The translations under genes were made by a program, and so were the position numbers. A model generated the notes under the pieces. It ran no database searches and had not been told where the DNA came from. It saw nothing but the letters and a program-made list of their open reading frames with translations. Shown here piece after piece: positions 1 through 64,000 of a stretch of 64,000 nucleotides of DNA; position 1 is the stretch's first letter, and each line of letters begins with the position of its first letter. Origin of the DNA: the human T2T-CHM13v2.0 reference genome, Homo sapiens; assembly GCF_009914755.1 (NCBI RefSeq), contig NC_060932.1. One strand, 5' to 3'.

Positions 1-1309
1 CAGCTCCCTAGGGCACAACTGGGACCCTCACTGCCCAGCACCCCCGTCCCCTTTCCAGCTTCCTGTTCTATGCACGAATCTTGTTCCTTATCACCCCAGG
101 ACAGTCCATATCACATAGATGTGCTGTATATTGTCAGCCTGTCTCACAGAACTAGAAGCCCCATGCAGGCAGAGAACAGCCCGATTGTTCGCTGATGTGT
201 CCCAAATGCCTCGAGCCGCTCCTGGCATACTCAGGCACTCCGAGCATAGTTGTTGAAGGGACGGTAGGATGAACAGCAAGGGCCTGCAGCCATGTGTTCT
301 CATCGTGTCTCTCAGACACCACTCGGCGTGAACTAAAGGGCATTTCTCACCTGCCTTGCTGATTTTCTTTTTAATCATTTACTAACTAGAGGGAAGAGAG
401 AAGTCATATTTATTGTCTCCCATATGTCAGCCTCTTTATAATCATTAATGCATTTCGTTCTAACATCAACCCCATTTTATTGACCCGAAATGAAGGCACA
501 GACAGGCATATCCACTGAACACATTTGTTCATTGGAGGTGAATCTTCTGAGGCCACAGAATAGAGCTAGATTTGAACCTGAGTCTCTCAAATGCCAAATT
601 TCACATTCAATCCACTGGGCCCCAAGACATTCAGGTTGATGCTGAGGCCCTGCTCAGTCCCTCGGTGTTTCCAAGGGCTCTTACTTTTCATTAGGATGTG
701 TTAATGGCAGTCCTTTAAAAGCACACACCAAGGAGTGGCCAGTTCATGACAGCCCTTTGTGTAATTCCTGCCTGTAACAAATCTACTGTCTAAGGCAGAC
801 CCCGCCTGTAATTACAGCTTGTGGAAGTCAGCACATGCAGTCACACGGTGGCCCCCACTCCCGCCTGCTGACTCTCTAATTAAACTGGCAATGGCATCTG
901 TGCTCGGGGCCTCGCCAATCATGAAGGAATGTGTGTCCCAGGTCTTGCTGAAAATGTGCCCCTTCACATTCCCTTGCACCCCAGTGGGGCTTGGGAATTT
1001 ATCTCCCACTATTTGGGAGACAACTTTTGGGTCATCTCCAAAATATTGACCAGTCATCAAGGCTGCACCCAATTAGTGTGTCAGATCCCCATAAAATGTG
1101 GAACTCTAATCTCAGTCTCATGGGAGCATAAACTGGGCCTCATCCCTCCAGCTACCTGGCTGTGAAGGTGTTCTAGATCATTTTATGCAAGAGAGACTTA
1201 TTTTTGCAATGCCCAGGGCTTGGTGTCCTAGCACTCCTAAAAGCTCATCTTAGAAGGAGTTTCCGCAGAACCCATGAAGGAGGCTCCATCCATGATTGAG
1301 GCCAGTCCT

Positions 1310-1644
<335 letters not shown>

Positions 1645-1799
1645 TGGGGACCACTCCTTTATCTAGCAGGGGTTTGGAAAAGGGGTTCCAAGTGTTTGGG
1701 CTCAAGCTCAGTGGGGACAAAGCTCTGCTCAGGCCTCTCTCTCTAAGACATGGACTTTCCCTGGCCTGTCTGAATGGGGCTCAAGGCTGAGTCTACAAA

Positions 1800-2050
1800 T
1801 ATCTAACAACAACGACAATAGACACAGTGCTAAGCACTTTGTAGGTTTCATCTCATCTAACTTCATGACAGTTTTATGATGAGGGTAATTTGTTGTGCCC
1901 ATTTTACAGATGAGGAAATAGACATAGAGCGATTATATAACTTTCCCAAGTTCATACAGCTAAGAAGTCGCACAGTTACCCTCCAAGCCCAGACCTTTCC
2001 AACTCTGGGATTTGAAACCCAAGAGGTTTGACTTTAGCATCCTACTTTCA
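1800..2050 (-). mobile_element. MIR relic (one of many; others near 4000-4200, 6440-6640, 14870-15100, 23420-23530, 43400-43520, 52220-52430)
   Basis: MIR core motif cccattttacagatgaggaaa...cccaag..cacagct. Confidence 0.7.
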
Positions 2051-2572
2051 GCCTCTAACCTGTATTATCTCTACAGAGGTCGTTCATTCAATGCATATTT
2101 ACCTATGACATGCCTGTCACCATACTGAGCACTGGGGCTATGGACACAATCCCTGCCCCCTTTGCCATGTAGTACTCTGGAACAATAGGCAAATAAACTA
2201 ACATCACAGCACCTGGGTCCTGAGGGCCATGGGGGCCCCTGGTTTAGCCCGGGACAGGTTAATAATCATCACTCAAGGTTGTTGACCATGTGCCAACTAC
2301 TGTGCTAAACACTTTTAATGCATGTTTCGTTGGGATCTGTTAATAATTCATGCAATAGGCATTTTTCATTATCCACCTTGTCTAAAGAAGGAAACTGAGC
2401 TACAGAGAGAGGCAGCAATTTACTCGGGGTCCTGGAACTACAAGGTAGTTCTGCCCTTTCAACCATTATCTCTAGAGCCTGACCTTTCAACCATTATCTG
2501 TCCTGTTTCCTGGAGGAGGTGAGCCCTGAGCAAAACCTGGATTTTCTATTATAATCTGATTGCTGACTGTGA

Positions 2573-2690
2573 AGTTCCCAGGCCAACGGCATCAGCATCA
2601 CCTGGGAGCTTGTTAAAATGCACGTTCCTGGGCTCCACTCTGGACCTGCTGAGTCAGAATCTGTATTTTATCAAGATTTCAGTCTACTTT
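2573..2690. mobile_element. MER5A-like hAT DNA transposon fragment
   Basis: gcatcagcatcacctgggagcttgttaaaatgca...ggctccac...gacctgctgagtcagaatct. Confidence 0.7.
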
Positions 2691-5340
2691 AACGCTTATT
2701 GGATTAAAAAGCATGTGTCTAGTTCAATAGCTGTTATCCAGGCAAACTAGGGAAAGGTGTTTAGGCAGGAGGAACAGCAGGCGCAAAGGCTTAAAAGTAC
2801 GAGAGAACATTTGGTGTTGAGGAAACAGCACTCCTCACGTGGCCTGGGCATTTTGGTAATATTTCAGCAGCCTAGTTCTCAGGAGTCACAGAAATTGAAG
2901 GCCAAGTGGCAGCTCGTCTGGGTGGCAAGGGCAAAGCACAGCTGGGTTTGTTCCCCACCTGTGTGACTTACTCAGCTGTGTAAGACAGCACTTAGCCTCT
3001 CTGAGCCAGTTTCCTTGTCCACCCCCTCAGGATGGTTATGGGAGCAAATGAGAAGAGGGTGCACCAGGGGCCCAGCACAGCATCTGACACGCAATGGGTG
3101 CTTGGTGCGTGGCACTTGTGCTGACCTCGGCTACTCCCTTTGCCGACATGACTCAGGCAGCATCATTCTCACCCCTTGGCAGTCTCCTCTAAGTTCCAGC
3201 AAATGGCATTGCACAGGGAGGAGACAGTTTATGAACTTGTTTTACTCCTCTGCAGCCCAGGAGGCATTGGTATCTTGGCTAGGGCTCTCACTATGACCCC
3301 CTCATGTTATGTATGAGAAAATGGTGCCCAGAGAGAGAAAGCCACTCTCTCAAGTTTGTACAGTGATTGCCAGATAGCGGGTGCTGGGACTTGGAGATCC
3401 TGGTGCCCAGACCTCAGTATAGCTCCCTCATGTTAAGATTTGAAGGCAGATTATGCCTGCCACGTAGCAAAGCAGCCTGGGGAGAACCCACTTTAGTGCC
3501 ACTGCACCGTTGTCCTTGTACCCTCCTGGGCTCCCAGAACTGAGTTCTCCCCACTTCCGCTCCAGCCCGGGGCATTAGACCCACCCAATATCTGAGGTGG
3601 GGGCATCATGGATTCCTTCTTTATAAAGCATCTGTGAGCAGTACTTGGCCCTCGAATTTGGCACCTTCTGCCTTCCCCACCTGCCTTCACTCATCGCCCA
3701 ATCTCCTTGTTCACAGCTCAGAGCTGAGCAAACAGGCTGCAGCATTGAGACAGCCACTGGAACGAACTATTATATTTTCTTGCACAGTTTTTCAAATATT
3801 CATATTATTTGTATGAAGGAATTAGCATAGAAATAAAAGCAAGAGAGCCTTCTTCCATGAAGATAGATACACATAGCATTTTTTAAATGCTTTCTTCATC
3901 TAATAAAGCGGTTTGGGGCCCTGTGTTAATGCTTCAGTTTTCTAATTGAAACCAATTAAACCCATGATGGATACAAGTAGGTCTCTTTGATTAAGGGCGT
4001 ATGCCAGACTTTGAGTGAGGTGCTTCAAAACGTTATTTCTAATTCTCAAAACAACGCTGTGAAATAGATTTTACTTAACTCCATTTTGCCTATGAGAAGC
4101 CTGAGGATTAGAGAGGCTAAGTGACTTGCCCAAAGCCACACAGCTGGGAAATGCAAGAGCTGGAACCCAAATCTGGGTTGCCAGCTCCAGGCCATTGCAC
4201 CTTGCACTGAGACTTCCTAGCTCTTCTTAGCCCGCACCCACGAACAACCAGCCACGACTAGGAGTGGGATCCTTAGCAGGCGACTGCTTTGTTCACTTCA
4301 TCTTCACAGGAGACAAAAACAGGGCCCATATGAATACACACAATACATTCACATTTGGAAGATGTCTGGCTCAGAGAGAGGAAAAAATATATTTTCCAAG
4401 ATCCCCCCAAATTTGGCAGTTAGCACTTGAACCCTAAGTTTTGACTCCAAACTCAATGCTCTTTTCACTGCTCTGGGCCAGGCACTTCATGGGCAAAAAC
4501 CACCCATCCTTCCATGGGCCGAGGTCCCAGTGTCCACAGCTCTGATGTGGGGTCCTGCTTAAGTTATAACTGGGGGAACGAGCCTGTCTCTTACCAGCAG
4601 TAAGACCTGGGGTTAAATCTCACCTCATGCATCCTGTCTGTGTGACCCTAAACAAGCTAGGCAGGTTCTCTCAGCCTCAGAATTATGGTTCATAAAATGG
4701 GATAACATCGTGCCCAATTCACCTTGTTATTTTGATGCTTCCTCGAAACATATGTGTGAAATGTTTAGCACAAAATTTAGAAATAGTAAGAGGGGTGCCA
4801 GTGGGTTACTAATATCATTTTTGTAATGAAATATTCCAGGCAGAAAAGGACAGAAAATATAATGCAGTTTTTTCCCTAAACTATTAGCAGGTTGTAGAGT
4901 CCACAAAATAGATTGTAGGTGAGTATTTTTTGAACAGACTAGACTAGACTAGGGTAGAATAGAATGGAAACTCTCAGATGCGTTGTAGATGGTAAGAGTA
5001 TGGAGTGTGAACATTATTCGTGAGTGCTATTTCAGGTCTGTGTCTGTGTATGTCCATGTGTGTTCTGTTATGTATAAGATAACTTTCTTACATGATCATG
5101 GTCAAAATATTTAAAAGTCGCTGATATGATGAATATTCACAGATTCACCATTCAGATCTCCCAATTTCATATTTGCTCCAGACTTTTTTTCCCAATAATC
5201 AAAATGTTATTGATGGAATGAGAACAAAGCCCTCTTTGCATGCCCTCCTGGCTTCGGTCATCCTGAAGGATCAGTTAGTCCACAGGGTGGTTCAGCCTTG
5301 CTTCTCGTTCAGCCGGGTGGAGAGTCAGCCATCCCACCAG

Positions 5341-5510
5341 AAGGGGCTGTGTTCACCCAGGAGTGGCTACGTTCACCCAGGAGGGGCTGTTCCCACCCAA
5401 GAGTGGCTGTGTTCACCCAGGAGTGGTTGTGTTCACCCAGGAGTGGCTGTGCCCACCCAGGAGGGGCTGTTCCCACCCAGGAGGGACTGTGCTTACCCAG
5501 GAGGGATTGC
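5341..5510. repeat. 20-bp GC-rich minisatellite, ~8.5 copies (consensus GAG[T/G]GGCTGTGTTCACCCAG)
   Basis: Period-20 repeat visible directly; gives the repetitive ORFs at 5173..5548. Confidence 0.95.
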
Positions 5511-5819
5511 TCATTGATGGAATTCTAATCACATTGATGGAATTCTAATCACAGGTCCTGTGTGCTTGTAAATGTTTGGAGAAGCAATTTAAACACACCA
5601 GAGTGTGCTGATAAGCACGTTGCACCGTTTACATAAGGTCCTAGAAATATGTAAACACATAGCACAGGACTGTGCTGGGGCCCAGGAGGCTGGGCCTCAC
5701 ACCAGGGGCTGCATCCCAGACTTTCCCCTGCCCATTGTCTTCAGAAAGGTGGAAACTGGGTCCTGGGGGAAGGCAGTGAATGGCCCCAGACTCCCACAGT
5801 GCAGACAGCAGCAACACCA

Positions 5820-5985
5820 GAACAAGGAAGGAACAGAGAGAGGGGGGAATTTCAGAGAGAAATAGAGAGAGAAGGAGAGAGAAGGGGAGAGAAGGGGAGG
5901 GGAAGAGAAGGTGAGGGAAGGGAGAGAAAAGGGGAAGCATGAAGGAAGGAAAGAGAAAGACAGAGAAAAGAAAATAGAAAAAGTT
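5820..5985. repeat. Polypurine (GA-rich) low-complexity tract
   Basis: Almost only A and G on the + strand over ~165 nt. Confidence 0.9.
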
Positions 5986-6740
5986 GCGTCCATCTGGACA
6001 CACATCCCCCAGAGAACTGCGTGCCTTTCCTGGCCATCCTATATAAAATAGCCCCAGCCCCAGCATTCCATATCCTTCGTATATGGCCTTATATTTCTTT
6101 GTAACACCTGTTCCCTGATATACCATACATTTATTTGCTCATTTTCCACCTCTGCCACTAGAACGTGAGCCCCAAGAGACAGGGAGCTTGATCGGCATGT
6201 TTGTGGCTGTTTCTCCAAGCCTGGGGCACTGCTGGCCCTGGTGAAGCGTAACTATCTGTATGAAAGTGTGCATGAAGCATTCATATGATGAGTGACTGAG
6301 TCCATGAATGAAACTGAATTTAGCTCTCCTAACATGACCAGACCACAGTTACTCATGAGTTGGCTGAGCAAGGAGCCCGGGAAAGCAAGTGAAACTCGGG
6401 GGTTTGACCTGTTCTCAGACTGCAACAATGGTTAACCTTAACAGAGCACTTATTAAGTGCCAGGTACCATTGTAACTACTTGCCATAATCCTATGTGGCA
6501 GGCACTCCCATTTTCAGATGGGGAAGGCAGGCACAGAGAGGGATAGCCATTTGCTTAAGGACACACAGCTAGAAGGAGGCAGAGCTGGGATTTGAACTCA
6601 GACAGTCTGGCTTCCACTTGTGTTTAATGCCATGCCCCACTGCTTCCCAGAGAGAAAATTCTAGAGCAAGGGTTTGAGGGACACTGACTTGGACCTTTCA
6701 GAATCCAACTGAGGAATTTCGTATCTTTTTTTTTTTCTAG

Positions 6741-6922
6741 CAATTTGAGGAAAGTCAAGGCCGGACCAGTAGCAAAACAGCCTTTTACCAGGCACTGCAG
6801 AATTCTCTGGGTGGCGAGGACTCAGATGCCCGCGTCGAGGCTGCTGCTACATGGTATTACTCTCTGGAGCACTCCACGGATGACTATGCCTCCTTCTCCC
6901 GGGCTCTGGAGAATGCCACCCG
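6741..6922 (+). CDS. TG: TG exon 44 (182 nt), ChEL domain
   Basis: Acceptor T11-ctag|CAA and donor CCG|gtaagc. Translates QFEESQGRTSSKTAFYQALQNSLGGEDSDARVEAAATWYYSLEHSTDDYASFSRALENAT(R). Not captured in frame by the ORF track. Confidence 0.97.
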
Positions 6923-9289
6923 GTAAGCTAAGCTGCAGGAGGGTGCAGATTCCTACTGCTATGTTTTGGAGCAGACTCAGTTGGTGTTCAGGTCATGAAT
7001 GAGAAATAAAGGCACGTGGCTTTGTGCTTGAGGTTTCCTCTGCATCATTCATTCAGCCTACAGCATGGGGAGTGTCCCTGCTGAGGGGAAGCCCTGGAGG
7101 ACATGTAGGGTGGACCCTGCTGCCAGGAAACCCCAAGCCAATGAGAGAAATGAGGGGGTGACTCTGGCTCTTCCTGGGCCATGAGGGAGCTGTCGGAGGG
7201 CAGAGACGAAGCACTTGCCAGAAGTGCCTGGTGCACGCTCCACCTGAAGCAGCCGCTCAGCAAATGCTCAGGACAACCTTCCACGCTCCTGGCCTTGCAT
7301 TCACTGAGCCCAGTGCCCCCAGTCTTGGCTGCCCATCAGGCACACGTGAGCGCATTTAAAGGGTAGGTGACACACAGGGCCCATAGTGGGGCAGCATTTT
7401 CCAAAGCTCCCTCAGCTGATTCCACCTTGCAGTCCAGGCCCACCCGGCACGTGGGAAGCAGAGGCCTGGAGGCAGGGAGGTTTTGTGGCTGATACCACTC
7501 CCCACATAGGAACAGCCCAAGCTCTGACAGCCCTGCGCCCTCTCTCTGGGGCCCGCTGTTTCTTGTATCCACTGCTTACATGCCTTGTCCCCATTCAAGC
7601 TCAAGCTTCTCTCACTTGGGGAAGGCTGCCAAACCCCCACCCCAAGATGGCTAAAGGCTGCAGCCCCCAGGCCCTGCTGTCCCCAGGGTCCCTCTCTTGC
7701 AGCACGCCCCCGGCCCCAGGGGTTGTCGGGACAGACCTGCCTCCCTCTCCTAGTACTGCATGAGCTCACTGAGGCTGAGAACTTTCACAGAAATGCACAG
7801 CAGATGCACAAGAAATGATTTTTGAATAGAAATAAGAAAATAGCCAGGGCTCCAGTCCTTTCTTCCTTCTGAGCTCCTTAGGATGAGACCACAGTGGGGA
7901 CTGCAGCTCTCAGGTCACCTTTGAGTCCCCTCACAGGTGACGCATCTTGGTTTTCTGAGGGCTCTCCAGTCCCAGTGGGAAGAATGGGTGGGATGCGAGT
8001 GCTTTTTACATTCTGTGCCTCCTTTTCTCTCTCCTTCTGGGAGGCCCATTTGCTTGTTGTCCCTGGGGACAGAGCCAATGTCAAGGCTCAGCATCCTTTG
8101 GTAAACTGGAGCCTGTTGGGAAGGGATGGGCTGGAAGGTGTTAGAGACCCACTGCCCTGCTTGGTCTCTCCACTCAGGAGCCTGTGGTTTCCAACTGGAG
8201 GGTCACTGGCTCAGAATAAAACTGTACCACCCACTTGGATCTTGCGGACTAAAAGGCTTTAATTTTCCCTCTAGTGGAGATCTCCACTTTAGATTAAACA
8301 GCCAACAGCTATTTTGGGAGGCCTTGCCCTGGGCTGGACCATAAGAACTCTCAGATGTCCAGTCCCTGACCCTGAGAGGCTTATAATCAAGTCAGGACTG
8401 GGCTAGATCACATTGCAGAGAGAGCTCAGGGCTAGAGATCAAAAAACGTAGGTTCTTGCCTTAATTTTGCCTTATCTGACCTTAAGGACAACCTGCGTGC
8501 TGGGGTGAGAGCTGAGACTGAGGGAAGGCAATATCACCAAGGGAGGCCTCACTCAGAAGACGGACTCCAGCTCAACCTTAGCTCAGGCCTTCCTTCTCTC
8601 TGGCACAGACTCAGGACCTGGCCCCATCTCCCTGGCAGTTTCCTGGGCAGTGTCCCACCCGAGGCCTGCCAGTGCGTGATGCTTCCCATAGGTTTGATCC
8701 TGTCCCTGTCCTGCTCACAATGCCTCAGGGTGCATGGGGGGAAACTCAGTTGGCTTCATCTGCCCTCAAGATGCCCACAGTGCCCCACCCAACTTCAGAG
8801 CCTCACCTGGGAAGACTCAAGCACCCAGCAGACTCACCAAAGGCTTTTATCCCAATGACCAGGAAAGGAAGACGGGCACCCCTTTTGCTGAGGGACTCCC
8901 ATGGGTGTTATTAAACTTGGGCATTACAAAACCTCTTCCAGGTAGGGACCTTTGGCCCCACTTCTCAGCTGGGAAGACAGAGATTCAAGGAGATAAAAGA
9001 ACTGCTGAGTATCTCACCTTTACTCTGCAATGCAGATGGGATTGAAAACCTGGTGGGCCCAGGGTCAGCCAGGGTCTGTCTGACTCTTGGCCTGGCTGGG
9101 GCCGCCTCTCTAAGCACATAGCCTGTGCGTCAGCACACGCAGGGCCCCACTCTTGTAAGCTGCTGCTTCTGAAATCGATTCATGCTACCCTCAAAGGCAG
9201 AGCAAATATATAACTTAGGGAGATTTCTCGGCTTCCTCATCTGGACATTTTGGACTGGATCTTTTTTTCTTATGTGGCTCCCTTTTCCA

Positions 9290-9452
9290 CTGTAGGATGT
9301 TCAGCAGCATCCTGACCCCCACACACTAGATGCCAGTACAATCCTTTCTCTTCCCAGTTGTGACAACCAGGAATGTCTCCAAGCATTGCCAAAGGGTTCT
9401 CTAGGGGAGGTAGAGATGGGGTGGCAAAATCTCCCCTGCTGAGAGCCCCTGG
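9290..9452 (+). mobile_element. MER20 fragment
   Basis: tgtaggatgttcagcagcatcc...ctagatgccagta...gttgtgacaacca...ctgagagcccctg. Confidence 0.7.
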
Positions 9453-9927
9453 GCTGAGCTGAGGGTACCACATGCTTGAGCTATCTTTGCGGGCTCTGAC
9501 GTCTTCTAAAATGCACAATGATTTTATGTTCCATTCCACAGTATATTGTATTTAACTCCACTGTATATTGCATTTACGTTACTATAAAATGTTTTGCTTC
9601 CATGTCTTTAAGTGAAATTGATGTCCTGGGAAGATGTTTATTTCACAGGTTTTTTGATGCCTAAAATACATCAGCATGGACGCCAGTTTTCGAGCCCACC
9701 ACCTACCAGAGGGAACTGTGTACCTACCATACCCTGGCTTTCCCATCAATGTGGCAGTGGAGGCACTTGGAGAGCATTGCTGGGGAATGGGAAGAAGGTG
9801 TTCTTGTAGGCCTGGCAGGGGTGGGTTGGGGGCCCAGGGGGCCCCTTGCTGGGAGAAGCCCTTTCCAGGCACCATGGCCCATAGAGCCATGTTTAACCAG
9901 ACTCCCCCCATGTTCTCTTTTCACCAG

Positions 9928-10035
9928 GGACTACTTTATCATCTGCCCTATAATCGACATGGCCAGTGCCTGGGCAAAGAGGGCCCGAGGAAACGTCTTC
10001 ATGTACCATGCTCCTGAAAACTACGGCCATGGCAG
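9928..10035 (+). CDS. TG: TG exon 45 (108 nt, phase 2-2)
   Basis: Acceptor ttttcaccag|G and donor CAG|gtaaga. Encodes DYFIICPIIDMASAWAKRARGNVFMYHAPENYGHG(S), seen inside ORF 9749..10039. Confidence 0.97.
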
Positions 10036-11437
10036 GTAAGACGCTGCAGGGAAGCAGAGAAAGGAAGGTAAAACCGAATGATAAGTCCCAGTTCGATGAC
10101 ATGGGACACACCACTTAACCCCTCTAAGCCTCAGTTTCCTCATCTGAGAAATAGAAATAATTGTAGTAGCCACTTCATCTCACTGTCTTGCAGGCGGGGA
10201 AAGTTAAAAAAAAAAATGGTGTGAAAGGCTTTGCAAATGATGATGACACACTTTAGAACTGCAATGTTAGTTATTAATTGATTAATTTGACTTGAGAGAG
10301 GAGGCTTTTTCATTTACTCTCTATATTGATTCCTCCAGAGACTGAGCACTAGCTTAAGACATTGACTTTCCAAAGTATAAAAAGGCTTTTCTTTTCAGCC
10401 AAATGAAAGTTGTATTCATGCTTGATTTATATATCATTCTTACTTCCAGAATAGGTTCCAGCTCCCTTAGAATAAAGTATCAGGTGCAATGAAGTCATCA
10501 AAATGAGAAAGAGAAATAAGGTGCAAGTGAAAGGAAACCAACCATAAAGGAAGGGCCAAGCAATGAGCATAGAATTTAGCCTTGAGTTTCCCAGAAGCTG
10601 GGGAAAATATTTTAAAAAGAAGAAGAAAAGAAAGATTTGGGTTTCATAGCTCTAATAGCTGAACAAAGGAAGCAGAGAGACTGAGTGACAGGGACGCACG
10701 TGATCTCAGCTTCAGAGTGAAAGAACAATGCAAAGAGGGTATCTGGGGACTTGGATGACCGGCGCTTTGAATGGAGGACTATGGGGCTATCTGTTCTACT
10801 GCCCCATGAGCTTACAGTTCTGAGCCATTCATCCATGTGGGAAAACCCCAGAACCCTTCCCACTGAGGCAGTGACTTCGTGCATTAAACCACATCAGATC
10901 ATAGTGAGGTGCCTTTGGCAAGACAATCTACTCCTCTAGAGGGAAGACAGTAGTGGTGTCCTTGTGCTCAGCCTCCAATAAGCATTCACAGGTAACAGAT
11001 CATCAGGGAACACATGTCTCCAAAAGATGCAAGAGCATTATTGTTTTACTTCATATAAGAATAGGAGCAAGGCCTGCCATCTGGGGTCAAGAACATTCAT
11101 CACTCACATCCATGGTCTATTTTATGGGCAACAGGGAGCTGGGTGAAAGGACTGCAGCTTTAGAGGTGGGGGTCCAGCCACACCATATACCCGCTGTGCC
11201 ATCATAGGTAGTTTTCTTTGTCTCTCTGATCTTCAATATCCTTACCTACAAAATAAGACTAAAGTTTTTCCTCTTAGGGTTGGCATTGACAGTACCTGGA
11301 CCATAAGTTGTCCAACCCATAACAGGGCTTTACCCTGTGTTACTTAGCAAGGCAAGGGAACTCTTATAAACATGCATCATTTATCTTTACAATTAGCAAC
11401 GCCCCTAAAGTAGGCTGAATAATGGCCACCTCAAGAT

Positions 11438-11515
11438 AGACTCCTTCCCATGTCCTCCTTTCACCAGGGACTACTTTATTACCTGCCCTATAATTGACAT
11501 AGCCAGTGATTTGGC
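11438..11515 (+). pseudogene. Partial intronic duplicate of the exon 45 acceptor and exon 5' end
   Basis: agactccttcccatgtcctcctttcaccag|ggactactttattacctgccctataattgacatagccagtg aligns without gaps to 9899-9975. Confidence 0.92.
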
Positions 11516-11618
11516 CACCTTCCTGCCATTCCCCAATAATGCTCTCCAGGTGACCTCACTGCCACTACGGGAAAGAAAGGGCATTCTCATTTCTCCTAAG
11601 CACTCATTAGTTACCTGA

Positions 11619-11943
<325 letters not shown>

Positions 11944-12075
11944 TGACTCTTGCATTTTTATAGCACTCCACAAAAAAAGTTCAGAGCCCAATTTTGCAGG
12001 GTTGAAATGGCCACCTCTGTTTTACAGAGGAAGTGTGTCTCACAGTCTATTCGAGCTGCCGTAGTAAAATACCTT

Positions 12076-12519
12076 AGCTGAATAGTGGCCCCCGAAAGAT
12101 ATCAGGACCCAATCCCTGGAACCTGGAACATTACCTTATAAGGAAACAGAACCTGGGCAGTTGTGATTTAGTTAAGGATCTTGGCGTGGGGAGATAATCC
12201 TGGATTATCCCGTGAGGGCCCTGAATGCAATCTTAAGTATCCTTATAGATGAGAGCCAGAGGGAGAAGTGCTGTCTACAGAAGAGAGAAGGCAATGTGAT
12301 CACAGAGACTGGAGTGATGTGGCCACAAGGAAGGAATGCCAGTAGCAGCCAGAAACTGGGAGAGCACGGGGAGGGAGTGTGGCCCTGCTGTCACCTTGGT
12401 TTTGGCTCAAACTGGTTTTGGGCTTCTGGTCTTCAGAACTATGAGAGAAAAAAGTTTCAATGGTTTTAAACCAGTAAGTTTATGGTGATTTGCTACAGCA
12501 GCTGCAGGAAACTCATGCA
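12076..12519 (+). mobile_element. MLT1-family (MaLR) solo LTR
   Basis: gctgaatagtggcccccgaaagatatc...ccagaactatgagag...tttgctacagcagctgcaggaaactcatgca. Confidence 0.8.
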
Positions 12520-12675
12520 GTCCCCAAAGTGCTCTCATTTCCCCGGAGCACCCATTATTCATCCGCTTTCTCCAAACAGACTCTTCTGTTTTTATAGCAC
12601 GCCACAAAAAAATGTCCAGAATCCTTGTGAGCTCTGCAGGGTTGAAATGGTTACCTCTGTTTTACAGATATGAAG

Positions 12676-13042
12676 TGTGTCTCAGTCTATTCAGCCTGCC
12701 ATAGTAAATATATCTTAGCCTGGATAATTTATAAACAACGTAAACTTATTGCTCACAGTTCTGGAGGCTGGAAGTCCAAGATCAAGGCATGGGAAGATTT
12801 GGTGTCTAGTAGGGAGCTCGCTGACTGCTTCACAGGTGGCACCTTCTTTCTGCATTCTCTCATGGCAAAGGGGACAAACATTTTCCCTAAGGCCTCTTTT
12901 ATGAGAGCACTAACTCCATTCATAAGGCTCCACCCTCATGACCTAGTTACTCCCCAAAGGTCCTGTCTCTTAATACAAACACACTGGGGATTCCATTTCC
13001 GCCTATGAATTCTGGAGGGACGTAAATATTCAGAGCATAGCA
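12676..13042 (-). mobile_element. MaLR LTR (MLT1A/MST-like)
   Basis: ttattgctcacagttctggaggctggaagtccaagatcaagg...catagca. Confidence 0.8.
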
Positions 13043-13702
13043 GAGTCTGAGGTTCAAGGAGTTCAACATGATTCCCTCGAGGACAAGCAGCTGGTTAGTT
13101 AGCAGTAACCCACCCGCGGCTTCTCTGAGCCTCAGAACTCTTTCCACTCTAACACGCGGTCTCTCTGCATAGAACTATAATTTCAGCCTGAACTACAGAT
13201 TCAAGCAACTGCCTCCAGGTTGTAAGAAGAAAAATAAGTGGCAGGCCAGGATTCTGGGAAGGAGGCATTGAGGGAGAGAAGGAATGATGACAAGAGCCAT
13301 GTGGTTTGGGTGGAGATGAAGGTGCCCTCCTAATACAGTGGTCTATGGCCACCCATGGCAAGGGAGGCCCAGCATGGGAAATGTTCCTAGAATCAGCCTT
13401 GGCAGTGTCCTCCTCGCCAAGGCTCTCAGGAATCCACCCTCAATCCACTGACTCTTTTGTCTGGTTTTCTGCCTTCCTCACATGTAAGGTAGAGATTACA
13501 ATGAAAGGTGTAACTCTCTCACAGCAAGTTCATTAAAAGCCTTACAAATATGCACATACCGTTGGACCCCAGAATTTACAGTGGCAAAATAAAAAAGAAA
13601 TGAGTCTTCTACATGAGGGTGAAAACAATCAAAGCAAAACAAAATGAAAGCATTCATATCATTGCTGTGAGAATCAATAGTGCTTGGGCCCTACCTGGAT
13701 CA

Positions 13703-14132
13703 CTTTCATAGGCTGCTGTAACAAAGTGCCACCAAAACTGGGCAGCTTAGAGCAATAGAAATGTATTGTCTCAAGTTCTGGAAGCCACAAGGATGAATTC
13801 AAATTGTCAACAGGAGCATGCTCCCCCTGTAGGTGCTAGGGAAGGATGCGTTCCGGCCTCTCTCTTAGCCCCTGGTGGCCTAAGGCGATTCTTGGCTCAT
13901 AGATATCTGTGTTCTTCGTCCGGTATTTCTTTACGTCGTCTTTCTTCGTGCACGTCAGTCTCTGGATCCAAGGTCCCCATCACCCATATTGGTTAGGGCC
14001 CACACTAATGACCTCAGTTTTACTTGATGACCTCTATAAAGATTCTATCTCTAAATAAGGTCCCATTCTGGGGTACTAGGGGTAAGGACCCCAACATATC
14101 TTTTTGAGGGAGACACAGTTCAACCCATAACA
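13703..14132 (-). mobile_element. MLT1-family LTR
   Basis: ggctgctgtaacaaagtgccaccaaaactgggcagcttagagcaatagaaatgtattg...caacccataaca. Confidence 0.75.
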
Positions 14133-16256
14133 CTGCCTTTCTCTAAAATAACTGAGCCTGTCAAGCAGGCTCTTGAATGGCAATGGCCCAAAGTGGTCTA
14201 TTTTGGACCTTGGATTGGGGTGGTCCTCAGAGGAGCAATCCTAACAGAGTGGAATCACAACCTCAGACTCCCATGGCCAGTGTGGGTTTCTCTGTTGCTG
14301 AGTAGTGTCCTCATGTCCCTAGAGACAGGGTTCCACTGTGGCAACCCAGGGAACCTCCCATGAAACCAAGCCATGTTCATGCAGAGGCCCTCATAACTAC
14401 CTCCCGTGGCTCCGTGGCTCTCTGCACCTCAGAGCCCAGTGACCCTCCTGGCACAGATGAAGACTTAGTAGGTGCTCAGGAAATCATACCGAAGGATAGA
14501 TGGTCAGGAATGAGTCCTTTCTACTTTAGTTTTTAGGCTCTATGGGGCTCAGTTTTGCCACCCGTGAAGTGGGAGTAGGGAGGCCGGAGAGGTCTGAAGC
14601 ACCGATTCTTCACTGGGTTCTAGGCAGCGTGGATCCTGAGCCTCTTTGAGGAGGGGGCAGGTCTGAGCCTCCCAGCCCCTTTCTCCCTATGTCACAGACT
14701 GAGCTTTGAGTAACATTTCCAGGTTATTCAGTTTAGAAAGTATGAAAAACTACTGGACCCAGTCACCTAAAGAAATCGTTTAGTTCTCAGTTCTATCATT
14801 TTTAGAGGAAAGAGACACGCAGATCCACGGAAACATTTTATAGTAGCGGTATTGCTATTCTTATGGAGGCAAAATAATGCCCTGGTCAAAAGCAGAGATG
14901 CTGGCATCTACTAGTTTGGTGAAAAACATATCCTTGAGTCTTATCAGCTCAGTGACCTAAGGCAAGTCATGTAACCTCTTTGGTGACTCAATTTCTTCAT
15001 CTGGCAAATGGGTATAATAATAGGACCCATCTCAAAGGTTGTGACGATCATTAATTTTGCATAAAACAGAGACAGGCAAATAGTGCTAAGAGTATTCTGT
15101 TCTTCTTGGCCATCAGAATGCATTCTTGACAACCCCCTGTGTAGATGTCTCCTCTCTCCATCACCATCACATATGGTGCCATCTATGTAGCAGATAATTG
15201 AATCAATGAATGACTCACAGAAACTAACTCATTTGATTTTTGGCAAGTTTATCTTATTGTCCCAAAAAGACATCTCTCTTTCTCTCTCTCTCTCTCTGCC
15301 CTGGAGCTGTCACATCTCTCATTTTATTTCTGGCTCAAATCTACATACTTAAAATATATGTGTGTTACATTTTCAGCCATCTGTCTCGTACCTCCATTTC
15401 TGTTAGCATATATTAGCTTTCCTGGCAACAACTAGTGAAAAAAAATACAACGAATTATTGCTTTCTTATAGACTATTGTAAACTGATCACAGAATAGTGT
15501 GGTTTTCTTACTGTGCACCTGGATTATAGATGAGATTTTCATTCCTGAAATTGAGGGCAAACTTCTATGGGGAAAGAATAGGCATAACAGATGGAGAGGA
15601 GAGAGGGAAATCAAAATCTCTAGTGTGAGAAGAAGGTTCTAGTTTCAGATTCAGATTCAAAGAATCATAGAATATAGAAGATGAGACCGTCTAGCTCCTT
15701 CATTTTACATGTAAAGAAACAAAAGCCCAGGGATGTGAGCAGATTATTTCCCCGTCCCTGAGCCAGTGAGTAGCAGTCTGGAGCCATGCCCTGTTCCCTG
15801 CCCTCTCTCCAGCTTTCTTTCAATTGCTCCAACGTTATCCTAAACCCTATTGAGTGCCTACAATGGCCAAGTCCACTTACTATCTGTGTGGCCTTGGGCA
15901 AGTCACTTAACCTCTCTTAGCCTCCATGTAGCCTCACCTACATCTGCAGAGAGTAACAGGTCCTGTTCCATAGGGCTGTGGGAGGGTTTGGGGGACACTG
16001 CCTGCATGGTGTTTAGCTCAGAGCCGGCATCTGGGTTGTGTGAATGTCTCTGCGTGTGAGTGTATGCATGTATGTGTATCTGTATGTACAATACCTGGCA
16101 GCTTTGATTTCCAAGGCTACTGATGAGAGAAAAAAACTCACCAGCTTTCTCCTGTTCATCTCTGCCCATTGAAGAAACTTTGAGCCAGTTTCTCCCACGG
16201 TCTGTCTCTGGAGCCCTCTGTTTTAGGAAGTGGGATTTCCAGCGCGGCCTGTAATC

Positions 16257-16474
16257 CAGGGCTTCTCAACTTGGGCACTGTTGACATTTGAGACCGGATA
16301 ACCCTTTGTTGTGGGAGGCTGTGCTGTGCATTGAAGGATGTTTAGAAGCACCCCTGCCTTCTACCCACCTGATGCCAGCAGCCCCAGTCCCCCTAAGCTG
16401 TGCCAACCACAAATGCCTCCAGACATTGTCACGTGTTCCCTGGGGACACAATCCTTGCTGGTTGAGAACCACTG
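16257..16474 (+). mobile_element. MER20 (hAT-Charlie), near full length
   Basis: Terminal inverted repeats cagggcttctcaac...gttgagaaccactg enclosing a MER20 core. Confidence 0.85.
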
Positions 16475-17298
16475 CTGGAATCTATTAGAACTGAAGTTAT
16501 TACTAACAGTACCTGAAAGGAAGTAGCAACCCCTCTCCCAGACACTGCCCCTGAATCAAGGTAGGATGTCCCCTGCCAAGATGCTGTCCCTGGCCCCTTG
16601 GAACCCCCTCAAGCAGATGGAGTGTGCCAGAGAAACAGAGGGGTGGTTTCAGTGCTTCTTTGTGACAAAGCTGATCTGGAAGGCCAACAGGCCTTCAGGT
16701 TCACATGCAGAGGGGCTCTGGCCTGCTGTCTCTCCCGGGTCTGAGGCCCTGGGCATTCTGTCTAATGCCTCCTGTGTTCTCTCTAATGCCTCCTGTCACT
16801 TGCCCAGGTACCTTTCAAGGCACCACCTGCTTATTCTGCTGGGATCCTTCCCTCCCTGCCCGTCTCTGGTATTTCCATCTCTTTGACTCACCGGTGATGT
16901 CCTCCTCTCTAAACAGCCCCTTTCAAAGGACACACTGGCCTTTAAAGGTCCAGGTATCATTCCCAGGAAGAGCCCCATCTGTGTCCTCTGCTGCTCATGA
17001 ACAAAGGACTCAGACCCTGTGGCCAGGTTTGGGGACCGCACCCCCAGCCCTGGTCTGTGCTCTGGGCCCCAGCAAGTGTAGAAGAGAGCACCGGTTTGTT
17101 CTCTGCTGTTTCCTGTCTTTCAAGGGCTCTGCCACTTTCTATGTGCCTCTTTAAGAGTTGGTTTTCTCATCTGTGCAGTGGAGCTAGTAATAGCACTTAT
17201 GCTTACTATGAAGTGTGTCAGGATTAAAGAAGACAAGGCACACAGACAGCCTCGCCTGTGGGCCTAACTGCCTGGCAGAGAGTGAACACTGATTAGGT

Positions 17299-17551
17299 GA
17301 GCATTACTAATGCTGCTTCGTGTATTATGCTGGAAGAATCCAAATTGGAGATCAACAGGTCCTTAGAAGAAAGCAAACACAAGTGAAGTGGTTTCTGGTA
17401 CCAGACATTGCATGAGGAGCTGTAGCCACTTCAGAGAGGACATGGAAGCCTCTCATCTTAAAATGCCTGGGGGCTGGGCCAGCTGTGGAGTTCATGGTTT
17501 CCATGGAAATTCATCATGAGACTGAGTGTGTGCTATGGCACTTGAATTGTG
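17299..17551 (+). repeat. Copy 1 of a 253-bp dispersed direct duplication
   Basis: Ungapped match to 18821-19073, about 16 mismatches by manual count. Confidence 0.95.
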
Positions 17552-18820
17552 TGCTGCATCTGGGTCTTTCTTCTGAAGGCCTTGGCCTCCAGGGTGCTGG
17601 GATGTCATTCCTACATCCCGATGGTGTGGAAGATGTTTCAACAAGACCACATTTAACTTTTCTTTGAATGGAAGAGTGGGGGCTGGGGTATGGCTCTTGG
17701 GATTAAACATCTACTCACGCCCCATAGAGGATGTTAGACTGGTCTTTCATTTTGGCAGAGACAGCCCAATCTAGTGAAACAGCACATCCTTTGAGACTAA
17801 ATCAACTAGAGTTTTAATCCCATATCTACCATTTATTAGCTGTTTGCATTTAAACAAATCCCTTTACCTCAATTTCCTCACCTTTAAAATAGGTATAGCT
17901 ATATCTACTTCGTAGTATGAATATTCAAGATCATGTCCATTAAACATCTGGCTCATTGCAGATGTTCAATGTTAGGTAGCTAGGGTTATTTTCCTTTTAG
18001 GAAAACTGAGGCTCTGAGAGAGAAAAACAAAACATTCAAAATGACTAAAGAGGCAATAATGTTCCTCCTTGATAAGTTGTCCCAACCCTGGAAAACAAAG
18101 CTGTAAATTCTAGACTCAAGGCATTTTGTACACCACTACACTTGCATTCTAGACACTACTGTGCATTCCAGAGGCTTTTAACATTCCAGATTCAAAATAT
18201 TATCTTTTTAGTTGACTGTCTTGGTGAGTTTGTTGGAATTAACAAACCAAAGAAAATACGAAGTGGATAGATTATTGAACTGAATCCATCAGCCTGGCTA
18301 CATCCTGTGGGATTATTTCCCAGTGTAGATGAAAATAAATCATTTTCTGAAACTGATCACTCCAACTCCTTGACATAATAGGGTTTGCACTATATATCTT
18401 CTTCAACATTGATTTGACAGAGATTTACCTAACGCCGTCTATGCTGCAGATCCCCTTCCAGGTCCTAGAAATGAGAAACCTGCAAGGCAGAGAAGAGCTG
18501 CCTTCTTGGGACAAAGACTATAGTTGCAGGTGGGGCTGATGGGTATCTAGGAATAGTGTGTAAAGAATAGACAATACACACATCAATATGCAGCATATGT
18601 TCGGATAACAGTACTAGGAAGGAGGTCCACTAGGGTGCCATGGTCAGTAATAAGAAAAGAACCTTGTGTAAAGGTGACATTTGAGCTGAGAACCAAGAAA
18701 TAAGAAGATGTGTGATCCTCATGTAGAAGTGGGAAATCCCAAAAGAAAGATCATCAAAGGCCAAGGCCCTAAGTGGGAAAGGGCTTGGCATATTTGAGGA
18801 TAAAGAAGGCCAGGGAACTG

Positions 18821-19073
18821 GAGCATTACTAATGCTGCTTCGTGTATTATGCTGGAAGAATCCAATTTGGAGATCAGCAGGTCTTTGGAAGAAAGCAACC
18901 ACAACTGAAATGGTTTCTGGTACCAGACATTGCATGAGGAGCTGTAGCCACTTCAGAGAGGACGTGGAAGCCTCTCATCTTAAGATGCCTGGGGGATGGG
19001 CCAGCTGTGGAGTTCATAGTTTCCATGGAAATTCATCATGAGGCTGAGTGCGCGCTAGGACACTTGAATTGTG
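18821..19073 (+). repeat. Copy 2 of the 253-bp duplication, interrupting an L2 relic (~18400-19230)
   Basis: Offset 1522 bp from copy 1; tggagc occurs at both junctions. Confidence 0.93.
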
Positions 19074-21654
19074 GCACTTGAATTGGAGCCTGTTGAAGAG
19101 GAGGGGAGTGGTTGAAGGTGCAGAGGGAAAAAAATGAGTCTTGTAGTTCACATAGGAGTTTGTAAGCTGTGGCTAGCAGAGAGATAGTATTTTATTTGAG
19201 TGTGATGAGAAGGCATTGCAGATTTTATAGAAAATATATATAATGCACAATGGTCTTTTCATTCATATCCAGGACGGCTCACTGAAACATCAGTTATCTT
19301 TTTAAAAAATAATAAAATGTAGAATATCAACACTGTTATCAAATGCGATGGTCAGTTAGTCAGAAAAGTCAATTAAGAAGAGAACTTGTGAAAAATGAGT
19401 AAGATAGGTGTGATGCCTTAAATATTTTATTTTAACTTTAAACACATAAATCTGCATCACCTGGCCATTCTTTTGGTGCAGGATCAGAGGGTTAAGCTGG
19501 AAAATGCTGTTTGGAGTTCTGCCTTTGAACTTCTTGCAAAACCATAAACATAGTGCATGATCTATTATTTCCAGTCTGGGATCCATGAAAATGGAGTATC
19601 TGCATGGTATTCAATAAATTCAATTAGATGTAAAATCACAATGACAAATACAATGACTTAAACAGTTGGGCCTTGGTAAGCACACAACACAGTTATTGAG
19701 GATGCATGTTTAGGGCCTGCAAAGTTCATTTTTTTCTGGACAGCCGTTATCATACTTTATGGAGGGAATAAAATGTTCAGGTTAATCTAGCAAGATAGTT
19801 GAAAGTTTTGAGTCTACTGTGAAACAATATATCATACAGCTCTGCTGAGCTTTAGGAAGTTAGGGGACTACAGCAAATATCTCCTCTGGGGCCGGGGGTG
19901 GGACTGCACTATTTAGCGTACATCAGGGAGCTTATTTTTAAAGGATTGCATAGCAAATTCTCTTGTAAAACACAAGCCATTTGGAAAGCAAATAATTACT
20001 TCCTGATTAATTCACATGCAGAATCTGAACTTTTGCATATTAGATTTGCCCAAAGAGAGGCACGCTTATAAGCTTCTAGTCATAAGTTATTTAATACTTC
20101 CTCAGCTTCTAAAAAAAAAACCAAAAAAACAAAACAAAACAAAAGCCTGGGAAGCAAAGGGACTTTCATTCCTCCCCGTTCCCTAATTTCCTTTGGAGGA
20201 AGCTATGGAGAAAGATGCTGGCTGGGGATAAAAAAAAGGGAGTATATTTTATGGGGATGAGGTCAACAGACTTCCTGCAGACAGACGGAAGAGCAGGGAC
20301 TGAAATCCCTGCAAGCACAGGCTCTCAAATCAGTCCATTCAGATGGGCCGGAATGCCCATCTGTGCTGTGCCATCTCCAGCACAGTCCTCTTCACACCAT
20401 TATCAGCAGAATGGCTTCCCCATGCAAAACAGTGTCTTATTTCTGTCAAGAAAGATCCTTCCTCACACCCTCACCTCATCATAAGGGGAACCCAGGCTCA
20501 ACCCACCTCCCCAGCTCCATCCACTGCCAGGTGCATCTCTTTGAATGGATGTACCTCCATCATCCTGTTTGCTGATAAGCCCAAACTTTTGTGGATTATG
20601 ACTCCTGATCCTGGAAGCTGAGAACTTGTGCAATGGATCATCTCTGAAATGAGGCTTTTGGCTCGCTGGGGTGCAGGCTTAGCCTCCCTGCAGGTCCTCA
20701 GCAGCACCAGCAGGATTAATGATGAGCAGTGTGGCAGAGAGGTAAGCTTGGAGACATTATGTGAAAAGGTTCTGTCTTTCCTGGACAGTTGCAGCGACCC
20801 TAGGATTTCTCAGTTCTAGTCTTTCTTCCCACACACCTCTAGTAATCCTTCCAAAAGAAATGCAACTTACAACTCATTTGCTAAGAAACCTCCAGAGTTC
20901 CCAGCCCTTTTAAAACATGACCGTCAATTCTTCTGGTCTAGGCCGTCACACCTTTCGAAGAATTAGATTCCAGTAGACCTTAGTAAGCATGCAGTTTAGT
21001 GGTTTTTCAGACTTTGGATTTTTCTGGACTAGAAAAAGTTCCAATTGCACTTCTTAGCAGGACCTGTGAGGCCAGCGCCTTGGGGACTGTTTTCTGCCAG
21101 CTGCACCAGCCCCCACCTGCCCTGGCTCTCCTTGTGCTCAGCCATACCCCTTGTCATTCCTTGCTCCATACAGAGCACAAAGCCCACTCCGTGATGGCCC
21201 AAGTGCTGAGTCGCTACCCACATGCCCTTCCTCGCCTCATCCACTCACTAACCCTACTCATCTGTCCAAGCACAAGTCCACCGCGGCCTCCTCTCTCTCG
21301 GTTTCCATAAACTCCTTTCCATTTTCTTGCCTGGAATAAATGGTATTTCATTTCTCTCTCTTCTTATGGTAGTTGGTAAGTAATTCTATCACTTGATAGA
21401 TACCTACCTATCTATCGTACAACTCACAACATTTTATTTTTGAAAAGCAGTGGTTGATCGCACTTTCTTGTTAGAACGTGAGCTCCTCAGCAGAACGGCC
21501 ACCTTTTGAGCCTCAGCATCCATCCAGAGGACAGTGCACAGCAGGCATTCGGCAACTGTGGGCGGAGCAGGGTCTTAGTCCCAACACCCCTTTTCTAATT
21601 TGCCACCGTCCTCACTGGACGGCATTCAAATCCTGAAACTGAAACAAAAAGCAT

Positions 21655-21655
<1 letters not shown>

Positions 21656-21707
<52 letters not shown>
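21656..21707. repeat. (CA)26 microsatellite in TG intron 45
   Basis: Uninterrupted CA run of 52 nt. Confidence 0.97.
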
Positions 21708-21709
<2 letters not shown>

Positions 21710-22823
21710 CATCCGCAGAGCTCTGTGGCTGGTCAGTTCTTTCTACAGTCTGGTTAAATGTAAGTTTATCAACTTCAGCAACCTTAACTCTTCCTTGAGT
21801 GGCAACTTACAGTTTTTAAAGGAATTTACACCCACTCGATCTATGAGCATCCGATATACCATATGGGAGGCTGAACGGAGATGATCAGACCCATTTTACT
21901 GACAGGAAAACCAAGGCTTAGAGATTCAGCAGTGGAAGTGGGACTTGCACAGAGCTTGCCCATCTTGGGCAGGTAGCTTTCCCAAGCCCAAAGTCTGCCT
22001 TTCCATGTGACAAGGAGAAGATTCAGATCTGGCCCTGGGCGTAGGATGAGCAGCTGTCAGATGAGGGGCAAGTTCCACTGCAATGTGATTACCAAAAACA
22101 GCAGATGACAAGTAAAAGCTAAATGCCTCCAGGCTGACCATATACTGACACAGCTGCCACGGGTCTGGACCTATGATTTATCAGTGATCAGACACAGCGC
22201 AGGGCAATGAAGCCACATGAGCACACGTGAACTGCCTACCCCAAGTCTGCGAGCACCAGGGCCACTCAGTTGAGTCTTTTCTTTTACCTTGTCAGACCCT
22301 GGCATGTTCTTCTGGGTCTTCCTCTGCTGCTGCTGCTGAATCCAAATCCCCTTTTCTTCCTCCAGAGGGTCCTGGAACTCCCAGCCAGTGCCCAGATTCA
22401 CCGAGGACTTGGTCCTCGACTCCCAGATTCCCTCTTCAGAGGCTCCACTCTTTGTGCCTCCTCCAGATGTCCCTTAAACTGCTCAAAATAACTCCTGCAT
22501 CCTGATAGAGATCAGCTCTGCTAAGGAAAAAACAAAGCAGAAATCCTCATACACAACAGGCTCTCAAATTAAACAGATGGGATGGGCTGGAATGCCAGGA
22601 CTTTCCCCCAAAGCAGTGCTCTGTGGCCTTTCTAAGGTCGCAGACAGTGGTGGCCTGGAGCTGCCTCATACAAGTTCACGAGAGCTGGTGGTACACATTG
22701 CTTCCCAGCACCATGCTCAGTGATATCACTTTGAAATTGGCTAAGGTGGGAGTATTTACACTGTAAAAATTGGCAAGTATTACAAATAGGATTTCCTTTC
22801 CCCCAGAGAGTCAATTATTAAAC

Positions 22824-23154
<331 letters not shown>

Positions 23155-23607
23155 TGATGGAGGATATGAAACATCTCTCAAGAGAGATCCACCTATACAC
23201 TTAACAGCATTTTATGTGTAATTTTAGGGAACTTGTGGCTCTCCAAAACCCTGCAATGGGACCTCCCCAACCTCCCACAAGTTAAGGACTCCCACTCTTA
23301 AGCTTTCAGATGTCTCTCTCAGTTAATCAAAAAGGAAATAAGTATATGAGCCAGAAACTGGGTCAGAGAGATTAAAAATATTTTATTGCTAAACCTCGTT
23401 CAGCATCTGAAATAAGCATAATTGTGTCACCATTTTACAGAGGAGGACACTCAGACCCAGAGACATTAGACAGCTTGTCCAAGATTGCACACTAGTCAGT
23501 GACTGAGCTGGGGTTTCAACAGAGCACTCTGGCCTTTAAAGTTTATTTCTGTTCACTAGAATACTTGGAATGCAGCTTCCTCTGGAGGAAACAGTAGACC
23601 AGGCTAT

Positions 23608-24132
23608 TGTAGTAACAGTTATACCCCCGCAAAATGTCCAAGTCCTAAACCCTGAAACCTGTGACTGTGTTACCTTCCATGGCAAAAGAACTTTGCAGGT
23701 GTGACTAAGGTTCAAGACCTTGAGATGGGAGCTTATCCTGGTAAGCTCAATTTAATCACATGAGTGCTCTAAGCAGGGGAGTGTTCCAAAGAAATGCAGC
23801 ATCAGAAGGACTTGGCCACTGAGGATGGAGGAAGGCAGTTCTGATCGGCAGCCTCTAGTGACTGGGAATGGCCCTCAGTTTGTAGCCAGCAGGAAAACGG
23901 GGGCCTGGGTCCTCTACCTCAAGGAACGGAATCCTTTCACAACTTTGAATGGTCAAGAGAAGTATTCTCCCCAGGGCTTTCAGAAGGAACGCAGACCACT
24001 CACCCTTTGATTTCAGTCCACTAAGATCGATCCTGGATTTCTGAACTCCAGACATTGTCAGATAGTAATTTGTGTTGTTTTAAGCCACTGAGTTTGTGGT
24101 AATTTCTTAGGGCAGCAATAGAGAATTAATAC
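23608..24132 (+). mobile_element. MLT1D-like LTR
   Basis: cctgaaacctgtgactgtgttaccttccatggcaaaagaactttgcaggtgtg...ttttaagccactgagtttgtggtaattt...aattaataca. Confidence 0.8.
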
Positions 24133-25135
24133 AGCCAGTTTTCCAGAAGCGCCTCCCGAGAAACAGGCTGTTGAACCTTTCATCCCACTGTGAGGAGAAG
24201 GACTAATCCCCAGTGGGGAGAAAGTCGGCCAGACATCACTGGAGGAAGAAAGAGGAGGGGGGCCCCTATTAACCCTGGGCCTCCTGGCTTCTCTGTCGCC
24301 ACCGCAGAGGGAGTGTGGTGATTGAGAAACAAGACAGCTTCAACAAGACCGGCAGTGGGGTATGACTCACCTTCCAGAAGCCAAAGGCAAAGTCCAGACC
24401 TCTCTTTGGGCAAAGCCCGATTTTTTACTATGCAGTGGTGAAATCCATCCTGGCTTTTCCACTCTACCACTCTCCCTGGTTCCCAGTGCTCACTCCATGG
24501 CCCATGTACCAGGCTCCTCAGCACCAGCTCCAGCCCAGGCCATTCACACCACTGGACTGGCTTCCAAGTCATTATTCCCACCAGGATGCTGCTTCCTAGA
24601 TATTTAATCCAGTCTAGCATGTATTTATTGAATAACTCCTATTTGCCAGGTACTGTGCTGCGGTGGGCTTCATGGATAAATGTCTTCCTTGAAAAGTCAT
24701 AAGAGTGTGAGTTATATATGAACACAGGCTAGTGCGGAGAATGGGCTCAAATACAAGCTACTTTCATTATTGCTTTTTCAGTGACTAGAAGAACACCAAT
24801 ATCCAGTGATACCATAAGTATCGTGGTTAGAATATGACCCAAAAATCATTGTGTTGGGAGGTTTCTCGCAGGCATTATTTCCAGAGACTTCAGTGTTCCG
24901 TGTTGGTCTCACTTTAGCAACAGACATGCCATGGATCTCCCCGCAAGGGGCCACTGCACTAAATTTAGGCCAAGCCAAATCTCCATTCAACTGGGCCCTA
25001 AACAGGATACTTGGATATGATATAAAGAAGGGAAAGTCTTGGTTTTGGAAGAAATATTTTTGTTTGTGTGTTTGTGTTTTTGAGTAGTTTACTTTCTCTT
25101 GACCTTTTGCTGCTGCTTTTCCTCTGTTTTCTCAG

Positions 25136-25270
25136 CCTGGAGCTGCTGGCGGATGTTCAGTTTGCCTTGGGGCTTCCCTTCTACCCAGCCTACGAGGGGC
25201 AGTTTTCTCTGGAGGAGAAGAGCCTGTCGCTGAAAATCATGCAGTACTTTTCCCACTTCATCAGATCAGG
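25136..25270 (+). CDS. TG: TG exon 46 (135 nt, phase 2-2)
   Basis: Acceptor gttttctcag|C and donor AGG|gtaatt. Encodes LELLADVQFALGLPFYPAYEGQFSLEEKSLSLKIMQYFSHFIRS(G), inside ORF 25068..25274. Confidence 0.97.
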
Positions 25271-25509
25271 GTAATTTTGGACCACTTGTTCAGAATTCTG
25301 TCACTGTGCTTTTCCTCCCGCTTCCTTCAAGCAGAACGCAAAGGCCCAATTTGCATCGATAGACTCATCCTTTCCTCCGTAGACACTATAATCACCAGCC
25401 ACTGGCCTCCCTGTCTCAGTCACCCCCTCCTAGCCAAAACTGCTTTTGCATACATTAATCTTCATGAAGAAAAGCTCTAATTATACCAGCTGCATTTGAT
25501 GACTCTAGA

Positions 25510-25710
25510 TCGGGGTTTCTCAACCTTAGTGCCATTGACATCGGGGGCTGGATAAATCTTGGCTGTGTCCTGTGCATTGTAGGATGTTTAACAGCATCCT
25601 TGGCCTCTAGATGTCCACCAGATGCCAGTGGTGCCCACCTCGGCCCAGTTTTGAGAACCAAGCATGTCGAATGTCCCCTGGAGGGAAAACCACTTGGAGG
25701 AGAGCCACTG
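25510..25710 (+). mobile_element. MER20 fragment
   Basis: tttctcaaccttagtgccattgacat...cctgtgcattgtaggatgtttaacagcatcc...agccactg. Confidence 0.75.
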
Positions 25711-26793
25711 TCTCTCCACAGAGGGGAATACCAGTGCCTTGGGTTTTCAGCTTAAGTTGAAATGCTCAGGGCCCTCCTTTATTCACCTTGAGGCTCTTCC
25801 TCTCCTTGCCTGCCTGTACTCCAGTCCAATGAAGTATACTCGCTGTCCCCACCTGCAGAATTGGTTCCTGCTCTTTCCTCTTCATGGTAGTTTACCTGTT
25901 TCCTTTTATCTTTTTGCCTGATGTGAGTTGATTACCTAGAACTGTGCTAGGTTCCCTGGAAAGATAAAAAGGTGCAAAAGTCATGACCCAGCTACCAGCT
26001 ACTAATAGTCTGAAAACACAAAAATGAACCATAATTCAAAGCAGGAGAAAATAAAGCTTTATGCAGTTTGTTATGGGAGTTGAGCAGAAAAACACATTTC
26101 TTGTAATTAGGGTTTTAGAAAATATTTCACTGAGGAAGTCACAGTTAAGCTGGGCCTTGGGGGATAAATAGAATATTTATATAAGCAAAGAAGAAGAAGA
26201 CACTTCCAGGAAAGGAGGTCTGGGCAAATGCAGCAGGGATGAGAGGACACACCTTATCTGGGAAACGTCAGGTGGCTGCAGGGCTGGTGTTTGGGCTACA
26301 TGGCAGGGCATGCCGGAAGACGGGCCTGGGCAGCAAGTTTGGGAAGGAGCCTTTATCCCAACAGGTCTGACATCCCCTTTATGGGGCAGCTGGCCTACAG
26401 ATTCACCCTCCTGCCCGGGCCTTGGACAAGCAAGGACATTCCAAAGGCTAGCTATGGTGTCTAGATCTGAGGACATCAAGAAAGAGAAGAGCACAGTGAT
26501 CTCCTGACCATTCACAAAGACAGAAGGGCAGCGCTAGGTCCTGGGTAATGCTACCAGGTCATGACCTTAACACCTTTCCTCACCCAGAAATGGCCTAGCT
26601 TTGCAGTGCTAGCTTTGCAGTGCAGTCAAGATCACAACCCCAGAAGCCAGATTTAGGGAGTTCACATGCAGCCTTGACACCTACAGATACATGAATTGTC
26701 CCTCAGATACCGAGTGCAAGTGGGAAGTGATTCAGGTGATGAAAGGAAAGACAAATTTCCCTCATGGATATTTCTTTCTTCTCATTTGCCCAG

Positions 26794-26984
26794 AAATCCC
26801 AACTACCCTTATGAGTTCTCACGGAAAGTACCCACATTTGCAACCCCCTGGCCTGACTTTGTACCCCGTGCTGGTGGAGAGAACTACAAGGAGTTCAGTG
26901 AGCTGCTCCCCAATCGACAGGGCCTGAAGAAAGCCGACTGCTCCTTCTGGTCCAAGTACATCTCGTCTCTGAAGACATCTGCAG
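26794..26984 (+). CDS. TG: TG exon 47 (191 nt)
   Basis: Acceptor tttgcccag|A and donor CAG|gtagca. Encodes NPNYPYEFSRKVPTFATPWPDFVPRAGGENYKEFSELLPNRQGLKKADCSFWSKYISSLKTSA, inside ORF 26696..27025. Confidence 0.97.
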
Positions 26985-27999
26985 GTAGCAAAGCCCTGGG
27001 ACAAGTGGAGGGAGCTGGGTGTTGATCTCAGCATCTGCTGTGCTCGCTGCATGAGACCTGTGCTGCGCGCGCATTGGAGCCAAGGGGTCACCAGTGCCAA
27101 TGGCACAGCCCCTTCCTGTGAGTTGTTCATGGTCTGGGGAGCTCCATGTTGCCAAGGGCCTCCTGTTCTGATGTAGGGCTGGAAGGAAAAGAAAGAGAGG
27201 CACAGGAAGAGGGCAGTGGGGTGACTAGGAGAGAAGGTCTATGGGGGGTAGAATGCTGAACCAACATCAGGGCTTCCAGCCTAGAACGTTGGTATGGGAA
27301 GAGAAGGGAGTGTCTTGAACCTCATCCTCACAGTCCTTGAAGTCCTAGATAGAAAATCTTGGAGAGGTAACTCTAGCCAGGGGAAAAGTGGGCATTTCTA
27401 CCTCTTCCTGTTGCAGAGGTGTTAAGGAGAGAAAAGAAATTATAATGAAGGCACTGGGAATAGAGAGTAAACACAATGCCCTTAGGAAGCTTTGGAATAA
27501 CGGGTGTGAGTGACACAACCCAGGGGATGGCCCTCAGCTTTCCTGGAGCCATGATGGAAGCCTGTGTCTGAGTGAGCAGGAGCCCAGAGGAAGGAGGACT
27601 CACTCCTCCCTGGAGGCTCTAGGAAGGGTCCCCAGGAGAGGTGATGCTGGGCTGTGGTTTTTAGAATGACAGGAGTTTTTCAGATACAGAGAAATGGGAG
27701 TAGTCCGTTAAACAGGGAAGGGATCTTGTCCAGCTATAGTTTAGATTTTCAACTCTGCTTTTAGCTTCCAAGGCTGAGTGTCTGTCTGCTGACAACAAAT
27801 CCAAGTACCATTGTACCCTTAGCATGTCCCTATAGCCAGGAGACCCATCTGGCACCTCAGCCAGTGGAAAATTCCCTCTAAAGGGCATTAGCAAGAAATG
27901 TCCACTGGAGGCTGGGGTCTCTTTGGGACAAAAGGAAGGGACCAGAGAAGAGAAGTCCTAATCTGGCTTGGACCAACCTTCCTTGCCCCTCTGTTTCAG

Positions 28000-28118
28000 A
28001 TGGAGCCAAGGGCGGGCAGTCAGCAGAGAGTGAAGAGGAGGAGTTGACGGCTGGATCTGGGCTAAGAGAAGATCTCCTAAGCCTCCAGGAACCAGGCTCT
28101 AAGACCTACAGCAAGTGA
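28000..28118 (+). CDS. TG: TG exon 48, coding part (terminal exon)
   Basis: Acceptor ctgtttcag|AT. Encodes (D)GAKGGQSAESEEEELTAGSGLREDLLSLQEPGSKTYSK, then TGA at 28116-28118. Confidence 0.97.
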
Positions 28119-28199
28119 CCAGCCCTTGAGCTCCCCAAAAACCTCACCCGAGGCTGCCCACTATGGTCATCTTTTTCTCTAAAATAGCCACTTACCTTC

Positions 28200-28205
28200 A
28201 ATAAA
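28200..28205 (+). terminator. TG: TG polyadenylation signal AATAAA
   Basis: Canonical hexamer ~80 nt after the stop, followed by a GU-rich tract (ttgttgactctaatgtgtg, ~28228-28246). Confidence 0.9.
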
Positions 28206-29567
28206 GTATCTACATGCGGTGAAGCATTGTTGACTCTAATGTGTGAATCCAAGGCAATTCGTTGGTAACACCAACTATATCTTAATAATCTTTCTAAGGT
28301 TTGAATCCCAGGCTGCTGTTTCCATTCAACAAATGTTTATGAGCATCTGTTATGCACCAGGCCCTGTGCTGGGTGCTGGAGAAACAAGGACTTTGCTCCT
28401 CCAGAAGGAGAGAATGCTGGGCAAACAGTGACACAAAAAATGGGGATCCATCAAGAGCAGGCCCCAGGTGGCATAGTCCCACCTGAGTGGTAGAAAAGAC
28501 TCACTCACAAAGGTTCCAGAGTGGAGGTAGAAGACCAACTGGAATGGGTGCAAGGGTCCAGTGAGAAGCAATGCACTCTGAAGCAAGACAATGAGGATGG
28601 AGCTGGGGCAAGAAACAGAGCCACAGGCCCTGGAGGAAGTAGAACTGATGGAACTTGATTAAATGTGAGAGGGGGTTGGTGCAAGGTGATAGAATTGCCC
28701 CAACTTTGGGATGATTTGGATTCCCGGATAAGCAATGTTCACCCTCCTAAGGGACACACGTTTAAGGCAAATATTCTGGTTAAAACGTTCTGTCTCTCCA
28801 CCCCCTTTCACACACACATGGACACACACTTCACCCAAAGTAAAAGCAAGTGGAGCTGGTTAACAGTCTTGTTCACTTAGATGGCATGCCATCAAATGCA
28901 TTCATACCCATCATGTTATTTGAGTTCAGAGTAAATTAGTGATGATTTGTAGGCTGAGATTTTTGTCCTATCTTGCAAATGTGGAAGGTGAGGCTCAGAA
29001 AGACTTACACTATACCTGAATTCACATGGTGAAGAGGAGGAGAATCAGAGTCCAACTCAGGTTTTCCCATTTCTCTGTTTCCATGCACTGTATGGACTAT
29101 AAAATATAGGCCTAGGGTCACGTTGTGTGTCCTACAAAACCTACTGATAGCACTGAAAGCCCTGACTAGCCTCCAACCTGCATTATAGGCTCTGTTAGGA
29201 TGGTTCAGCGAAAGCACTTAAATACTGAACTAAAAGGCCTTAACCAAAGGAAACTCGATAGGTAGATGGTCCCAGGGTTGGTCAGTGTCTCAGTGATGTC
29301 ATTAAGGACCCAGACTCTTTCCAACCATCCTCTTTGCCATCTTCAGCGCATGAATGGTGTTTCAATTCACTGACATATTATGGCTGCCACAGCTCCAGAC
29401 ATCACACATAATCCCCAACAGCATCTCATGCTGGAGGCAAATGGGGAAGGAGCTAAAGGGCTTTCCCCTCCAGTGCTTCTTTCTTTTTTTGGAGGAAAAG
29501 TTTTTTCCCAGAGGTTCTCAGCAGAATTCCCCTTACATCTTTTTGGCTAGAACTAAGTCATGTGCTC

Positions 29568-29878
29568 CTTTTTTTTTTTTTTTTTTTTTTTTTTTGATGG
29601 AGTTTCACTCTTGTCGCCCAGGCTGGAGTGCAATGGCACAATCTTGACTCACCACAACCTCTGCCTCCCGGGTTCAAGGATTCTCCGGCTTCAAGGAATC
29701 CCAAGTAGCTGGGATTACAAGCATGTACGACCATGCCTGGCTAAGCTAATTTTTTTTTTTTGTATTTTTAGTAGAGACGGAGTTTCACCATGTGGGTCAG
29801 ACTGGTCTCAAAGTCCTGCCCTCAAGTGATCCCGCCTCAAAGTGCTGAGATTACAGGTGTGAGCCACCGCGCCTGACC
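29568..29878 (-). mobile_element. Alu (AluSp/Sq-like) with small internal deletions, inserted in an older MLT1-like LTR relic
   Basis: gatggagtttcactcttgtcgcccaggctggagtgcaatggc; TSD catgtgctcc/catatgctcc. Confidence 0.9.
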
Positions 29879-30377
29879 ATATGCTCCCTTTTAAACCATC
29901 ACTGGCAATGAGGGATGAAAGGGCCTTCTGTGATCCAATTATACCAGGCATGACTTATCCTCCAGAGTAGGACATATTGCTGTCCCAACAAAGCTGGGGT
30001 GCATTTAGCAGCAATGAATGAGGAGACAGTTATTGGGTAGACAATGGATGCCCCCAAGACTATGACAGTTGGGGCCATTTTCCCATCCTTGGGTCTCTCC
30101 TGGCATGGCCCCGGGTTGGAGTTGGCCTCAAGCACCTTTTTACTCCTTTAGTGCAGTGTGGGTTGAAAATCATGTGCTGTATTTGGAGGTGCTCTCGAGT
30201 TCCCAGAATCAGGAGTCATGGCCCTGGTGCTTCCTTGGTGTACCCTTAATCCAGGGTAAGGCTCCAGGATCTGGGGGCTCAGACAGGGGCAGGAGACATG
30301 GCTCCAGGAGGTAGTGCTCTGCATTCTCACTGTGTTTGGGTCTCCTGCGGTATCCAGACTGGGGGATGGATGAGACC

Positions 30378-30840
30378 TCTATCAGTTGTCTGTGGCTACT
30401 GTCAAAATTTTCACAAACTGAGTGGCTTGAAACGACAGAAATGTATTATTTCATAGTTCTGGACACCAGAGGCCCTGGATTGAGGTGTTACTGGGGCCGT
30501 TCCCACTCCAAGACTCTGAAGGAGGATCCAGCCCAGGCCTCTCTCCCACCTTCCAGTGGCTGCTGGTGGCCAGTGTGTTTCTTAGCTCATTACTGCCTTC
30601 TGATCCCTTCCTCTGTCCTCACTGGCCTTCTTCTCTGTGCATCAAACTTCCCTCTCTTTTCTCTTAGAAGGACACCAGTCATTGGATTTGGGCCACCCTA
30701 AATCCAAAATGATCTTATCCCATGATCCCTAATTTAATTACATGTGCAAAGACCCTAATTCTAAACAAGTTCACATCAACAGGCACTGAGGGTTAGGACT
30801 TAGATGTGTCTTTTGGAGGGGTCACAATGTAAACCACTAT
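30378..30840 (-). mobile_element. MLT1-family LTR
   Basis: cacaaactgagtggcttgaaacgacagaaatgtattatttcatagttctgg...cattggatttgggccacccta. Confidence 0.75.
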
Positions 30841-31645
30841 GGGACCCAGGGCTTGGGGACTGGACAGCATGTCCAGGAGGGGCGGGGGCTGGGCTGATGC
30901 AGTGCTATGGGAAAGCCCTCAAATCAGACTCTCTAAGAGGAGGAAGAGGAAGGGGCCTCTGTGGGTTTTGGAATGAGGCTTCAGGTATCTAGAAGGTCCT
31001 TCTGGCATAGCCCTCTCTATAGTCTGGCCCTAATAATGATAGAAATAAAATAAAAGCAATGTCATTTATCAAGGTCTCATGCCCTATATGAGGTTCTGTC
31101 CTCTGAACACTGTCTCATTTTTCTTTCTGAAAGGAAAGCTTGTTCTTGTGTTGCCATCAGGAATTCAGTGCTTGATATTCTACCCCTGAAGTTCTGTTCC
31201 TTTGGTTTTAATCACAGTCTGTTTTTAGTTAAAGTGAAAATTCCCTCCAGCAAAAGGGTAGGAGGTTTCTCCTCCACCAGCCCCTTAGTGGGACTTTGAA
31301 GTGAGGTAGGCTGGGCTGTAGTACCATGTTTGTCCAGGTGTTTGGATGAATTGGAGTAATTCCTTGGCCCAGTGGTTTCCATCCTTGACCGTTCATTGGA
31401 ATCACCTGGGAACTTTCACAAACTCCCAATGCCCAGACCATATCCCAGACCAATTAGATCAGAATCCCTGGAGGATGGGGCCAGGCATTAAGGGATTGCA
31501 ATGCATAGTCAAGAGCGGACACCACTCCTAATCTCCCTGATCTGCAGTTTCCTCACCTGTAGAATAGATTCAATTACATTGGGTGAGCAATGCTTAGCAA
31601 GGTGCAAGCTGGAAGCAATGTTGTTTCTTTCCCACCCTTCTCCAT

Positions 31646-32096
31646 TTGTGGTAGATGGGATAACTAAGACTAGAGGAAATTAAAGTTGCAGATAGAGTTA
31701 AGGTTGCTAATCAACTGACTTTAAAATATCTGGAATTACACAGATGATGCTGATGTAATCACAGGGTCCTTAAAAGTAGAAGAGGGAGGGAGAAAAGAGG
31801 ACCAGAGAGATGGCAGCATGAGAAGAATTTGGCCTGATGTTGCTGGCTTTGGAATAGAGAGAGGAGACCATGAAGCTAGGAATATAGGTGTCCTCTAGAA
31901 GGTGGAAAAGGAAAGGAAAATTATTCATCCTTAGAGGCTCCAGAAAGGATTGCACCCTGTGGACATCTTAATTTTCACCCATTTGAGATTCATGTTGAAT
32001 TTGTGACCAACAGAATGGTAAGACAGTATATTTGTGTTGTTTTAAGCCCATAAATTTGTGAAAATTTGTTGTAGCAGCCATAGAAAACTAGTGCAT
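31646..32096 (+). mobile_element. MLT1-family LTR
   Basis: atcacagggtccttaaaagtagaagaggg...gtgttgttttaagcc...gcagccatagaaaactagtgca. Confidence 0.75.
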
Positions 32097-33785
32097 CACT
32101 ATACCTGTGCAGATGTATATTTTATCCTGCCCTTGGACCAAACCTCATATACCTAGCTCATGATTTTTCTGATAATAAAAAGTCTACTCTGGTATAATAC
32201 AAACACCCCTTAAATTAACCAGCATTGGCCCTGAAAACAAATTGTTCATATTCCTTCACATTAGAGTTTAGTGATGAGCTAATGTTGGCGAACTGGTTTT
32301 TGACCGCCCCTTTGCAAGCCCTGCACGTATGGTCTAGCACCACCGGATGACGCCTGCTATTTTGTTCTCAGCCTTTGAAAACACCCCATTTTAACATCCT
32401 GTTATAATAATAACGCCTACTTTGCAGATTCACCCTGGTGACTAAGGGTGTGAATATATGTGAACAGAAAACAGCAAAGTGCTGTTCACAAAGATCTTGA
32501 AGTTAACCATGGATTTGAGGCACTTGCTATGTGCCAATGCATGAGAAAGGTAAAGATGGGAAATAGGAGGGACCCAGAGGCCAGGCGATCACAGTCCTAC
32601 CCTGGAACTACCTTCAGAAACCTGCAGCGGAAGAGACAATCTACAATAGCTAGGGTGTGTGAGCTGCAGGAGATCAGAGTTCCTATTAAGACAAGTAGGG
32701 GAAGGTAATGCCCCAGGCCCCACGGTCAGCCCTCTCAGACCTGGCTTCCAGAACTCTGGGCTCTGGACTCCCACTGCATCTTTCATGTGTTGCAGAGATT
32801 CCTCTTGAAGTCACATGGGATTGCATAACCCATTCCCAACTGCAATGGGCAAACATGAGTGTACATCAGGGCAACTGTAAAGGTGTCATAATCTCTTTTC
32901 TCCATCTTTAAAGGACAGGAAGGTCACAGTACACCCACATCAAGCTTAGGGTCAACCAAAAGTCAAGAGGTGAATGAGACATCACCTCGCATCGAGAACC
33001 AGAGTGATATTCACAATCTGCAAGGCATGAATTAAGAAACAAAATGAAGAAATTATCTGGGAGCTCACTCATGAGACTGAGTCAACTTCCTCCTGAGTTA
33101 GAAGCAACCAGGAATTACAGGAAGATGAAGCAAGTGATCTTTTCAAAGGGAAGTTATGAAGTAACCCTGCAAGGTTCCCCAGCTTCCAAGCCCCTTTTCA
33201 AAGGCAGCAGAAATGCCCAAAGCTCAGAGATTCCCCAGGTCCTCACTGAAGCTGGGGAGACAAGAACAGCCCCTCCCAGGCCATCCAAAGCCATAGGCAA
33301 TGGTTCCAAGACAGGGCTGAGAGCATAAAAGTTACCTGAGTAGCTGATTAAAATGCAGATTCCTGTTCCCAAATTTTTTAGAATAAATAGATGTAATATA
33401 GCACTCATAAACCTAAAGGTTCAAATAAATAATACTTCTACATAGGAAATGTCTTATGTGGTCCTCCTGTCTGCCATAAATCTATTTTCCAGAAGCAACT
33501 TCTTCTAACAGTTCCCATCTTAGTTCAGTCACCCCAGAAGTCTAGATAGTGTGAGTTTACCTCTGTTTGTGACTTATCAGCTTTATCTAGACCTATTGAT
33601 TCCTTTCGGAGAAAAATGAGGGTTTAGCTCACTTATACCACCCACCTCCTATACTTCCAACAGTACATTTTTATTCCTTCTTGAGATTTCTTTTTAATTC
33701 TAAAAAAAAAAAATTCTCTTTTGTATTCCATACATTTTCTAATTATTTTCTGCCTTTCTACATAAATGATGAGCATACCTATATC

Positions 33786-34124
33786 TGTCTTAGTCCATTT
33801 TCTGCTGCCATAACAGAATACCACAGACTAGGTAATTTATAAAGAACAGAAGTTTATTTGGCCTGTGGTTCTGGAGACTGGAAAGTTCAACAGCATAGCA
33901 CTGGCATCTAGCAGAAGGCAGAAGCGAGTTTTGAGAAACACAGAAGTGGGGCCAAACTTATCCATTTATCAGGAGCCCACTCTCAGGATAATTCCCACGA
34001 CAACAGCATTAATCCATTCATGAGGGCTACTATGAAGGCTTCTTAAAGGCTCCACCTCTCAATACTATTACATTGGCTATTAAATTTCAACATGAGTTTT
34101 GGAGGGGACATTCAAGCTACGGCA
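33786..34124 (-). mobile_element. MaLR LTR (MLT1A/MST-like)
   Basis: tgtcttagtccattttctgctgccataacagaataccacagactaggtaatttataaagaacagaagtttattt. Confidence 0.8.
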
Positions 34125-35254
34125 CCATGCTTATACCCCCACCCCTCCTTCTTCCCTCTTTGGCCTCATCCCTTAACACCCCTTCTCTTTAATGTCCACA
34201 CTCTTAGACTTACTTTGTCCTGCAGTCTCAAATCAGCCTTCTGAGCTTTGTTCCACAGGTCAGTTCCAACAGCCGAAGGCCAGTTAACCTTATTTGCTGT
34301 ATTAAGGCTATATATATGTATTGTTATCCTAACCAACACCCATGGGGAACTGACTAATACCTGGGGTCTGCCAATGTTACATATATAGTTTACAGGCCAA
34401 GCAACATGGTTAAAATCATAGTTTGTACTCTCTTAGTACATGTTATAACCCCTGGGCATTTAAAGAGGAACATTGTTTACCTGAAGATCACATTGTAATA
34501 TTATATAATATATGTAATATTATGTTGCATCTTATTGTTCTATCTAGACTTTATAATTGTTTTTCTTTCCTCTTTCTCTCTCTCCCTCCTTTCCTTCCTC
34601 CCTTCTTTTTTTCTCTCTCAATTCCTTGAATTCTGTGTCTTTATCACATCTTCAAGGAATTTGCATGTTTTTATAATATCCTGATGGTCTTGTCCAGGTT
34701 TGTGATATCACTGCTTTAAGGCTTTGGATATAAAGGAAAGAATATGGATATCTGGAGCTTGACAGGCCTTTGAGTCCTGACTCAGCTTCTCACCAACTGG
34801 ATGATTCAGAACAAACCCCTTCACCAATCTGGGCATTAGCTTAACGTGGAAAATGTAGATAACTAATTCCTTTCCTAACAGTATTGTGAGGTTCTTAAAA
34901 AGCAAGAGAATTAAATGCTCTGCATAATTAGAAATGGTGAACAATAATTAGAAGACATTTTCATGACCAGAATCTACTTCTGTTGAGCTCATTCATCACT
35001 TTGGACCGGGCCCCTTGTTTGGTGCTGAAGGCACAATGATTAAAGCTCCCTATGCTTGAGGAGCCCCAAGTCTAGAGGGAGACGCAGGCAAGTAAAGAGC
35101 CAATCACAATTCTGTGGAATACTTGTGATAATAGGGATAAAATAAAGGGGAGGCTTCAGGAGCAGAAGAAGGGTACCCAAGTCATATTAGTGGATGTTCT
35201 CCAGAGAGGAGACCCCAAGCTGAAAACCAAAGGACAAATAAAAATAAGCTTGGT

Positions 35255-35568
35255 GGCCGGGCACAGTGGCTCACTCTTGTAATCCCAGCACTTTGGGAGG
35301 CCAAGGCAGGTGGATCACGAGGTCAGGAGTTCAAGACCAGCCTGGCTAAGATGGTGAAACCCCATCTCTACTAAAAATACCAAAAAAAACAAAAAAAAAA
35401 TAGCCAGGTGTGGTGGCAGACGCCTGTAATCCCAGCTACTCAGGAGGCTGAGGCAGACAATTGCTTGAACCCAGGAGGCGGAGGTTGAGTGACCCGAGAT
35501 CATGCCACTACACTCCAGCCTGGGCCACAGAGTGAGACTCCATCTCAAATAAATAAATAAATAAATAA
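35255..35568 (+). mobile_element. Alu (AluSg-like) with (AAAT)n tail
   Basis: ggccgggcacagtggctcac...ggatcacgaggtcaggagttc; TSD aagcttgg. Confidence 0.92.
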
Positions 35569-36470
35569 GCAAGCTTGGCGCAGAGTATTTGGGGATGTGG
35601 GGGTGGTGGTGTAGGCACCAGTACTGAGCCTAGGAGCACTTCAGGCCTTAAAACATCTGGTGAGTTTCCACAGCCTTAGTGGCTGCCTCCCCCACTTGCT
35701 GGGAAAGCCCCGGATCCCTTCTGAAGTCCATGTCAAATTGCCCATCACCTCCCCATCTTCCCAGGGGTACTTCCTGGGACCCTGTCCATCCTTCTCTCTG
35801 CAGTGATCCCAGGTTCCTGCCCAGACAAGACTGCAGGGTCTAAGGCAGTGCCCTGCACTCCCTAATGATGCCTATGCGAGTGGCATTCTGGCCTTTCAAA
35901 AAGAGAGTTATGGCCACAATGGGGACACAGGCAGGGAAGCAGCTAACCAACACTCATGGGGAACTGACTAATTCTGGGCTCTGCCAATGTTCTGCCCCCA
36001 ACCTGAGCTCCATCTGCTTTGAAAGATGATGCAGGGGCTTGTGTTTGTCCCTGGCCTTTGCTGGTCCTTTTCTAAGATCACCAACTTTTGGGATTTTTCC
36101 CATCCTCCTTGTCTCTTTCTCATTCAGGCTGGAGCTCATTGTGTCTCCCCACCATCTGAACGAATTCACAATCCTTCCTCCCTTGTCCTAGTCCAGCTGT
36201 TGCCAAACATTCATGGAGTCCAATTGTGTGCCAGGCCATAAGAAGGCATGATGGGGAGGGAGAGGCCCCAGTTCCCTCACTGAGGAGATGACATCCCTGT
36301 GTGTCTGATTGAGGAGCTGGAGCTAGCCGTGGAAGAGCTGGGAGAAGGGTATCTGAAAAGAAGAAAAACAGGAAGCAAGGAAAAGTAAGCAAAAGTCAGC
36401 CCCTTTAGGCAGAAAGAAAACCCATGGATCTCACCTGTCTCATTAGCGTGGAAAAGTCAGTGTGACCTCA

Positions 36471-37153
<683 letters not shown>

Positions 37154-38280
37154 CTAAAACGAGTTACTTAACGTCTCTGAGCATGTCCTACGTTAGTGAT
37201 AAAATATATAAATGTCCCTCTCTCAGGGTTGTTGTAAGGAGTAAATAAATTAATGTACATAAAAAGCACACAAAAGTATCTGTTACACTGCAACTGCTCT
37301 AGAGGTGATTGCCATAATGAAGAAGAATATTCGAAACTGGAGGTGAATCTCATGATTCTGCACTTTTTATCTGGATGTTGCTGGCTTTTCACCATGGCTT
37401 TTCTGACTTTGTTCCACAGTGTGTGTAAAGCACTTAATCTGTTCCAAGTTCTTTGTAAGACTTTAGTCTGAGGACTGAAGCCCACAGCTCATTGCCCTTT
37501 AAAGGAAGAGCTATAAATAGTACACTGGGTCATTAAAAAGAGGAAGGAATGCACCTGGACAGCCAAGTACATGTAAATTTGGCCAGAGGAGACTTCAGGG
37601 CCCAGAGCATGCCCGTCACCAAAGTCTCCCCTGGCTTCTGCAGAAGAACTCTGGTCATCCAGGTGAGGGACCACAGGCCAGCCAGCTGTTCCTTCCAGAC
37701 GTCTCCAGAAACCTCTATGAGTCCCTTGGAAGGTAACAAACTCAGACCAAGGTGAGTCACATGCCTCCAGTTCTAGACAGCCTCAGCCCTGGGGGAAGAG
37801 GGAAAATGAACCCTGGCGGGGAGGTGCCAAGGCTTCGTCCCAGCAGGTGTGGTGCTTCCTCTGTAGACTGGACTGGAGGTATCTCGATGGTCAAAAGTCT
37901 GGAGAGTCAGAGAGGAGAGGAAGGGTGAGTCCTGACTGCAACATAGAAGCTGGATGATCTTGGCCAGTTTCTCAACCCCTGAACCCCAGAGCCCCAGCTT
38001 TCTCATGTGTGTAATGAGATGCCGTTTGGGCATTACAAAGAATGCAGAAAGTGTGTCTGGCAATAATAGACGTTCAAGAGTCAGTTCCTCTTTCTCCTCT
38101 TCCTCTTCCTCCTTCTTAGTGGTCTTAGCATTTCCATTTTGTATCCCAAACATTTAGAAAAGTTCTTGGCACATCTATTTCTTGCTCGATGGATCTTTCT
38201 GAGAGAGTGAGGAAGAGCTCAGATATCCCCAGCTCAAAGTCTCTGTCCATTCTCACAGTGAGACTAAATTCACTGTGGTG

Positions 38281-38896
38281 TGTGGTAGACTGAATAATGG
38301 CCCGACAAGGCATTCATGCCCTAATGCCTGCGGCCCATGAATGGTTTCTGTTAGTTACATGACAAAAGGCACTTCACAGATGTGATGAAGGTTAGGACGC
38401 TTAACATCAAGAGATTTCTGAATCATCTAGTTGGGGCCCAGTCTAATCATATGATCCCTTAACAACAGAGAACTTTCTCTGGCCAAAGTCTGAGCAGTCA
38501 GAGGAAGAGGAAGGCAGAAGGGGAGGGCGCAGCTATCTCAAGCTCGAGAAGGATTCCGCACATTATTGCTGAATCTGAGACATGGGAGCACACATACAAG
38601 GACCAGCAGAGGCCTCTGGGAGCTAAGGGTGGCCCCCAGCTGATAGCCAGCAGGGAAAGAAAAACTTCCGTCCTACAACAGCAAGGAGCTGGTTCTACCT
38701 GGAACTTGGAGCTTGGAAGTCAATTTTTCACCAGAGCCTCCTATAAGGAAGGCAGGCCTGCTGACACCTTGAGTTAAACGTGGTATGGCCCATGTTAGTC
38801 TTCTGACCTGCAAAAAATGTGAGATGCTACTATGGATTATTTTAAACCACTAAATATGTGGTCATATTTCATACTGGCAACAGAAAAGTAATACAC
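38281..38896 (+). mobile_element. MLT1D/E-like LTR
   Basis: tgtggtagactgaataatggccc...ttttaaaccactaaatatgtggtcat...agtaataca. Confidence 0.8.
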
Positions 38897-39266
38897 AAAG
38901 CCTCCAGATTATGAGGAAGACAGAAACACCCACCTCTTTGGCAAATACGTCCATTCACCAAGCACACCAGAAGTGCCGACGTCACCACCATGGATAGGTG
39001 TCGCTGAGTCAGGCACTATGCTAGCGGCTCCACAGACCACCCTTCAAGTTATCTTATTCTGAGGCTACAAAGGCTCCTGGCCCCTGAGGCTGTGGCCTCC
39101 AGGGTGCCAGGCAGGATAAATTAGGACCAAGGCCTTTTGGCCAGGACAGTCTGTGGAGAATGTATTGCGACTAAGCAAATCCCATGCAATGAGAGTCCAG
39201 TCATGTTCCACACAAAGTAAAGATTTTCCCCAAACATCCTATCAGCTCCATGTTAAAAGAATGTCC

Positions 39267-39577
<311 letters not shown>

Positions 39578-41451
39578 TCATAACTTCATTCCCACAGATG
39601 CCCCCATACAATCATGTGACACCCCATATCCGTTGCATGGGTCATGACGTGGCTGGTGGTGATTGGGAGTTGGTGGAGGAGACTGCTGGAGAGAGCTTGT
39701 CCCTTGTCCCCTCTTAAACTTGGACATCTCAAGAAGGTCATGCTTAAACACTTTGGGGTCAGAATCTTTTAGTTGTTGTTCCACATGCCAGAAAGGCAAA
39801 ACCCGCCACTCTTCTCCTTGTCAACCTCTTTTCTTGCTCGCAAGAATTGAAACTGGATCAAAAATGTGGGTGCATGATGGTTTAGACAGAGGTATGGTCC
39901 AGCTCCATCAGTGGGGCTAAAAAGAACCCAGAAAAACTGCCTGGCTTTTCAATGACCTCCTCTGTAAACATCTCCATGGCACCTGGGAAAGGAGACCAAG
40001 CCAAATGTTTCTTTCTGAGTTCACTTCTAGTGTTAGTATTAGATATTTGTTCTGTTATTAATAACTGTCTTCATTCCCCTTTCCCCAGTGAGAAGCTGAG
40101 GCTGGGAGAGTTTACATAGGAAAGTTAAGTTGCCAGAGCACTCCCAAACATCCAGAAGGAGTGAGGGTTCTGAGATGCAGGAGAAGTGGATGATTTGCTT
40201 AACAGACAGTAAATAATCACCCGACAGAAGCCAAACTGTCAGGTATTGCTCCACTTACTTGTACATACAATTCTTCATGTCATTCCCACAAGAAATGAAC
40301 AGTGAAAAATCCGTTTCACCCAATTCCTGAGAGGTCCTGCCCGAGGCCATGCTGCTGTAGGAGGGATTTAGACCAAAACAGTCTGGCATGAGGGCCCAAG
40401 CGTGGCCACTTCTGCAATCAGAGGAGGAAGGACATCTGCCCAGGCCCTTGGGGATGGGTTGTTACCATGCAGGGCACCAAGGGGCTGCTGTCGGGCAGAG
40501 GCGTCAGGAGGATGAGGCAATGTCAGGGGTCAGCCCTCCAGGGCACTGGGGAATAGTCAAAAGTGACCAAGAAAATCTCCTGTAAAGCCCAGGCGATTCA
40601 GCTGTTATTTGAGCACTGTCTCTCGATTGTGCAGTGGCAGGAAGTCAGCAGGTTGGGCAGGACCAAGAAGGCTTAGGCCTAAGGCCAGAAAACATCCCCC
40701 AGGCCTCCAGGCCCAGGCATGGCTCCTGTCAGCTGCTCCACGTGCAGCTGTGGAGCCCCTTGGGTATCTCTTTGGGTTTTCCTGTGGGCAGAAGCCGGGA
40801 GACAGCTCTGGAGGGAATAAGGGGCCACCATGAACTCTCCTCCCTGGTGACTTCACTGGCCACAGAGCCGCCAGCCAGGCAGTGAATGACATCATAACCG
40901 CAGCCGAGCTGGCTCGCCAGGTGACATCAGGACCCCAAATAGCTCTGACATGTGTTAGCAGTTAGGAGAATGAGCAGGGTTAGCATGGTCTCTCCTCCCA
41001 GCCATTGGCATGCCCCGTGGAATCCTTCTGGGAATTCTTCCCCAGATGGCTTCTTGGATTGACTTATAACTTTGATTACAGAGGCATTAAAGATTATTTA
41101 AAAAGGCAGACAAACAAAAAAGAGAGAAATAATACCCAAACCCCAACACCCAGAGAGAGCTTCTCATAACGTTTTGAAATATAGCCTTCCAAGCTTGGCC
41201 TGTTTATTTATGTTTTAAAGAAATGTCATTGTGTATATTTAACGTATACAATATAGTGTTATGGTACACATTTAGATAGTAAAAAGGTCACCACCATGAA
41301 GCAAATGAACATATCTAGCACCTGGTTTTTGTTCTTCTGGCAAGAGCAGCATAAATCTACTCATCTAGCATGAACCCCATGTACAGTCAGCACTCCAAAC
41401 TCATGGGTTCTACATCCATCATTTCAACCAACCACAGATAAAGAATATTTA

Positions 41452-41772
<321 letters not shown>

Positions 41773-41845
41773 TAACAACAATAAAAAAACAGTACAAATG
41801 AAAAACAATACAGTGGAACAGCTATTTATATAGAGGTGATTAAAG

Positions 41846-41990
41846 TAGGCACAGTGGTGCACCTTTATAATCCCAGCTAGTTGGGAGGCTGAGGCAGGAT
41901 AATCACTTAAACACAGGAGCTCAAGACCAACCTGGGCAATATAGTGAGACACTCCATCTCTAAAAAGAACGCAAAGAAAAAGAAAGAAAG
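41846..41990 (+). mobile_element. Alu monomer (FLAM/FRAM-like)
   Basis: Single ~130-nt arm, aggcacagtggtgcacc...gaccaacctgggcaatatagtgagac, with A-rich tail. Confidence 0.75.
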
Positions 41991-42304
41991 TACTATATGA
42001 CACTGTGTGTAATTTATATGCAAGTAATACACCATTTTATATAAAGAATTTAAGCATCACAACTTTTCACATAGGCAGAGATCCTGGAACCCCTCCCCCA
42101 TGGATACCGACGGGCAACTATACGGTACAATTTTTGTTACCTATACTCCTCACAGACTTGATATGTTTAAAAACATATCCCTATAGCATATAACTATTTT
42201 CATGTGTAAACAAAAGTGATTCATCTGCTATTATTTTGTAATCTGCTTTTTTAAAAAACTTTTAAATAAAATATGGACATTTACCATGTCATTAATTATT
42301 CTAA

Positions 42305-42605
<301 letters not shown>

Positions 42606-45565
42606 ATTCTAAACCATTTTTAATCACTTTATACTAGGCTAGTACTGAATCCTGCATTGTTGGGAGGAAGTTAGGTTCTGATATCTTAAGTGAAAATCCT
42701 AGATTGTCAAAATTACGTTGAATGTCTATTATGTCCATAGACATACAGTTGTGGTGCAGGGTATAGCCTCTCAGCTCTAACACAATCTGTTTTTTTCTCC
42801 AGTGTGGGAGTAGATCCCTGTTTCTTTGGTTCATTATAAAAAAAAGTAGTTGGCTTGCATCTGTGGGTATTTGATGCATCATGACTGTTTACCTAGCACG
42901 TAGAGTTAAATATTCATGTTACAACGTCACCATGTTTTATCCTGCGGGCCTTCCCTTTTGCTGGACATTCCTCAGCCTCATTTTGACCTCCTCATTGAGA
43001 ACTAAACAGATGTTCTGAAGGTCCCAAATAGTCACACCACAGACTGAATTGTATAGAAATTCAGTTCTTGGAAAATGTCAGAGTTTGAAAGAACATTTAA
43101 GATCATCTCACTTCCCCTCCTCTCCCATTTTTAAGATGGAAACTGAAGTTTGAAGGGAGTAAGGCACCCCCAACAGGTTGACAGTGGCTGAGCCTGGCCG
43201 ACCTCAGCCCGCGTAACATGGACACCTGCTAATTGAGGTCCTGGCAGGGCTGGCAGGAATCTTGGGTACGATATAATACGACCCCTGCCCCCACAGTGAC
43301 TTCACACACAGTTTATCAGAGACCAGACTTCCACTTCCGGACGCACATACACACACACTACCATCTTGTGAGTGCTCATAGGCTGCGAATGCTCATGACT
43401 TGTCTGAACCTTACAACAGCTATGGCAGGTTGTCCAGGGTACAGATTATCATCCCCATTTCACAAATAGAAACACTCAGGCTCAGAAAGGGAGAGGAACT
43501 TGCCGAGGGTCACAAAGCTGGCCCTTGGGGTCTCCTGTGAGTCATTTATCTGACATCAACTCCACGGCGTATTTTTGTTCATTGTATTCCTCCTCTGACC
43601 CACTATGTCACACTGTGTTTCATAAGTCAGTGGGGAAGTAGAACCATTTCTCCAGTTGGGACAGACCCTCCTGGGGAGTGAAGGAAGAACTAGAACATAG
43701 GACTCCTAGATCCAGGCCAGCGGTTCTGGGACCTTTACTCATCAATATAGAGCCCGTGTTTCACTTAGAAAAAGGTCCCCCACTCTGTGGAGGCCCACCC
43801 TCTAGGATTGTGGCTTGGTGGGCAGAGCAAGGGCTGGAGTTCCACCATGACTCTTCCCCAACAGGAACTAAGCTGATACTATTGTGCAGGACACAACTTC
43901 CTCAGCCAGTTACAGCAGACTCGTCTGGACTTACTCAACCGAGTTCTCTTCTGGTGACGACATTTCTCTACCACGCTGGCCAGTCACATTGCTGTGGTAG
44001 CCATTACCTATCCTCAACTCATTGTCTGTCTGAAAGATGCAGAATTTCCTCCAACTAGCAAGCCACCCCTTCTACTCTGAAAAGACAGTGAGAGAAGGCA
44101 GCAGGCAAACCTGGGCTATTAACCACCCAAAGCCAGCGCCTCCTGGCAGAAATCTTAGTGTTTCTGGTTGTAGACACTCAGCTTGGCAGAGGTTGAGAAA
44201 GAATGTTGTTCCAGAACAGCTTCTCGCAGACGTCAACCCCAACTTCCGGGTCAGGCTTATTCACATCTCCTGCCTCTGCTCAGGTGGCATTCCTGCCCTG
44301 CCTGGCATGCTCTCCTCTCTTCTCCCTGGTGACCTCCTCTTCCTTTTCACATCTCCCTTTCTGTGAACCCTGCCTTGGCCTCTCTAGGAAGCTGGGAACT
44401 CGCTTCTCAACTCTCCTACAGAATATCACTGGTGCCATTTACCACTTAGAACATCGACTTGCAATCAGTTACACACCTGTCTCCCTCTCTGGATGGTGAG
44501 TTGTTCAAGGGCTGAAAGGTGTCAAACAGATATCTGTGACTCTGGAGCCTGTATAAATGACCTCATTTTCCCAGACTCTCTCCAGTCCTTTTTGTGGTCA
44601 CCTTTTCTTTTAATGAGAATAAATGGCTCCAGTTGCCATCTCTCATACCTTGGGAAGTCAATTGCCCTCCCTGTGAACTCTGGAAAGAGCAATAAGAGAG
44701 ATTGTCTGGCAATGGCCTGGGGAACGCACTATGTGCTGCCTGGACAATAAACTTTCAGGGACCAAGAGCCCTCTCCTCCCAGCTAGAGGGGCTCCACTTG
44801 GGCTGAGCTTCCCGCTAGACTGGATCTTTCATCCCCGGTGGCAGGGACTGCAACTTTTCATGGTGCTCAAGATATCCAAGCATGGAGCAGCCGGTTTCCC
44901 ACACAACAGCTATAAACAACTGACACCCAAATGCACTGAGGTGCCTGGCAATTAACCTCTCCACTGAGAAGGCTGCTTTCTCATAGTGAGGCTGTGCCCC
45001 TTCCCTGGGAAGTCACTCTGCCTCTCAGAGGTGATGGAAGGGTGAGTTTCCTGTGTCCTCTCCTCTTGCCAACCTGGCCTTGGAAGTTTCCTTTTAGCAA
45101 GAAAACCAACACCATGCCAACACTGGAATTCGTTTCCAACACTGATGCCTGGCCAATGGTGATGCCCAGACAGGCCATCCTCCTGTGCCCACCTCCAGCG
45201 TGTGACCCTCTAAATTCCAGTCCTCCTCACTCAGTGTCTGCCTCCTGCCTCTGCTGCCTTCTCCCTGAAATGCCTCCCCCATCCATGGCTTCGATTCTCA
45301 CCCTCCTTTTCCCAAACCCAGTTGCTTTAGTAGTAGGAGTCTTCCTAAAGGCCGAGTCATAAATATGACCCACAAAAGATCAGGGAAACACTGGATAAGT
45401 AACACAAGATCATTCTGAGCTCTTGGCCATCATACCACTGGACAACTACAGTGTCCATCCTTCTCCCCAAGCCCAGCCTCCCACTAGCCTGTGGAACTTT
45501 CCTACTAAGAAATGTTCCTATATTCTCTTCCTCTTCTCTTTCCAGATTGTGGCCTCTCCCTCCCT

Positions 45566-45915
45566 CTTCCCACCAGAAAAAAATCTGAAATTATGATTAT
45601 GTTATCAGGAAAGTTGTCTTCATCTATGACTAGCCTATGTTCATGCCCTGAGGAGGGAAGGGAGAAAAGTTTTGCTTTTCTTAACCCAAGAGACTCGCAT
45701 GGCATTTTTCTACACCAAAGAGCCATCCACCCATTTTCCTTCCCATCAGAAAAAAGTCTGAAATTACGATTATGTTATCAGGAAAGTTGTCTTCATCTAG
45801 AAATAGCTTATGTTCACACTCTGAGAAGGGTAGGGAGAAAAGTTTGCTTTTCTTAATCCAAATAGCTCACATGGCATTTTTCTACATCAAAGAGACATCC
45901 ACCCCTGTTTTCCAT
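45566..45915. repeat. Tandem duplication, 2 x ~173 bp
   Basis: tctgaaatta[t/c]gattatgttatcaggaaagttgtcttcatcta...catggcatttttctaca occurs twice head to tail. Confidence 0.95.
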
Positions 45916-47825
45916 CTTTAGCCCCACCAAAACAACATTTCTGAGGCTTTAAAATTCTAGTAGTTCCTTAGTGTGCACTTCAGCAGATTCACTCCCTACC
46001 TCTCCCAACTCTACTAATGATAACAGAGGGTCCCGTATCCAGTGGAGCTTCCCTGGGGCATGTGCTCTGTGACTTCTTCCTTTCACTCCAGCGCAGTGTG
46101 AATGAGGGGGTGAGTGAGTCGATGCTCTATTTCTGCATGTGTGTCAGGGGAGCGGGTATACATGTGTTGGAGTTGAAGGTCACATGTGTGTGTGATTGCA
46201 TGTGGATGTACTCCCTTGTGCTGTTCCGGGAGGGATGTGTGTGTGCCGTGCACATGTGTGCTTACATGTGCTAGGGCTGGAGGTCAGGTAGCGTGCAGAA
46301 GAGGAAGAAATTTGTATAGGATTTGAGATTTCTCAGGCTGCCTCTTGCCAAGTGGTTTCCTCTGAAGCTCAGAATCAGCCCATATGGGCTGGGGTGGAAA
46401 ATAACCACTGTAAGCAGGCAGTCCCTGACTCATTCCGAAAGCGTGTGGGCCCACCACTTACTACAATGTGTCTCACAATTGAATCTGCTCACCCTGCCTT
46501 CAGACTGTGCCTCTGAGGCCCCGTATTCCTTTCCAAAAGCTTGGGAGAAACCATGTAGACCCTTTATCACATCCATCTACTTTTTCCCTCCTGCCTGGCC
46601 CTCTTCCCTGGAACAAAGCTCACACTGCCATTTCTTCAGACTCTGTATCCAAAGATCTACCCATTAAAACCTCTGTACTCTCCCCAAGAGGTCCTGGAGA
46701 GTGCCTTCAAGGTTCCATTAGTGTCCTTGTGGCTGTATTTGCTCTGTCTTCCCTTTCTGTCTCTCCTACTTACAACCGCTGTGGAGACCCATCACCCCAG
46801 AGCCAAGTAGAAGCAACATCATCTCCGGGAAAGGGGACCACTGAGACCATCTCCAACAGAGAAACCATTACAGCGTCTGCTTCTTAGTTCCATAGAATAT
46901 GCACCCCAGACACCTCATCTGTCCAAGATGATTTCTCTGTTCCTAATCCTTTCCCCTAACCCTGAGGTGAGAGTATGGCTAGGTCGGGCTCACAGGTAAG
47001 ACTCATGAATATTTGTTGAGTACATTAGGCAGCAATACGGGCAGTCATTTTATATTCAGACCCAGCCATCTTGATGCATCATGAAGTGGCTTGAAAATGC
47101 CTGCCTCAAAAGGTCCCACTTTACTCCCAGGATGGTGCTACCTACTGTGCTTGGAGCTGTAGCCTATATGCAGGTTATTGTCCTGAGCTATGCTGCCCTG
47201 CACTACCACAGTGTGTACGTCCTGCTAATGACAAGAGAAGCAGTGCTGATATTCAGCTGGAATGCATCGACACACCTCTACTGGTTATTTATAGCCTGCA
47301 AGCACACCCATAGGTTATCTGCTGACTGGCTGGTGCCCTTCCACTGCCAATGGTTTATATGCTCCCCTGGGGGGGGTATCCCTCCCACCCACCTCCATAC
47401 ACTCCCCCTACACACATGCACACTCACTCATGCATTTAGAACCTTGCTGCTATAAGACACCCTGGAGGCCCCCTTGCCAGGCCAGCAATTCCTCTGGACA
47501 AACTGAATGTTCTATCTATGCCTGTAGCCACCTCTTCTTAGCACTCAATAGACCATGAGCAGAGTCAAAGGACAACTTCACATAGCCTCCTATCTCCCTA
47601 AATCCCCTCTCCTAGTGCCTCTGTTCTTCCACTACTCTGTCCCTCCCTTCTGTATCTGCCCTTGATTTCTGCATTAAGTCCATTTGCTGCCAGGTTCTAG
47701 GGACCTTATGGTCTTGGGCAATCCAAAGTAGAGCTCCACATGGCCCATGAAGCAAAGGCTGGGCCATGGAAAATAGATGTTACTGCTTACTGGTTGAGTT
47801 AGCCTCATTGAAAAATCTCAAATGG

Positions 47826-48237
<412 letters not shown>

Positions 48238-49275
48238 TCATTACCAGAGGGAACTTCTGATTATCAATGCAGTGGATTACAAATTTCACAGTCACAGAAA
48301 CAGACAAACAAAAGTCCAACTTAAAGTCTACTTTGGGCCCTCATCTTGCCAGATAACAGAAAACATAATTTAGTCATTTCTTGACAAATGGAGTCACTGC
48401 GTATACATGTGCAGTCTCTTTGGGATAGACGGTCAAGGGACTTCTCTCTCACTGAGTGACATCTGAATTCTGTTTGCCAATGTCATGACCTGATGTTAAT
48501 GTTCTCTTCCAGGATTTGGTCCTTGCTTGTTGGGTGGCCAGGAAATAACAGCTTTGCACAGGCTGCTCAAGGTGGTGAGAGAAAGACCTATAGCCCCTTG
48601 CCTGAATCCAAACCACTGTTTTTTGGCTATTACAAGATAATTTATAAGTGACTTATTTGTATGCTGCATACTATTTTTTGCTGCTATACATTTTAATTTC
48701 CAATGTTATTTTGGGTGACTTAAAGGAAGTGGCTGGGAAAGAAAGCTTTGGCTTGACATACGGAAACTGCTACTTAACCTATACAGAATAAGAATATGGG
48801 CTTTGGAGAGGACAGATCAGGTTTGTCAGAGTGTGAATTCTCTGACTCATGAAAGTTAAAATGTAATCAATAAACATTCTTAACGGGGATAAGTGTATCA
48901 GTGTTAAAGCCACATTTTACTGAAGTTTGTTATTTTTTTCTTAAAAAATGTTCATTGCTTTTTTATTTTAAAAAGTCACACATTTAAAATGTAAAAAAAA
49001 ATTATAACTAAAAAATTGAAAGTCACCAGTAAACCCAACAAAAATTCCAAAAATAACCATTTTAAATATTTTGATGTATATCCTTCTGGCCTTTTGTCTC
49101 TATGTGTGGATGTGTATAAATTTAAAGATAACACTAATTATTTATATATACTTTCATTCCTTTTTTGGGGGGTTATTATATTTGCTGTATATCATGAGCT
49201 GTTTCAGTTTTTCACTAAAATATCTGTGAAGCCATTGACGATGAAATTGAAAGAGAAACTTAAAAAAGAAAATCT

Positions 49276-49590
<315 letters not shown>

Positions 49591-49849
49591 AATCTGTCTT
49601 TTTTTGAGCACATATCATGTGCCAGTCATTGTCTGAATGTCTAATATATCTTATCTCACCTGTCTTCACAAGAGCCTTAAGTGTTAGGTACTATCCTCTC
49701 CCCCATTTCATAGAACAGGAAAGTAAGACTTAGATGAGTAATGTGTACAAGGTAACAGACAGAAAGTTGTGGAAATAAGAATTGAATTGATACATAAGAT
49801 TCCCAAAATCAAGATCTTAATCACCACACCATTAATTAATTAATTATTT

Positions 49850-50810
49850 AATTAATCTGTTTATTCATTCATTCTACAAATGGTTGAGTACTTGCTATTA
49901 CCAGGAATTATTCTAGAATACATCCATGATCAGAACAGGCAAAAAACAATGCACCCATAGAGTTATATTCTACTGGGGGTTAGGTGAGCTGAAAATAGAC
50001 AATGAATAAGAAAAAGCAGAAATGTTACAATACAGTAGATGTCTGTCAGTGCTATGGAGAATAACAAAACAGGGAGGTGTGATGGGACGGCCATGCAATT
50101 TGAAATAGAATGCATAAGGCAGACCTCATTGAGAAGGTAATATTTGAGCTAAGTCTTGAAGGAGGTGAAGGAGCGAGACAGGTTGATGTCTGGGGGAAGA
50201 ACACTCAGGCAGAGGGAACAGCATGTGCAAAGCCCCTGAAGCAAGAGGGTGCTTAGACTGTGTGAGGAACAGAAGGAGGTGAGAATAGCTGAGACAGAGT
50301 GAGCAGAAGAAAACATGGAGGAGAGGAGATTTGAGATTTGGGTCCAGTCACATTGTAAACCTATGTAAAGACTTGGGCTTTTTCTTTAGGAGTAATGAGA
50401 AGGTATTAGCAGACTAAATAGAGTGGCGTCATCCAGCTTGGATTTTAACAGGATGCTTCTGGTATTTGTGTAGAGAAAAAGCTGTACAGGGAGCAAGGAT
50501 GGAGAGTCAGGAAGCTAATGCAAGCATCCAAGCAAAAGACGAGGGTTTGGACCAGGGCAATGACAGGGAACGTGAGCTGTGGTCACATTCCAGTTCTATT
50601 TTGAAGACGGCAAAGGAGGCACATGAGCATGGGAGTGCTGAGGGTTACGCTAGACATTTAAGGCTTTGAAGTTGGATGAGATCGCCAAGGGCATGTGTCC
50701 TAGACAAGAGTAGAGGCCTGAAGACTGAGCCCTGGGCATCCTAACAGAGGTTCGAAAGATAAAGGGAAACCAGCAAACAATGAAAGCAATGTAGGTGGTG
50801 AGACAAAATA
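49850..50810. mobile_element. L2 relic (further L2 pieces at about 54590-55600, 56100-56760, 57870-58450, 59745-60010)
   Basis: attcattcattc 3'-end motif and typical L2 segments such as ggcagagggaacagcatgtgcaaagcccctga. Confidence 0.7.
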
Positions 50811-52569
50811 TCAGTCTCTTTTGAGAGCCAATCTTGGGCAAGTTCATTGACCTGCATTATTTCATCAAATCCCTATTCCAATCTTGTCGGGGAAAGTATC
50901 CTACCCATTTTATAGATAAGAGAATTAGAGGCTCAGAGGGAAGAAATTATTCAAGGTATCAAATAGGCAAGAAACAGAGCTAGGATTGAAGCCTTTTTTT
51001 GGATGTAAAGAGCATGTTTCTTGGCCTGGCTGGGTTCTTGCCCTGTGCATTATACAAGGTAATATGGAAGCTCATGTTTCTCTTGCCACAATAATCTCCA
51101 GGAAGCAATCCTCAACCACAGCAGAAAGGGAGTTGATTGGTGCATATTTCAGCTTCCTCCATCTTGAGTGAGGCAATTCTGAGGTGTGCCATCCACCTTC
51201 TCCCAGAACACCACAGTGGAATTGTGACCTGGTTGCCCATGGTCACTGCTGTGAGTTGACAATGTTCCCTGACTGGTTTCCTTTAAGTCCCTGCCTCACC
51301 TGCCCATTCCCTTAGTGGCATTGCTCAGATCACCTGCCTTACAAATCCCTTGCACTCATATTCTTATTGCAGAGGCTGCTTCTGAAGAAACCCAACAGTA
51401 GACTCTGGTGTGAAGAACAAAGACACACAGCTTGAGCCTGGGGATGGACACCTCCCAGCAGCCCTGGCTGCCACTCACTGCTGTGCTGCAGCCTGAGGTG
51501 TGTGGGGATGGGTGCCGTACACACTGTGTCTGCATGTACAACACACGTGCATCCAGGTGCACATCTATTGGTGGATGTGGGCAGGTGTCCACGTCTGTGT
51601 GCCAGCTCAGATGTTAACAGCAGGAAAGGAAAACTGAACCAGCTCCTTATGTAAATATTGGACAACTAGAACACTTTTCTGTTTCTTTGAGTCATTTCAG
51701 AGTTTCTGAAACTTTGCCGCCACTCCCCTTGGATGGAGGGTGGGAGTGGAGGTTGGGGGAAAGGAGGTTATTTTTGGCCCGGGGATTTCAGAGCTCCTCC
51801 GTTATGTGTGTTTCTCCTCTCTCTCCTGCCCACCGAAGCCCTCAGAGGGGAAGATCTGCTGAAGAGAGGGAGAGGTCCTTGCAGTCCCTTGGCAAATCAT
51901 GTGCTACCTCTGTGGCTCTGGATAGCAGAGAATTCACTGAAGGACATGAGATGCCGAGTGGCTCCCCCATGCCAACCTACCCCAATGCTCCTAACTCAAG
52001 AGAAAAGAGGTGGACAGACACCAGATTCAAAACAGTTCCAGGTTTAAAGACAGAAGCTGTAGGTTTGCAATCTCAGTTTGTGTCCCTGACCATGTCATTC
52101 AGCTGCTCTGAGTGCAGGGCTCTTGCCTGTGGAAAGAGGATGAGGAAGCCTGCCCCATGGTCCCTTAGGGTGGCTGTGAGTCTCCCATGAGACTAGCAGC
52201 CTGAGGAGGGCATCTGAAAGAACACTTTAGAACCAGATAGATACAGGTTCAAATCTTATCTCTGACATTTCCTTAACCCAACCTTGAGAAGTAAATTAAC
52301 CTCTCTGAGCCTCTGTATTCCCATCAGTAAAATGGTGATTAAAAATATTTTAATTTTATTTAATTAAATGATGTAACATATAAACTACCCATTAATTCAC
52401 TGGCAAGTAGAATGTGCTTATAAATGTCTGTTTCCTCCTTTCTATCTACCCTGATACTTCCCAGGACAGTGAAGGAAAATAGAGACGAGTATAGGTAGAA
52501 AAATGGGAGGGAAATAGATTTGAGGCATAGAGCATTTTTCTTTGGTTAACCAATGCAGAGGGTTACTAG

Positions 52570-53950
52570 AGAGTTAATTTAATCCAATATACAAACTTTA
52601 CTGCCACAGACAATAAGGACAGGTAGAGAATGAAGAGCTGTAATATTCAAAGATTCGTACTACAAATTGACAGGAAAAACACAAACCACCCAATAAAAAA
52701 TAGGAAAAAGTGTAAAATAAAGCAATCCAAATGAACAATAAACATAGTAAAAGATACTTAAATTCACTAGAAGTCAGGGAAATAAAAATTAATATAAATT
52801 TCATGTAATTAATGAGACATTATTTTACATTCATCCAGCTGGCATACCTAAAAAGAGCATTAACACTTGTTGCTGGTAAGTGTTCCATGAAAAGAACGTT
52901 TGCATATATTGCTGGTGGAAATGCAAATTGTCACAGCATTTGTATAAATCAATAGGGCAACATCTATTAAAACTGTAAAACATATTAATATGGTTTGGCT
53001 CTGTGTTCCCACCCAAATCTCATTTTAAATTTTAATCCCCATGTTTCAGGGGAGGGACCAGGTGGATGGTGATTGGATCATGGGGGCGGATTTCCCCCAC
53101 GCTGTTCTCGTGACAGTGAGTTCTCACGAGATTTGCTGAATTTTAAGTGTGTGGCCCTTCCCGCTTCGCTCTCTCACTCTTCCTCCTGCTCTGCCATGTG
53201 ATGAAGGTGCCTTGCTTCCCCTTCGCCTTTCACCAAGATTGTAAGTTTCCTGAGGCCTCCCAGTCATGCTTCCTATTAAGTCTGAAGAATTGTGAGTCAA
53301 TGAAACCTGCTTTCGTCATAAATTACTCAGACTCAGGTAGTTCTTTGTAGCAGTGTGAGAATGAACTAACACACATATATTCTTTTATCCAGCAATTCTA
53401 CTTTTGTGACTCAATTCCATAGAAATTAAACATCAGCACATCAAGATACAAACACACACAGTCAGGTGAAGGTTTAAACAAATAATGCTACATTATGCCA
53501 TGGTGCATTATGTGATTATTTAAGAGACTGTATTTGGATTATATTATTAGATTTCCATAACATATTATTAAGCACTAAAAGTAGATACAAAGAATTGTTT
53601 TTATATCATATGATGTCATTTTTGGCAAAGCAAACAATAATAAAAAAACTATACATGGATGCACACATTTGTGCAAAGCAGAGTGAAAAGTCAGAGGGAG
53701 TGACTGTCGGGTTGGTAACAAATTACTCAGAGTGGGTTCAAGGGTTGGGGTGGGGGAGGGGTCTCATCATATGACAGGAAGAAGGTAAAGAGAGTAAAAA
53801 AGGAAAGGAAGACAAAAAGCAGGACCATGAGACCAAAAGCATGTACAATATAATCCCATGTATGTGCATCGACGAGCATTAAAAAGTTCAGAGAAAATAA
53901 AAGATAACATTAGATATATAACCTACTGACTCAATAAATGAACATTATAC
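52570..53950 (+). mobile_element. Old L1M relic interrupted by an MST LTR
   Basis: A-rich L1 ORF2-end-like sequence (tattgctggtggaaatgcaaattg...atccagcaattctacttt). Confidence 0.65.
52987..53373 (+). mobile_element. MSTA/THE1-family LTR
   Basis: atatggtttggctctgtgttcccacccaaatctc...gtaagtttcctgaggcctccc...gcagtgtgagaatgaactaacaca. Confidence 0.88.
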
Positions 53951-56900
53951 ATTGTTGAGTAAAATAAAATTGTAATGACAGTGAAAATGCAATGAGTAGG
54001 ACTTAAACTTCCAACGCCTCATGGAAAGGACAGCCCCACAAAGAAATGAGTAAGACACAGGCCTGGGGCAGCCAGTACTCAGAGGAGCTGGAGGCGGGGC
54101 AGACCACTGGGAGGGTGAAATTAAAAACACAAAAAACTCCCACATGCACATGTATCCCAGAACTTAAAGTCAAATAAAAAAGAAGAAGAAGAAAAACACA
54201 TAAAAAGAACCCTTTCCTGTGATAGAATGACCAATAGAAGTTGTGAGGAAGTAGAGAGAGAGAAGCAGAAGGAGTGAGGAAAAATAAGGGAAAGTTTTGG
54301 GGTACTGATTTTCTTATTCTACACAGTGGAAAATAAATAGGTCCCATGTAAATACGATGGCTTAAAAATAGTAGCTTGAAGTGGATAATATATAAAGCTC
54401 TAATCATAATAAACAATTAAAAATTAAAATATTTTAAATTCTACATGTTGTAAATATTTAATTTTAAACCTTATGATATTATAAATATTATATTTTTAAT
54501 TAAATATAACCAATAAAATAGTAGGGGTGGGAGAGAAAGGGGAGTGAGATCTCTGGCCCACCATGGCTAGCAAGAAGTCTACTGAGATGACAGTGATGAC
54601 AAGACTGCATGGTCTCTGCCCTGTGGAACCCATGGTACACTGTGGAAGACTGGAAATAAACAGGGAAGTGAATGATTTTACACTGTGGTCAGAAGTAAGC
54701 TGTAACAGGCAACAGTGGGGCTTGGGGGTGGTCCTCAGCAGACCGGCTGGTCAGGGAGGCTCTTGGAGGAGACAGCATTTCCATAGAGATATGAAGAATG
54801 GAAAAGTGTTGGCCAGGAAAGGCACTCTGGGCAGAAGGAATCTCAGGATGCAGGTCTGGAGCAGCAGGGAGCTTGACCTGCCTGAAGATTTGACTCATGA
54901 GGTTCGGGCAGCTGCAGCAAAGTGAGCAAATGGGGTGATTATTGGCCAGAAGGGAAGAAAGGCAGGCAGGAATCAGGCCATCATCAGCAGTGGGGACCTT
55001 ATTCTCAGAGCAATGTGAAGCCTTTGATGTGTTTTAAATGTGGGAGTTACAAGACTACAGTTATGTTTTTGAAAGATCACCATGGTGGGGCAGGAGAAGA
55101 CCTCAGAGGCTGCTGGGTGCAATGTAGGTTGAAGGTGGGGAAGTGTAGAAAACAGACTGATGGAATAGCAGGTGCTGGCATTTTTCAGGGAGTAGAGAGA
55201 AAGCTTGGACCAGAGTGGTGACAGCAATGGGAAGGAGAGGAATTACAAGACTCAAGATCCAAGGAGGATCTTGTAGTCAAAAGGATTTGTTAAGAGATTA
55301 GATAAGGAAATGAAGAAACATCTCCATTGTTCTGGCATTAGCAACCAAGCGGATGGTGTTACCATTGACTAACATAAAAAGACTGTGGAGGAACATTTTG
55401 GAGATCCCACCAAGAGCTCAGTTTTGCACATGCTGTCCCTGGGGTGTCCATGACACATCCATTGGGCATATGAGTCTATGGTTCAGAGGAGAGGCCTGGG
55501 TGGGAGGTACACATTTGGGAGTTGCTGGCATCCCATGGTATTTAAAACCACTGGAATGTATGAGGTCACCAGAGCAGAGAAGAGACCCTTAAAAAGTTCA
55601 AAACTCAACGCAGTTATTTCCAAAAAAAATACTCAGATCCTTGAGGATTTTGGAAAATAAATGACTTGGAAGAATTTTTCCCCTGGCACTTGGTTCCCCT
55701 CATCGTCTTTGGCTGCAGGAGTGATGCTGCTGGCCCAGGCCTTGGTCTGCTCACAGGAAGACGCTACGCCAGCTTGAAAACCACATCTCCTCCAAGGGTC
55801 CCGTGCCAGGCCCCGTGACCCACCTCCTCCCTCTCCCCTCCCTTTCATTCCAACTCTACTATGAGGCTGCATAGAAATTATGTTTTCTGTTATCTCACAA
55901 GATGAGGGCCTATACAGAATAGGAATGGGCTTTGGAGAGGACAGATAAGGTTTGTCAGTGTGTGAATTATCTGACTATGGATTTTACAAGATTCTGTCTT
56001 CTGCTACAGAGGATGAAAGCTGGTGTGAGCCCCTTGCTCAGATAAAGCGTGGCTGCAGAAACTAGCTCTCCTCAGCCTTGCCTCTCATGCCCCTTGAGCT
56101 CTTTTCCAGAACAGATGCCACCCCATGTCACCAACTGTCTTCTTGATATTCCTTCTCAGGTTGTCTCGTGGGCTTCTTCTCACTTACTATGTCCAAAACA
56201 AGATTTTTGATGTTTTTTTTTTCTCCAATGCTGACTCTTATTCAACTTTCCTAATTTCTGTTAATAAAAATCATCATTCATCAAATTTGTTGAATCAGAA
56301 GGAAAAGATGGATAACCAACAGAGATCCCTTCCCCATCTCCGTGGCCCATGACCATCAGTCTCCAAGTTCTATTGTCTCTGTTCATGGCTGTTCGCTCCT
56401 CATCTTCTGTCACTACCTTAGCCCAAGCTTCCACTAATCCTTGCTTGTCTCTCTTTGCCTGGAGTCTCACTATCTGATTCCTCCTAACTCCTCAAAATCT
56501 ACCTTCCATATATGATCTTTCCAAATCACAAATCTGATTCTGTCTCTACCATAAAACCCAAACAGCCTTCTCCCATTCCCTCAGAAGAATTTCCAAGTTC
56601 CTTAGCTATCTAAGGGTCTCAGTGGCATGGCTACTACCTGGTTTCCCAGTCTAATCTTCCCCAGTTTCCTCCTACACTTTCTCTTTCATCTTAGTGAGGT
56701 TCAAGTAGCTCCTCTAATTCTCTGCCCACACACTGTTTCTATTGCCCAGACACCTTCTTTGTCCAGCTACACCTTCTTATCCCTCCCTGTTTCCCTCCCC
56801 TTCTCGCCACCCCATCTCTGATTGCTATGCTGTCTCCTCTGTGATCCCATTATTATGCTATCCTGACCCTTTTCACCCTGTGATCTGTTCTGTAATGGAA

Positions 56901-59900
56901 TGAGCTGCACCCCCAACCTGTCTGCATGTTTTTTGAAGGTAGGGTCTGGATCTGATTGGACTTTGCTTCCTGTGCTTCCCACAAGGCCTGACCCCGAACA
57001 CATCAGGCAATATACCTGAAGGAAATAGGAAGCATGTCCAAAGGGGACTTGAAGAGGCATCCATGGAGGGACAGTTGATTGAGTTGTAAAGAAGGGATGT
57101 GGAAGCACCAGGGACCCAGCAATAGCACACGGCATCACTTCACCTCTGTGAAGGGGGCTAGAAGAGGGCACGGTCCTACTGGAATGGGGCAGGAGCTGGA
57201 CTGTGGAGGGTGGGCCACTCTGCATGGCAGGAGCTATAGGACCCATGGTGATCGCCCAGCACATGGGGATCATTCCTATTGGCTTAGTTGCCTGTCTTCC
57301 TCAGGGGACTGTGGGATCCTTAATAAACCAGGTCTTGCTCATCTCTAGACCCCCAGAATTAAGCACCAGGTCTTCCACTAAGTCTTAGTTAACTAATTAA
57401 TTGAGGCCTCTTGATTTCCTAAGACCACTCACTCCTTGATGGTGATCTCTTTACCTACCATGGGCTTCCCCCAAAAGAGACATCAAGGGCTGAGCTGATC
57501 ACCCCTGTCCCCAAATGGCCACACTCTTGCAACATTCAGTTTCCACTGGATGTGCCCCTCTCCAAGTGGGGTGCAGGGCTCTGGATCCTGCCTCTCAAAC
57601 CGAAAGAGCAGCATCACTGAGTGCACACATAGATAAATACAATGAGTTATGGCCAAAAGTTAGGGCTCCAGTAGAGAACTCAGAGAATTCAGGTGTCTGA
57701 GATGACTGGGACAGCCGGAGAAAAACCCTTCTGGATTTCCATTCTGTATTTCTGCCTTCTGGGGGTTAATATGGAAATAGGGAACCAGGCTCAGCCCCTA
57801 AAATCCTTCAGCTCAGTGTCTCAAGAGCAAGGGTTAAACAATGTTCTCTTTATTTTCTCCACACACAAGGCAGTCTTCTTGTGAAAGTGAGTGGATTATG
57901 TCACCCTCATGTGTAGAGCTCTTGAGTGGGTCCCCATTCTACCTAGAACTAAACCTAAGCTATCTCTGTGGTCAGCAAGGCCCTTGAGCATCTGGATCCT
58001 GCCTAATTCCCCTTCCTCACCTTACTCCACACCCCTCCATTCACTGTCCTTCTCCACAGCTACTTTTCTTTTGTCTCCAAATATCCCACACTCACATCTC
58101 AGGACTTAGTGTCCTCTGTTTTCTTTGCATGAAGTGCTCTTCCCCCAGACTATCTCATTCTGCCTCTTTCTTGTTATTCAGATACCAACTCAAGGGCACC
58201 CACTTTGCCTGGTCTTCCCTGAACCTAGCTAAGGAATGTGCTGCCTCCTAGCCATGCTCTACCACGTTCCCTTATTTTTTTTGCCATCACAGCACTTAAT
58301 AAGACCTCACATTGTTTTATTGATTTTGGTAGATATTTATGATCTGAATTTCCTTTGTAAGAGCAGCTCAGTTTGCCTTTGACATTATCATATCTTCAGT
58401 GTGAGACGTGCCTGGCACAGAGTAGGCACTTAATAAATCATTGTTGAGCAGTTATTAACTGTAGTGATGAGAACTAATGTTTAATAACCACTCATTGTAT
58501 ACTGGGGGAGATGGTACTTTGGGGGGAATTTGAATTTCAGATTCTTGTTTTGCCCATATTTGCTGTGTGTTTTGCCCAACCTACTGAACCTCTTTGAGTG
58601 AAATGGGAATAACAGCAGCCTTTTCTTCAAGGAAGTGGGGATGGAAAGGGCATTGGAGTTGAGAAAGTCAACTGGATTTTTCATACTGACAGTTCTCTCA
58701 TTCAATCTTCCCAAGCTCTTTTGAAATGTGTGTTTTCATCCCATTTTACAGATGAGAATACTGATGTTCAGAGCAACCGACTGAACCCCTGGAAGTCACT
58801 CATACTGAAAATGGCAAAGCAGTATCTGCCCCTGCTCTGTCCAATGCTAACAGGACTGCTGAGGCCTCCCCTCCACCTCGCCTCAAGTTGACATTGGGCC
58901 TGTGGAAATAGACCTCTAAGCCAGCCTTTCCTGCTAGTTTGGTTTTAGCCTTTCTTGGAGTCAGCTTTGCCATCTGTGAAATATGTGAGTCATCTAGATA
59001 GTGTCTGAAACCTACCAGCTCCAAGTCTATGGTCCACGGATGGGCTGTGAGGACAATCAAGACTGAGGCAGGTTTTCACTCAAGTCCTGGAATATCTGGT
59101 CATCCTTCCAGGGTTCTTCATGGCAGGGAAACAAAATCAACAACTGAAGAACATGAGGTTCAGGAGATTTAAGTCTGAGTTCCAGTGTTGGCTTTGGGTG
59201 CCTCTAATCAACCACAAATCTATCCCAAGCCCGAGGCAGGCTGGTCTTACTCAACATTTATGGGGTCTTGCAGGGCTTATGAGTGAGCTCATGTGGGTGA
59301 GCTGTGGGTACCACAGGACCAGCACAGATTGCTCCAGCACATTGTCCAGCCACGAGACAGAATTTCCCTCTTACAGATCCATTGAATAGCCCTGGCCTGT
59401 GGGTTTGCTGTAAAGATGCAAAAGCCCTGAAGCATTATCTGCCAAACCTCAGCCCTGACCATGGTTAGGCTGACATCAGGGGAGGCAGCAGGAGAGGGAG
59501 AGAAAAGGGTATCTCATTGTGGAACTGGGGCAGTGGTGGGCAGGGGCTGATGCAGGAGGGGTGCCATGGCCCAACTGCTCTTCACCCACGGTCCTTACAC
59601 AGACCTGATCCTGCTAATTCTGACTCAGCTTTCAGACTCAGCCTGCGGACACTCAATTTTTAGTAATAAGCAGTCTCCTCATAATTTACTATATAGCAAA
59701 ATAAATTTTTAAAAGATATTAATAGTTGGCACCAGAGTCTCTTCACTTCATTTATTCATTTTTACAACAAACATCTATTGAGCCCCTGGGATGTGCTTGT
59801 GCTCTTTTGGGCTGTGCAGATTTAACGGTAAAGATAACAATGTTCCAGTCCTACTCAAGTTTGCATTCTGCTGCAGAGAAAGACAATTATAAATCATAAA

Positions 59901-60844
59901 ATATGTATAATATCAGTTAAGGATTGGTGCTTGGAATAAAATAAAGAAGTAGAGAGGGGGAAATTGGTCATTTTTGATATGATGGTCCAAGAAGCCTACT
60001 GAGGTAACATGTAGCAGAGATGATTTTTAAGGAAATGACTTTGATCAGCAACATGAGATTGGTATTGGAATATCGAGGACATAAGTAAGACACAATAAAT
60101 CAGAAGGTGTTAAAAATAAAGATGGATTCATGACTGAGGGGTGGGGAGAAAAGAAAAAAAAGACAAAGAATCATGACAAAGAGCCAGACAACTACAATTC
60201 TAAATTGTTTGTCTTACTGTGAATAACTTTTCTTCCATATACTTAAAGCTTTATACTAAATTCTGCTACAAACAGAGGCTGTGTGTGCGTGTGCATGCAT
60301 GTGTATGTGAGCATGTTTGTGAAGAAAAGGGCTGTGTTCCAAATTTGAGTCCATGCCAGGACAACTTGTAGAATATAGAAAAAAAGTGCAGTGGTGGCAG
60401 AAGGAGGTGACAGCTGCAGGTAGAACAAGAGTCCTTCTGAACTCCTGGTTGTTCCTCCTATGGGAAATCACTCCTGGTCTCCCTGGCCCCTCGTACGTCC
60501 TGCCCAGGGAGGAAAGCCTGGGCATGCTCAATGCAGTTCTTGCCCACTTCCTCTGGAGAGTGAGTTTTCACTGGGAGTAGGCATTCTGCTTGGCTTCTCT
60601 AAGCCCAACTATTATCTGGGCAAGGCCTCCATGTGAATCCCATGGAAAATTCAAACCACCCCTCCCTTCAATTCAGAAAGAACTGAACCATCCACTCAGC
60701 TAAATATCAGTTATTATTATCATAGGTGCTATTATTAAATATAGACTGAGTCTTGTGTAAGCAAGCCAGCAGCACTAAGCACACAGAAAAGCCACAAATC
60801 TGAGACTTGGAAAATCCAGGCAGCTTCATTACAGGAGGCATTTC

Positions 60845-61300
60845 AGCTATTTCTTGCTGCAATAACAAACTACCCACAAGTCAGTGTGTTAAAACAATCA
60901 TTTTCTTTTGCTCACAATGTTATGGTTCAAGAAGCTGGGAAAGGCTCAGCTAGGCGGTTCATCTGTGATCCACGTGGCATCAGCTGGGACAGCTGAGGTC
61001 GGAGCACCCACTTCCAAGATGGCTGCTTCATCTGGACATCTTGGAGAGATGGCTGGAAAGCCTGGCCTGCATGCACCTCTGTCCTCCACATAGGCTTAGT
61101 ACCTCTCCAGTAAGATTCCAAGACCAAGGTGGGAGCTACTTGTCTTTCTAAAGTCTAAAGTCAGAACTGAGTTATTTCTGCCTTACTCTACTAGTCAAAA
61201 TAGTCATGGAGACAGTCCAGACTCAATGGAAGTAGAATTAGACCCCATTTCTCATTGGAGAAGTATCAGTGAATTTACAGCCATCATTAATCTGACCACA
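60845..61300 (-). mobile_element. Old MLT1-family LTR
   Basis: gctgcaataacaaactacccac...aaaacaatcattt...cacttccaagatggct. Confidence 0.65.
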
Positions 61301-61650
61301 GAGTGAGGTCCAAACTCAAGGATTTGCTAACATGCACCAAGCACTTTGTAGGTGGCAGACACTGTTCTGAGCACTTTATATGTGGTAACTCCCTTAAGTT
61401 CCCCTGGAGCCCGATAATATGATAGGGTATACCTATGATATAGGTATAATTATTAGCCCCATTTTAAGTTTCTGAAAGTGAGGCTCAGAGGGGTTGAGTA
61501 ACTTGCCAAATGCCATAGGCATAAAAGCTGGTGAAGTCAGGAGTAGAACCGAAGTCAGGAGTAGAACCCAGGCTGCCTGATCGAGGGCCTGCACTGTGTA
61601 GTGCTACTCTTAGGATGGGCCAGGTGAAGAGGCTTGGAAGAGAAAGTAGA

Positions 61651-62128
61651 TGCATTATCTGGGGCTGCCATAGCATATACCACAAACAGGGTAGCTCAAA
61701 ACAACAGAAATTTATTCTCTCACAGTTCAGGAGGCCAGAAGTCCAAAATCAAAGTATTTTCAGTGTTGGCTTATTCTGGAGACTCTGAGGATGAACCTGT
61801 TCCTTGCCTCTCTCTAAGTGTTTGCTGGTTACTGGAAATCTTTGGCATTTCTTGGCTTGTTCATTCCATTCCTTGGCTTGATTGTATTGCATGACTCCAA
61901 TCTCTGCCCGTCTTCGCTTGGCTTTCTTCCCTTTGCATCTCTCTGTGTCTTCTCCTTTTCTTACAATGATGTCAGTCACTGGATTTAGGGCCCAAGCTAA
62001 ATTCAGAATGATTTTACCTAGAGATTCTTAACTCATTCCATCTGCAAAGACCCTATTTCCAAGTAATGTCATGTTCTGAAGTTCCACATAAGCATGAATT
62101 TTGGGGGGATGCTATTCACCCACTACAG
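61651..62128 (-). mobile_element. MLT1-family LTR
   Basis: aaaacaacagaaatttattctctcacagttcaggaggccagaagtccaaaatcaa...atctgcaaagaccctatttccaa. Confidence 0.8.
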
Positions 62129-62438
62129 AATATAAGATCAGGGATGCATCTTCTGGGCTGAAAGGAGGGGATGGATGAGTCCAGATGAAAAGACAGAATG
62201 GAGAATCTGCAGGAACCCACTTGCTCAGGTGGGGCACAGAATGTGAGAAGACACGAGAGCAGAGGGCTTAGCAGAGGATGCACCTCATAGGGGCTTAGGA
62301 GTTTGGGAACCAAGCTCAAGGACTTTGTGTTATAATGGAAGAAAATAAAACAACTTTTATGGATTTTAAGAAAGAGAGTAAAATGATCAGATGTCTATTT
62401 TAGACCAATCACTATTGCAGCTGGGAGAGAATGAATTA

Positions 62439-62806
<368 letters not shown>

Positions 62807-63824
62807 TGCACATTTGGATGCTCTGACCTCTACATGACAGCCCTGCTGAGTCTTCCTGAGATTCATGTTAGGGAGCTGTCCGTGTACAGGAGAAAGAAGG
62901 GGGCTTTATCCAGCACCCAGATCTGTTTAGACCTGAGTCCTCCCCCATCCTTTGCAATGTTTTCTTAACTGTGGAGTAAATAGAATGAGAAACACATGGT
63001 GCTTGGTTTTTTCACTTAGAAAAACAACAACAGACTTGAGGGTTTACAAGAGAAATGTCTGAACTTGTGCTTTGATGCTCTGGGCCAAACCCTAAGGGAT
63101 CAAAAAACAAAGATTCTCAAGAAATACAAAAAGATTCTTGCCCAATCTTTTGTGGCCTTGCCCACTGTATCCTAAGCCCCATTCCCTCTCCCCTCCCATC
63201 CAGGCAGGCCATGTGGGCAGGGAATGGGTGCAGGTTCTGAAAAGTGCACATCTATAGCTCCTTAGTGAGATGTGGGTGGCGACCTGGCTACTACGTTTCT
63301 GGAAAAAGGCCCAGAGAGACACCACAGTTGTATGGGGAACGGGGGGAATGAACAAAAAGCAGAGATAGAGTTTGAGAAACTTCAGATACATTGACAGGAT
63401 ATTGACACCTTAGCCCTATAGGAAGGGCTCCTGGGTAACTAAATTGTCATGTGCTTTGGACTCAGACAGAACTGGGTTTAAATCCTGAGCCTTCCCTGCC
63501 AAAGTGGTGGGAAGCTGGAAGCAAGTTAAGTGTCCAACAATAGAGGACCGTTCTCACAAATCATAGCAGGTCCATACATGGGACACCATGCAGCCATTTC
63601 AAACCAAGCACCCACAGGGTATTCAAGGCACAGAAATGCTTAGTTTATAATGTTAAGTAAAAAGCAAATAAATACAAGTACCATGACTCCACTTTCTAAA
63701 TATACATCTAATATATACATATATACAGAAAACATACTGAAAGTCCCTTAGAATGTAACAGCACTTACCTCTGAGAATAAGTCTATGGGCACCTTTTGAT
63801 TTCTTTCTTTAAAAAGTTTCTTTG

Positions 63825-64000
63825 GGCCGGGTGCGGTGGCTCACGCCTGTAATCCCAGCACTTCGGGAGGCCGAGGCGGGTGCATCACCTGAGGTCAGGA
63901 GTTCGAGACCAGCCTGACCAATATGATGAAACCCTGTCTCTACTAAAAATACAAAAATTAGCTGGGCATGGTGGCATGCACCTGTAATCCCAGCTACTGG
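63825..64000 (+). mobile_element. Alu (AluSp-like), cut by the window end
   Basis: ggccgggtgcggtggctcacgcctgtaatcccagcac... Confidence 0.93.

What the first reader, a model, noticed from the sequence alone, without database searches (positions are those of the whole stretch)
11438..11555. Duplicated exon 45 acceptor forms a candidate 82-nt poison/decoy exon in TG intron 45
Seen: the polypyrimidine tract, AG and first ~48 nt of exon 45 recur 1540 bp downstream (tttcaccag|GGACTACTTT kept intact). The copy reads DYFITCPIIDIASDL versus DYFIICPIIDMASAW and stays open (ATFLPFPNNALQ) up to a possible donor CAG|GTGACC at 11549/11550, which comes from the adjacent inverted segment. Inference: an exon at 11468-11549 is 82 nt, so adding it or using it instead of exon 45 would frameshift the ChEL domain. 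It could act as an NMD switch, a splicing decoy, or a latent deep-intronic disease site (a C>G change at +5 would strengthen the donor). It could also cause short reads or primers for exon 45 to mis-map.
Basis: partly seen in the sequence, partly recalled or inferred. Interest (0 to 1): 0.8.

Follow-up and report, generated by a model that had tools for sequence, protein, structure and literature searches.

The report
Decayed partial copy of TG exon 45
An old, decaying partial copy of thyroglobulin exon 45 sits in the next intron and looks like a small exon, but its features suggest it is a silent leftover of a DNA rearrangement, not a working splicing switch.

Summary
Window 11438-11508 copies the acceptor and 5' part of TG exon 45 (9899-9968; 88.7% over 71 nt). 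It abuts an inverted copy of intron 44 (9729-9800 to 11584-11516; 77.8%). The genome holds only these two places. An 82-nt AG...GT unit (11468-11549) stays open and would shift the frame, giving a stop in exon 47, 170 nt before the last junction.

The "poison/decoy exon" reading has no support here.
- Divergence fits neutral decay of the copy: K2P 0.12-0.17 where the source is constrained, 0.22-0.25 where both copies are free.
- The copy starts 3 nt after exon 45's only branch-site-like motif.
- It lacks all three purine runs of exon 45.
- Its donor lies inside a predicted 59-bp RNA duplex with intron 44 (-103 kcal/mol; pair probability about 0.998).

In its favour, a crude recalled matrix puts its splice sites in the range of real TG sites and among the best two such pairs in intron 45.

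The copy is one of three adjacent patches templated from nearby sequence, which suggests an old template-switching insertion. Most likely (0.72) it is a silent relic. Actual use needs RNA-seq and primate genomes, which I could not reach. No paper found describes it.

The parts
9729..9800 (+). Source of the inverted patch, in intron 44, 128-199 nt upstream of exon 45. It is arm A of the predicted long-range RNA duplex (paired span 9732-9803).
   Evidence: 77.8% over 72 columns to the reverse complement of 11516-11584; duplex
9899..9975 (+). Source of the direct patch: the last 29 nt of intron 44 (polypyrimidine tract and AG) plus the first 48 nt of exon 45. The branch-site-like TTAAC (A at 9896) lies just outside it.
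11438..11467 (+). Copy of exon 45's polypyrimidine tract and AG. Differences from the source: 3 transitions and 1 inserted T; K2P 0.116.
   Evidence: crude recalled acceptor score 11.7 against 12.9 for exon 45
11468..11549 (+). Candidate 82-nt pseudoexon. Positions 11468-11515 derive from exon 45 (85.4% over 48 nt). Positions 11516-11549 are inverted intron 44. It is open in the TG frame and shifts the frame if included.
11547..11555 (+). Candidate donor CAG|GTGACC. It differs from the reverse complement of the source by G at -1 and an extra A at +4. It lies inside the predicted duplex: 8 of its 9 positions are paired with probability 0.998 or more, and +4 is bulged.
11516..11584 (+). Inverted copy of intron 44 (9729-9800). 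It is arm B of the 59-bp duplex (paired span 11513-11581).
11585..12078 (+). Third patch: a direct copy of 12533-12719 (79.4% over 180 aligned nt, K2P 0.247), later split by an Alu.
11629..11940 (-). Antisense Alu inserted into patch 3 after the duplication. It is absent from the partner copy. The bases flanking it resemble each other (GAYTCTT-like).
   Evidence: SRP-like Rfam matches on the minus strand, below the gathering score
12077..12525 (+). Old dispersed repeat (LTR-like; family not named by any tool) lying between patch 3 and the source of patch 3.
   Evidence: 753 and 410 first-look candidates in the genome; hits span about 12077 to 12520-12527
12533..12719 (+). Source of patch 3. 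Its last 42 nt or so are the start of a second dispersed repeat, which runs on from about 12678.

Best explanation
The element is a neutral relic of one old local rearrangement. Three short pieces, all templated from within about 1.7 kb, were laid down side by side in TG intron 45: exon 45's acceptor and 5' part in direct orientation, a piece of intron 44 inverted, and a piece from just downstream in direct orientation. By accident this joined a good acceptor to a moderate donor 82 nt away, which makes an exon-like unit (a pseudoexon). I infer that it is silent, or used only at noise level, and is not a regulated NMD switch. The reasons are that it left behind exon 45's branch-site-like motif and purine-rich segment, and that its donor is predicted to be locked in a long duplex with the intron-44 sequence it was copied from. 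Shown: the copies, their boundaries and divergences, uniqueness in the genome, the frameshift, and the predicted duplex. Inferred: the single-event template-switch origin, an age of tens of millions of years, and splicing silence.
For: (1) Single old event. The two comparisons in which both copies are free to drift give similar K2P (0.221 for the inverted intron piece, 0.247 for patch 3). The two in which the source is constrained give roughly half (0.116 for tract plus AG, 0.166 for the exon part). That is what is expected if the copy decays at the neutral rate. (2) It is not a repeat family: the genome holds 2 places, the copy itself and exon 45, and the left flank 11100-11440 is single-copy. 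(3) Three abutting patches from nearby templates, one of them inverted. (4) The copy begins at source position 9899, 3 nt after TTAAC (A at 9896, 31 nt from the AG). That is the only yTnAy motif 15-50 nt upstream of exon 45. The copy has none in the same range. (5) Purine runs of 5 or more: 0 in the pseudoexon against 3, 3, 3 and 5 in exons 44-47. All 3 runs of exon 45 lie in the 60 nt that were not copied. The purine fraction is 0.38 overall and 0.29 in the intron-derived part. (6) Duplex: 59 bp (56 Watson-Crick and 3 G-U pairs), -102.9 kcal/mol, against -39.8 +/- 5.2 for 200 mononucleotide shuffles (best -54.1). Each arm's best partner is the other arm, among 751 windows of intron 45 and 566 windows upstream; the next unrelated windows reach -63.6 and -58.7. 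A fold of the whole 1921-nt stretch keeps the helix, with median pair probability 0.998 and the donor paired at 8 of 9 positions. (7) No paper was found on it, and TG is absent from a catalogue of pathogenic pseudoexons.
Against: By the crude recalled matrix the splice sites are good. The acceptor is among 4 of 1172 AGs, and the donor among 19 of 746 GTs, in intron 45 that reach those scores. Only 2 pairs of 50-250 nt reach both. The two differences from the source inside the donor (G at -1, A at +4) both move it towards the consensus, as selection for use would. However, about 2 of the 16 differences are expected to fall in any 9 of 72 columns by chance. The pseudo-acceptor is transcribed 13.7 kb before the true exon 46 acceptor, so it has a head start. 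The duplex is a thermodynamic prediction: if intron 44 is removed first, the donor is free. The divergence test rests on 29-180 aligned bases per class and has no outgroup. The purine-run and branch-motif arguments are heuristics, not validated predictors. I could see no expression data, and only 1 of 13 RefSeq TG transcripts.
Confidence: 0.72

Rival explanations
1. The functional piece is the inverted arm, not the pseudoexon. The 59-bp duplex between intron 44 and intron 45 loops out exon 45 in the pre-mRNA. It thereby influences exon 45 skipping (108 nt, in frame), back-splicing of exon 45, or the order in which introns 44 and 45 are removed. It would also gate the pseudo-donor according to whether intron 44 has already been spliced.
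For: The duplex is strong and specific. It brackets exon 45: arm A ends 128 nt upstream and arm B starts 1481 nt downstream. It is the only inverted repeat of 40 nt or more within 5 kb that lies in the TG part of the window; the other 8 of the 9 pairs listed lie beyond TG, and at least 7 of those are Alu pairs. The three Alu-like elements found in the TG part share one orientation, so they offer no competing pairing. Skipping exon 45 keeps the frame. TG makes circular RNAs in thyroid (PMC6134936, section 19 read).
Against: Only 3 of the 59 pairs are G-U, and there is no compensatory pattern to test without other species. The arms differ at 16 of 72 aligned columns, which looks like plain decay. 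The 6 TG circular RNAs in Table S8 of PMC6134936 span hg19 133,918,933-134,042,268. By my recalled offset, exon 45 lies near 134,128,8xx, so none touches it. That table lists only 146 differentially expressed circles out of 17,864 found. The same paper's supplements list no site in the 134.12 Mb range. A 108-nt single-exon circle would be unusually small (recalled).
Confidence: 0.12
2. The unit is a true cassette poison exon, included in a regulated fraction of TG transcripts to send them to NMD.
For: The frameshift gives a stop 170 nt before the last junction. Site scores lie within the range of real TG sites and among the best two pairs in the intron. The two donor differences favour the consensus.
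Against: A passage in PMC8819188 describes poison exons as conserved, whereas this copy has diverged at the neutral expectation. It has no branch-site-like motif and no purine runs. Its donor is predicted to be paired. No paper was found linking TG to a poison exon: 3 papers hold both terms, and the one work listed is a glioma atlas. TG is a structural secretory product, not a class known for splicing autoregulation (my knowledge).
Confidence: 0.06
3. The copied acceptor acts as a decoy 3' splice site. It engages splicing factors without completing splicing, which slows removal of the 15.1-kb intron 45 or promotes its retention.
For: The acceptor is a near copy of a real one (11.7 against 12.9 bits). 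It appears 1.4 kb after exon 45's donor, long before the true acceptor. A masked donor would favour non-productive engagement, as is described for decoy exons (PMC8819188 passage).
Against: The copy has no branch-site-like motif, shows no sign of constraint, and there are no data on intron 45 retention. At thresholds equal to the weakest real TG sites, 30 AGs in intron 45 qualify as acceptors and 21 AG...GT pairs qualify as units, so exon-like decoys are common.
Confidence: 0.05
4. The similarity is due to chance, or is an assembly artefact.
For: None beyond the short length (71 and 72 nt).
Against: E 5e-20 and 3e-10 within the window and E 7.7e-16 genome-wide. The two pieces abut and come from neighbouring source segments. 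The 11-22% divergence is not what a mis-assembled duplicate looks like.
Confidence: 0.01

Closest known systems
Unannotated intronic homologues of annotated exons (tandem exon duplication: Letunic et al. 2002 as cited in, and Ivanov & Pervouchine 2022 = PMC9013439; parts 1-3 of the text read)
   Same: A same-strand copy of an exon in the adjacent intron of the same gene. It is not annotated and not a dispersed repeat. That survey found 4,027 such intronic targets in human genes, only some with read support.
   Different: Only 48 of the 108 exon bases are copied, and the 3' end and donor come from an inverted intron piece. It therefore cannot serve as a mutually exclusive alternative to exon 45: it is 82 nt, not 108, and shifts the frame. 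I could not check whether it is in that paper's Zenodo table.
Pseudoexons / cryptic exons activated by deep-intronic variants (catalogue in PMC8819188; passages and one supplement searched)
   Same: An intronic AG...GT unit of exon size with near-functional sites. One substitution at donor +5 would raise the crude score from 6.8 to 10.8 bits.
   Different: No patient variant or aberrant transcript is known. TG is absent from the catalogue's supplement, and no paper pairs thyroglobulin with 'intron 45'.
Poison exons and decoy exons (as defined in PMC8819188 section 4.3, citing Carvill & Mefford 2020 and Conboy 2021; passages seen)
   Same: Inclusion would create a premature stop upstream of the last junction. 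The unit has an exon-like architecture inside an intron.
   Different: The defining conservation and alternative use are not seen (conservation) or not testable here (use).
Exon-flanking complementary intronic sequences (exon looping, circular RNA formation) and splice-site masking by RNA structure (recalled from general knowledge; competing-structure models are mentioned in PMC9013439)
   Same: A long, near-perfect duplex brackets an exon and covers a 5' splice site.
   Different: The arms are not Alus but a unique inverted micro-duplication, and no back-splice or skipping product of exon 45 is documented.
Templated-insertion / template-switching rearrangements (FoSTeS/MMBIR-type; recalled, no paper read)
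   Same: Several short segments copied from nearby templates, in direct and inverted orientation, and abutting one another.
   Different: The event is old, so any junction microhomology is no longer legible. The relation to the neighbouring LTR-like repeat is unresolved.

Membership tests
Exon-duplication-derived intronic exon homologue | Significant same-strand similarity to an annotated exon of the same gene | tested here: met
   88.7% over 71 nt, E 5e-20 in the window and 7.7e-16 genome-wide. Only 48 of the 108 exon nt are covered.
Exon-duplication-derived intronic exon homologue | Target is neither an annotated exon nor a dispersed repeat | tested here: met
   The genome holds only the copy itself and exon 45. 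It is not in the selected transcript or among the masked stretches of the hub table. The other 12 RefSeq transcripts were not visible.
Mutually exclusive exon pair | Same length class and same reading frame as the partner exon | tested here: not met
   82 nt against 108 nt; swapping shifts the frame and gives a stop in exon 47.
Poison exon | Inclusion introduces a premature stop that can trigger NMD | tested here: met
   The stop in exon 47 lies 170 nt upstream of the last junction for both inclusion and swap. The 50-55 nt rule is recalled and is also mentioned in PMC8819188.
Poison exon | Sequence conserved beyond the neutral expectation | tested here: inconclusive
   Within-genome divergence fits neutral decay (0.116-0.166 against 0.221-0.247). 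The samples are small and no other species could be examined.
Poison exon | Observed alternative inclusion in transcripts | not testable with these tools
   No RNA-seq or transcript evidence is reachable. Literature searches found nothing.
Decoy exon | Lies in a retained or slowly removed intron and binds splicing factors non-productively | not testable with these tools
   No retention or cross-linking data. The acceptor copy scores well, but the branch-site-like motif is missing.
Pathogenic pseudoexon | An activating variant and an aberrant transcript in patients | tested here: not met
   TG is absent from the catalogue supplement. There are 0 papers with thyroglobulin plus 'intron 45'. TG diagnostic panels cover only +/-10 nt of introns (PMC11260715, passages), so absence of reports is weak evidence.
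Exon flanked by complementary intronic sequences (circular RNA / looping) | Complementary sequences in the upstream and downstream introns | tested here: met
   59-bp duplex, -102.9 kcal/mol, median pair probability 0.998.
Exon flanked by complementary intronic sequences (circular RNA / looping) | A back-splice or skipping product of the bracketed exon | tested here: inconclusive
   None of the 6 listed TG circles reaches the exon 45 region, but the table holds only 146 of 17,864 circles.
Template-switch (templated insertion) rearrangement | Several abutting segments copied from nearby templates, with mixed orientation | tested here: met
   Three patches with sources 1.5-1.8 kb upstream and 0.9 kb downstream, one of them inverted.
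Template-switch (templated insertion) rearrangement | Microhomology at the junctions | tested here: inconclusive
   The junctions at 11515/11516 and 11584/11585 show no clear shared bases after about 20% divergence.

The most novel reading that the evidence does not exclude
The rearrangement built a self-masking pseudoexon. Its donor is hidden only while intron 44 is still present, so its use depends on the order of intron removal. A variant that strengthens the donor or breaks the duplex would then unmask an NMD-inducing exon. A G at +5 (11554) would do both, because it also disrupts the pair 9763-11554. Such a variant could account for some of the unsolved, one-allele TG cases of congenital hypothyroidism that exon panels miss. 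The same duplex could also tune exon 45 skipping or circularisation.
Probability: 0.1. Interest if true: 0.55.

Novelty: new member of a known kind. Interest (0 to 1): 0.27.

Why it matters
If the unit is silent, as I think, it matters only in practice. It is a place to check when TG deep-intronic variants are interpreted, since diagnostic panels read only +/-10 nt of introns and leave some patients with a single TG hit (PMC11260715). It is also a 21-nt perfect second site for any primer placed on the exon 45 acceptor. As an example it is neat: one micro-rearrangement made both a pseudoexon and the RNA structure that would hide its donor. If it were used or regulated, it would be the first unproductive-splicing control described for TG. 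Nothing here supports that.

Tried and rejected
- Dispersed-repeat origin of the copy: rejected. The genome holds 2 places only, and the left flank is single-copy.
- Chance similarity or artefact: rejected on E-values.
- Mutually exclusive partner of exon 45: rejected on length and frame.
- The open frame as evidence: dismissed. The stop-to-stop frame is only 69 codons.
- Known RNA family on either strand of 9500-12800: only sub-threshold SRP/Alu-type and other weak matches, with none over 11438-11547.
- Alternative in-frame donors after 11468: none usable. The other two GTs scoring above 2 bits give 38 nt (frame-shifting) or 411 nt with 2 stops.
- G-U enrichment in the duplex as a sign of selection: only 3 of 59 pairs, which is uninformative.
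- Other species: the genome tool states that this genome has no relatives held, so the primate conservation test could not be run.
- Literature: thyroglobulin + pseudoexon gave 7 papers, with no TG pseudoexon in any title or abstract start listed. Thyroglobulin + 'intron 45' gave 0. Thyroglobulin / deep intronic / cryptic exon gave no TG case among the 15 listed. The circTG-type terms returned, among the 15 of 73 papers listed, TGFBR2-type and other unrelated names and no TG circle. Thyroglobulin + 'exon 45' + skipping gave 2 papers, one relevant, with only a nonsense variant in exon 45. Thyroglobulin + poison exon gave nothing relevant. TG alternative splicing / NMD terms gave only the same clinical paper.
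- MaxEntScan and SpliceAI are not available. I used a recalled approximate frequency matrix instead, so those scores are rough.

Full report
**What is there**

Exon 45 of TG is 9928-10035 (hub table). Its last 29 intronic bases and first 48 exonic bases recur 1540 bp downstream.
- Best local alignment: 9899-9968 to 11438-11508, 63 of 71 columns identical.
- Significance: E 5e-20 in the window and 7.7e-16 against the 3.1-Gb genome.
- The tract, the AG and the first 13 exon bases are identical. The longest exact run is 21 nt.

Directly abutting, 11516-11584 is the reverse complement of 9729-9800 in intron 44 (56 of 72 columns). The source interval 9801-9898 between the two source pieces is not represented in the copy. 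The genome holds only the copy itself and exon 45, and the left flank is single-copy. This is therefore a local micro-rearrangement, not a repeat family.

**Wider anatomy**

The next stretch, 11585-12078, is a third patch. It is a direct copy of 12533-12719 (79.4% over 180 aligned bases). An antisense Alu (11629-11940) later interrupted it; the Alu is absent from the partner copy.

An old dispersed LTR-like repeat lies between patch 3 and its source, at about 12077-12525. A second dispersed repeat starts at about 12678. From memory the first resembles MaLR-type LTRs; no tool named it.

So three abutting pieces, one inverted, were all templated from within about 1.7 kb. I read this as one template-switching insertion. 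That is an inference: junction microhomology is no longer legible, and I could not order the event relative to the LTR-like repeat.

**Age and selection**

K2P distances:

| Segment | Constraint on the source | K2P |
|---|---|---|
| Tract plus AG | constrained | 0.116 |
| Exon-derived 48 nt | constrained | 0.166 |
| Inverted intron piece | both copies free | 0.221 |
| Patch 3 | both copies free | 0.247 |

The two free-free comparisons agree with each other, which fits a single event. The two comparisons with a constrained source are about half as large or a little more. That is what a copy decaying at the neutral rate gives. The samples are small (29-180 bases) and there is no outgroup, so this is suggestive only.

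About 0.11-0.12 substitutions per site per copy lies between typical younger and older Alu divergences (figures recalled). That places the event tens of millions of years back, in early primates.

**The candidate exon**

The unit 11468-11549 is 82 nt and open in the TG frame. Inserting it after exon 45, or using it in place of exon 45, gives a stop in exon 47, 170 nt before the last junction. That is NMD-competent by the usual rule. Skipping exon 45 alone stays in frame.

Scores from an approximate splice-site matrix that I recalled from memory:

| Site | Pseudoexon | Real TG sites in the window |
|---|---|---|
| Acceptor | 11.7 bits | 8.4-13.9 |
| Donor | 6.8 bits | 4.5-11.1 |

- In intron 45, 4 of 1172 AGs and 19 of 746 GTs reach the pseudoexon's scores. 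Only 2 pairs of 50-250 nt reach both, and this is one of them.
- At thresholds set by the weakest real sites there are 21 such pairs.
- G at +5 would lift the donor to 10.8 bits.

**Reasons to expect silence**

1. The only yTnAy motif 15-50 nt upstream of exon 45 is TTAAC, with its A at 9896. It lies 3 nt outside the copied segment, and the copy has no such motif.
2. Exons 44-47 each carry 3-5 purine runs of 5 or more bases. The pseudoexon has none. All three runs of exon 45 lie in the 60 nt that were not copied. The intron-derived 34 nt are 71% pyrimidine.
3. Because the donor sits in an inverted copy of intron 44, the pre-mRNA can pair 9732-9803 with 11513-11581.
   - The duplex has 59 pairs at -102.9 kcal/mol, against -39.8 +/- 5.2 for 200 shuffles.
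   - Each arm's best partner is the other arm, among 751 and 566 scanned windows.
   - Folding the whole 1921 nt keeps the helix, with median pair probability 0.998. Donor positions -3 to +6 are paired except +4.
   - This is an equilibrium prediction. Early removal of intron 44 would free the donor.

**An alternative worth noting**

The same duplex brackets exon 45. It is the only inverted repeat of 40 nt or more within 5 kb in the TG part of the window. The local Alus share one orientation. The duplex could affect exon 45 skipping or back-splicing.

TG does make circular RNAs (PMC6134936, section 19). The six listed in that paper's Table S8 end at hg19 134,042,268, far from exon 45 by my recalled offset. 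That table covers only 146 of 17,864 circles.

**Literature**

No paper in the searched library pairs thyroglobulin with 'intron 45', with a TG pseudoexon or with a TG poison exon. TG is absent from the supplement of a pathogenic-pseudoexon catalogue.

Unannotated intronic homologues of exons are a known and numerous class: 4,027 in human genes, some of them expressed (PMC9013439). TG diagnostic panels read only +/-10 nt of introns, and some patients remain with one hit (PMC11260715, passages).

**Verdict**

The most likely reading is a silent relic (0.72). The duplex-centred reading gets 0.12, a poison exon 0.06, a decoy 0.05 and chance or artefact 0.01. It is a new member of a known kind, of low-to-moderate interest.

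Noticed in passing
window 11629-11940 (minus strand): An antisense Alu starts 80 nt downstream of the pseudo-donor, with a poly-T run facing the TG sense strand. Antisense Alus are a common source of exonisation (recalled). The only Rfam matches here are SRP-like and below threshold.
   Followed up: partly
window 12077-12525 and 12678 onward: Two old dispersed repeats (753/410 and 1715 first-look candidates in the genome). The first is flanked on both sides by the two copies of a 187-bp segment (patch 3 and its source). That arrangement is too long to be an ordinary target-site duplication, and I could not explain it.
   Followed up: partly
window 18001-18223: This is the only other AG...GT pair (223 nt) in intron 45 whose two sites reach the pseudoexon's crude scores. 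I did not examine it further.
   Followed up: no
window 30405-30461 and 32011-32067: A 57-nt inverted repeat (74% complementary) downstream of TG. It looks like two copies of a dispersed repeat in opposite orientation.
   Followed up: no
window 39267-42622: A cluster of inverted Alu pairs (up to 299 nt, 91% complementary) lies inside the lncRNA LOC105375769 span and next to the annotated enhancer.
   Followed up: no
window 9761-9769 and 11547-11555: The donor differs from the reverse complement of its intron-44 source at exactly the -1 and +4 positions, and both differences move it towards the 5' splice-site consensus. About two differences are expected by chance in 9 columns. An outgroup would show which copy changed.
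   Followed up: partly
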